Assembly: GCA_040954595.2 (NCBI GenBank)
Contig: CM082581.2
Span: forward strand, 8,229,313-8,293,312
Origin: Balanoglossus misakiensis
Lineage: Eukaryota > Animalia > Hemichordata
DNA length: 64,000 nt
Direction: 5' to 3'
The position numbers and the translations under genes were made by a program. Positions 1 to 64,000 of the stretch are shown here, piece after piece. Below the pieces are notes generated by a model. That model did no database searches. It saw nothing but the letters and a program-made list of their open reading frames with translations, and had not been told where the DNA came from. Position 1 is the first letter of the stretch. Each line of letters opens with the position of its first letter.

Positions 1-196
1 GCAATATATACACACAGGTATACATGTATATAAGTAAATTGTATAATACATTGTACAATGTATATACATGCAATATATGCTATACATGCTATATAGCATA
101 TATGTACATATAATGCATATATGTTCTTATATACCATAAATATGTATATATATGCGTGTGTGTATTTCGAAAGAGAGAGGGAGAGAGAGAGGGAGA
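1..196. repeat. AT-rich low-complexity tract (TA/CATA-like) followed by a short (GA)n run
   Basis: Degenerate atatac/atatgc units over 1-160; gagagaggg/agagaga run at ~172-196. Confidence 0.6.
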
Positions 197-663
197 TATG
201 CGCGTCCCTAGATCTATTGTCATTGTTACCATTCTCGTAGTCATAACGTCAAGTCAGAGAGCAAATTTGCCCCATGAAAAAAACGACACCACAACCATCA
301 TAGGCGAATTATTCCCGGTATGAAAATAAATTGCCACTCCTTATCATTCATTGCCTGGCTTTGTGACGCGCGCGCCAGAAAATGGGGTCCAGAAATTGAG
401 ACAGATCTCGCTTTGCTGTTCCTTTCACACCGGGACAATGGAGTGTTGATCAGCAGATAAGCTACATAATGGCCATTTAGAAATTTACATGTTGCAGTAT
501 TTCAAAATATAAAATGATACATTCAGATGAGTATTAGGTGTGATTCATTCCACGAATGGCAATTCGTCTTTGTTGGAAAATTACAGCGTATCAACGTTAC
601 ATTATTGTAAATATTAACTGTAAATGACGGCGAGTGAAGGATATCTCCTTATAGCTTTTTGTC

Positions 664-778
664 ATGTATGTATGTATGTATGTATGTATGTATGTATGTA
701 TGTATGTATGTATGTATGTACATGTATGTATGTATGTATGTATGTATGTATGTATGTATGTATGTATGTATGTATGTA

Positions 779-814
<36 letters not shown>

Positions 815-816
815 CA

Positions 817-903
<87 letters not shown>

Positions 904-951
904 ATGTATGTATGTATGTATGTATGTATGTATGTATGTATGTATGTATGT
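664..951 (+). repeat. Compound microsatellite (TATG)n-(TG)n-(TATG)n-(CCTG)n-(TCTG)n-(TATG)n
   Basis: Read directly from the sequence. It explains the MYVC/ACLP/VCLS pseudo-ORFs at 624-1035. Confidence 0.97.
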
Positions 952-1523
952 GCTTATAAATATATGTTAGTTCATATCAGATATACATACATGCATATTT
1001 ATTTATTTATTTGTAAGTGTATCAGCAGGAGTTAAATATGTTGAGCGATTTCATATTAATTCAGTCGGTAGATAATTTCGATAATTTGGGGGTCTAGAAT
1101 AGATACATATCAGTATGTATCAGTATACACGGGTGACTCTTTTGAACGAGATGATCTTTCAGCGTGGAGATTTTTTTATTAAAGTGGTTCTCTCGGGTTT
1201 CGAGGATATCGGATTTCCAGAATCTGACAACAAATTTTCTAGCGCGAGTGTTGAAAATGAGCATAGCTAGCTGGCGGCTGTTGTACCAGCTTTCTATACA
1301 AAATCTTCCATTTTAGGTTCCCCCCTCTTTTGGATGTATGACTGATCCTGCAGGGAGGGGGATTTTGGAGCTCATTATGGCCGAGATTCGAGTTACCGAG
1401 TTCCGAGAACACATAAACCCGCTGCGGGGACAAGGGTTCGTTTCGTGTCACCCAGACGTTTAACAAGCACCGGATGACGACACGAATTTCAGCGCAGATG
1501 CGCTTAAACTAAACTATTCCAAG

Positions 1524-1604
1524 TTTCTGCTTTTCTCTCTCTTCCTCTCTCTCTCTCTCTCTGCTTTTCTCTCTCTCCCTCTCTCACTCTCCCTGTCTCT
1601 CTCT
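1524..1604 (+). repeat. Imperfect (CT)n polypyrimidine tract
   Basis: CT-rich run with TCTGCTTTTCTCTCTCT occurring twice (1526, 1560). Confidence 0.85.
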
Positions 1605-2422
1605 GATTTAATTTCATTTCTTACGCGCTGATAACATTTCGCGGTTGGGCTCTCGCAAAAAATGTCCACGCCACGTACGCGCATTACGCGCATGCACACG
1701 GGCACAGCGCGCGCACACGCCGTTGTATTCGATTACATTCGGTCAGCTTTGTCCCCCGACCGTGAGACGAGGCAAACTTTGGAAACAGTTTATTGCGACA
1801 TCACGGTCCCACTGAACTCCTCGGGGCGTATCTACCCACGACAAATGTGATATAGAGACCCCAGTAATGCAATAAGCCCGAGAAAGCCCCGGTAATAGAC
1901 CCAATATTCGGGTAAGTAGCAAGCGAAAGCTTTTGTAGGAAATTGTTGGTATTAAATTAGAGCCGGTAACCCAGGTAGTCCCTCTCGCATCGTATTGTTC
2001 AAGATTAGCCTCTGCTGTCGTCAGCTTTGAAGTATGATGACTCTAATAATCGGCTAATCTCTAGCATTCATGCTTAGAACAACAACAAGTTACACTAGGG
2101 TATTTCCGCATCTTGGATTTCAGTATCCACTTGTATGCAATATTCAAGAGCGTCTTGATTTCGTTTCCTCGTACATGATCAGTCGGGTCCGTAAATGCTT
2201 ATTTGTACACGGCGAGCCAGCAGAACCAGATAAAGCGAGTCTTTGAAGACCACGTGACGAGAATTTTGCACACTTTGGCATGAAACTTGTATGTATTTTT
2301 GGCTTAATCGTCTCATCATTGGGGGAAATAATGTCTAGAACTTGTTTCTAGAGGACGCCATTTAAAGACGATTCACCGTCGTGGAGAACACGCACACATA
2401 TACTTCTTCGTTGGTCTTTATC

Positions 2423-2426
<4 letters not shown>

Positions 2427-2515
<89 letters not shown>
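2427..2515 (+). repeat. Perfect (TC)n microsatellite, ~44 units
   Basis: Uninterrupted TC run. Confidence 0.97.
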
Positions 2516-2517
<2 letters not shown>

Positions 2518-2580
2518 CTAGCATAATGAAGTGGCGGTTAATATGCGAACGCTAATATTTTGCATTCGTGGATAATTCCC

Positions 2581-2762
2581 ATCAATTAATCAACCAATCA
2601 ATCAATCAACCAATCTATCCGTCGCTCGTTCGCTGAGCCGCCCTCTCACCTAGTCACTCAATCAGCCGACCGACCGACAGACTGACTGACCGCGAACCGA
2701 TCGATCGACCGATCAATAAATTAATCAATCAATCACTTAATCAATCAATCAATCAATCAATC
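2581..2762 (+). repeat. Degenerate tetranucleotide repeat (TCAA)n/(CCGA)n/(CTGA)n
   Basis: A 4-bp period is kept while the motif changes; pure (TCAA)n at 2739-2761. Confidence 0.85.
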
Positions 2763-4149
2763 GACTTGCTCTCTTTCCTTGATCTAAGAAGGACCACACA
2801 CGGTGGAGGAAAGAAGCCACGATGGAAAAGGTCCATTTTATGGGGGTTGCTGTCTTCCGCACGATTTGTGCATCGTGGCAGCCTTTTGGTGTCTATGGTT
2901 GCTTCTCGACCTCGAGCTAGTATGGCATTACATATTTATATTTACTCGCATACGTTCATGGCATAACATATTTTTTATTCATTTATTCATTCAAACTTGA
3001 TTTTTCAGTTCCCAGAGTAGCGATACGAGGCTAAATATCCAATATTCGTGTTGCGCAATATAAAAAAAGTCTGTCAGATCAATGAAGCGTCTCCTTTTTT
3101 GTCTAAAATCATAACGATTCATGAATCGAACAAAAAAGTTTCTCACGGACCAGGCATAGGTCATGCCCCGGGGTTAGCCAGGTTGCGCTGTTGCAGTCTC
3201 CCGCCTTGGGCAACCGGGGTCGGTCGGCTGTACCACACGCAGCAGCACACGGCACAGCAGACCGTGGGTCAAGTCCAACGATCACTGGGAAACCCTGTAA
3301 AACTCCCGGCGAAGAAGTTGGGAATTGCGCGTTCCGCGGTGTGACAAGGGTTGGTGGCCGCATCACCCGGGAGTGGAAATTGAACAAAAATCTTCGCCGC
3401 CAACTTCGACAGACGCCCGCCGAACTTGCACTGCCTCCCTCTTCAAAAGTTAATGACAATGTATGTGTTGTGTGTGCGAACACAGGCGCTGCTTACAGAT
3501 CTTCAAAAGAAAAGCCACTTCGCGTTGGGAAATAGCTCATTTATAAAGTGATACTCTTCTGTCTGTGTTCTACGAGGCAGACGACCGCTGAGTTAATCAC
3601 ATAACTAGTTGGGCTACAATCGCGATAAACAATACAGGTGCCTGGCAGACTATACCTTAGTCGGGCTCTGCCGGCCAGACCACTTGTTATGGTAATTAGT
3701 CGCCCCATTAAGAGAGAGGGGTTGGGCTTATTTCAATGTCTCTCTATTTTAGAGATCTGTCTCCCGAAGATGTCTACCCTTACAATGACGGGCTAGGCAA
3801 AGGAAAAACAAATAATGTAAAAAGGATAAATGCCCCGATATTTGCTTTAAGTCTTTCTGGAGGTCGAGCGATGTCCGTATTCGCGGGCCGGCTGGAAGCG
3901 CCGTTTCCTTGTCGATCGCCAGTGCGCGTGCTGAGCTGTGACGCACGACGCCTTGTATGCACCATAACACAGCAATTACATCAGAAGCATGTGTGTATAA
4001 TTGCCTGGGAATGGTTGTTAATATATCATATTATGTACACGGCGCATCATCTTAGCCATGCCGAGTTTTTAGATCATATTTTACTGAGCCCAACCAAATC
4101 CTTGTTTACGGGGAGACACACGTTAATGCGCAGAATCGGAGGTCACTCT

Positions 4150-4500
4150 TACGAACCAATTACAGGGCAAATTGCGGCGGAACAGCCAATTGCGTGAAAG
4201 TAAAAGAAAAAAAAATCATTTAAAAACGTCAACAACTGGCACCTTAATTGCTTTCTTAATTCGCCCAATAAGGTAAAGTTTTCATCACTCATTACATTGT
4301 GGGAAATCTGGTGGGCGGAGTTAGAAGCCACTCTCGCTTACGCTAATCTCATTACGCATTGTGTGCGTCCAATCGCAGCGCCTTGCTTGCATGTCAGACA
4401 TTTAACTTGCATGACACTTTTATTCAGATATTATTATCGCGTTCGGTGAACGGCGCCAGTTCGGCTCTTTCTCGTCGCGCACCGTATTCAATAACTCGTG
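4150..4500 (+). promoter_or_regulatory. Probable Hmx proximal promoter with four same-strand CCAAT boxes
   Basis: CCAAT at 4156-4160, 4186-4190 (30 bp apart, like tandem NF-Y sites), 4265-4269 and 4369-4373, ~500-710 bp upstream of the ATG. No canonical TATA box seen; the TSS cannot be placed from sequence. Confidence 0.5.
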
Positions 4501-4867
4501 AGTTCTCAAGCATTTGGGGACTATGCACCAGTTGGTGTAGGACTTACAGTTGGCTACCACCAACATTCCCGTGTCTCACATCTGTCAGCGCTGTGTTGGG
4601 TTTGCGAGGAACTGACTGGCGAAAACAAAACTTTCATCGGCTCTCGCTCGCTCGCTCACTCACTCACTCGCGGGAGGACCTTATCCGGATCGTGCAGATA
4701 CACATGCACACGGCGCGGTTTTATTAATTCGATCACATTGGAGATACTCCCCAAAAGCCGCAGCTTTTGAAGAAGAAAAAATCACACTCGTCGAGAAAGA
4801 CATTTTTATATTTATTTGAAAGAACTTTGATATTTCGCGCGAGCGAATAATAAGAAGACGGCGAAAG

Positions 4868-5147
4868 ATGTCGACGGAGAAAGAAGAGATGGGCTCGCCA
4901 AAGTCGAACAAATTCTCCATACAGAGCATACTGAGCACAGACAGCAGCAAACAGAGGAATGCGGACAGTAATTCGGACGGGCGACCGTCCTCTGTGGAAG
5001 ACTCCACAACAAACAAGGCGGAACGAAGCGATCTCTTGTCGTACACGTCGGTCGCACAGCACTTTGTCAGCGACAGCGCGGTCGCCCGGCCGAACCCCTG
5101 GTACCCGTGGATAGCCGCAAACCCATATCTTCATTACGCATTTGAAC
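4868..5147 (+). CDS. Hmx: Hmx (NK5) homeobox transcription factor, coding exon 1
   Basis: ATG at 4868 in context AAGATGT; eh1 Groucho-binding motif FSIQSIL (4913-4933); WYPW motif (5099-5110); ends at a GTAAGT donor at 5148 in phase 1 (280 nt). Confidence 0.9.
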
Positions 5148-6406
<1,259 letters not shown>

Positions 6407-7584
6407 GAAAAGACAAGAAACTCTAAATATATTTAAATATCAAAACAGAGACTTAAAAACTCTACCAGCGAACTGATGAGTACAAGAGTACGCAAGGTTC
6501 TACGAACCACGTATATACGTCGGTATAAAGTTACGGATATGAAAATATTTGACCAAGACTGGAAAAGACATCTGTATGCAGTGCATCTTGATGCTGCGCC
6601 TTAGAAACGCCTTAAAAGGTCGGTTTCATCATCAATAATATGTATTGTGTATAATAGGAAGCCCTTTTTAATGTGTAAATATTGTGGAAGAGAGTATTCT
6701 AATGGCCGTATGTTATGCGATTTTTTTTCCACCCTTGTCCGAGACAACTGCACGGGGGAATACACAAAACCAATTCCACAATGCGCATTTTTATCATTTT
6801 AATTCCAATTACTTTAAGAGTCACCGACAATCAGAATCATTTCAATTCAGATTGTTTTCACAACTGCCATTCTTCAGTACTCGTGTTGTCGTTTGTAGGG
6901 AAAGTTGCGGGCGGGAAAAGAGACCGGATTCAATCGCAAAAAAATGTCAGACGAACAGAAAACAAAAAAAAACCCACATGACATATCATTGTTATATGGT
7001 TGACATGATATTATAACCTTGCCAAAGGGAGGCATTTTGTCGGCAGAAAAATGGCCGCCCTTCATTTTTCCATCCCCACGGACTAGATGTGTGTATATTG
7101 TGTGTACAAAAGCGTATCGGTCATTTCCCCCACCAAGATGTACATGCTTCTGGGAAACGTGCATTGTCGCTCGCGAAAAGAGCACGTCTTTCTTGTGAGT
7201 TGTAGGTAACCACGGTAACTACAACAAGTGCATATTTTTTTATATTTTGTATGAGCAATATTTATGTTTTGTAATTCCACGAAATTATGCATATCATACA
7301 TGTACGTGTACAATGGACACTATTCTCAGTTCTAACGTACCACTTGGTCGCATGATGCAATATATTGGGTTGTGTATTTTGTTTTCAATTTGCTGTTTGT
7401 CTTGCTCGGTCGACTGTACATACGTAATTGTATTCGTGAAATTTGCATAAGTGACTTTATTATCACTTTTGTCATTCCTATATATATATTTTTGGTATAT
7501 ATTGCCTTCGTTTGGATTTTCGAGCTCATAAAGTTGTCAGCGTTTGACCATTTTTACTTCCCGTCATAGACTCACACAAAAAGA

Positions 7585-7652
7585 AATAAAACAGAAAATA
7601 TGTATAGTTTAAGATGTACCCAGAGCCAAGTTGTTGAGTTGTTATTTTTTGT
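7585..7652 (+). terminator. Probable Hmx polyadenylation signal and downstream GU-rich element
   Basis: First AATAAA I can find after the stop codon is at 7585-7590, followed by GTTGTTGAGTTGTTATTTTTTGT at ~7630-7652. This implies a ~1.2 kb 3' UTR. Confidence 0.55.
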
Positions 7653-10600
7653 GAAGCCATGTTGATCCACTGGTAATTGTCCAACCGTGTACACCGGAGT
7701 GGGACGTAAAACTCATATGTCCTCGTCAAATTTCGAAATCGTCTGACGTAAAAAAATGGAGCGCTATTTGCTTGCAAGGATAGTGTTGGAATGAAGGCAA
7801 TACACGTGGAATCAAAGAAAACAGTTACCCATATTATGATATGCCAGTATCTGTCTGGCTATACAAATACTAGTACATTCCTTCTTTAATCTCTCGGGTT
7901 AATTTTCAGCGGAGTGTTAAAAACAGCGAGATGGTTGCCCCTTTATAAAACAGAACAACTCCAGAGGATTATTAACTTTTAAGATGCACCTTGTGTACGT
8001 TGCTTGTTTATCGCCGCTCGTGAAATCGCTCTCCCCTGCTTTGGCGAGTTAAAAGTTTAACTCCCCCCTCTCTCTCTACGGAAGGAAAGCGCCAGTAGGA
8101 AGTAGTCGCTATATGGCTTTAATTGAATAGTAGTATGTAAGCAGCGGAAAACCAATATTGGAATAGCATGTCAGGGAGCATGGTGTAACATAACAGCATG
8201 GAGTGCTTTGTTAAGTGTTCAGTAAACAAAGCACAGTGATACACTGTATGAATGAGGCAGACACACGACAGCGATCAGCTCCCGTTAAAAGCTGTCCCTT
8301 CTCTCTATATATAAAAAAAGTATTATCCAAACTTTTATGAGTGATTCTTCGCTTCTTTCGTCGAATTGAGATTTTCATCCCACTCTCCTCCCCTTCTTTG
8401 TTGGAAGGGGGTGTGTGCGCGCACTTCGCGATGTTAAATGAAACATGAAACGGTTCGCGTGGACGCGAAGTTTTCATCAAATGCTGGGCTGTGTACAGAA
8501 TTAAAGCGAGCATGACGAATCCTTTGTTGAAATCAGATTATTTTCTGGCGAGTACTTCCTGTGTGTTTTATCTAAAATGTACGTTTATAGCTCAATTTAG
8601 AGCGGGCAGATAGTGAAGCCTCCCGGGGTTATTTCCCCTGTTACTAGGGAATAGACCAAGATCTGCTAAGCATTTTAAAAACAGATCAAAATTGACTCCA
8701 ATTATCTGTGGTCAAGCTGGTGGATATATTTGGGGAGTTTCGCGCTTCTGTTGGGAGATACAGCGGCGAGGTCGAGTTTTCCCTGGAAAGTTTGCCGATG
8801 GATATCGCCATCCATAAAAAAAATAAAACGTGCACTTCGATCTCGGTGTACGACACTGCGCCCAGAATCCCGCCGACTTCGGATTACATTAAGTGAAATT
8901 AAACACACGCGTGTAATGCACATAAATTTCGGCGAGGCGTTGCATGATTGCGACTTATCAACTATTACATCGGTGACAGAAGCTGCAATGACAGTCGGCA
9001 GCGCCCGCGTTGTTATCATCGCCCGGCCTCTTCGCCCCCTCCGTCAATTCGCACTGCATCGAATTAACACTAACCGTTAATGGCAGGGGCGCCGTGTGTT
9101 TTTCACCAAGAAGGCTGTCCGTTTGTCACCCTCCGCGAAATGAACACAGACAGGTGAAATTGCTCAAAAGGGGTGAAAACCACTCCGTAACGTCGAGAGG
9201 AGTCGGCGAACACACACACGACACGATTCCGCCCTACAATCCACCATGCAAATTTCACCCCGCCGCCAGCTCCTTCCCCTTCCCATCCCCTCTTCCTGAA
9301 CCCAGATGCATTTCACGTTTCCAAAGGATGTATTTCTTTCGGGAAATAATTGTTAGGTATGACATGATACCGACACATATGATGCTCAGTCAATTTCAAG
9401 CAGAATCGATTTCACTTGCTTCATTCCAACCGCTTTCAGTTGATCGCTGTCTTTATTACGCGCGCATTCTCACCGCGTATCATTTTACTCCGCGTGGCGA
9501 GTACGACATATCAGACTTCACCGGCAGATTTGTGTACCACGAACCCGGCGCTCCTGATTTTCCCCAGACCGCTTTCTCTCATTTCATGGCTGCATAGACT
9601 GAGAGTTCCCTCGGCTCCTAAGGTGATTTATAATTTACATGGTGATTTCATATCTGCAACATCCCATTTAATCTCGTTAAAGGAGTATGGACAGCTCATC
9701 TACTCCGAACAGAGCATGAAATCGCCTAGCTGGAAAATGTACATACCTAACAACCAGGCGCCAAGACCGTGCACTCGACAGCCCCGTCATAACTTACGCC
9801 CTCCCCCACGGAGGTAGTCCCCTGTACACCTCTCCCACCTCTCCCCGACCTCTTCTGATTCCACCGGGTGATTATATCCTTTATCTTTACCAATTTGACT
9901 CCGTTTTTTTTTACCGAGCTTCAAGATCAAACTAGAGCGGTTGGCGCGGTCCATCCACCGAGGACATTTTTTATCTTGCTGTCTGGCGAACACTCGAAGC
10001 TATGTTACAGATAGCCCTTCGTAATTTGTATTTATGACTTATCCCATATTCTATAAATATTTCAACGGGACTAATTGCAGCGGGTAAAATATTTATCCGC
10101 CTGACGATAAAGTATGGCCGGAATGAATCGGGGGTGAACACACGACGGCAATCGAGTCGGTCTCGCAGCCACCTGATAGCCCAGAACCTCTTAATCTAAA
10201 AGCAGCAACATTTTATTACCAATATCCACTTCAACCACGATACAAAGCTGCCCTCTGTGAGTTATGGCTGTTTGTTACGGCCACATATGAGACGTTTCGT
10301 CTTCACCGATTATACCGCGTCCAGTGGGGATTACGCGCAAAACGACTACGGGGATCATCGCGAGCTTACTCCTTTCTTCTCCCGTCGACGATAATAACCG
10401 CTATCGTATTGCTTATCCACGCAAATTCAATACTTCAAAGGGAAAGACAACGGCCAAGGAGATTCATCCGATAAATTTCAGCTGCATCCAAACTTACTTT
10501 CCTTCGGGCGATATTAGCGATCGTGGGTGTGGTCTTTTCACTGTGTCGTCTTCTATAATGGTTTTGACAAAAATAGAACAAAATGGGCTATTATTTTCAC

Positions 10601-12843
10601 GGATTTCCTTCATAAAAGCATGTTCCTTAAACTTTCAGATATCGTCTTTTTGAACATACCAGACAATACATGTATACCCGCGGCATGATCTGTCTAGAGA
10701 CAACAATTTCGCTATGAGAGTGTATGTGTGTATGTGTATATGTGCGTGCGGGCGCGTCCCTGTGTGCTTGCGTGCGTGCGCGAACGTGTATCTCTTCGCT
10801 CGAACCATCACGTGACACCTGCAAGATGTGCACGAACTAAATGAAGAATATGAGAGAACGTTTACAAAGCATGCAATGGGAGAAATTCAACCAGGATATT
10901 TTTTGTCTTGTATCAAATCGATTTGTCCAAAAATAAAGTAACTGACCGCAGGGAGACATTGATTTCTATCAAAAGAAGTGAAAAAAAGTCACGACGCCTT
11001 TCAGTCGACCAACAGCAATAACCCCAACAAAAATGACGCTTATTTATTTGTTCACCAAAAAAGTTGCCGGAGGCCATTTCAAGAACGCCCCCGTCAAAAG
11101 GTGGCAGTGAAGGTTACATACGAAGCCAACCTTCGAAAAGGAACTCGACAGATATATATGACGGGAGTTAAGATTTATTGAAATGATGTTCAGTCAGAGA
11201 TCAATTAAAACAAACGACATTGAGCGAGGTCAAAAATAATGATGAAATCGAGCCTTCTACAGTTATTTATACATAACCTTAGATAAATAGGAAATGTAAA
11301 GGAGTGCTGTGTTGCAAAACATGAACGTAACCACTTTATAATTCTTGTTGCTGGGATAAGCGTTGTTGTTTTTATAATTGGTCATTGGAAGGCTTCACCT
11401 TGAAAAGAAACCATGTTATTCTCAATGTAACAGAAGCATATTTTGTCCAACGAAGACAGCGCAGTACTCATCTTGCTCGTCGTGACTGCAACGGTAGCAC
11501 CATAAAGCTTCCGTTGTTTTATGTGTCCTATTGTTATCACGCCGTCATCAATTAAAAATATATAGTTTTATATCAATGTATATATATTGCACAAATGCCA
11601 ACGACATGGATCAGAATTGCACATTCGGATCTCTCCAGGGCATTTGAAATAGAACGGCGTGATCACGACAGAAGATCGTACAAAAAGTCAAGCCTCTTTA
11701 ATTATTCTACCTCGGTGTGTAAGAGGAACTCATGGGTGGATTTTAGAAATTTAGAAATATATGCTTGGTTTCGTCAGAGAGGATGATTAAACTGATAGCA
11801 TAAAAATTGATAGCCTAAAATTGCCCGACGAAGGTCCTTGGTTGCCCGCCGTGGTTCGCTCGTGATTGTGCAAGCATTCAGTTCTCGTTCCATTTGTAAC
11901 TCGTTAGCTCTGGCAGGGGTGAGATTTCTCCTTCGTCGGCCACCTGGGCCCTAAAGACCCTTAAACGGTCTAGTCCTCATATTGCGGCACAATGACTCGC
12001 ACATTTCCCACGACTTCGATCTGATATCGTCTGCTCACCGGGCAGGGATATTGAAAATTATCAGCTCGGCCCATCGTGGCTTTAAAAAGGGGAGCTGATC
12101 CTGGGGAACCTCGCGCGCCTTGATGAGGCGGGACCGCCATCGCGCGCCATCATCTGTTAATACGACGGCAGATCGGGTGAAAAAGTCATGATGCGACTTC
12201 TTAGCGACTCCTCTCGCGACGGTGCTATTGTCACCTAAGCAGAAATGACCGCCACTCTCGGCATCATATATCATATCTGTCTTGCCAAGCGCCTTTTTAA
12301 TGGCTCTTATCAAAGTCTCGCGGCTTCCGTGCCCTTTCCCCATCCTTCGTCAAACATCTTGGGATAAATTACAAAGAAACTCCACCTGTCCCATTTTTTT
12401 CGCGCCTCGTGCATCAAAGTGAACGATATAACAAGTCTCATGTTATCGTTATTATGTTCATGTCTAATCCCGGCGTTACCATGGTAACTACTATTCAAGT
12501 CAGTTTTTTTCCCACCCATATGCTCGTACTTGTCCCTTTAACACTACTCCGCTGGAATTAAGAGACTTTTCCGACGAAGGTATTTAGTTCATGTTAACAT
12601 TCCGACACTTAAACAGCAGTGTTGCCTATTTTCAAAACTGTTAAGCTGTAAAGAGAGTGTAACAAAACTATAAAGCGATGCCTTTATACCGTGTGACTAC
12701 GAAGAATTTTAATTGGCGTGGCTGTGTCTGTGATACGTACACTCGGTAACGGGAAATGAATTCTGAGAAGAAATCAGCTATACGTTAACCTACTAACTCA
12801 AACACTGGAGCTATTGCGTGCGAATGGTTTTCATAATGATCAA

Positions 12844-12968
12844 ATGTATGTATGTATGTATGTATGTATGTATGTATGTATGTATGTATGTATGTATGTA
12901 TGTATGTATGTATGTACATGTATGTACATGTATGTACATGTATGTACATGTATGTGGATGGATGGACG
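12844..12968 (+). repeat. Compound microsatellite (TATG)n-(TATGTACATG)4-(GATG)n
   Basis: Read directly; the 10-bp unit is repeated four times at 12911-12950. Confidence 0.95.
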
Positions 12969-15900
12969 GATATATGCAATCTTGTGCGAGTGTTTCTACT
13001 CCTATATTTTCATGGATTTAACAATTTATACATTGCAGGAAATATCATTCCAAATGCATTGTTATTACCCCTTGAATGAATAATACACCTTCGTTTTATT
13101 GCTCGTTCCGGAGCGTTGTGAAGACGCCTCGTTTCATCCGATGTGTCAAAGTAGAACCCCCCCCCCCCAAAAAAAAAAAATGACGATGACGACTTGCCCA
13201 GATGGATCCAAATCAGATTTTGCAGCGGATCTCCTAACTATTAAATGCCCTAATACGGTGAAGCAAAGTCGAAAATAGCCGTGGAGGGATTTTATTACAC
13301 GTTGCGCAGCAGAATGACAAAATGGCAGATATTAACTTCGTGCACAGCGCCACTCTCTTTTTGTTTTCCTATCAAAAACGTATTACATTTCCCCGGTCTT
13401 AATTAGAATGAAGTGTTATGGGGACCAGGCTGTATACGAGGTAGACGGCAATCCCACGGTTCGCCTTTCTGAAGTGGATTCTCTTATATTCTTGAAAGCA
13501 TTTTGATTGCTCAACATTTAAGTTGTTGGGTTGCTTACCACACTAGGCGTAATGGAGGGGCCGATTACCCAGAGTAGGCTTTTAATAATAAATGCAAGTT
13601 ATATATCAAAAAAGTAGCCATTGGTTTACCCCGGGCTGCGCGCCATATGGCTGTCTCCAGTTTTTTTTCTTCGGCCCGAAAGCGACGATTGGGGCATGGG
13701 ACCGGAAGAAAAATGTCTTTAATGTATACCCCCATACGACATCAATCGGTATATTTGAGGTGTGCTGCTACCACCGTCCCTGATCCGTGAGTGTTACGTG
13801 TAGGTATCAATTTATGACTTTGATAACGCAGAACCGGCAAACAACACGGTTTGTCTCTCCCTCCTGGTGCAAATACGGGACGTCCGTCGTCACACACGGA
13901 AATTATTCCGAAATCATGCCTCTACGACGCGCTACACGCAAAGCAGAACCAGTTTCACCTCGTATATATACTTGTCCCCCCCTTCACAAAGGCTGCCGAA
14001 AAGTTATCAAGCCGCGTTCACCTGCCCCTCTGCGTGCTGCTCGAACGACTGCGATAATAGGTCGTCGGGAGTTTCAGCCAGAGTGTCTGGCCAGCCCGGA
14101 CAGCGGAGGGGACATAAATTACAGCGGTGGAGGAGCTTTTTGAAGATCCGCGAGACACCCTCCTCAGTCAGCCGAATCGGTCTTGTGAGAGCGGCGGAGC
14201 GAACAATGGCTGTCACGAACAACTAGTCTCATTCATCTTTTTAAATTGTGGCATAAAATGGGGAATCTTTTTTAATCGTCGATAAGGCATGAAAACACCC
14301 CCTTTTAACGGTGATTTGCACATACCATCCACAACGAGTGCTTAAGTGGGACCCGAAGTTACATTTGAGTGATCACCGACGATAGCATCTTTTAACTTAA
14401 ATGTAACGTGTATGGTTATGTTCAGTGTTTGTGCAAAAAAAAGAGAGAGACCCGTCTCTATATAGATGAAAAGAGGGTCGCCATACAAGCCCATTGTTGT
14501 CTAACATTAAAAGGCGATTCTCGGTTCCCTGCCACGATATGTTTACCTGTTTTATATATGTATCACGGAATTAAGAAGCGCAACAGTAACACGGTCGACG
14601 GCTCATGCTTTGCGATAATTATACCAGTTGCGCGAACCGACTCTTCATTAGGGGAATAGGATAAACATGTACTCGGAAATTTGATAGAGAGCCAAAAAAA
14701 ATAACATAATCATAATTCTATTCCGTCCGTCATTAAATTTTCTAAAGCCTCTGTATAAAATATAGATATCGGATACGCCACCGAGGACAGGCAAGCGTTT
14801 GTGGAGATGATACCGCAGTCCCCTATCTTCTCCGCTGTTCAGTAATTTCGTAAATTGATAGATGCGCGCACAGTGTAACTCAATTGCTGCAGTGGCCATC
14901 AATTGTGACGTACACGGGTACTATCGCACGCATTATCAGCCGCTGCTTATCTGCGAAATTCACCAGTTTAGGTAAGGCCTGCGCAGATCACTTCCTCTGT
15001 CGGAAGCAGGAGTGAAAAAAAAAACGTAGAGGGGGGGGGGGGGCGAAAAATACAAACTAACAATACAAATAGAGTGACGTAACTGCGGCAATCCTCACCC
15101 CCCCCCTGTGTATTTCAAATTTTGTACCTTGCTAAACAAAATTCAAACCATCGATTTTATTGTAAAAAATAAAATCAAAGCGTCCCGACAGTGTATATAC
15201 ATAACGTTAGATTTGTAAAGGTGCTAGGCTGATCTCCAACAGACGGGCATTAATTATATGTGTATATACGATCACTTAAAAAGAATAAAGTATGACTCAG
15301 CGTTAGCGATAACAACGAGGAAAAAGCTCCGAAATTGGGCGCTCCTAAAACCCACAGATGAAGATGTTTGATTGAGCCAAATTAATTGTTCAAAATATGA
15401 AAAAGTCGGATATTTATTGCGCGCGTGTGAGAGTTTAATTTTAATACACAGCGATAAAAAACTAGCTGCGAACCAAAAAATGGGCGGTTTTAACGAAAGT
15501 ATATGGTGACGCGATCAAACTGATAAGTGCAGAGTGGGTGCTTAAAGTACTCTAGAAGACTTCTATTTATGCGTGCATGTTGAATATCTGGAGCTGTGTG
15601 ATCTAGCCAAAATATATGAAAAATGCCTTGGGGTAAGCTTACTTTACCGAAGTAGGGTGATCGTCACTATGTGTAACACACCGGCTGGAAATCAGGCTAG
15701 TCGAGAGAGGGGGTGCGTGGTAATTGCAGTCGGGCGTAATAGTAGAAGCAGTCGACAAAAGCCAGCGATTTTTGTCGATGTTTTGTTTCCTATAGTCGCA
15801 CCCAACCCCTTATAAGGATTCCTCAATAGGTGAAATCTGGGCCTTCTCGTATTACACCAATTTACGGGGGACCGACTGAATCGTACCATTGAAATGATTG

Positions 15901-17836
15901 CCGGGGAATCAATAGTTAATCGGCGGCAAATTTAACCTTGGCTACTTGGCATCAGTAGCGAGGCACAATTGTAGCGTATTGTTATATCGGCGGCCGTAAT
16001 GTAAAGCCCCGGGTTCCCATCTGCCGGAGGCTGAAGGCACGACAACTCTGAGCATGCGGGGTAAGGGGATGAGAGAGAGAAAAAAAAAATGGCGCGAGTT
16101 TCTACAACAAAAGTGGCAAGTCTACAAAATCCCGGAACAGTTTGACCATCGCGCCTGCGTATTAGATTACCCTCATGGCTCACAGAAAATGATATTAATA
16201 ATTGTAGAATCGGTCATCATTGTCATGAGCACCCCATTAAAATGATTATACCAATTTTTCCGGCTGTAAACATCCACTGCGCGGAAATAGGCGCGATGCC
16301 GGAATTATATTTATTTTAAGTGAGGAGCGAGTTGCTTTGATGTGAAGCCCTGTCTCGCAGATTTATATGGGGTAATACAAAACGGAGACTTTACCTCAAT
16401 GCCCCGGTTCATTTTCCTGATGGCCAGATTCGAAGATTAAAATAAGCGCACAACAACAAGGCAAGACCCGACTTTAATAACATCTTATGTTCGCCTGTGC
16501 AAACGTCTTTTAGCCGCGGCGATTTCACACGAAAATATTGTGCCATTTTGTCGGCGTATTACTTTAATACGAAAATGTAGTTTTATTTCTATAACAACAC
16601 AACGAAAACGCTGTCAGTGAGATGGGCTCTCCCCGTGCGCCGTCGTCGTAATGTACCGAACATAAGACTCGAATTTAGCAGATTACCTAGCGGGGGAGAG
16701 TCGAGAAAGAACCCTAATAACAATGCCTCTCGTACTATAAACGTCTACTTTTTCGTCCAAATAATTTCCCCATTATTCAAAACATACAGAGCTCGCAGTA
16801 ATTGTACTGGTCTTTCGGAATGGAATCGCGTTTATCGGCGAAAAGCCATTGAAATTAGCCGTCTGTGGTTAAATTGGCTTTGCCTCAGTAGTCATCGAAA
16901 ATTCGCGCCAAAAAGTTCTTTTCCACTGAAACCAAATTACCTCTTCTACATGAGTTAACCCCAGTCAGGAGATTTATTTTGATCGGCCTGAATGTTAAGA
17001 GGCTAATTTTTGTTCTCAGTCTAAATGAAGATTTGGACATGTCGTATACGCCTAACCTAAACAGGAAAAAATATCACCGGGAGGAAATTAAAAGGAAAAA
17101 AAGACAAGTGTTAGTTCGGGAAAGCGATATTCAATGTACCATCAGTGTTAGTGTTAATAAAACGGATATAGACGGGTCCGGGATACACGTGAAATGTCAA
17201 AATGGCTCCTAAATTATCGTACATATTGACAGTCGTGTACAACACATTCAGTCAAACTATGATGCGCCTTCTAACAATGTCATTTTGCAAGTGGGTTGTC
17301 CAAACAACAAAAGTCAAATACTAACACACAAATAAAATACGCGTAACGAATAAATCCAGGCATTTTTTGTCACTTTTCTTGACTCTATCAAAGACGTCAT
17401 GTCGAAAGATTATTTTCCATAACATGCGCCCATGAATGCGGATTATTACTCAGAAGAGGATGATGTGTTTCGGAGTCGGATTTCTATTCCATTTTTAAAC
17501 AAGAGATTACGAAAGCCGAGTGCGATTTTAACGGTTGCCTGTTTTCTCATTCATAATGCGGAGTGCTAGTGGCGCTTGTCGGGTAAGTGAACGTTTGCTC
17601 TCCGGTGTTTAATGATCATTAGTTAGGCTGGAAATACGAAGAAAGCCAGAAGAAGAGGAAGAAAAAAGTAAAAAACAAAAAAAAAATCGTTGGCGGATTC
17701 AGTTACCCAGCATGGGACGAACAGCTGCCTGTCTCCAAAAGGGTTTTAGAGTCGGTTGTTACAATCGATGATCTCGGGGAAAACGACGCCAAAATGGTGC
17801 AGAGCAAAAGAGATAAAAAGTTGGCGGAACCTCGGC

Positions 17837-17870
17837 TGACCCCCTCTATTACGCAGAGGTCAGGGGGTCA
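17837..17870 (+). promoter_or_regulatory. Candidate nuclear-receptor element (DR2 plus an inverted half-site)
   Basis: AGGTCA-GG-GGGTCA at 17857-17870 and TGACCC at 17837-17842. Motif match only. Confidence 0.3.
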
Positions 17871-20800
17871 CCGCGCTAACTAATACCACTCAATACTGCC
17901 AACACAGAGGTATTAGCGCGGTTCTCTGCCGTGTGCTCCGTGTGGTTTCCCCCCGTCGGTACCAGCGCGGTGATTTGACGAGATCGTCTCCAACCAGCCA
18001 AAAAACAACATGTAGCTAGCCGCCGCTCGATTCTTTTTTTCTCCGAGCCCTTGGGGCTCGAATGGATTCGCATTTCATCAGGAGTCGACTCAACTAAAAA
18101 GGTTTAAATCAAATTGCTATTGCCAGATAAAATACCAAAGAAATCGATTTGGGGGAAAATTGCACCGGATGGCTGTTTTCTGCTCGTCAGGGATGAGCAT
18201 TTGCAACATTGTGTAGGGAACGTGATCGCTCGATTTGCTCTTCAGATAATTCAAGTCGAATAAGGAGTGGATTTAATCGAATCTGTAGACCTAAGGAGCC
18301 GTGTCTCTTCTTCCGCGGTAAAAATATCTAAAAACTAAAACAAAACACCCCTACTGCCTGGGTGCTGAGAATTATCAAGAAGAAAGCATTACTCGAGCAT
18401 GCGCGCGTGAAATGAGATTTCTTCAACTTTTTTTCGCCTTTTCTATTTAACATGAACTCCAAGAACGAATAGCGCACGTATATTGTCTGCCGCTATCCAT
18501 TGTGGATTTACAAGGCACAGTTTCCCTAAGAGTCACGACTGTATTGTAAGAGCATCAATGTCGATCTTTTAGAAGAACTATCGATTTCACAGCGATGACA
18601 CTCAAACTGCCCCACAAAAAGTTCAAATCATTCTCTTTTTGCCTTTGTGTGTCAAGGATGGGTCAAGTTTCGCAGAATAAAAAAGTAGACTAAAATATGT
18701 GCATAGTAATAAAAAATGTTCTTAATTCCAGTGTCTGTGGTCAATGGCGAAGGTATATAGTCTCAGCGCCGAAACCGGAATCGGTTGAATGAGTGTGTCG
18801 AACACTTGTCATTAACCGATCTTATGCAAATGAGACTTGCTTGTGTAGCCTGCGATATATCAAATCGAATCGAAGCCAGGCCTATAATTACGGACAGTGT
18901 CCTGTGCCATTGACGCGGCAAAGTGTTCCCCATCTCGACTGTCACCACGGGCTCCCAAAAGTCGCAAAATAATTCGCTAATAGGCCGGCAATCACTCATT
19001 CCCGGTGACGTGAAATCGAACTTAGCGAGAAAAAAAAGTTTTCTCTGACTTCGATTTGCTGTGTTGTACAGGGAGGAAGAATGGCGCGCTGGAAGGGCGG
19101 AGGGGGGGGGGCATCTAAATATCGTCTATCGGTTACTGGTAACTAACTGAAGGCGAGGGCGGCGGGCTGACTTGTCCGTAAAGCCGTTGCGTCGGAGACG
19201 GAAAGTTGCCGTGCGTTTGTTGTCTGTTTGTCGCTCACAGCTAGTCGAACAGACAAAATGTTGCAGTGCACTAGCGCTGCAAGTGACACTAATCAAAGTC
19301 ATCGATAACCAATCGCTTTTAAATGGAGACGAAAGGGGAGTTCTTTCGATTGTTACCGGGCTATCTTGGGTCCTTCGGGAACAAACTTAAAGGCCATTAA
19401 TGCCTATCATTGTTGGACCTCGCCAGATCGCTGGAGCGGTGAAAATGCAGCGATTTTCGGTCATTAATATCCTGTTGGCTTTGAGTTTTCCCGTTGACCT
19501 TATTCTCGACTGGACCATTATATGAAATATTACAAATTGCTATTGTAGGCCGAGAAACAGTTTACAACATCTTTTAAGGAACCTCGAGAATTGCTGGTTT
19601 TGAAAGTTGATAGATATTAGACGCTAAGGTCTTGCGCGTATAGTTAAACTATAAGAATGGGGGGGGGGCGACAACAACAGAAAAGTAGTACTGTAGCTTT
19701 TCACGGAGACACCAGTCGTCATTCTGACACAGACTGTGCCGCGACAATCCCATCGACCGGCTTACACAACTTCCATTCTACTGCCGTTTCCACCTCATCT
19801 GCTGACGACAAATACATCGAAACATGCCAATAAAAGCCGAGAATTCCCACGCTGCTGCCAATTGTCCCCTCAAATCGTTGAGTCGGCCCGCGTGCTCGCC
19901 CTAACCTGAAAAACACTGATTTCTCCCATTGTACGATTTACATCGTCGATTTATTTCAAGAGGGGTGGGGGATTGGATATCGTGCGTAAGAAAAGGGACA
20001 CGTATTGGTCAAGTTCTGTACAAAATGGCTGCAGAATCAGGCGGATTTTACATACGCCTCCATGTGTGCAAACCGAATCTTTTGACATTAGGCAACATAT
20101 AAAGAAAGAGCTGTTTATGGTCATGGCTTGTTCCGTCAAAACAAGGGAGCGATGCATTTTCTCCCTTTGTGAGGGGCGCGCTCTTGAAGTTGTGCGGGCG
20201 GGTGACCAAAAACAACCCAATTTCTGCGGAGGCTTTATCGTGTATCCTTTCATCACTACGTGACAGCAGAGATAAGCCGCCACAAAAGTGGCACGAAGGA
20301 GTTTCTGGTTTTGTACCAGTGTTTTAACAGTGTACTCACTGGGAACACAAAAGAAATGAAAGCAAAGGAGCTCATCTTGAAGTGACGTTTTCAATAGAAC
20401 TAATTGACAAGCTCTTGGCAATTAAAACGTAAGCTCCGAGACTTTGGGACGCTTAGTGAAACAACAATTGTTAGCATGGCCCATTAGCCTCTTAGAGGCA
20501 CTTGACTTCAAGAATAGGAATGGTTTTGCTGGATAAGTGTCTTTATTTAAAAGATTCGCAATTGTTTCCTTGAAAATCATGTCACAATCAGTCTCATTGA
20601 TAAGTATGTATCTCTTATATATATTTTACTTGATATATACTGATATAATAGATATATCATATATCATACATCATATACATCATACATACAGAAACACAGA
20701 TAGACAGACACACAGACGAACAAACAAATAAGTAAACAAACACAAGAAAAATACAAATAAAAAACGAACAACAAACAAACAAACGGGAGTTAAATCAGAG

Positions 20801-23800
20801 ACTCCAAGTGACCAGAACATTGTTTGAAGGGCCTCGTGATTAAAAATACTTCAACCAGACGAGATCGTCGGTGAAGCACATGTCATTATTGGCGAAGCGA
20901 TTAAAGCGTACACTTGTTGGCTCTGGTCTCTGTGTTCGGCAATTTTCGAAATCGACTTTGCTCAAGGAGCGCCACTAAAATGTCACTTGTGTTTCCTTCA
21001 CAGTTTTACCTCTCGCTCTCTCTCTCTCTCTTCAAGATAAGTAGAAAATGAACGTTAACTTGACTCCCGTCAATTGGGGGACGATAATTGCAACTAGAGG
21101 GCATGTTTTCATGGTTTACCCTCAAATAATTGTAATTACAGACCGTCCACACAATAATTATCTCCTATTGTTCAACGCGCATTCAGCTAATAGATTTCTA
21201 CATCCTGGAGCAGAATCCCATCGTCGGTTAACATTGAAGTGTGCCACCCTTTGCTTCGTCATGTACGCTGTGCACGTATACAGTTTCCTGAATGGTGTGT
21301 GTCTTAGGGGAGGAGAGATTTTTTTCGCCGATGCGTGTACAAGTATACCCGTGCAGCGGTTGTATCTTCGACATAAACGTGATCGGCGGCCGGGAGCTCT
21401 CACTTTTTTGAGATTTTGATGATACCACCACTCCTGGTGGGGCTGTTACGCGTATAGGTACCTGATCTCGTGAAATTCGTGAGCTGTGTATGTACAGTTG
21501 TACACACTTGTGGGTGTTCGGTGCGTTTACGGCACTGTGGGGAGGACGAGAAGAAGAAACAAAGTCGCAAATCACGAACAGATGGATCGGTAATTGCTGG
21601 GTTTTTTTTGCAGATTCGCTTTGAGTTGACCAACGTGAAAATTACACACCGATTTGCATACCCCCTATCACACGTGCCCCGATTGTTCTTTTTTTCCCGA
21701 GACCCCACGTCGCCATGGTAACCACGGTGATGCTGATGGGGTTTGATGAGACGGGTCATCATCGCGCCATTGTTGGAGAGAGAAATCACTCAAGAAGCAG
21801 GCAAATGAGCCATTAGAGGACTGGCAGCATCCGTAACACACTTCGCAACAAATTAATTAGCGATATTTCAGCAGATTACACCGCCTAATCCGCTAGATGG
21901 GGTGAAAATTTGTCATTTCCCTTACTAGCAGCTTTTTTCTCCCCCAATCTAATTATCCGCAGATAGCTTTCTGAAGAAGTAACAGTTTGTCACCATTAAG
22001 TCCGTGTCAAAAATTAAGCTGCGGCGACGTTTTCGCACGCCTCCGCCCTACCGCACAGACAGTGACACATCTCATCAAAGACGAGGACCAAAAAATCAAT
22101 TGAAACAAGAAATTAATCAACCGGTGTGGAACTTTTTGATTCACTTTCCGAGTGACGAGGAGGTGTACCGGATTTCGCGGTCGATTGTTTCAAGAGCGCC
22201 AAGCGAACAACAACCGCCCTACCCCCATGAAATACTTCGAGAAGCGATCTTTTGTCTTGTCGTGGTAAAAGACCAAGTTTTTTTTATTTATGTGTAAACT
22301 TGTCTAGACACAGTACTGCCAAGCAGAATGATTAATGCGAGGGCCGCATTGTCTTACGGCAAACCGGCGGCGTCAGCGTCGATTTTCACTGTCGTCTGTC
22401 CTCTACGGTGGCATAATTTTGAACTTGAGAAGCTTTCCTCCTTTCATTACGGAGAGAGTATATTTGCCGGCAGGGGAGTTTACTCTGAACGCCATTTCAT
22501 CAACTTGAGAAGCATCGCCTTGTTTTCGTGGAAGCGGTAGTCGCCGCCCGTGCCTTACAGCGACTCTTTAGACGTTCTTCCCAGCGAGGAAAAAGACAAC
22601 ATTTCCTTCAACAAAAAAGCTCACACAACTACAACAAGTTGTTGGTCGTTGTGGCTGTAAGTTGTCCGAGAACAAACCGACATTGAAGAGATCATTTTGA
22701 TGACATCCTATTATATCATAGTATGTCTCTCCGGTGCCAATCAAGCGACTTCAAGTTGACAAGATAAACTTGCTGTCACCATCACTCGGTCACACAAAAA
22801 CGTCCGAGTAGACCCCATTGCCTTAGACGATGCACACTCACTCGGTCTTTTTAAAAATAAATCACCTCGTTGAGCGTTTCCAATTTTTGAACGGAAATCC
22901 TTGCAAATTTTCATTCAGTGTCGACTAACGGAATATACTGGTCTGCATCAGTTAACAGATAAGATCACACTGAGAGTCTAAGGAACCATGTACTGTCTGA
23001 ATTACCGTGTACCATTAAATAATTAAAGGTACAACGCACGGAAATGGTTGCTCAATAGCTGTGTCGTGTTCGCGGGAAAATAAAACATGCAAGCCACCCT
23101 TACAAAGATGTTTGGTATAATATAAAACTCCTTTTTCTCGATCGGTTCAATTTTAGCCTCGTGTTCACAAACAGGGCCGAATGTCGTGGCGATGTCTGTC
23201 TGTCAGTCTGTCTGTCAGTCTGTCATGGTCTGTCGAAAAATATGAAGTCACGCAGCAGTCGAATCAACTGAGCATATACCATTCACATCAATCCGTGCGT
23301 TTGCGTTTGAGAAACCCCCGTTGAATGGATATTCGCACTGCGTATAAAATCAAAACTATTTAGACGAGAGATTTATTGGCTTAAATTGAAATATTTGATT
23401 GCAACAACAAAAACGGCAGTCACTGGAGGCAGCCGCGAGTTTCGAAACACAATGCGTCAGCAATTTCACGCAGATAATCATTTTGAACAACTTGTAAATA
23501 TTTCGACAGATGTTTCTTGTCATCTGATGAGGGGGGAAATGACTGCCTGTGTGAACGGACGATTTTAATGCAGAGATGATTTCGTCACTGGCGACAGAAG
23601 TCGGCGCGGCAGCTCCATATTGAATTGCATTGATTAACGCGGACAGTTCCAACGATTTTTATCGATTTTTGTTCATTTTTTTCGTGCGCGACAGGCGGCT
23701 TGAAATTGACTGACTGATACAAGTAGAAATCGAGGTCTTCTTTTTTTTCATCAACTCGATGTTACTCGCATCGGTCGAGGTTAGGGAGTATCAGTTTAAA

Positions 23801-24902
23801 AAGATCAACACTCTACAAAGATGCCTGGAGGTCGAGAGATGTGAACATGCACTACAATCGCACTACATGCCTTTTAAAATGCAAGAGCGTAGCATCTGCG
23901 GTCTCCTTCATCGACACACAGACGCATATCAGGATGTCGCGTGTGGTTTAAACTTTCGAAGCGACGGTGAGGAGGAAGTTTGCTGCCTCGATATGCACAT
24001 GTTGCGTTCACAAACACCCAACAAGTGAAATGAGGTTTTACAATGCACACAGTGGCAAACATTTGTCATTACTTTTATAAACTTTGATATCACATGTGGT
24101 GAGCATACTTGCCTCCCCTTTGATCCTTTCGCTGCACCCAAGCCTCCTCCCCCCGGGAATCCAACTTTACCATAAAAAACAATGGATTTGGACCTATCCA
24201 TGGTGGTGAAAGGGTTAAGCCCGGATTAGAAAGTCAGGGATATCTACACTGGCCGTTCTCGGATTTTTTTTTTCACGAGCAGAATACGAGGCGTTTCCTT
24301 TAGAGGAAAATAAATAATAAAAGACACTTACAATAGCAAAACTAATTCTTGTTTATGGCTATAGTGATATACAATAATTCCAATACGATGGCGATCCCAA
24401 GGCATGGAAATAAAACTTGTACAACAGACAGAAAATTCAAGATAAGACAGAGAATAGGAGAGTATTTTTAGAAAAGGGATTATTCATAAAGAGTTTCGCG
24501 TCGTGTCGAAAAAATGGGGGTGTCGGACAATATATGTAAATAGTGTTTAATATACATTTAAAAAATCTACAATATAAAACGTGTTCGTGGAAATAAATGA
24601 TTGTCATTTTGTTAATCGAAGTATCCTAAATTGTCAGTCGTCAGGCCTCCCATCTCATTCAACTTCTTGGTACAACACAAAGTGATGACGTCATAATTTT
24701 GCGCATTTAGCCAATGATTGGTGAATGAACTGGTGTAGTTAACAGACGGTAACTTATCACATTCTACGCACGTTTACAGCGAAGATCGTTCGCACGGTAT
24801 GTCCATCGATATCTGTAGATGTACAGCACTTCAATAATGCTGCAAGAATAGTGGGGTTTAGTCTTATGCGCATGCGTAGTACCGTCAGGTGTGTCATGTA
24901 TT

Positions 24903-24990
24903 TGTCTCTGTCTGTCTGTCTGTCTGTTCGTCCGTCCGTCTGTTCGCCTGCCTGTCTGTCTGTATGTATGTCCGTATGTTTGTTTGTCTA
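24903..24990 (+). repeat. Degenerate (TCTG)/(TCCG)/(TATG)/(TTTG) tetranucleotide repeat
   Basis: 4-bp periodicity visible directly. Confidence 0.75.
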
Positions 24991-27900
24991 TATAATGTGC
25001 GCTTTACATCCCAAATATAATATGTATGATTTAAGTACATTGTAATACAATCTAAAGCATTCTAGAAGACTTTCGACTCTCAGTACAGGTCTGACGGTAA
25101 TGCTCCATCACCAACAGATTACCTATAAATCTCCCCGTTTCTCAAGCTACAGCATGTCCCTCTTAGAATCCAATCTACTCCCTCGATTTACGCTTTTATA
25201 AACAAGTTAAATCCTTAACGACAGTGCAATAATACTGAAAAGGTAAGAGACTGATCGCAGATAACGACTCAAATAAGACTGCACTTGGCATCACAATTCA
25301 CAAGTTGACGATTTCAAGATATATGTTGATGGGTGATGATCAAATCGCCAAGTTCATTATCAGCATTGTTTTTATCATGTTTCTTCGACAGAGAGATTGA
25401 TATTCAGGGTTGGGATTATTGAATAAAATCAATATGTCACGGGATTAACTTGGCAGTTACGAGGCTTTGAAATACACAAACTTCACTCCACCCGATCAGA
25501 CTAAAATTCTGCAGTTGGATCGTCCACACGCGTATTATATATTTAATCTGTGTCTTGAAACGTTACATTTATATGTTTTGAATATAATTCAACCACGGTG
25601 GATATTGACTGAGCGTTTTGTTTGTATTTGGAACTTCTAATGGCCGTCGACAGATCATTTTTTATCAGTACTTTTGAATTATTTAGATTGTCACTCCGAC
25701 ATATTTTTTTTTAATTTGTACATATAGCATTGTTCAGATATACCTAGTAAATACATGTTTTTATATACCGGTGTATATAATATTCGTTGCTATTCTAATA
25801 AACTGAAACATATTTTCATTCCGTATGTTAATGATTCTCATGACAGCACTGAAATACCGATGAATAGAGCTGTTTAGTGCGGACGGTTAAACAATTTAAT
25901 CATCGATTGTAAGAAATAACATGGCATAAACCACAATGCAATATGAAAACAATGGCACATTGTCGCTGGAGTATTGGGCGAGGAAACAAAACATAACGCG
26001 TTAAGTGATGTTGCACAGAGTGGAATCCGGCAGGTGTTGATGTTTTGGTAACAACATACTTAAACATCACAAGTGTTTTAATGACATGCAGTACAAACTA
26101 ACGCACAAATAAGCCCGGTTCTGTTACCCAGACGTTTAATCAGTGGAGACATTTTGTGGCATCGGCGCAGTGATCAGGACGGCGATACAACACGAGCGAT
26201 AACCGTGGCACAGCGTTGACAAGGTGCATGTTACGCCGGGACCGGTTGAGATGCGGCGATATGAGGGGGATGCATGATAAGTCTTGATGCACTGAGATAC
26301 GATTGAACCAGAAAAGACGAGAAGAAAAACCCACACCAAAAGCCCCAGTATTGACGACTGGCTACTATAATTACCGCCGAGGGCGAACTCGACTGAGACC
26401 CAACTAGATTGAAAGTTGATGGAGACTAAACAGAAATTTCCTCGAGCTCAGATCAGTTATCGCATCAAATAGTACACAGGATTGATCGAAAAGAGGATGA
26501 CAAAAGGGGGAAGAAATAAGGCGATCAGCGCAAGCAGACGGAATCCTACCCGATCGAAGTCCACCAAAGACGCTGAGAGATTATAACAAAACTCCCCACT
26601 CATCGTCGTGTAGCTTTTCCCTGACAGCGCACGGTCATCAATTATTAAATTTAATTTTGTGTTTTACTGTGTTAAGTGAAGTAGTCCCGGTTGTAATCTG
26701 GCTCCGAGGTTTGGACTTATTATCAATAAATTAAGAAACAAAGACGAGGAACAACGGGGTTTTGGATCATCCTGAAAGGGAATTTATTAAAGTGGTTTCC
26801 AGTTTTTTTTTTTGCCCCATTCGACTATTATGGACTGTATAGCTCTTCTTAACCCGATTATTGCTTGAAACGATCTCAAAATCACAGCTGCTTCTTCGAA
26901 TACAAGTAGCTGTAGCGATGCGGCTCCCGGAGCGGCTGCATCGCATTGGTAAATGGCGGGAAAACACTGTTGCACAATACCAAGGCAAAAAAAATGTCTG
27001 ACCGGTGACGTTTATATGTGCGCGCGCGCGTGGTGGTGGGAAACTTCTCAAACTCACAGTTGGCCTTTCAGAGACCCACCTGGTGAACCTCTTTCCGCTT
27101 CGTGCAGTCGTTCTGGGCGTTAAGGGGCATAGCTGATGAGACATGTTATTTACCAACCTGTTATCACCCACCCACATCCAATTGATTTTTATTTTTCTCC
27201 TTTAAAACGTATACGTTGTATACGAATTGAACTATATGTAATAATTGATGGTTGAATCCGTTTAAAAGATAAAATGACTGAATTTAACTGAATATTTTTT
27301 GCCTCCTGACAAAAATCATTTTCGGGGGGGGGGGGTTCCAACCATTCCCCATTTAGAAGATTTTTCACGGCTTCGGCGGGCAAGGTCACTGCAGACCTCG
27401 AAATTTTCAACAAACCCTCGGACGTTGAAATAAAATATAAATATTGACGAGGCGTTTTTTTATCCTTTCGAGTATCACATGCCGCTGCCATCGTGGCGCG
27501 GCGACTGCGCGGGAACACCGTCGGCGTGCGTCCTATACGTCAGCACTAACTTAAAGATGACGCCACGCCCGAACAACAGAAAATTGGACAATTGCAGGTG
27601 AAACTCTCAGAGTTGTACTGACATGCAGATAAAAGGACGAATAAAATTGAAATATCGCATTGACGACACAAAGAATATTTCAGTCTGTTTAATTTCGCCG
27701 CGTAATGGAAAGATAACCCCGGATTTTGTTACCCGAAGCCAGAGAGAAGGGGGCCACATATCTAATTCATGAGGACGGGTCGTTTCTTTGTCCCGTTTCA
27801 TTTGTCAGAAGTCTCGGCTCACTGCGACCGACCGCCTAGATGCCGATTTGCACTAACACACGGCAACGCACACGTACGGAACTACGGATTATCAGGAGGC

Positions 27901-30240
27901 ATTAACACTAATACCGGTCATTAATTTTTCATTTGGCAAACATTTCCCTTCAATTATACATAACACAGGAGCCGGAGATCAAATCAACATCAAAGTTTTA
28001 GCTTCTCCCGTTGAATCGCCGCAATAAAGTCAAATAGAGGAGCCCAAGTCGAAGTATTTCAATCACCATTCAGAAATCTTGATAAGACATAATGCGTATC
28101 GCTGTGTTATTGGCGAGGCAAGAACTTAAAGTGTGCAATATTTTATGAGAAATCCTCTTAAAGCGTATCTTGATTTATTTTTCATTACCCGGGACATAGA
28201 TACGAGTACAAGTCTTTTAAATCAGTGGCATGCATAATACAACTGTAATCTCGGGTAATTTTCGTATTTTGGAATAATGATTTCCCTCAGGTACAATATG
28301 TGGCATTGCAATTACTACAAATTGACTTTTCCCAAATAGCGATTGTTCATATTTTATGTACTTATATTTCTTTGCCCCGCGTGTGATTTTGCAAATTCAT
28401 CTATTGAAAAGCAGCAATGGAGCCGGTGTGTTGCAGATTATCGGGGGGAAAACTGGAAATTGGAACGATATCACAGTGAATTCCTTTCGGAAATTAACAA
28501 GGAGAAGTGAAAATAAATGACTGGTTTAATCTATGATATACGGCGCGACTCTGACACGTCTGTCCTCCGGGGCGCGTTGCCGTAAAGTTGCATGATTGTA
28601 CACCGACTTTCTAAAACTACTAAGGCTATATTAATTAGACTGTGGCTCTCTCGTGTTAAAGGACTGCGTTTTGACAAACACGTACGCTTAATAGGAGTGT
28701 CTTTATGGGGGCATCGATCCCCCCTAGAGTAAAAACAAATGAAATGATAATATATAACGACGCGACCCATCCTGCGTAGCAATGGATGGGTGATAAATCG
28801 CTATTTCTTTACTGCCCCTCGTTAGCGGGGATTTTCTCCGTGGCGCAGTGAAATTGATAAAATGAATGATCTACCTATATGCTATATAGTGTAGGTTGCT
28901 TTGTGATTGGGCAGATAATCGACCGTTTCAGATGTGCAAGAAAGAAACAATTTGTCCGGGAACGAAATCGACGCAAAATATCCATGTACTTAGCGGGCCT
29001 GAATGGCCGTGGCTGTCTATCGACAACGGAACTGACACGAATGGGGGTTATTTCTTCAGTTATATCCTGACCTAGTGAAAAAAGAATATATTAAAAGTGG
29101 ATATACGGACCATAACAATTAATAGGTTCTTTTGGGCCTATTTAGGGGTTACGTTGTTATTGGGAAATGTGCCGACCAGCTTGACGGTAGCTATGACCAC
29201 CTGTTGGCTTGGCTCACGCGCAAACTGCATCCGATGTTTGCCATCAAATTGGCTGTTGACATTACTCGAGTGGGTCATTTCCCAGCGGAGCTGTTGGAGA
29301 TCGGCGGATTTTATGTTCAATGCACTGGGAGGATGTACTCCGCCAGCAGATTGTCATCGCCGCGATGTCGATGCAGCTTCCACGCAGTCAGTCGCGTGGT
29401 CGTCTCCGATCGCTGACGACGAAGTCAAACTGTCTGCGCGGAATTGGAATTTCGACCGACCGGGCCGATCGATCGATTTCAGTGATCGAAACCAATCTTA
29501 AATTTAGTGGAGAGACTATGACCTTTAAATAAGATCTGTTTGGTTCCTCCACTTTTACAGTGACACTACAATGTAGATCGGGTGTGATATGGTAATGTTG
29601 TCTTGGGGGTCAGAGTTTCAGGTCAATTTTTTGTTACAACAGTCTCTCGCAGCTTGGTTTTCTGTATACACTCCAGCTATTTTTAGTCACTAGGTAATTT
29701 ACACATCAAATTTTCCCGCATTTTATGTAAATCACCCCAACTGGTCAGTCTTACGTAACACCTACCATTCATTCAAAATCGCTGTCAGTTCCACTTAGGC
29801 TCTCGGCATGTTACGTCCATGCTCTCGGCAAGTGAGTACAGTGTTCCTTTACCTCCTATTCATCTTTGCGTATTTTAGTTTAAACCTCTTATTTTACACC
29901 ATTTTTTATATCACTTATTGCAGCGTTTTGCAATGTACTGCAGCGTATACGTTCAGTATTCAGTATTATTCTAAAGGCGATTAAATTGTAATAGCAGAGG
30001 CTCTCACACCTTTCTCCATGACTGACGAGTGTGAATGTGACATTTTATGTCAAATGTTGATACAGTAGTAAGTTGAAAGTTTTGGGCTTTTAAATGTTAA
30101 TAGTTCAGATTGAGTGGTTTAAAAGCTTACGCTGGTGACGAACAGACATCGCTGCACATAAAAATAAGTCAACCGGAAAAGGTGGCACTGGATTGCTGCT
30201 CATATTCCCGTGAGAAGAATCAGCAAGTGTGAGAGGCAGC

Positions 30241-30362
30241 GTGGGGACAAAGGCGAGGGGGAGGGAGGAGGCGGAGAGGAGGGATTGTACGGGGAGGTTT
30301 GAGGCGGGGGAATGGATGCACGGAGGTTGCAAGGTCAGCCAGGGGGTGGAGGGGGGGGGGGA
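30241..30362 (+). other. Purine/G-rich tract with G-quadruplex potential
   Basis: Many G3-G10 runs, e.g. GGGGGAGGG...GGG...GGGG...GGGGG and GGGGGTGGAGGGGGGGGGG. Confidence 0.55.
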
Positions 30363-33300
30363 TTTTCAAAGCATGGGACGCATTGTCCCGTTTCATGTCC
30401 GCCATCGAGCGTCCTTTGCGGTCGTTTAAAGATTGATACTCCCTGCACATACAATGAGCTCTAATTTGCCTCTTCTTTCGACGCAGGTTGAATTTTTCAT
30501 CGGATTTTCCTTGAAGTCAGAGCCTGTTTTTGTTTCGTATTCAAGCCGGGAACGAGTAATAGAAAACGGAGAGGGATTCGGCACCGTGATATCGCGGCGA
30601 GGACTAACGGGCGACGAAGAGGCTAAATATCGGGGGCAAAGGTCACCGTTAATAGTGATTACTCACGAGAGCAATGCAACGTGACGACAATTACGATACA
30701 CGGTAGGATGTCGTTTATATGCCTTGAATCCGTGTAAGACGCAGATAAACGGAGACCCTCTAACAGTCATGGTTCTACTTTCGAATTATTTTAATGAAAG
30801 TGACCGATGATCGTGAGCTTTACGTCACACTATCCTTGGTCTGAGTCGGAGGGGGTGGGGGGGGGGGGTGGGTTCAGAGAAATTGGAACGACTCTCCACG
30901 TGTCACCAAGCAACGTGAGACGTGAGTATAAAGCGCGTGCTCAAACGAGTCCATGTTGGTTTGGCAGTGTTCAGTTAATTGCGGGAGTAGACAGCAGTTG
31001 TGAGGAACTCCGTTAACGTTTATAACAGTGAATAAATTTAAGGAAGTAGTCCAATAGATAGCCGAGAGCATCGTCCATAGTACACGGTTTGACCGCTTCT
31101 AACAAAAAACAAAATACTTAATTCTCTAAATATGTGTGCCATCTTGTGGGTCCACACTCTACTGTTGGATCATAAAATAACCATGAGCTTCACCATGACA
31201 GATCAACTCCTTAAACACAGCGCAAATATAGGATAAAGATCTTTCAAACGGTTAGACGCACTTGTAAACACACCACGGCAGATGTGGAGGCATACGATAT
31301 CCTGGCCACAGTACACTCTACGTGCCCTGTCAAGTATGCTACCGACGCCTGATGAAAGTAATCCCACTGTTTTTATTTTACAATGAATACAAACCATGGC
31401 ATATCACACCTGTATAGAGTGGATAAAGTCGATTTTTTTACACGACATTGCTTGTTTTGTAAAAAGCAAAATTCCATAGGCGCAGAGATAGTACATGTAA
31501 TACACTATGGGCACTGGTCATGTTTTCGCTGTTTGTATATTTTCGTTCTGTCAGTCTACGACGATTACCTGTCGAAATACTGGATACAAATAATTCTCTA
31601 TATCGCATACTAGCCTAGCCATGTGTCTAGAAATTCTTCCTCAATTTCGATCGCCACAGGCGTGGTATTTTTGCGCACAATATCAGAAAACCGGCACCAA
31701 CAAAAAATAATGGATTAAACAATACCGGGGCTGCATCTGGTCAAACTTTTCAATCACTTCGCCACATTTGTCGCACAATGTAAGCCGGGCTTTTAGGCTT
31801 AATAAACAGTAGGCCGAGAAATCATTTCGATTGCTGTAAAGAACATCACAGGGAAAAAAACGTAATCAACTTGAAATGTATATTTCTAACTGTGATGTCG
31901 ATTTCCATGTCGATTGCTGGCGGCATTTCGTACATCGACAATAGTTGAAAGCATGCGTATAACAAAGAGAAGACACCGAAATTGACAACAGTCGGGCTTT
32001 GTACAATAAGTCGGCCATCTTCTTGAATTGGCATCTCGTCTCAAATTGATTGCAAAAAAATTGAAACTTATCCAGTCTTCGGGCATTTCATTACGTTGAA
32101 ATGCCGACTCAAATGGACTAGCAGAGCAAGACGGTAAAAAGGCAAACAACGGCAGACGGCCGAATCTGACAAATATATTGATTAAAAACGTGTTGAATGG
32201 ATATATAATCAAGACGACAGTCACTTTTTCGGCAAGCGGCGGTAAGTAAAACCAGCAAGGTGCGAACAAACGGCCGTGAAGGGTTACACGTTGAAAGAAT
32301 TACGCGAAAGGCGCGTATACGCTTGGTTGGAATGTCATTAAAATGAAACTCAGTGGCGAAGTGGTGACGATCGTTCGCTAGCCAGCGTCCATGCAGTATC
32401 CCAGTGTAATTCAACATTAAAGGGTCGTTGCCGCCAGTTTTGACACGATTTGGACCGTATTTTAGTTTCGTACACCGAAGTCACTATTCTCCCATGGCAT
32501 TGGACCAGAAACGGTGTTCAGTTTATGAATGTAACATTTATATGTGTAATGGCCGTTGTTATTGTTGACAAATGAATCCAAGCCTGGGCTTGATGCAATA
32601 TTCAAAGATAATTCTGACTGAACTCAAATTAGTGGTGTTGATAAGCAAAATTCTAGTGATTTCATCATGGTTTAGTGTTTGAACATGAAAATTCAGTATA
32701 TTAAGTATTTTTACAGAACAAAATGGCGAAAATAGCCAACATTTGAAGGCAATGGAGTTTTGAGATTAGTGTCTATACAATATGTTATGTTTCGTAAGCT
32801 TTAAGACAAGGCTACATATACCAACATTTAAATTTTTAATTGATACCCGAAACGCATCAAATAATCCGCCATATGTTGCTGAACGCTTTAAAGAGCTGAG
32901 GTGGTCATATTTCTCTCTACTTTAAATATTAAACGATTCATTTTGACCCCTTTGGTCTAACTAGAAACGATCCATCGTCAGAACGAATACTCTTCGCGGC
33001 CTGATTTTTTAAAAAAAGTTTTCTTTGCTGGGGGGGGGGGTGCTATATCTGTCAGGTCGATCAGCCAAACTTGGCTTTAAAGCGTTGACCACAACTGCAG
33101 TCTGTAGTCTTTGGGGCAAATAAACGCAGAACGCAGTATACACACACACACACACTCAAATTCATGTATATTTCACACCCTGCTGGTAAAAATACACGTA
33201 TTTCAAAGCGATATGCGCATGCGCCGTTTGGCACGCTCCCAGATTCATTTTGCGGCGCGGCTTCCACAGGGATAAGGATGTCTCCTTATCTATATTTAAT

Positions 33301-35621
33301 TTCAAATAAAAACAGCGAATAAACGATGAAACTGCTGATTTTTACACTAAGCGGAAGTTGTCTTTTTCTCGCCCGAGAATACTGGGGAGACAATCCCGCG
33401 AAAGTCGCCTTTGAAGATGAAACACGCAAGTGTTAACAGAACAGACGGCGAAGATGAGATAGAAAATATCACATTACAAAATTATACTGATTTGAAAAGG
33501 AAAATACCACGGTGAAACGAGCCAAATCGCTGGAAATAAGTGGTGACTGTCTGTTTTTTTCGGATAATTGTATACTTTATAGTGGCAATCTTGTACACCC
33601 TTAGGTGTGAATGTAATGGCGCAGCTGGTATGCGCTTCTGTCTTGCTGTGGTCTTCTTTAGAAATAAAGATGTCTGTAGGAAAAGGTGATCTCGTCACGA
33701 CAATAAGCCTCCATTTACATTTTGGCGATTTTTTCAGAGCGCATTCAAGATTCAGAGATGTAATCAATTCAAGCTGCAGCGAATGTAGTCCGCTCCATAC
33801 CACCGGCAACGAACCCTTTTCTACCAGCAACACAAAAAGGGATTACTAGTAATAACAGCGTTCGGTTTAATTCAACCAGTGGGGGGAAATGGAATGAACG
33901 GGAGAAGAAGAAAGTCAACTTTGTTTGTCAGAACGGCAGTGTGTTGTATTTCGCGGTGTACACACGGATATTGTACTTCCTTTCGCTTTCATCACACTGA
34001 TTCAAAAATAACTTCTGAAAGTGTCGGATTTCTTCTTCAGCGGAATATGTTACTCAGACGCCTCGAATATTATTACCCAGATGCCCCGAAAACCCTCGCC
34101 CTGACTGTAACTGGCGCCGGCGCAAACTCGCTTCCTGTTTTAAAGCAAAGATGCAAAGCGCATGATCAAGTGCAAATTTACGACATCTGTGAAGCTGTAT
34201 ATGACGTGTAACCCCTAGCAACAAAGGTTGCATAGTGAACGTCTCATATTAGTTTAGTCGAAAGATTGGATTCTTCTGCTAGAGTCACGATCCTATCAGA
34301 ATAATTCTTTTAATTTCCAACAACGTTCGAAACTCAATGAATTGACATTTCGCTGTTGCTCTCGGCTACAAGGGAAGATGGAACAACGCTTGTTGGATCT
34401 ATCACGATCCCTTTAATAATAAATTCTTTGAATGTTGATAAATGGAGGAAAATGTCATAACTTCAACATTTCTGTGGTCTCTGAATGTGTACACGCGTGG
34501 TGCCCTTTTTACGCTGTATGGTTCTATTACCACTTTTCGTTTCAGTGCGCGGTTGAAAAACAGCACGTCTAGCAAAGTTGATATGCAGCTGAAGTTATAC
34601 ATGAGAGATCAACAATATTCGATACAAGCTCCGACATTTTACCCGGTAAAAAATAAAACAAAGATAGTTGATAACAATAACAAAAGAGCATCTTTGCCAT
34701 TTATTATGATTAAATCAAAAAATTTCTGACTTGCAAATATTTACCTTCTTAGATGGAAGGGAGCAGGAAGGGAATGGACGATAAGAGAGAATGCACGAAC
34801 CATTTTAAGTGTGCTGAATTTTTCGAAAGAAAGGGGCTGTTCTCTTAATACTCTTTTTTGGAAGAATTACTCACAACACACGTATGTAGACGATTCCAGA
34901 ATTCACACAGAGAAGCATTTGGTTCATTCGTTATATAGGGTCATAGCTCGTCGAAAATAATTAAAATATTCAACTCACTTCGTGTTCCGGTGTCCTAAAT
35001 ATAACAAAAAAGCGAACTCTTCATTAAAATATAGCCATATTAATCGTTAGTATTCGTTATTATTTGACAGGAAAAGGGTAGAGTCCCTTCGCACTGCTAG
35101 CTGTCCTTCAAAAGTGAGCCAGTACACCGGCTTTAGCTATTTTTTTCCATCTTTCTACCTGGAAACGGAATATGGTTTTAATTCCAAGGGGGATGTCTGT
35201 GACAATCAGAAGGCCACCGCTCTGATTAGGGTAGAAGCCATTGTGAACGATGCCTGGTAGCGGCCGAAAACCCGAGGCGCTATACATTAGAGCTAGCAGA
35301 GAAAGAACAAGCACTGAAATTAATATCAATTGCAGTCATTTGACTGCATATACGTGGACCAAAATTACTATCGATTCTTGTAATTTAATTGAGTAGTCGG
35401 ATTTGACTGCAAGCGATACGGGGGACCTCTGATCAGACATGGGCGAGCGTCTCTTTTGTTTTTACAAAGGTTATCCCGCTAATTGGTGGAACCGTCAAGC
35501 GGCGTGCGCGTACGTGTGGCGGCGCGGGGAGAAAGTCGGTATAAAACGCGATGCAACAGGAGGGGACTGGAAAAAAAGATGAAGTTAAAGTTTAAAGTTT
35601 AAAAGATGCGTACATGTACAT

Positions 35622-35632
35622 ACAGACGGACA

Positions 35633-35665
<33 letters not shown>

Positions 35666-35690
35666 ACAGACAGACAGATAGATAAATAGA
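35622..35690 (+). repeat. (CAGG)n-(CAGA)n-(TAGA)n compound microsatellite
   Basis: Read directly. Confidence 0.9.
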
Positions 35691-37940
35691 CATTCCGATT
35701 GTACAAAATACATGTATTGTGATTCAGCCTGTCACAATGGACATGCCTTTATTTGCGAACCCTGGTCCGTTTCCATGCGAAAAGCAGGCGTTACTGTGGT
35801 AACAGTTACAAACACGGAGTTCAATCAGTCGCTAAGTAGCTCTTGAAATGCAATAATAACCCCCTCACCTCGAGTTAGACTCCCGATTCGAATCAGCGAA
35901 ACGTCAACAAACCATGAAATCAGGGGACCACGCGGTTGCGTCTGTCATTATTCCAACGAGTCAGACGGAAAATATTGACCGACAAGCAATTTCCAAAGTT
36001 TCCGTCTACGTAATTCAGAAATCAATTGCTCGCATTAGGTAAAGCATTACACTCTGGGTAATTCGAAATTTGTGCAAAACCGTGTTAACTTCAATCAAAC
36101 CTGTCTGACCGTTCTAAAAAGTTAATTAACTATGCCAAATATTACTGTAAGGTGGCTTTAAGCTTTGTCAGAGCTTGTAGACCGTGATGTCGGAACGACG
36201 GAATTCAATTCGCGCGTTTTCTGCCTCTTGGCCTCTGGTTAAGAGCATTTGCAACTTCTTATGAAAAAGATTGCTTTTAGAGATTACTTATAAGGCAAAT
36301 TATATACGTGTATATTGGCCTTTTAAGGTCTTAATTGACGTTGGGAGAAAATTTTGCGGTTTATCCACATTCGCCATTTTCAGAGTACAGCCTTTATTTA
36401 GATTCGTAACTCTGTACCGTTCGGATTTAAATGTGATCATTGTTCATACTTATGTGCTTTATTTTGTTCTTAAAGATGCAGTCTATTTATACTGTCCTAC
36501 TTAGTGTAAAATTCAAACTAATACCTTGATGGTACTTTTCCCGCCATTTTGGCAAGGCCAGCGCATGACTCGCACACTGACTCGCGCGCATGTAGGTGGG
36601 TACATGTATAAGGAGTTCATTAACGTGCCTGTAGATCATATAATATGCTTATACGATCGACTTATTCATCCACACGTACAGCGGGAGTGGTGTTTTATTG
36701 TAAAAAAAAACAGGTATGTTTCATCGAAAGCCTCGGAGCAAGATGTGTCAAATTCTGAAATGAACAAAAGTAACCATTTGAAAGATGGCGACCAGACATG
36801 CACACAAAAAGACTGGGAAGATATGGAGAGAGAAAAAAAGAGAGAGAGGGGGGGGGGGGAGAGAGGGAGAGATAGACGACAGACACAGTGGTGCGTAAAT
36901 TTGAAGTTTTCAACAAAAACCCTCTATTCCATCGCGACTGACCAAATTTGGTCACGTGGACAATTCTCTCGTTGGATTAAACCGCGGATGTATGTCCTCG
37001 TCTGATTGGATAGATCTCTGACAATTAAATGAATCGGCAGACATGCTGTCCAAAGAATCGGTCTTTTTGTAAAAAAAAAATCCATAACGACTGACAAGAA
37101 TCTTGCTTACACAACCGTAGTTTTCTGATGTTTGCGGTTTCTTGGAGAAGACTGTTTCAAAAGCCTGCTAAGCTAATTGGAAAAGTAAGGTTTTCCGAGC
37201 GTGTGCGCGCCCGTTTTTTGGGTCGATGTAAGATGCACAAAGAGGCAGTTCGTGTCATTACGAGACTTCCATAAACAAAACTAATTATGCATCGTCCGTC
37301 TCGTCAAATGCCATTTCTCGACTCAGCGTGGAACCCGCCGAAATGTTTCCCCCTCAGGCAACGGCAAAGAGTTGTAAAGAATACGCAACATATCTGACCT
37401 TCTCGCTTGTTGCCAGCGATAAAATTATAAGCCCAGTCATTACCTTTTCCATCATAGCACATGCACGCCATTAAATCGTCTCAAGCCTCGATCTTTTTTT
37501 CAATGGCGAGACTATAAGGACTTTCGTTGAACGGGGGAGATCTGGAAGCTTTGAACACGGATCATAAAGGCTTCGGGATGCAAATTTTTCATCAACCGCC
37601 TTGCCACTTGTGACGAAGCAACGAGAAGTTCGGTGTGAGAGATTCGTCTAAATTTTTGAAAGACGATGCAAGGACCGGATGCAAGAAAAATCTCCCGAGG
37701 TCAGGGCAAGACATGAAGATGTCATACTGAACGGCGAAATGATGCTACACTAGAATACGTCCAGTAAACTTGCTTTATGCTTAGAAGTAGCGTTTGTTTA
37801 TTCTCCTGCGTTTTTTTGACAAAGAAAGAAACTCAAGTAAGAGTTTCGATATTTTAAATCGGATGGTATGCGGTTATGGTAAAAGTACCTCTTCATTACC
37901 TTTGTCCCGCCATTTGAATATTTTTAGTCAACCTAACAAC

Positions 37941-38123
37941 CCAGCCAGTCAGTCAGTGAGTCAGTGAGAGAGTCAGTCAGTCAGTCAGTCAGTCAGTCAG
38001 TCAATCAATCAATCAATCAATCAATCAGTCAATCAGTCAATCAGTCAATCAGTCAATCAATCAATTAATCAGTCAATCAATCAGTCAATCAGTCAGTCGT
38101 CAGTCGATCAATCAATCAATCAG
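37941..38123 (+). repeat. (AGTC)n/(AATC)n compound microsatellite with alternating 8-bp AGTCAATC units
   Basis: Read directly. Confidence 0.92.
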
Positions 38124-39617
38124 CAAGTCTAATAATATAACAGAACATGTTTTTTCTCCTGAATATAAATTTCATGAATATTTGATATTCCGAAATGCAC
38201 ACACATGACGCTTATTACCACACTCCAAGTTTGTTTATTTCAGCTTATAACGCTGGAGTGCATCTGAGCGAGCACAGAGGTCCGCGCTGGCTCCTAATTA
38301 GCTCCAAAAACCCCGGCAATAATTGGGCGGTGAAGGGTTTTCCTGCAAACTAACACCTCTGAAGTCGGTCTCACTGAGTCAATAACTAACAGCGCAGTAA
38401 CTAGACACCCCGGACTATACGGTTACTTTGAGACTAAATTAACAATAGGGGCAGACACTAAAGCTTTTCGTCCCACAGGATCGGTTCGCGCAGCTTTCAA
38501 TCCAACTAATTGGTAACCCTTTATCTACGCCTTGAAACGCGATCTGTGATTGGCAAGGGCAGCATTTCACATGATTGCCGCTCGTTCTCATTAAATTGCC
38601 GATTCTACTAATTTTCCGGTCATCCTTTTTCTCCCCGAACTGATTGGTTCGAAAGTTGACGTTAAAACTTGGCCACTTGAGACATCGAATGAATGTGAAT
38701 ACAATTTTTTCTTCTTCTTACGAATGATGCTTTTTCATCCCGATTCTCCGTCGATCGGGTTCTCAATACTAATACCGTTGTTAAGCGCCATGAATAAGCA
38801 AAAAATATTCCTTGAAACCGTATGCACTCACAATCTTAAACGATCAGCCTCGGCTCAGATTTCATGTATTCTGGAGCTTGATCTTGCATGGATAGCAGGA
38901 AAGAGTGTACCCAATTACGGGGCTCTCTCAGGCACATTACATGGCGATTTGCTGCAAACGGCGGAAATTGGTACAAGCCATTAAGTCTAAATGGTCTGAT
39001 AAGAACGTATCGAGGGCTTTTAAACACAATATTTCTTAATAACGAGAATCGCGGCAACTATGGCATATCATTTGGGTATTCCGATCACAATATTTCGGTC
39101 TAAGTATATTTTTTTAAATCTGCAATGTTTCCTTAAGCCCGATCATCGTACGCTTTCCTATTAGTAAGCCCCACCCGACCGATGGTAATTATTTCCACCC
39201 ATTGTGAAATCTGGTGAAATCGTTTTCGGCGGCGTACAAATCGCGCGAGCATTTTGTGCGCTCAAGCCATTGTGCCCACTTGTTCATTTCACATTCATAC
39301 GATGTCGATTACAAAGGACACGTGACATCAAGTAGTAATGATAATCAGTGAAAAGCAGATTTTGTACACAAACCCTATGTTTGATTTCTGCTTGTACCGT
39401 GTCAATATCAGCGTTTTAATGAACGGCAGAGGTCTATAACATAACAAATACGAGGAGGAACTAAGTTTTATTGGTTTCGTGATGCGCTTGTTGACTGGAG
39501 AAGGTGGGCGTGCGAGAACATTCGGATCGTGGTAGTCTTTAGTGTTCAGAAAGAGGGATAGAGGGGAGAGGAGAAAATGGAGAGGTGGTAAGAGAGAGTT
39601 ACAGATAGAGAGAGAGT

Positions 39618-39765
<148 letters not shown>

Positions 39766-42700
39766 CACATAATTTTCCTTTACATATGATATTTACACAC
39801 GACTGAAAAAAAACGTGAATAAATTATAAGTGACGGCAGCTTTTGATAATCTTTTCAAACTAGACGAACTGTAAAAATATCCGTTTTGTACATGAATTCC
39901 ATAATTCGCGCGCAAAAAAATTGTGCGCACCAACAAAGAAACCTGCAGTACAATCCAAAATAAGATTATGCTGGGGAAGTCATTCCTGAATGAAGTTGAC
40001 AAATTCGTTCCAATCGCCTTTAAGTTGTCTTTATCCGACTAAAGACGCTAAACATATGGTCGCTCTTACCTTGTGTGTCACTAAATGCTTTTCCAATCAG
40101 CCATTGGCAAATTAAACATAATTTTACACGCTTCTCCAGCAAGGCTAATAATTGAACACAAATTTATCACGCATAGATGGTTTTGATTTAGAGTTATCTA
40201 AATTGAACTTGGCAACGACGTCGACTGTGACCATAAGTCTTGCAGTATTAATGGGGTAGCTTTTAACACTCAGCTTTGTTGGAATATTTTATTTTTATTT
40301 GACCATATGATGTATCATAATGGTTTATTTTCTGCGTGTATACATGTATAGGGATGACTGGACGTTGACCGATCAATGACAGAGGTGTGAAAGGTATAGG
40401 CGGTGATCAAAAGATCCCTCTTCTCGCAAGATAGAAAAACAAGACACAACAAAGACTTTCCAGAGAGCATGTCGGCACAGGAACAGACGAGGTTTGCTCG
40501 CTCAGCGGTGGTGAATAGACACGGGAGGGATGGGGGGAGACGCATCTCTAACTGGCAATCGCAGAGCAGTGAAAAGGGAGACTTGAGCATGCAATCATTC
40601 AGTATTCACGCTAACAAAAGACCGGCGAAGAATGCCATTTTTTGCGTTTTTTTTGTTCACCAGCTTGACGAATTCGTGACCAGAACTGCAGCGCCGAGAA
40701 GGTCTCGCTGCTAACAATCTCATTTCGCCTGCGGATGAGGCAGGAGTGCTTTATTAGACTTATGGAGAATTTCTCACTTTTGAACAGAGAAGTGCCTGTT
40801 CAGACTGAAAGGGATTCTTTGAGAGGGAAATCTGTTATTCAAACGACGTCTCCATTTAGGCTGTATTTTGAAAAATTGACACGATTTGAGAGCATAATTA
40901 AGAGTTATTCTTGGCCCAAGGAGTAAACACCGCTTTTTAATCGAAAGCCGCGTTCTTCTTTGATTTATTTCCCAGTGTATTTGGAGTGCGCCGTATTCTT
41001 CTTCAAATGACGTTCGCTTTCGGTTTCTGACATGATGCACGTTTCATGAGGTTCTTAATCATGTCGACAAGAGCGGAAAAGTCACGGATTCGACCACAAA
41101 CAGAATACTTACGTACAGCTGTAATTTATCCGACTCGAATCAATCACGCGTTCTACGTTTCCATCGTTATATAATTTGACGACTTAAAGAAGAAAGTCTG
41201 AATAACTTCCACGGAAATTAGTCGAATTTATGCCGCGCTGTGTTCACTGTTTTCTTCGACATTTAGTCGATGCCGGCGGCAGTACACGGCAAAAGATGTG
41301 TAATTACCGGGGAGGAAGCGTAATTGCCAAATAGTAAAATTACATGATTGTGATGCGACCCGGTTAGTCGACCGTATGTCACGTATCATACGCTCCTACA
41401 AGGATTATCGTTCGTTGAAAGATTCCAAATTCAAGTTCGGGACTCTTCTCATCTTTTCCGGACTTTATATTTTTGCCCGTTTTGCCAACGCTGTGTATAG
41501 GAGAGAATTTCTCTTGGACGTTTTTAGTTTGTAAGCGGGTTGGTTTGTCCGTTTCCGATCACGCTTCGAAGCCGAAATTGATGAAACAAAACAAACGAAC
41601 GAAAATGAAGAATGTCAAGTTTAAGGACGAAGATCTCGTGCGATTAGTTTTAAAGCAACCCAGAGTGAGATTTTGTGCACATCTGAGTGATTTGTAAGTG
41701 GAATCAGTCGCGCCCTTGCTCGCCCATCTGTTCCCTGAACAGAAAGAAAGCATCCCTGCGCGCGCGGAGAATACCGAAGTACATGCTATGTACTTTCACG
41801 GTTTAATGATCAATGTATAACCAAGCTTGTCGTCGAAATAAATAAACATTTGAAAACAACTTCTCGTGTTTACAGTTGGATGCCGGGAGGAGAAGACGTT
41901 TCATTGTTCGGTAAAACGGTAGCCCTCCTTTGTCGCACGTACATGTACGATCGACTCCGTTGAACTGGATCATGTGAATCAGCCCCTCCAACGAAAAAAG
42001 CTCGTGTAGTAAATCGCTTTCAACTTCTCTGCTTCAGAATAGTTTTGAATATTTTATTCCCGTTTCGCCTCTCCCATGGCACGCGTAAGTAAGCTTATAA
42101 ACCCTAAGTGACTAAGTCCGCGTCTCTGGGGAGATGCGAGCATACATGTAATATTACACCAGACAAGCACAAAACATGTACCGATTTAGTTATGTTATTT
42201 CCATCATATCAGCGGAGCGCTCTTAGCTGCTGGCTTGCTCTCAAAATCTCTGCGAAAACACACACAAAAAAGTTAAGTACACAGAGACCGTAAAATTGGT
42301 CCCTATCACAATATCTATCTTGTAAGTACCATTGCCGGGGCATGATCATCGGTGCGTCTCCCGTGCGTTTGTTTGCAGAAGTTGAAATCAAACTGTTTGT
42401 ATTTTTAATAGAGGGCTTCAAATGTCCACAAATACTGTCACTTTCCGCCCTTATCTGAGTAAATTTTCGTGGGTAATGCCACCCGGTGTTTGACTACAGA
42501 CTATCAAAGCGGGTCATCTCGGGGCAGCACGGCACAGAATTTATAATGACACCGCCAAAATGGGTTTAATTGTGCTTCAATGAGAGCCATTTTCTTAAAT
42601 TCGGAGAGGCGATAAGACTGGGGCAGCGGACAATGTATCCGTAATGGGTCGTGATGTCACTGACTAAATCAACAAAAAAAAAACGCTTATCTCCCCCTAT

Positions 42701-44337
42701 CGCGCTCCCCCCTTCTAAGTGAGATTACATCATTTAGTGACAAGATGAATGATATTATCTCTTTACCAGTCTGAGGACTTGGGCCTTTACGGCAGCAGAT
42801 GTACTGTGTTTAAGTGATGTTTCTTTCTAGACGTATGAGCGGAGGACCAGAATTCAGGAGATCCGGGTTTCTGGCGGACGCTGGCGCTCAGAATGCTCCT
42901 CTTGGAAGTAACTAAATGTTGAACTAGTGCCTAAAATTACTGACTGACTGACTGGCTAGCTGGCTGATGATGTTCATCAATAAGTTAAAATCACGGCGGA
43001 CAAAAGCTGTTTGACGAGTAAATGACGGCAAACGATGCAAACAGAAGCGCCGCCACCGGAAAAAAAGTATAACACATTCTGAAGAGGGCGCTTTGGGCCT
43101 CACTCGTTGATGGGGGAAACACGCATCGTATGGCGCACTGAGCAGCATGTTGTGTATATCCTGTTTGCGTTCGCGGGGGTAGCCGTTGAAGGTAGACGCG
43201 ATACATTTGCGAAGGGGTTTCTTAGGTCGGTATCAAAACGGGGACACCTCGCCACGCTATGAACAAATCTATATCGATGGGCTCCGGCGATTAAAAATGA
43301 CAAGATATCGTTTATATTTTACGGGACTAGCAAATGCGTTGAGTGCCAAGATATAACGTTTTAACGACTCGCTCGGCCTCAACGGTCATAAATGATTAAA
43401 GAACAAGCGCAGTAAACGTAATATGCCTTAATAGCGAACGCAGTGCTCTATTGGCAGGTCACCGTCACAAGCAAATTTACAAATTGTCATTTGAGTCGAT
43501 CCATTAATTCGAAGCTTGTCGTTTGTTCCCGCCAAAAAAGACATCTCCGCATCACAGTCAAAGCGCCTTCACTAGCGACTCGTTGGCAATTTTTAATAAT
43601 TTACAGAATGTAGATGGAGACGACCTGTTTATCTTTGGAATGAATTCGCGAAGAGCGGAATACATGAAGTATTTTTTATTTGATCAAGTTATCTCTTTGT
43701 TTTCTACAATTTCGCATTGATCCGCTGGTATAAGACTGAAAATCTAGTAAAATTGCGCGTGTAAAAAAATCAAGGGAATCGTTTTGTATTTTTTTCAAAG
43801 CTACAATAACACGTACATCGGCTTCTTAAGTCGCCGTACTTAAACCTGAAGACAGACACTAAAACACAGTATTTTCCTATTCAAAGAGATTTAAGTCAAT
43901 AATTGATTGTGTTTACGGACCTCGAGATACAGGGCTCGGATGGTGATTCGCCCATTAGAATCAAGTCCGGGTCTCGAGTTGAGACGCGCATATATCCCGA
44001 AGCACATTGAAACGACTTTGGGTATTAAACAGGTATTAATAAATTTTTCAAGAGAAAATTGAAGATGTCGCCAGAACACCTCATTAAAATTACAAGAACT
44101 CAACAGATTACGCATAAAATAAGAGAGGGGATTAATAGGGGATCAGTTTGACTTGGCCCGATGTGACAATTTGTATCCTGGCTTCTTCTTTTGCAACACG
44201 AATGGACGGTTTCAGATAATATGTCTGTCGATTTCCATAACATTAGATTTTACTTACATGAAAAAAGCAATTAAATATGTAAAATTCGAATATGGTATGA
44301 TATATGATATGATATGATGTAAGTATGTACATGTACG

Positions 44338-44400
44338 CATGTATGTGTGTGTGTGTGTCTGTCTGTCTGTGTGCCCGTCCGCCTGCCTGTCTATCTGTCC
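44338..44400 (+). repeat. Short (TG)n-(TCTG)n-(CCTG)n compound microsatellite
   Basis: Read directly. Confidence 0.75.
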
Positions 44401-46493
44401 GTACTCTGTAAGGATACACTGACTTGACGAAGCAACTTTCTTGACAAGAAAGAGAAACAGGTAGCTGGATACTAAATTCAGACTGAGACAGATAGATAAA
44501 AAAGACGGACAACTTGCCCAGTCGTTTTTTTTATGCGGGATGGGTATGCTGCCCACGCATATGGTTCATATTCTAGAACATGCATGTACACAAACAGTTT
44601 GCATTAAGCCGAGATAAACACGCTTACGGGGTATATAATTTAGCTTTTATAGTGCGCCAAGGAATTAGGTCTTCTGGCAAGACTGGTTATGATATTATTA
44701 AGTAGTATGGAAGTCAATGGAATAAGATCAACCGAAGATTACAGACTGGGCAATAGGCCGAGTTCTTTTTCCTTGTAAGGTTTTATCCCGAACGCTAAAG
44801 GGAGAGTATGAATTTGCTGCGGTATAATGTAAGAAAAACACACAATCATTTCAAATTGATTGCTCTTGAGAGAGGGGGATACTGAATGTACTCCGGGGTG
44901 CGTTTTGCTCCTATTCGGAGTCGATTTTGGCGGCATTTTACATATTACGAATTACAGACGAACGAATTCCTCAATGAGAGAAAATTAAAGGCACCGAAAT
45001 GGACAACAAATCGGCTTTGGACAATGCAGGCCGACGTTTCTTTGGCTGCGCATTGTGCAAGATTTGATGGTGCACCCTCTTCGCTCGAGGCGCTTAATTA
45101 CGCTGAAACGCCATGCGACAAGATGTTGTGCTGTATATACCCACTGCCACTGAATGCGATTGATTAAAAAAAGATGCACAATGGCAGCATGCGGTATATA
45201 TAGGCTGTTGTGAAATGTTTGGCGTGCAACTCCAGTCAGGCCATGCAGACCATTCTCGGTGCGATCGAGAAGTTGCGAAGACTTTCCGAAGAACCTGCGA
45301 GATTGTTTCTACTTTGACTTGACTTCGGTCACACGTGAACATGCATATGGACCGTGACTTTCCTTCGCATTACAAAATGATATATGCATATGATATTCTA
45401 CAGCACGTGGAGGCCAAGATATAGTTTAAATGATAAAGGAAAGCTACAGATTTTTATTTTAATGCATGTCTGCAGTCTCTCTCTCTCCCCCCTCTCTCAC
45501 TCACTCACTCACGCAACAGTTTTTACGCTGACCCCCTAATTTTTATTCTCAATTTTAAGAGAGAATAATCTAAAATTGCCTTGAGCAAATTATATAAAAA
45601 AGCACGTTTATGACTTTCGGGGCGAATGCTCTCTTAATTGTATTCAGATAAAAATTCCCATCAAATCCAGGATATACTCACTTGGATGTTGGTTGGTTCT
45701 GATATTGACGTCAGGCCAACAGTAGTGTCTGGTTGAAATGCGCGTTACGCAGACCATGGAACAAGTTGTGGTTTAGAGAACCGTTGGAGTGGAAGGCAGC
45801 GAGAATAAAACTAACACCGACTGAAGCCGTTATTTAAAACCAGTGTTAAGATCATCAGTTGTGCTATCTACGTACATAGTACATATGTTGTAGATCAACA
45901 ATCGTGTGGAAAAAAATAACAACCTGCAATCATTTTGTTTTCAAAGCGAAACCGGAATATCACCGACAGCGGGACAATCAAAGGCGAATTTTAAACAAAT
46001 AAAAAACTGACTCACAGAAAAACAATAAAATTACAGAAAGTGGTTATTACATTGCGCGGTATATAAAAGAATGTGGAGTTTTCTACCCGTCTGCCCTACT
46101 TTACGGATAACAATCTCGGTGTAAATTATATTACTGTTTTTTAACTCCCGTCTTCGAGCGTACACTGTAAAATCGCTCTGAACAGTTGGACGTCCCTTCA
46201 CTATCATTTGTGATGTACAGTTTGTCCCGAAGCGGAACAGAAATTTCTGTGATAGTCTCGCTTTAATTTGGAACAAGCTCATCGCAGGAAGTCGCCCGGG
46301 GCTACACTTTGAAAACCGAACAATCAATAGACAAATGGAACTCCAAAACATGAAATTGGAGGACAATTTTTATGCGGACCGGGAGAATTGTTAGATGTTC
46401 GGCGATTACAGTTCAGAAAATGGCTATCGGCTTTGGTGATAATGGCAGAAATATCTGCCCACCTGGTAACACACAATATTCACGTAAATGAAC

Positions 46494-46607
46494 ACACATA
46501 CACATACGCATCCATGCATCTATGCATTCATACATCCATACATCCATCCATCCATCCATACATACATACATACATACATACATACATACATACATACATA
46601 CATACAT

Positions 46608-46642
<35 letters not shown>
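46494..46642 (+). repeat. (CATC)/(CATA)n-(CA)n compound microsatellite abutting the satellite array
   Basis: Degenerate CATC/CATA units become pure (CATA)n at ~46557-46624, then (CA)n to 46642. Confidence 0.95.
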
Positions 46643-46643
<1 letters not shown>

Positions 46644-49600
46644 TTCATATTTTGACAAAAATCATGGGTTATAGCCCATGAAAATCATCCAAAAATGACA
46701 ATTTTTCGACTTTGCGAAATATCAAATTTTCTTCATATTTTGACAAAAATCATGGGTTATAGCCCATGAAAATCATCCAAAAATGACAATTTTTCGACTT
46801 TGCGAAATATCAAAATTTCTTCATATTTTGACTAAAATCATGGGTTATAGCCCATGAAAATCATCCAAAAATGACAATTTTTCGACTTTGCGAAATATCA
46901 AAATTTCTTCATATTTTGACAAAAATCATGGGTTATAGCCCATGAAAATCATCCAAAAATGACAATTTTTCGACTTTGCGAAATATCAAAATTTCTTCAT
47001 ATTTTGACAAAAATCATGGGTTATAGCCCATGAAAATCATCCAAAAATGACAATTTTTCGACTTTGCGAAATATCAAAAATTCTTCATATTTTGACAAAA
47101 ATCATGGGTTATAGCCCATGAAAATCATCCAAAAATGACAATTTTTCGACTTTGCGAAATATCAAAATTTCTTCATATTTTGACAAAAATCATGGGTTAT
47201 AGCCCATGAAAATCATCCAAAAATGACAATTTTTCGACTTTGCGAAATATCAAAATTTCTTCATATTTTGACAAAAATCATGGGTTATAGCCCATGAAAA
47301 TCATCCAAAAATGACAATTTTTCGACTTTGCGAAATATCAAAAATTCTTCATATTTTGACAAAAATCATGGGTTATAGCCCATGAAAATCATCCAAAAAT
47401 GACAATTTTTCGACTTTGCGAAATATCAAAAATTCTTCATATTTTGACAAAAATCATGGGTTATAGCCCATGAAAATCATCCAAAAATGACAATTTTTCG
47501 ACTTTGCGAAATATCAAAATTTCTTCATATTTTGACAAAAATCATGGGTTATAGCCCATGAAAATCATCCAAAAATGACAATTTTTCGACTTTGCGAAAT
47601 ATCAAAATTTCTTCATATTTTGACAAAAATCATGGGTTATAGCCCATGAAAATCATCCAAAAATGACAATTTTTCGACTTTGCGAAATATCAAAATTTCT
47701 TCATATTTTGACAAAAATCATGGGTTATAGCCCATGAAAATCATCCAAAAATGACAATTTTTCGACTTTGCGAAATATCAAAATTTCGTCATATTTTGAC
47801 AAAAATCATGGGTTATAGCCCATGAAAATCATCCAAAAATGACAATTTTTCGACTTTGCGAAATATCAAAATTTCGTCATATTTTGACAAAAATCATGGG
47901 TTATAGCCCATGAAAATCATCCAAAAATGACAATTTTTCGACTTTGCGAAATATCAAAATTTCGTCATATTTTGACAAAAATCATGGGTTATAGCCCATG
48001 AAAATCATCCAAAAATGAAAATTTTTCGACTTTGCGAAATATCAAAATTTCTTCATATTTTGACAAAAATCATGGGTTATAGCCCATGAAAATCATCCAA
48101 AAATGACAATTTTTCGACTTTGCGAAATATCAAAATTTCTTCATATTTTGACAAAAATCATGGGTTATAGCCCATGAAAATCATCCAAAAATGACAATTT
48201 TTCGACTTTGCGAAATATCAAAATTTCTTCATATTTTGACAAAAATCATGGGTTATAGCCCATGAAAATCATCCAAAAATGACAATTTTTCGACTTTGCG
48301 AAATATCAAAATTTCGTCATATTTTGACAAAAATCATGGGTTATAGCCCATGAAAATCATCCAAAAATGACAATTTTTCGACTTTGCGAAATATCAAAAT
48401 TTCGTCATATTTTGACAAAAATCATGGGTTATAGCCCATGAAAATCATCCAAAAATGACAATTTTTCGACTTTGCGAAATATCAAAATTTCGTCATATTT
48501 TGACAAAAATCATGGGTTATAGCCCATGAAAATCATCCAAAAATGACAATTTTTCGACTTTGCGAAATATCAAAATTTCGTCATATTTTGACAAAAATCA
48601 TGGGTTATAGCCCATGAAAATCATCCAAAAATGACAATTTTTCGACTTTGCGAAATATCAAAATTTCTTCATATTTTGACAAAAATCATGGGTTATAGCC
48701 CATGAAAATCATCCAAAAATGACAATTTTTCGACTTTGCGAAATATCAAAATTTCTTCATATTTTGACAAAAATCATGGGTTATAGCCCATGAAAATCAT
48801 CCAAAAATGACAATTTTTCGACTTTGCGAAATATCAAAATTTCTTCATATTTTGACAAAAATCATGGGTTATAGCCCATGAAAATCATCCAAAAATGACA
48901 ATTTTTCGACTTTGCGAAATATCAAAATTTCTCTATATATTTTGACAAAAATCATGGGTTATAGCCCATGAAAATCATCCAAAAATGACAATTTTTCGAC
49001 TTTGCGAAATATCAAAATTTCGTCATATTTTGACAAAAATCATGGGTTATAGCCCATGAAAATCATCCAAAAATGACAATTTTTCGACTTTGCGAAATAT
49101 CAAAATTTCGTCATATTTTGACAAAAATCATGGGTTATAGCCCATGAAAATCATCCAAAAATGACAATTTTTCGACTTTGCGAAATATCAAAATTTCATC
49201 ATATTTTGACAAAAATCATGGGTTATAGCCCATGAAAATCATCCAAAAATGAAAATTTTTCGACTTTGCGAAATATCAAAATTTCTTCATATTTTGACAA
49301 AAATCATGGGTTATAGCCCATGAAAATCATCCAAAATGACAATTTTTCGACTTTGCGAAATATCAAAATTTCGTCATATTTTGACAAAAATCATGGGTTA
49401 TAGCCCATGAAAATCATCCAAAAATGACAATTTTTCGACTTTGCGAAATATCAAAATTTCGTCATATTTTGACAAAAATCATGGGTTATAGCCCATGAAA
49501 ATCATCCAAAAATGACAATTTTTCGACTTTGCGAAATATCAAAATTTCGTCATATTTTGACAAAAATCATGGGTTATAGCCCATGAAAATCATCCAAAAA

Positions 49601-52600
49601 TGACAATTTTTCGACTTTGCGAAATATCAAAATTTCGTCATATTTTGACAAAAATCATGGGTTATAGCCCATGAAAATCATCCAAAAATGACAATTTTTC
49701 GACTTTGCGAAATATCAAAATTTCGTCATATTTTGACAAAAATCATGGGTTATAGCCCATGAAAATCATCCAAAAATGACAATTTTTCGACTTTGCGAAA
49801 TATCAAAATTTCGTCATATTTTGACAAAAATCATGGGTTATAGCCCATGAAAATCATCCAAAAATGACAATTTTTCGACTTTGCGAAATATCAAAATTTC
49901 GTCATATTTTGACAAAAATCATGGGTTATAGCCCATGAAAATCATCCAAAAATGACAATTTTTCGACTTTGCGAAATATCAAAATTTCGTCATATTTTGA
50001 CAAAAATCATGGGTTATAGCCCATGAAAATCATCCAAAAATGACAATTTTTCGACTTTGCGAAATATCAAAATTTCTTCATATTTTGACAAAAATCATGG
50101 GTTATAGCCCATGAAAATCATCCAAAAATGACAATTTTTCGACTTTGCGAAATATCAAAATTTCTTCATATTTTGACAAAAATCATGGGTTATAGCCCAT
50201 GAAAATCATCCAAAAATGACAATTTTTCGACTTTGCGAAATATCAAAATTTCTTCATATTTTGACAAAAATCATGGGTTATAGCCCATGAAAATCATCCA
50301 AAAATGACAATTTTTCGACTTTGCGAAATATCAAAATTTCTCTATATATTTTGACAAAAATCATGGGTTATAGCCCATGAAAATCATCCAAAAATGACAA
50401 TTTTTCGACTTTGCGAAATATCAAAATTTCTTCATATTTTGACAAAAATCATGGGTTATAGCCCATGAAAATCATCCAAAAATGACAATTTTTCGACTTT
50501 GCGAAATATCAAAATTTCTTCATATTTTGACAAAAATCATGGGTTATAGCCCATGAAAATCATCCAAAAATGACAATTTTTCGACTTTGCGAAATATCAA
50601 AATTTCTTCATATTTTGACAAAAATCATGGGTTATAGCCCATGAAAATCATCCAAAAATGACAATTTTTCGACTTTGCGAAATATCAAAATTTCTTCATA
50701 TTTTGACAAAAATCATGGGTTATAGCCCATGAAAATCATCCAAAAATGACAATTTTTCGACTTTGCGAAATATCAAAATTTCTTCATATTTTGACAAAAA
50801 TCATGGGTTATAGCCCATGAAAATCATCCAAAAATGACAATTTTTCGACTTTGCGAAATATCAAAATTTCTTCATATTTTGACAAAAATCATGGGTTATA
50901 GCCCATGAAAATCATCCAAAAATGACAATTTTTCGACTTTGCGAAATATCAAAATTTCTTCATATTTTGACAAAAATCATGGGTTATAGCCCATGAAAAT
51001 CATCCAAAAATGACAATTTTTCGACTTTGCGAAATATCAAAATTTCTCTATATATTTTGACAAAAATCATGGGTTATAGCCCATGAAAATCATCCAAAAA
51101 TGACAATTTTTCGACTTTGCGAAATATCAAAATTTCTTCATATTTTGACAAAAATCATGGGTTATAGCCCATGAAAATCATCCAAAAATGACAATTTTTC
51201 GACTTTGCGAAATATCAAAATTTCTTCATATTTTGACAAAAATCATGGGTTATAGCCCATGAAAATCATCCAAAAATGACAATTTTTCGACTTTGCGAAA
51301 TATCAAAATTTCTTCATATTTTGACAAAAATCATGGGTTATAGCCCATGAAAATCATCCAAAAATGACAATTTTTCGACTTTGCGAAATATCAAAATTTC
51401 TTCATATTTTGACAAAAATCATGGGTTATAGCCCATGAAAATCATCCAAAAATGACAATTTTTCGACTTTGCGAAATATCAAAATTTCTTCATATTTTGA
51501 CAAAAATCATGGGTTATAGCCCATGAAAATCATCCAAAAATGACAATTTTTCGACTTTGCGAAATATCAAAATTTCTTCATATTTTGACAAAAATCATGG
51601 GTTATAGCCCATGAAAATCATCCAAAAATGACAATTTTTCGACTTTGCGAAATATCAAAATTTCTTCATATTTTGACAAAAATCATGGGTTATAGCCCAT
51701 GAAAATCATCCAAAAATGACAATTTTTCGACTTTGCGAAATATCAAAATTTCTTCATATTTTGACAAAAATCATGGGTTATAGCCCATGAAAATCATCCA
51801 AAAATGACAATTTTTCGACTTTGCGAAATATCAAAATTTCTTCATATTTTGACAAAAATCATGGGTTATAGCCCATGAAAATCATCCAAAAATGACAATT
51901 TTTCGACTTTGCGAAATATCAAAATTTCTTCATATTTTGACAAAAATCATGGGTTATAGCCCATGAAAATCATCCAAAAATGACAATTTTTCGACTTTGC
52001 GAAATATCAAAATTTCTTCATATTTTGACAAAAATCATGGGTTATAGCCCATGAAAATCATCCAAAAATGACAATTTTTCGACTTTGCGAAATATCAAAA
52101 TTTCTTCATATTTTGACAAAAATCATGGGTTATAGCCCATGAAAATCATCCAAAAATGACAATTTTTCGACTTTGCGAAATATCAAAATTTCTTCATATT
52201 TTGACAAAAATCATGGGTTATAGCCCATGAAAATCATCCAAAAATGACAATTTTTCGACTTTGCGAAATATCAAAATTTCTTCATATTTTGACAAAAATC
52301 ATGGGTTATAGCCCATGAAAATCATCCAAAAATGACAATTTTTCGACTTTGCGAAATATCAAAATTTCTTCATATTTTGACAAAAATCATGGGTTATAGC
52401 CCATGAAAATCATCCAAAAATGACAATTTTTCGACTTTGCGAAATATCAAAATTTCTTCATATTTTGACAAAAATCATGGGTTATAGCCCATGAAAATCA
52501 TCCAAAAATGACAATTTTTCGACTTTGCGAAATATCAAAATTTCTTCATATTTTGACAAAAATCATGGGTTATAGCCCATGAAAATCATCCAAAAATGAC

Positions 52601-55600
52601 AATTTTTCGACTTTGCGAAATATCAAAATTTCTTCATATTTTGACAAAAATCATGGGTTATAGCCCATGAAAATCATCCAAAAATGACAATTTTTCGACT
52701 TTGCGAAATATCAAAATTTCTTCATATTTTGACAAAAATCATGGGTTATAGCCCATGAAAATCATCCAAAAATGACAATTTTTCGACTTTGCGAAATATC
52801 AAAATTTCTTCATATTTTGACAAAAATCATGGGTTATAGCCCATGAAAATCATCCAAAAATGACAATTTTTCGACTTTGCGAAATATCAAAATTTCTTCA
52901 TATTTTGACAAAAATCATGGGTTATAGCCCATGAAAATCATCCAAAAATGACAATTTTTCGACTTTGCGAAATATCAAAATTTCTTCATATTTTGACAAA
53001 AATCATGGGTTATAGCCCATGAAAATCATCCAAAAATGACAATTTTTCGACTTTGCGAAATATCAAAATTTCTTCATATTTTGACAAAAATCATGGGTTA
53101 TAGCCCATGAAAATCATCCAAAAATGACAATTTTTCGACTTTGCGAAATATCAAAATTTCTTCATATTTTGACAAAAATCATGGGTTATAGCCCATGAAA
53201 ATCATCCAAAAATGACAATTTTTCGACTTTGCGAAATATCAAAATTTCTTCATATTTTGACAAAAATCATGGGTTATAGCCCATGAAAATCATCCAAAAA
53301 TGACAATTTTTCGACTTTGCGAAATATCAAAATTTCTTCATATTTTGACAAAAATCATGGGTTATAGCCCATGAAAATCATCCAAAAATGACAATTTTTC
53401 GACTTTGCGAAATATCAAAATTTCTTCATATTTTGACAAAAATCATGGGTTATAGCCCATGAAAATCATCCAAAAATGACAATTTTTCGACTTTGCGAAA
53501 TATCAAAATTTCTTCATATTTTGACAAAAATCATGGGTTATAGCCCATGAAAATCATCCAAAAATGACAATTTTTCGACTTTGCGAAATATCAAAATTTC
53601 TTCATATTTTGACAAAAATCATGGGTTATAGCCCATGAAAATCATCCAAAAATGACAATTTTTCGACTTTGCGAAATATCAAAATTTCTTCATATTTTGA
53701 CAAAAATCATGGGTTATAGCCCATGAAAATCATCCAAAAATGACAATTTTTCGACTTTGCGAAATATCAAAATTTCTTCATATTTTGACAAAAATCATGG
53801 GTTATAGCCCATGAAAATCATCCAAAAATGACAATTTTTCGACTTTGCGAAATATCAAAATTTCTTCATATTTTGACAAAAATCATGGGTTATAGCCCAT
53901 GAAAATCATCCAAAAATGACAATTTTTCGACTTTGCGAAATATCAAAATTTCTTCATATTTTGACAAAAATCATGGGTTATAGCCCATGAAAATCATCCA
54001 AAAATGACAATTTTTCGACTTTGCGAAATATCAAAATTTCTTCATATTTTGACAAAAATCATGGGTTATAGCCCATGAAAATCATCCAAAAATGACAATT
54101 TTTCGACTTTGCGAAATATCAAAATTTCTTCATATTTTGACAAAAATCATGGGTTATAGCCCATGAAAATCATCCAAAAATGACAATTTTTCGACTTTGC
54201 GAAATATCAAAATTTCTTCATATTTTGACAAAAATCATGGGTTATAGCCCATGAAAATCATCCAAAAATGACAATTTTTCGACTTTGCGAAATATCAAAA
54301 TTTCTTCATATTTTGACAAAAATCATGGGTTATAGCCCATGAAAATCATCCAAAAATGACAATTTTTCGACTTTGCGAAATATCAAAATTTCTTCATATT
54401 TTGACAAAAATCATGGGTTATAGCCCATGAAAATCATCCAAAAATGACAATTTTTCGACTTTGCGAAATATCAAAATTTCTTCATATTTTGACAAAAATC
54501 ATGGGTTATAGCCCATGAAAATCATCCAAAAATGACAATTTTTCGACTTTGCGAAATATCAAAATTTCTTCATATTTTGACAAAAATCATGGGTTATAGC
54601 CCATGAAAATCATCCAAAAATGACAATTTTTCGACTTTGCGAAATATCAAAATTTCTTCATATTTTGACAAAAATCATGGGTTATAGCCCATGAAAATCA
54701 TCCAAAAATGACAATTTTTCGACTTTGCGAAATATCAAAATTTCTTCATATTTTGACAAAAATCATGGGTTATAGCCCATGAAAATCATCCAAAAATGAC
54801 AATTTTTCGACTTTGCGAAATATCAAAATTTCTTCATATTTTGACAAAAATCATGGGTTATAGCCCATGAAAATCATCCAAAAATGACAATTTTTCGACT
54901 TTGCGAAATATCAAAATTTCTTCATATTTTGACAAAAATCATGGGTTATAGCCCATGAAAATCATCCAAAAATGACAATTTTTCGACTTTGCGAAATATC
55001 AAAATTTCTTCATATTTTGACAAAAATCATGGGTTATAGCCCATGAAAATCATCCAAAAATGACAATTTTTCGACTTTGCGAAATATCAAAATTTCTTCA
55101 TATTTTGACAAAAATCATGGGTTATAGCCCATGAAAATCATCCAAAAATGACAATTTTTCGACTTTGCGAAATATCAAAATTTCTTCATATTTTGACAAA
55201 AATCATGGGTTATAGCCCATGAAAATCATCCAAAAATGACAATTTTTCGACTTTGCGAAATATCAAAATTTCTTCATATTTTGACAAAAATCATGGGTTA
55301 TAGCCCATGAAAATCATCCAAAAATGACAATTTTTCGACTTTGCGAAATATCAAAATTTCTTCATATTTTGACAAAAATCATGGGTTATAGCCCATGAAA
55401 ATCATCCAAAAATGACAATTTTTCGACTTTGCGAAATATCAAAATTTCTTCATATTTTGACAAAAATCATGGGTTATAGCCCATGAAAATCATCCAAAAA
55501 TGACAATTTTTCGACTTTGCGAAATATCAAAATTTCTTCATATTTTGACAAAAATCATGGGTTATAGCCCATGAAAATCATCCAAAAATGACAATTTTTC

Positions 55601-58600
55601 GACTTTGCGAAATATCAAAATTTCTTCATATTTTGACAAAAATCATGGGTTATAGCCCATGAAAATCATCCAAAAATGACAATTTTTCGACTTTGCGAAA
55701 TATCAAAATTTCTTCATATTTTGACAAAAATCATGGGTTATAGCCCATGAAAATCATCCAAAAATGACAATTTTTCGACTTTGCGAAATATCAAAATTTC
55801 TTCATATTTTGACAAAAATCATGGGTTATAGCCCATGAAAATCATCCAAAAATGACAATTTTTCGACTTTGCGAAATATCAAAATTTCTTCATATTTTGA
55901 CAAAAATCATGGGTTATAGCCCATGAAAATCATCCAAAAATGACAATTTTTCGACTTTGCGAAATATCAAAATTTCTTCATATTTTGACAAAAATCATGG
56001 GTTATAGCCCATGAAAATCATCCAAAAATGACAATTTTTCGACTTTGCGAAATATCAAAATTTCTTCATATTTTGACAAAAATCATGGGTTATAGCCCAT
56101 GAAAATCATCCAAAAATGACAATTTTTCGACTTTGCGAAATATCAAAATTTCTTCATATTTTGACAAAAATCATGGGTTATAGCCCATGAAAATCATCCA
56201 AAAATGACAATTTTTCGACTTTGCGAAATATCAAAATTTCTTCATATTTTGACAAAAATCATGGGTTATAGCCCATGAAAATCATCCAAAAATGACAATT
56301 TTTCGACTTTGCGAAATATCAAAATTTCTTCATATTTTGACAAAAATCATGGGTTATAGCCCATGAAAATCATCCAAAAATGACAATTTTTCGACTTTGC
56401 GAAATATCAAAATTTCTTCATATTTTGACAAAAATCATGGGTTATAGCCCATGAAAATCATCCAAAAATGACAATTTTTCGACTTTGCGAAATATCAAAA
56501 TTTCTTCATATTTTGACAAAAATCATGGGTTATAGCCCATGAAAATCATCCAAAAATGACAATTTTTCGACTTTGCGAAATATCAAAATTTCTTCATATT
56601 TTGACAAAAATCATGGGTTATAGCCCATGAAAATCATCCAAAAATGACAATTTTTCGACTTTGCGAAATATCAAAATTTCTTCATATTTTGACAAAAATC
56701 ATGGGTTATAGCCCATGAAAATCATCCAAAAATGACAATTTTTCGACTTTGCGAAATATCAAAATTTCTTCATATTTTGACAAAAATCATGGGTTATAGC
56801 CCATGAAAATCATCCAAAAATGACAATTTTTCGACTTTGCGAAATATCAAAATTTCTTCATATTTTGACAAAAATCATGGGTTATAGCCCATGAAAATCA
56901 TCCAAAAATGACAATTTTTCGACTTTGCGAAATATCAAAATTTCTTCATATTTTGACAAAAATCATGGGTTATAGCCCATGAAAATCATCCAAAAATGAC
57001 AATTTTTCGACTTTGCGAAATATCAAAATTTCTTCATATTTTGACAAAAATCATGGGTTATAGCCCATGAAAATCATCCAAAAATGACAATTTTTCGACT
57101 TTGCGAAATATCAAAATTTCTTCATATTTTGACAAAAATCATGGGTTATAGCCCATGAAAATCATCCAAAAATGACAATTTTTCGACTTTGCGAAATATC
57201 AAAATTTCTTCATATTTTGACAAAAATCATGGGTTATAGCCCATGAAAATCATCCAAAAATGACAATTTTTCGACTTTGCGAAATATCAAAATTTCTTCA
57301 TATTTTGACAAAAATCATGGGTTATAGCCCATGAAAATCATCCAAAAATGACAATTTTTCGACTTTGCGAAATATCAAAATTTCTTCATATTTTGACAAA
57401 AATCATGGGTTATAGCCCATGAAAATCATCCAAAAATGACAATTTTTCGACTTTGCGAAATATCAAAATTTCTTCATATTTTGACAAAAATCATGGGTTA
57501 TAGCCCATGAAAATCATCCAAAAATGACAATTTTTCGACTTTGCGAAATATCAAAATTTCTTCATATTTTGACAAAAATCATGGGTTATAGCCCATGAAA
57601 ATCATCCAAAAATGACAATTTTTCGACTTTGCGTAATATCAAAATTTCTTCATATTTTGACAAAATCATGGGTTATAGCCCATGAAAATCATCCAAAAAT
57701 GACAATTTTTCGACTTTGCGAAATATCAAAATTTCTTCATATTTTGACAAAAATCATGGGTTATAGCCCATGAAAATCATCCAAAAATGACAATTTTTCG
57801 ACTTTGCGAAATATCAAAATTTCTTCATATTTTGACAAAAATCATGGGTTATAGCCCATGAAAATCATCCAAAAATGACAATTTTTCGACTTTGCGAAAT
57901 ATCAAAATTTCTTCATATTTTGACAAAAATCATGGGTTATAGCCCATGAAAATCATCCAAAAATGACAATTTTTCGACTTTGCGAAATATCAAAATTTCT
58001 TCATATTTTGACAAAAATCATGGGTTATAGCCCATGAAAATCATCCAAAAATGACAATTTTTCGACTTTGCGAAATATCAAAATTTCTTCATATTTTGAC
58101 AAAAATCATGGGTTATAGCCCATGAAAATCATCCAAAAATGACAATTTTTCGACTTTGCGAAATATCAAAATTTCTTCATATTTTGACAAAAATCATGGG
58201 TTATAGCCCATGAAAATCATCCAAAAATGACAATTTTTCGACTTTGCGAAATATCAAAATTTCTTCATATTTTGACAAAAATCATGGGTTATAGCCCATG
58301 AAAATCATCCAAAAATGACAATTTTTCGACTTTGTGAAATATCAAAATTTCTTCATATTTTGACAAAAATCATGGGTTATAGCCCATGAAAATCATCCAA
58401 AAATGACAATTTTTCGACTTTGCGAAATATCAAAATTTCTTCATATTTTGACAAAAATCATGGGTTATAGCCCATGAAAATCATCCAAAAATGACAATTT
58501 TTCGACTTTGCGAAATATCAAAATTTCTTCATATTTTGACAAAAATCATGGGTTATAGCCCATGAAAATCATCCAAAAATGACAATTTTTCGACTTTGCG

Positions 58601-61600
58601 AAATATCAAAATTTCTTCATATTTTGACAAAAATCATGGGTTATAGCCCATGAAAATCATCCAAAAATGACAATTTTTCGACTTTGCGAAATATCAAAAT
58701 TTCTTCATATTTTGACAAAAATCATGGGTTATAGCCCATGAAAATCATCCAAAAATGACAATTTTTCGACTTTGCGAAATATCAAAATTTCTTCATATTT
58801 TGACAAAAATCATGGGTTATAGCCCATGAAAATCATCCAAAAATGACAATTTTTCGACTTTGCGAAATATCAAAATTTCTTCATATTTTGACAAAAATCA
58901 TGGGTTATAGCCCATGAAAATCATCCAAAAATGACAATTTTTCGACTTTGCGAAATATCAAAATTTCTTCATATTTTGACAAAAATCATGGGTTATAGCC
59001 CATGAAAATCATCCAAAAATGACAATTTTTCGACTTTGCGAAATATCAAAATTTCTTCATATTTTGACAAAAATCATGGGTTATAGCCCATGAAAATCAT
59101 CCAAAAATGACAATTTTTCGACTTTGCGAAATATCAAAATTTCTTCATATTTTGACAAAAATCATGGGTTATAGCCCATGAAAATCATCCAAAAATGACA
59201 ATTTTTCGACTTTGCGAAATATCAAAATTTCTTCATATTTTGACAAAAATCATGGGTTATAGCCCATGAAAATCATCCAAAAATGACAATTTTTCGACTT
59301 TGCGAAATATCAAAATTTCTTCATATTTTGACAAAAATCATGGGTTATAGCCCATGAAAATCATCCAAAAATGACAATTTTTCGACTTTGCGAAATATCA
59401 AAATTTCTTCATATTTTGACAAAAATCATGGGTTATAGCCCATGAAAATCATCCAAAAATGACAATTTTTCGACTTTGCGAAATATCAAAATTTCTTCAT
59501 ATTTTGACAAAAATCATGGGTTATAGCCCATGAAAATCATCCAAAAATGACAATTTTTCGACTTTGCGAAATATCAAAATTTCTTCATATTTTGACAAAA
59601 ATCATGGGTTATAGCCCATGAAAATCATCCAAAAATGACAATTTTTCGACTTTGCGAAATATCAAAATTTCTTCATATTTTGACAAAAATCATGGGTTAT
59701 AGCCCATGAAAATCATCCAAAAATGACAATTTTTCGACTTTGCGAAATATCAAAATTTCTTCATATTTTGACAAAAATCATGGGTTATAGCCCATGAAAA
59801 TCATCCAAAAATGACAATTTTTCGACTTTGCGAAATATCAAAATTTCTTCATATTTTGACAAAAATCATGGGTTATAGCCCATGAAAATCATCCAAAAAT
59901 GACAATTTTTCGACTTTGCGAAATATCAAAATTTCTTCATATTTTGACAAAAATCATGGGTTATAGCCCATGAAAATCATCCAAAAATGACAATTTTTCG
60001 ACTTTGCGAAATATCAAAATTTCTTCATATTTTGACAAAAATCATGGGTTATAGCCCATGAAAATCATCCAAAAATGACAATTTTTCGACTTTGCGAAAT
60101 ATCAAAATTTCTTCATATTTTGACAAAAATCATGGGTTATAGCCCATGAAAATCATCCAAAAATGACAATTTTTCGACTTTGCGAAATATCAAAATTTCT
60201 TCATATTTTGACAAAAATCATGGGTTATAGCCCATGAAAATCATCCAAAAATGACAATTTTTCGACTTTGCGAAATATCAAAATTTCTTCATATTTTGAC
60301 AAAAATCATGGGTTATAGCCCATGAAAATCATCCAAAAATGACAATTTTTCGACTTTGCGAAATATCAAAATTTCTTCATATTTTGACAAAAATCATGGG
60401 TTATAGCCCATGAAAATCATCCAAAAATGACAATTTTTCGACTTTGCGAAATATCAAAATTTCTTCATATTTTGACAAAAATCATGGGTTATAGCCCATG
60501 AAAATCATCCAAAAATGACAATTTTTCGACTTTGCGAAATATCAAAATTTCTTCATATTTTGACAAAAATCATGGGTTATAGCCCATGAAAATCATCCAA
60601 AAATGACAATTTTTTCGACTTTGCGAAATATCAAAATTTCTTCATATTTTGACAAAAATCATGGGTTATAGCCCATGAAAATCATCCAAAAATGACAATT
60701 TTTCGACTTTGCGAAATATCAAAATTTCTTCATATTTTGACAAAAATCATGGGTTATAGCCCATGAAAATCATCCCAAAAATGACAATTTTTCGACTTTG
60801 CGAAATATCAAAATTTCTTCATATTTTGACAAAAATCATGGGTTATAGCCCATGAAAATCATCCAAAAATGACAATTTTTCGACTTTGCGAAATATCAAA
60901 ATTTCTTCATATTTTGACAAAAATCATGGGTTATAGCCCATGAAAATCATCCAAAAATGACAATTTTTCGACTTTGCGAAATATCAAAATTTCTTCATAT
61001 TTTGACAAAAATCATGGGTTATAGCCCATGAAAATCATCCAAAAATGACAATTTTTCGACTTTGCGAAATATCAAAATTTCTTCATATTTTGACAAAAAT
61101 CATGGGTTATAGCCCATGAAAATCATCCAAAAATGACAATTTTTCGACTTTGCGAAATATCAAAATTTCTTCATATTTTGACAAAAATCATGGGTTATAG
61201 CCCATGAAAATCATCCAAAAATGACAATTTTTCGACTTTGCGAAATATCAAAATTTCTTCATATTTTGACAAAAATCATGGGTTATAGCCCATGAAAATC
61301 ATCCAAAAATGACAATTTTTCGACTTTGCGAAATATCAAAATTTCTTCATATTTTGACAAAAATCATGGGTTATAGCCCATGAAAATCATCCAAAAATGA
61401 CAATTTTTCGACTTTGCGAAATATCAAAATTTCTTCATATTTTGACAAAAATCATGGGTTATAGCCCATGAAAATCATCCAAAAATGACAATTTTTCGAC
61501 TTTGCGAAATATCAAAATTTCTTCATATTTTGACAAAAATCATGGGTTATAGCCCATGAAAATCATCCAAAAATGACAATTTTTCGACTTTGCGAAATAT

Positions 61601-64000
61601 CAAAATTTCTTCATATTTTGACAAAAATCATGGGTTATAGCCCATGAAAATCATCCAAAAATGACAATTTTTCGACTTTGCGAAATATCAAAATTTCTTC
61701 ATATTTTGACAAAAATCATGGGTTATAGCCCATGAAAATCATCCAAAAATGACAATTTTTCGACTTTGCGAAATATCAAAATTTCTTCATATTTTGACAA
61801 AAATCATGGGTTATAGCCCATGAAAATCATCCAAAAATGACAATTTTTCGACTTTGCGAAATATCAAAATTTCTTCATATTTTGACAAAAATCATGGGTT
61901 ATAGCCCATGAAAATCATCCAAAAATGACAATTTTTCGACTTTGCGAAATATCAAAATTTCTTCATATTTTGACAAAAATCATGGGTTATAGCCCATGAA
62001 AATCATCCAAAAATGACAATTTTTCGACTTTGCGAAATATCAAAATTTCTTCATATTTTGACAAAAATCATGGGTTATAGCCCATGAAAATCATCCAAAA
62101 ATGACAATTTTTCGACTTTGCGAAATATCAAAATTTCTTCATATTTTGACAAAAATCATGGGTTATAGCCCATGAAAATCATCCAAAAATGACAATTTTT
62201 CGACTTTGCGAAATATCAAAATTTCTTCATATTTTGACAAAAATCATGGGTTATAGCCCATGAAAATCATCCAAAAATGACAATTTTTCGACTTTGCGAA
62301 ATATCAAAATTTCTTCATATTTTGACAAAAATCATGGGTTATAGCCCATGAAAATCATCCAAAAATGACAATTTTTCGACTTTGCGAAATATCAAAATTT
62401 CTTCATATTTTGACAAAAATCATGGGTTATAGCCCATGAAAATCATCCAAAAATGACAATTTTTCGACTTTGCGAAATATCAAAATTTCTTCATATTTTG
62501 ACAAAAATCATGGGTTATAGCCCATGAAAATCATCCAAAAATGACAATTTTTCGACTTTGCGAAATATCAAAATTTCTTCATATTTTGACAAAAATCATG
62601 GGTTATAGCCCATGAAAATCATCCAAAAATGACAATTTTTCGACTTTGCGAAATATCAAAATTTCTTCATATTTTGACAAAAATCATGGGTTATAGCCCA
62701 TGAAAATCATCCAAAAATGACAATTTTTCGACTTTGCGAAATATCAAAATTTCTTCATATTTTGACAAAAATCATGGGTTATAGCCCATGAAAATCATCC
62801 AAAAATGACAATTTTTCGACTTTGCGAAATATCAAAATTTCTTCATATTTTGACAAAAATCATGGGTTATAGCCCATGAAAATCATCCAAAAATGACAAT
62901 TTTTCGACTTTGCGAAATATCAAAATTTCTTCATATTTTGACAAAAATCATGGGTTATAGCCCATGAAAATCATCCAAAAATGACAATTTTTCGACTTTG
63001 CGAAATATCAAAATTTCTTCATATTTTGACAAAAATCATGGGTTATAGCCCATGAAAATCATCCAAAAATGACAATTTTTCGACTTTGCGAAATATCAAA
63101 ATTTCTTCATATTTTGACAAAAATCATGGGTTATAGCCCATGAAAATCATCCAAAAATGACAATTTTTCGACTTTGCGAAATATCAAAATTTCTTCATAT
63201 TTTGACAAAAATCATGGGTTATAGCCCATGAAAATCATCCAAAAATGACAATTTTTCGACTTTGCGAAATATCAAAATTTCTTCATATTTTGACAAAAAT
63301 CATGGGTTATAGCCCATGAAAATCATCCAAAAATGACAATTTTTCGACTTTGCGAAATATCAAAATTTCTTCATATTTTGACAAAAATCATGGGTTATAG
63401 CCCATGAAAATCATCCAAAAATGACAATTTTTCGACTTTGCGAAATATCAAAATTTCTTCATATTTTGACAAAAATCATGGGTTATAGCCCATGAAAATC
63501 ATCCAAAAATGACAATTTTTCGACTTTGCGAAATATCAAAATTTCTTCATATTTTGACAAAAATCATGGGTTATAGCCCATGAAAATCATCCAAAAATGA
63601 CAATTTTTCGACTTTGCGAAATATCAAAATTTCTTCATATTTTGACAAAATCATGGGTTATAGCCCATGAAAATCATCCAAAAATGACAATTTTTCGACT
63701 TTGCGAAATATCAAAATTTCTTCATATTTTGACAAAAATCATGGGTTATAGCCCATGAAAATCATCCAAAAATGACAATTTTTCGACTTTGCGAAATATC
63801 AAAATTTCTTCATATTTTGCTCTCACAAATGTAATCATGGGTTATAGCCCATGAAAATCATCCAAAAATGACAATTTTCGACTTTGCGAAATATCAAAAT
63901 TTCTTCATATTTTGACAAAAATCATGGGTTATAGCCCATGAAAATCATCCAAAAATGACAATTTTCGACTTTGCGAAATATCAAAATTTCTTCATATTTT
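46643..64000. repeat. 88-bp satellite DNA array, ~197 head-to-tail copies, running off the window end
   Basis: Consensus CTTCATATTTTGACAAAAATCATGGGTTATAGCCCATGAAAATCATCCAAAAATGACAATTTTTCGACTTTGCGAAATATCAAAATTT (88 bp, 25 G+C, ~28% GC). Copies start at 46643, 46731, 46819 and so on; most copies are identical. Confidence 0.99.

What the first reader, a model, noticed from the sequence alone, without database searches (positions are those of the whole stretch)
46643..64000. 88-bp satellite whose monomer resembles palindrome-bearing repeats of distantly related marine animals (possible cross-phylum repeat system)
Seen: the monomer reads TTTTGACAAAAATCATGGGTTATAGCCCATG...AAAAATGACAATTTTTCGACTTT, pseudo-translating as FDKNHGL*P...K*QFFDF. 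From memory, unverified: abundant stony-coral tandem repeats read roughly TTTTGACCAAAACCATGGRYTAACCCCTTTGGAAAAATSYCAATTTTTCGACTTT (giving spurious 'FDQNHGLTPLEK.QFFDF' predicted proteins), and repeats with an AAAACCATGGRCTATAGYCCATGG palindrome occur in other marine invertebrates. Satellites normally turn over within genera. Two ordered shared motifs across phyla would imply a constrained protein-binding or structural element, or spread by an unrecognised mobile element or virus. That interpretation is inference.
Basis: partly seen in the sequence, partly recalled or inferred. Interest (0 to 1): 0.8.

Follow-up and report, generated by a model that had tools for sequence, protein, structure and literature searches.

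The report
Acorn-worm satellite with shared palindrome core
An acorn-worm chromosome carries a long 88-base tandem repeat whose 37-base palindromic core recurs almost unchanged in an otherwise different repeat of six other, unnamed organisms and more loosely in a likely coral repeat, probably because these repeats grew from a binding-site module of an old jumping element; sharing across animal phyla is plausible but not shown.

Summary
The satellite is real: 197 copies of an 88-bp unit, 99% alike, 40 kb from an acorn-worm Hmx gene. Six other organisms (names withheld, six studies) carry a different high-copy repeat that shares only a 37-bp core with it, with sharp edges. Its spacer is unrelated in sequence, yet overlapping flank consensuses imply the same 88-bp period (read by eye). 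Their clade is unknown, so this could be within-phylum. A 166-bp repeat of probable coral origin (L039) keeps the predicted boxes in order (20/22 outside the searched pattern). But the whole alignment (57/88) is not significant if picked from thousands of families; a bacterial stretch scores higher, and a prokaryotic terminator matches 25/26 core bases. No virus hit, transposase or element end was found. Best reading (0.4): a satellite amplified from a transposon's subterminal repeat, the core being a binding site. Rivals: clade-level inheritance plus look-alikes (0.25), host-protein constraint (0.2), Helentron central repeat (0.15). The scan had not noted this sequence elsewhere; one unchecked note describes 87-bp opposed arrays 5.3 Mb away.

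The parts
46643..64000 (+). 88-bp tandem satellite array, 197 copies, one orientation throughout, open at the window end
   Evidence: 193 plus-strand and 0 minus-strand exact 21-bp cores
46652..46688 (+). 37-bp core of the first monomer (TTGAC, A-tract, dyad, AAAATCAT): the only part shared with the repeat family of organisms C, D, E, F, H, J
   Evidence: depth confined to the equivalent stretch 50610-50655 in four runs, no other letter in 10% or more of contigs; same limits in two more runs
46662..46681 (.). dyad of the first monomer: 7-bp perfect arms TCATGGG / CCCATGA around TTATAG
   Evidence: sequence
46681..46690 (+). about 10 extra bases between dyad and second box, absent from the coral-type repeat
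   Evidence: alignments
46691..46713 (+). second box (A-tract, GACAATTTTTCGACTTT); its first 15 bases match L039 at 13 of 15; not shared with organisms C-J
46689..46739 (+). 51-bp spacer between cores; unrelated in sequence to the spacer of organisms C-J but apparently of the same length
   Evidence: by-eye reading of loose-end consensuses (inferred)
46508..46642 (+). compound (CATC)n(CATA)n(CA)n microsatellite that the array abuts directly; similar tracts lie elsewhere in the window without the satellite
46444..46459 (.). small 6-bp-arm hairpin left of the microsatellite; tested as a Helentron-type left end and not met
   Evidence: only 1 contig of run X1 covers this flank
4868..6406 (+). Hmx (NK5) homeobox gene, two exons; places the window in an acorn worm (context, not part of the repeat)
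   Evidence: 87% to Ptychodera flava, 81% Glandiceps, 77% Saccoglossus; exon 1 77% to P. flava

Best explanation
The array is a recently homogenised 88-bp satellite of an acorn worm whose monomer likely descends from the subterminal tandem repeat of an old, widespread cut-and-paste (foldback-type) DNA transposon, in which the 37-bp dyad core would be a repeated transposase-binding site. Shown: the array, its homogeneity and edge variation, and the core-only sharing with another high-copy repeat family. Inferred: (1) related elements in other hosts kept the binding site and its spacing while the spacer drifted, giving the same core and apparently the same 88-bp period with an unrelated spacer; (2) in this acorn worm one such unit escaped the element and was amplified by unequal exchange or rolling-circle amplification into long free arrays; (3) the 166-bp coral-type repeat is a more distant offshoot of the same module. 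No host function is needed.
For: Sharing is limited to a sharply bounded 37-40 bp core in 6 of the 6 core-only runs laid (X4, X8, X11, X15, X17, X20). Tetris of Drosophila virilis shows the same pattern: a 37-bp stretch shared between its outer end and its 220-bp internal repeat, which grew into satellite arrays (PMC4079207, passages). Rehavkus subterminal repeats expanded to 80.5-kb arrays in one Tribolium species while staying short in its sibling (PMC12581902, passages). Muta1 ends carry 12-bp repeats with 3-4 bp spacers (PMC5225508, passages). In organisms C, E and J the core sits in 1-2 kb contigs at depth 5-10 and recurs in tandem (tables 5 and 8), as old short arrays would. Run X1 holds one opposite-strand joint between monomers and joints into degenerate units. 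Edge monomers vary more than inner ones, 26 of 40 against 9 of 156. Lead only, unchecked: note e1-10617120 on two opposed 87-bp arrays 5.3 Mb further along the same piece.
Against: No part of an element was found. The array abuts a host microsatellite with no outer terminal domain, the flank is covered by one contig only in X1, there is no orientation switch in 17 kb, and 0 of 50 frames scanned (of 61 listed) match a transposase. String searches of published element sets found no copy of the dyad core: Mutator, KolobokP, Merlin (only scattered 9-10-base matches). The published Tm1 motifs differ (PMC3169594, passages). The coral-type copy has lost the dyad (fold -0.8 kcal/mol) and is one base shorter in the centre. 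Its overall match is weak. The core is not invariant: C-to-T variants at two core positions were common in some bins of X4 and X8. I did not see the 87-bp repeat's sequence.
Confidence: 0.4

Rival explanations
1. Ordinary inheritance plus look-alikes: organisms C-J are fairly close relatives (other acorn worms or their sister group) that inherited the repeat from a shared library, and the coral-type, L012 and L006/L011 matches are convergent AT-rich hairpins picked out of a large space.
For: Names of C-J are withheld. Window against L039 unit: 57 of 88 columns, P 2.7e-4 per family, expected 2.7 times among 10,000 families; bacterial L041 scores 69 against 65. BLAST with the dimer did not report the L039 contig at E 0.1. 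A terminator-like hairpin after an nrdD gene matches 25 of 26 core bases (L004). 23 of 32 distinct pattern hits lie in long open frames. QFFDF tail absent from 176 pseudo-proteins.
Against: L039 matches 20 of 22 bases outside the searched pattern, next best of 41 matches 14; null P at most 4.4e-5 per site. Upstream and downstream parts each beat shuffles (P 0.014 and 0.004). Plain drift does not explain a core near 100% beside a spacer at 13 of 51 ungapped (by eye). Eight organisms in seven studies since 2016 is many for a rarely sequenced phylum (judgement, not tested).
Confidence: 0.25
2. Host constraint: the dyad core is the site of a conserved host DNA-binding protein, or a favoured cruciform, and the 88-bp period (176 bp per dimer) suits nucleosome spacing. 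Repeats carrying it would be repeatedly favoured as centromeric or heterochromatic satellites, as with the CENP-B box.
For: Same core and apparently the same period with an unrelated spacer (by eye). Very high abundance in run X1: summed depth of millions on the array against 260 on the flank (the tool warns this is no copy number). A perfect 36-bp version lies in an rDNA spacer repeat (L006, L011). Dyads are proposed to matter in centromeric satellites (PMC12581902, passages).
Against: Dyad lost and spacing changed in the coral-type repeat. Hairpin and predicted curvature are not exceptional (184 of 1000 shuffles; P 0.30). This array begins 40 kb from a developmental gene. The core does not resemble the CENP-B box (recalled consensus, not tested by a call). 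No binding or localisation data.
Confidence: 0.2
3. The monomer derives from the central tandem repeat of a non-autonomous Helentron (HINE), the rolling-circle elements that carry satellite-like arrays in oysters and, by unchecked notes, occur in this genome.
For: The array follows a 4-base microsatellite, as HINE arrays do (PMC7492417, passages). By eye, oyster cluster CL8 has three short look-alike boxes in the same order; 12 places hold a 10-base piece of the window's dyad and 223 a 1-base-shorter form of the second box (supplement rows). Notes e1-10585930 and e1-10660877.
Against: No 11-12 bp subterminal repeat with a 7-12 bp partner left of the microsatellite. The flank is not a multi-copy family in X1 (1 contig). 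Such microsatellites are common in the window without the satellite. CL8 lacks the left arm of the dyad: 0 places for the two longer core strings in 3.35 million characters. The CL8 likeness came from strings I chose and has no statistic.
Confidence: 0.15

Closest known systems
Foldback-derived satellites: TIR-220 of Tetris (Drosophila virilis, PMC4079207) and TCsat12 of Rehavkus (Tribolium, PMC12581902); passages read
   Same: Tandem unit of about 100-200 bp amplified into multi-kb arrays; a short (37-bp) module shared between otherwise different repeats; arrays ending abruptly at simple repeats
   Different: There the parent element and opposed ends are known and sharing is within a genus; here no element end, duplication or transposase was found and carriers may be far apart
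BIV160 / Cg170 / pDTE satellite family of bivalves (PMC5139131, passages read)
   Same: Diverged monomers in different species keep short conserved motifs; linked to mobile elements
   Different: Two motifs in about 160-bp monomers, within one class; here one dyad core, 88-bp period, spacer with no visible similarity, possibly across phyla
Cg_HINE central repeats of the Pacific oyster, especially CL8 (PMC7492417, passages and supplement rows read)
   Same: Array next to a 4-base microsatellite; three short boxes that look alike by eye
   Different: HINE end modules not found here; CL8 has no dyad; HINE arrays are short, this one is over 17 kb
188-nt Porites satellite with a palindromic telomeric motif (PMC10236652, passages; Figure S11 is a picture and was not seen)
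   Same: Palindrome-bearing tandem repeat in a stony coral
   Different: 188 bp against 166 bp in L039; reported as Porites-only; identity with L039 could not be checked

Membership tests
Satellite DNA | Long head-to-tail array of a fixed monomer, homogenised | tested here: met
   197 copies, 99%, 161 of 196 identical
Satellite DNA | High copy number in the genome | tested here: met
   13,277 contigs of run X1 laid, summed depth over 10,000 times the flank's; not a copy number
Satellite DNA | Heterochromatic or centromeric location | not testable with these tools
   no genome held
Foldback-type Mutator elements (Rehavkus, Phantom/Tm1, Muta1) and Tetris | Tandem repeats in opposed orientation at two ends | tested here: inconclusive
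   193 plus, 0 minus in the window, but the array runs off its end; one opposite-strand joint in X1
Foldback-type Mutator elements (Rehavkus, Phantom/Tm1, Muta1) and Tetris | Distinct outer terminal domain at the array edge | tested here: not met
   array abuts the microsatellite directly
Foldback-type Mutator elements (Rehavkus, Phantom/Tm1, Muta1) and Tetris | 8-9 bp target-site duplication | not testable with these tools
   other end lies beyond the window
Foldback-type Mutator elements (Rehavkus, Phantom/Tm1, Muta1) and Tetris | Transposase gene in or beside the unit | tested here: not met
   0 of 50 frames scanned against Pfam (of 61 of 100 aa or more); left side only
HINE (non-autonomous Helentron) | Left module: 11-12 bp subterminal repeat plus 7-12 bp inverted partner | tested here: not met
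   only a 6-bp-arm hairpin at 46444-46459 and a spacer-less 7-bp one at 46237; flank covered by 1 contig
HINE (non-autonomous Helentron) | Short microsatellite before the central repeats | tested here: met
   46508-46642, but such tracts are common in the window
HINE (non-autonomous Helentron) | Right module: subterminal repeat plus palindrome | not testable with these tools
   beyond the window end
Viral repeat (origin or homologous-region type) | Occurrence in viral genomes | tested here: not met
   0 hits in 4 pattern scans of IMG/VR; 1 chance hit in 50,697 phages; animal DNA viruses are thinly covered there
Retrozyme or other structured-RNA tandem repeat | Match to a ribozyme or RNA family | tested here: not met
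   0 of 15 Rfam matches reach the gathering score; none is a hammerhead
BIV160 / Cg170 family | The two conserved motifs of that family | not tested
   motif sequences are in figures not held; only by-eye likeness of the left box to oyster rows

The most novel reading that the evidence does not exclude
A 37-bp dyad box at a fixed 88-bp period is a protein-binding module shared by satellites of several animal phyla, with looser forms in corals and in an rDNA spacer; everything between the boxes turns over. It would be an invertebrate counterpart of the CENP-B box, or the footprint of an undescribed and very widespread mobile element, and would give a handle on why some sequences repeatedly become satellites.
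Probability: 0.25. Interest if true: 0.8.

Novelty: new member of a known kind. Interest (0 to 1): 0.48.

Why it matters
Satellites usually turn over within genera, and the cases of long persistence that I read about are within one class (bivalves). A core kept nearly exact, at apparently the same period, while the spacer is replaced, isolates the part of a satellite that is under constraint. If the other carriers are outside Hemichordata, the question of whether elements or hosts keep such boxes becomes directly testable with one 37-bp probe. If they are close relatives it is an ordinary library case. Practical side: the coral-type repeat seeds hundreds of spurious proteins in public collections and contaminates a bacterial genome record (L039).

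Tried and rejected
No whole genome held. No RNA holder listed. The window's longest natural frame in the array (65 aa, from an 87-bp variant) found nothing: 0 of 5 candidates, 0 of 1.84 billion representatives; Atlas best 0.83, a Mollusca-labelled unnamed cluster, below the tool's 0.9 line and not used; Atlas with the L039 frame best 0.77. Viral scans 0; phages 1 chance hit. 176 genomes of L039's bacterial phylum: 40 with short chance-like hits at E 0.1, no further host repeat among those I looked at (L041, L048, L052); the rest of L039's own genome has no other copy. Rfam below thresholds. DNA curvature not above shuffles. Not-in-print searches: six motif strings, 0 papers; topic searches; supplements of PMC9587614, PMC10586311, PMC12070523, PMC6446971 no hit, PMC8101967 scattered short matches only, PMC10236652 12 of 17 files searched, motif 0. 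Repbase, Dfam and most subscription papers could not be searched, so the repeat may be catalogued there. The idea that the dyad centre is a tail-to-head junction of element ends (Academ or piggyBac type) stayed untested: the Academ paper is not held and the centre differs between families. Two searches for the host of L039's record found nothing. One paper id recalled wrongly gave an unrelated paper. Earlier-finding look-ups by sequence: nothing, one irrelevant phage note, nothing near, nothing by words.
Full report
Observation. Tandem Repeats Finder gives one array at 46643-64000, period 88, 197.1 copies, 99% matches. Of 196 complete monomers 186 are 88 bp and 161 are identical. Variants crowd the left edge, 26 of the first 40 against 9 of the other 156 (Fisher P 4e-15), as expected at a true array end. 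All copies face one way. The array starts directly after a (CATA)n(CA)n tract; similar tracts occur elsewhere in the window without it. No contig confirmed the junction itself, because the tool masked the microsatellite. The monomer's dyad has 7-bp perfect arms. That alone is unremarkable: 184 of 1000 shuffles do as well, and predicted curvature is not above shuffles.

Host. The only gene found is Hmx at 4868-6406, 87% identical to Ptychodera flava, 81% to Glandiceps and 77% to Saccoglossus, so the window is from an acorn worm. Of 61 frames of 100 aa or more I scanned 50 against Pfam: Hmx hit the homeodomain, one frame gave a sub-threshold membrane hit, none a transposase, Rep or recombinase.

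Sequencing runs. 24 runs of 10 coded organisms in 9 studies hold words of the array; I laid 8. Run X1 (organism A) covers the whole monomer with 13,277 contigs at summed depth in the millions against 260 on the flank, shows many variants, joints into degenerate units and one opposite-strand joint. It may be the window's own species and is not independent support. X3 (organism B) has a single low-depth contig. Six runs of six organisms in six studies (X4, X8, X11, X15, X17, X20; 365, 3550, 294, 2446, 62 and 309 contigs) cover only a 37-40 bp core. On a single-copy target, depth falls to zero outside 50606-50661 and no position differs in 10% or more of contigs. On the five-copy target at a 5% threshold, C-to-T variants at two core positions were common in some bins, so the core is conserved, not invariant. 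Beyond the core all six share one flank consensus unlike the window, at only about 0.6 agreement, and cores recur in tandem. Reading the 30-base consensuses by eye, the downstream one ends with the 9 bases that begin the upstream one, which gives a 51-base spacer and an 88-bp unit, the window's own period; the two spacers agree at 13 of 51 positions without gaps. This period is inferred, not measured, and shorter spacers of 13-39 bases also occur (table 5c). The runs were chosen for sharing words, so I estimated chance: 7e-5 to 3e-3 after discounting the mirrored arm, for 88 starts and an assumed 1e11 bases. The sharing is therefore real. How far these organisms lie from acorn worms is unknown.

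Coral-type repeat. A degenerate dyad pattern gave 19 metagenome and 20 genome loci, 32 distinct; 23 lie in long open frames and look like chance, and 3 lie in repeat units. L039, a 1050-bp contig in a Poribacteria genome record, is a 166-bp tandem repeat. Its isolate code suggests a Porites host (my recall; two paper searches found nothing). Its pseudo-translation finds 502 of 502 candidates; the best 120 and the 68 cluster members read are all unnamed, on contigs up to 3.06 Mb, so it is an abundant repeat of some large genome. Outside the searched pattern it matches 7 of 7 upstream and 13 of 15 downstream bases; the next best of 41 matches scores 14 of 22, and null P is at most 4.4e-5. Against homology: pattern and boxes were chosen from that recollection, so this test confirms the memory more than the kinship. 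The best copy aligns at 57 of 88 columns, P 2.7e-4 per family, expected 2.7 times among 10,000 families, and a bacterial stretch picked from 176 genomes scores higher (69 against 65). The dyad is lost in L039, about 10 bases are missing before the second box, and the QFFDF tail is in 0 of 176 pseudo-proteins. I put homology with the coral-type repeat near even odds.

Other hits. L006 and L011 hold a perfect 36-bp palindrome in the spacer behind a eukaryotic large-subunit rRNA gene, in a unit that recurs at 318 bp in L011; the rRNA looks nematode-like to me (recalled, untested). L012 holds the dyad in one of two copies of a 177-bp unit. These share little beyond the pattern. L004 is the control that limits them: a terminator-like hairpin after nrdD matches 25 of 26 core bases by convergence.

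Mechanism. Core kept, spacer replaced, period apparently kept: this is what repeated binding sites look like. The best-documented source of such units is the subterminal repeat of foldback-type transposons, which has seeded satellites in Drosophila (PMC4079207, passages) and Tribolium (PMC12581902, passages); Muta1 shows spaced repeats in its ends (PMC5225508, passages). I commit to that origin at 0.4. It works like these cases, but membership is not met here: no outer end, no transposase, no opposed array in the window. String searches of published Mutator, KolobokP and Merlin supplements found no core (main texts not read), and Tm1's motifs differ (PMC3169594, passages). The Helentron route has the adjacent microsatellite and a by-eye likeness to oyster cluster CL8 (PMC7492417, passages and supplement rows), but the left module is absent and the flank is single-contig: 0.15. 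Host constraint explains core and period equally well but has no direct support and is weakened by the lost dyad in L039: 0.2. Inheritance among close relatives plus look-alikes remains open while C-J are unnamed: 0.25. A viral carrier found no support.

Literature. No paper in the library prints any of six motif strings; topic searches gave no description of this repeat. Conserved motifs in diverged monomers are known for the BIV160/Cg170 family (PMC5139131, passages). A 188-nt palindromic Porites satellite is described (PMC10236652, passages) but its sequence is in a figure I could not see, and 5 of 17 supplement files were not searched, so L039 may or may not be that repeat. PMC9005458 (passages) did not bear on it; PMC10586311 and PMC12070523 were searched in supplements only; from PMC10799480 I saw one reference line. 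Repbase and Dfam were not available.

Verdict. A real satellite with a real, sharply bounded core shared beyond its species. The cross-phylum system is plausible but unproven, and the mechanism is inferred. New member of a known kind; interest 0.48, rising to about 0.8 if the other carriers prove to be in other phyla.

Noticed in passing
L006:1726-2205 and 2330-2690; L011: rDNA spacer of an unidentified eukaryote holds tandem 71-73 bp repeats that each copy a short stretch of the 28S gene (the conserved site at L006 540-565, recalled as the R2 / I-PpoI target), then a unit with a perfect 36-bp palindrome. The copies could act as decoy insertion sites (speculation).
   Followed up: partly
L039 (JAAXHD010000196.1): A 1050-bp contig of probable animal-host satellite DNA sits inside a Poribacteria genome record; it also carries blocks of a 10-bp G-rich subrepeat. 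The repeat yields hundreds of spurious predicted proteins.
   Followed up: partly
window 63560-64000: Three of the last four complete monomers are variants, one a 96-bp copy with foreign bases at about 63740-63835; the array may end or change subfamily soon after the window.
   Followed up: no
window 4868-6406: Hmx (NK5) gene; no other gene was detected in the 40 kb between it and the array.
   Followed up: partly
run X1 laid on window 46738-46999 (table 7): Monomers join into degenerate units whose start resembles, by eye, the left flank of the L006 palindrome at about 21 of 24 bases; may mark an inner or outer domain of a parent element.
   Followed up: no
L004:2498-2529: Hairpin with T-tail overlapping the stop of an nrdD gene and followed by a GIY-YIG nuclease gene; matches 25 of 26 bases of the satellite core by convergence.
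   Followed up: yes
L012:986-1278: 177-bp two-copy repeat with the dyad in only one copy, in animal-looking DNA of unknown host; 177 is close to twice 88.
   Followed up: partly
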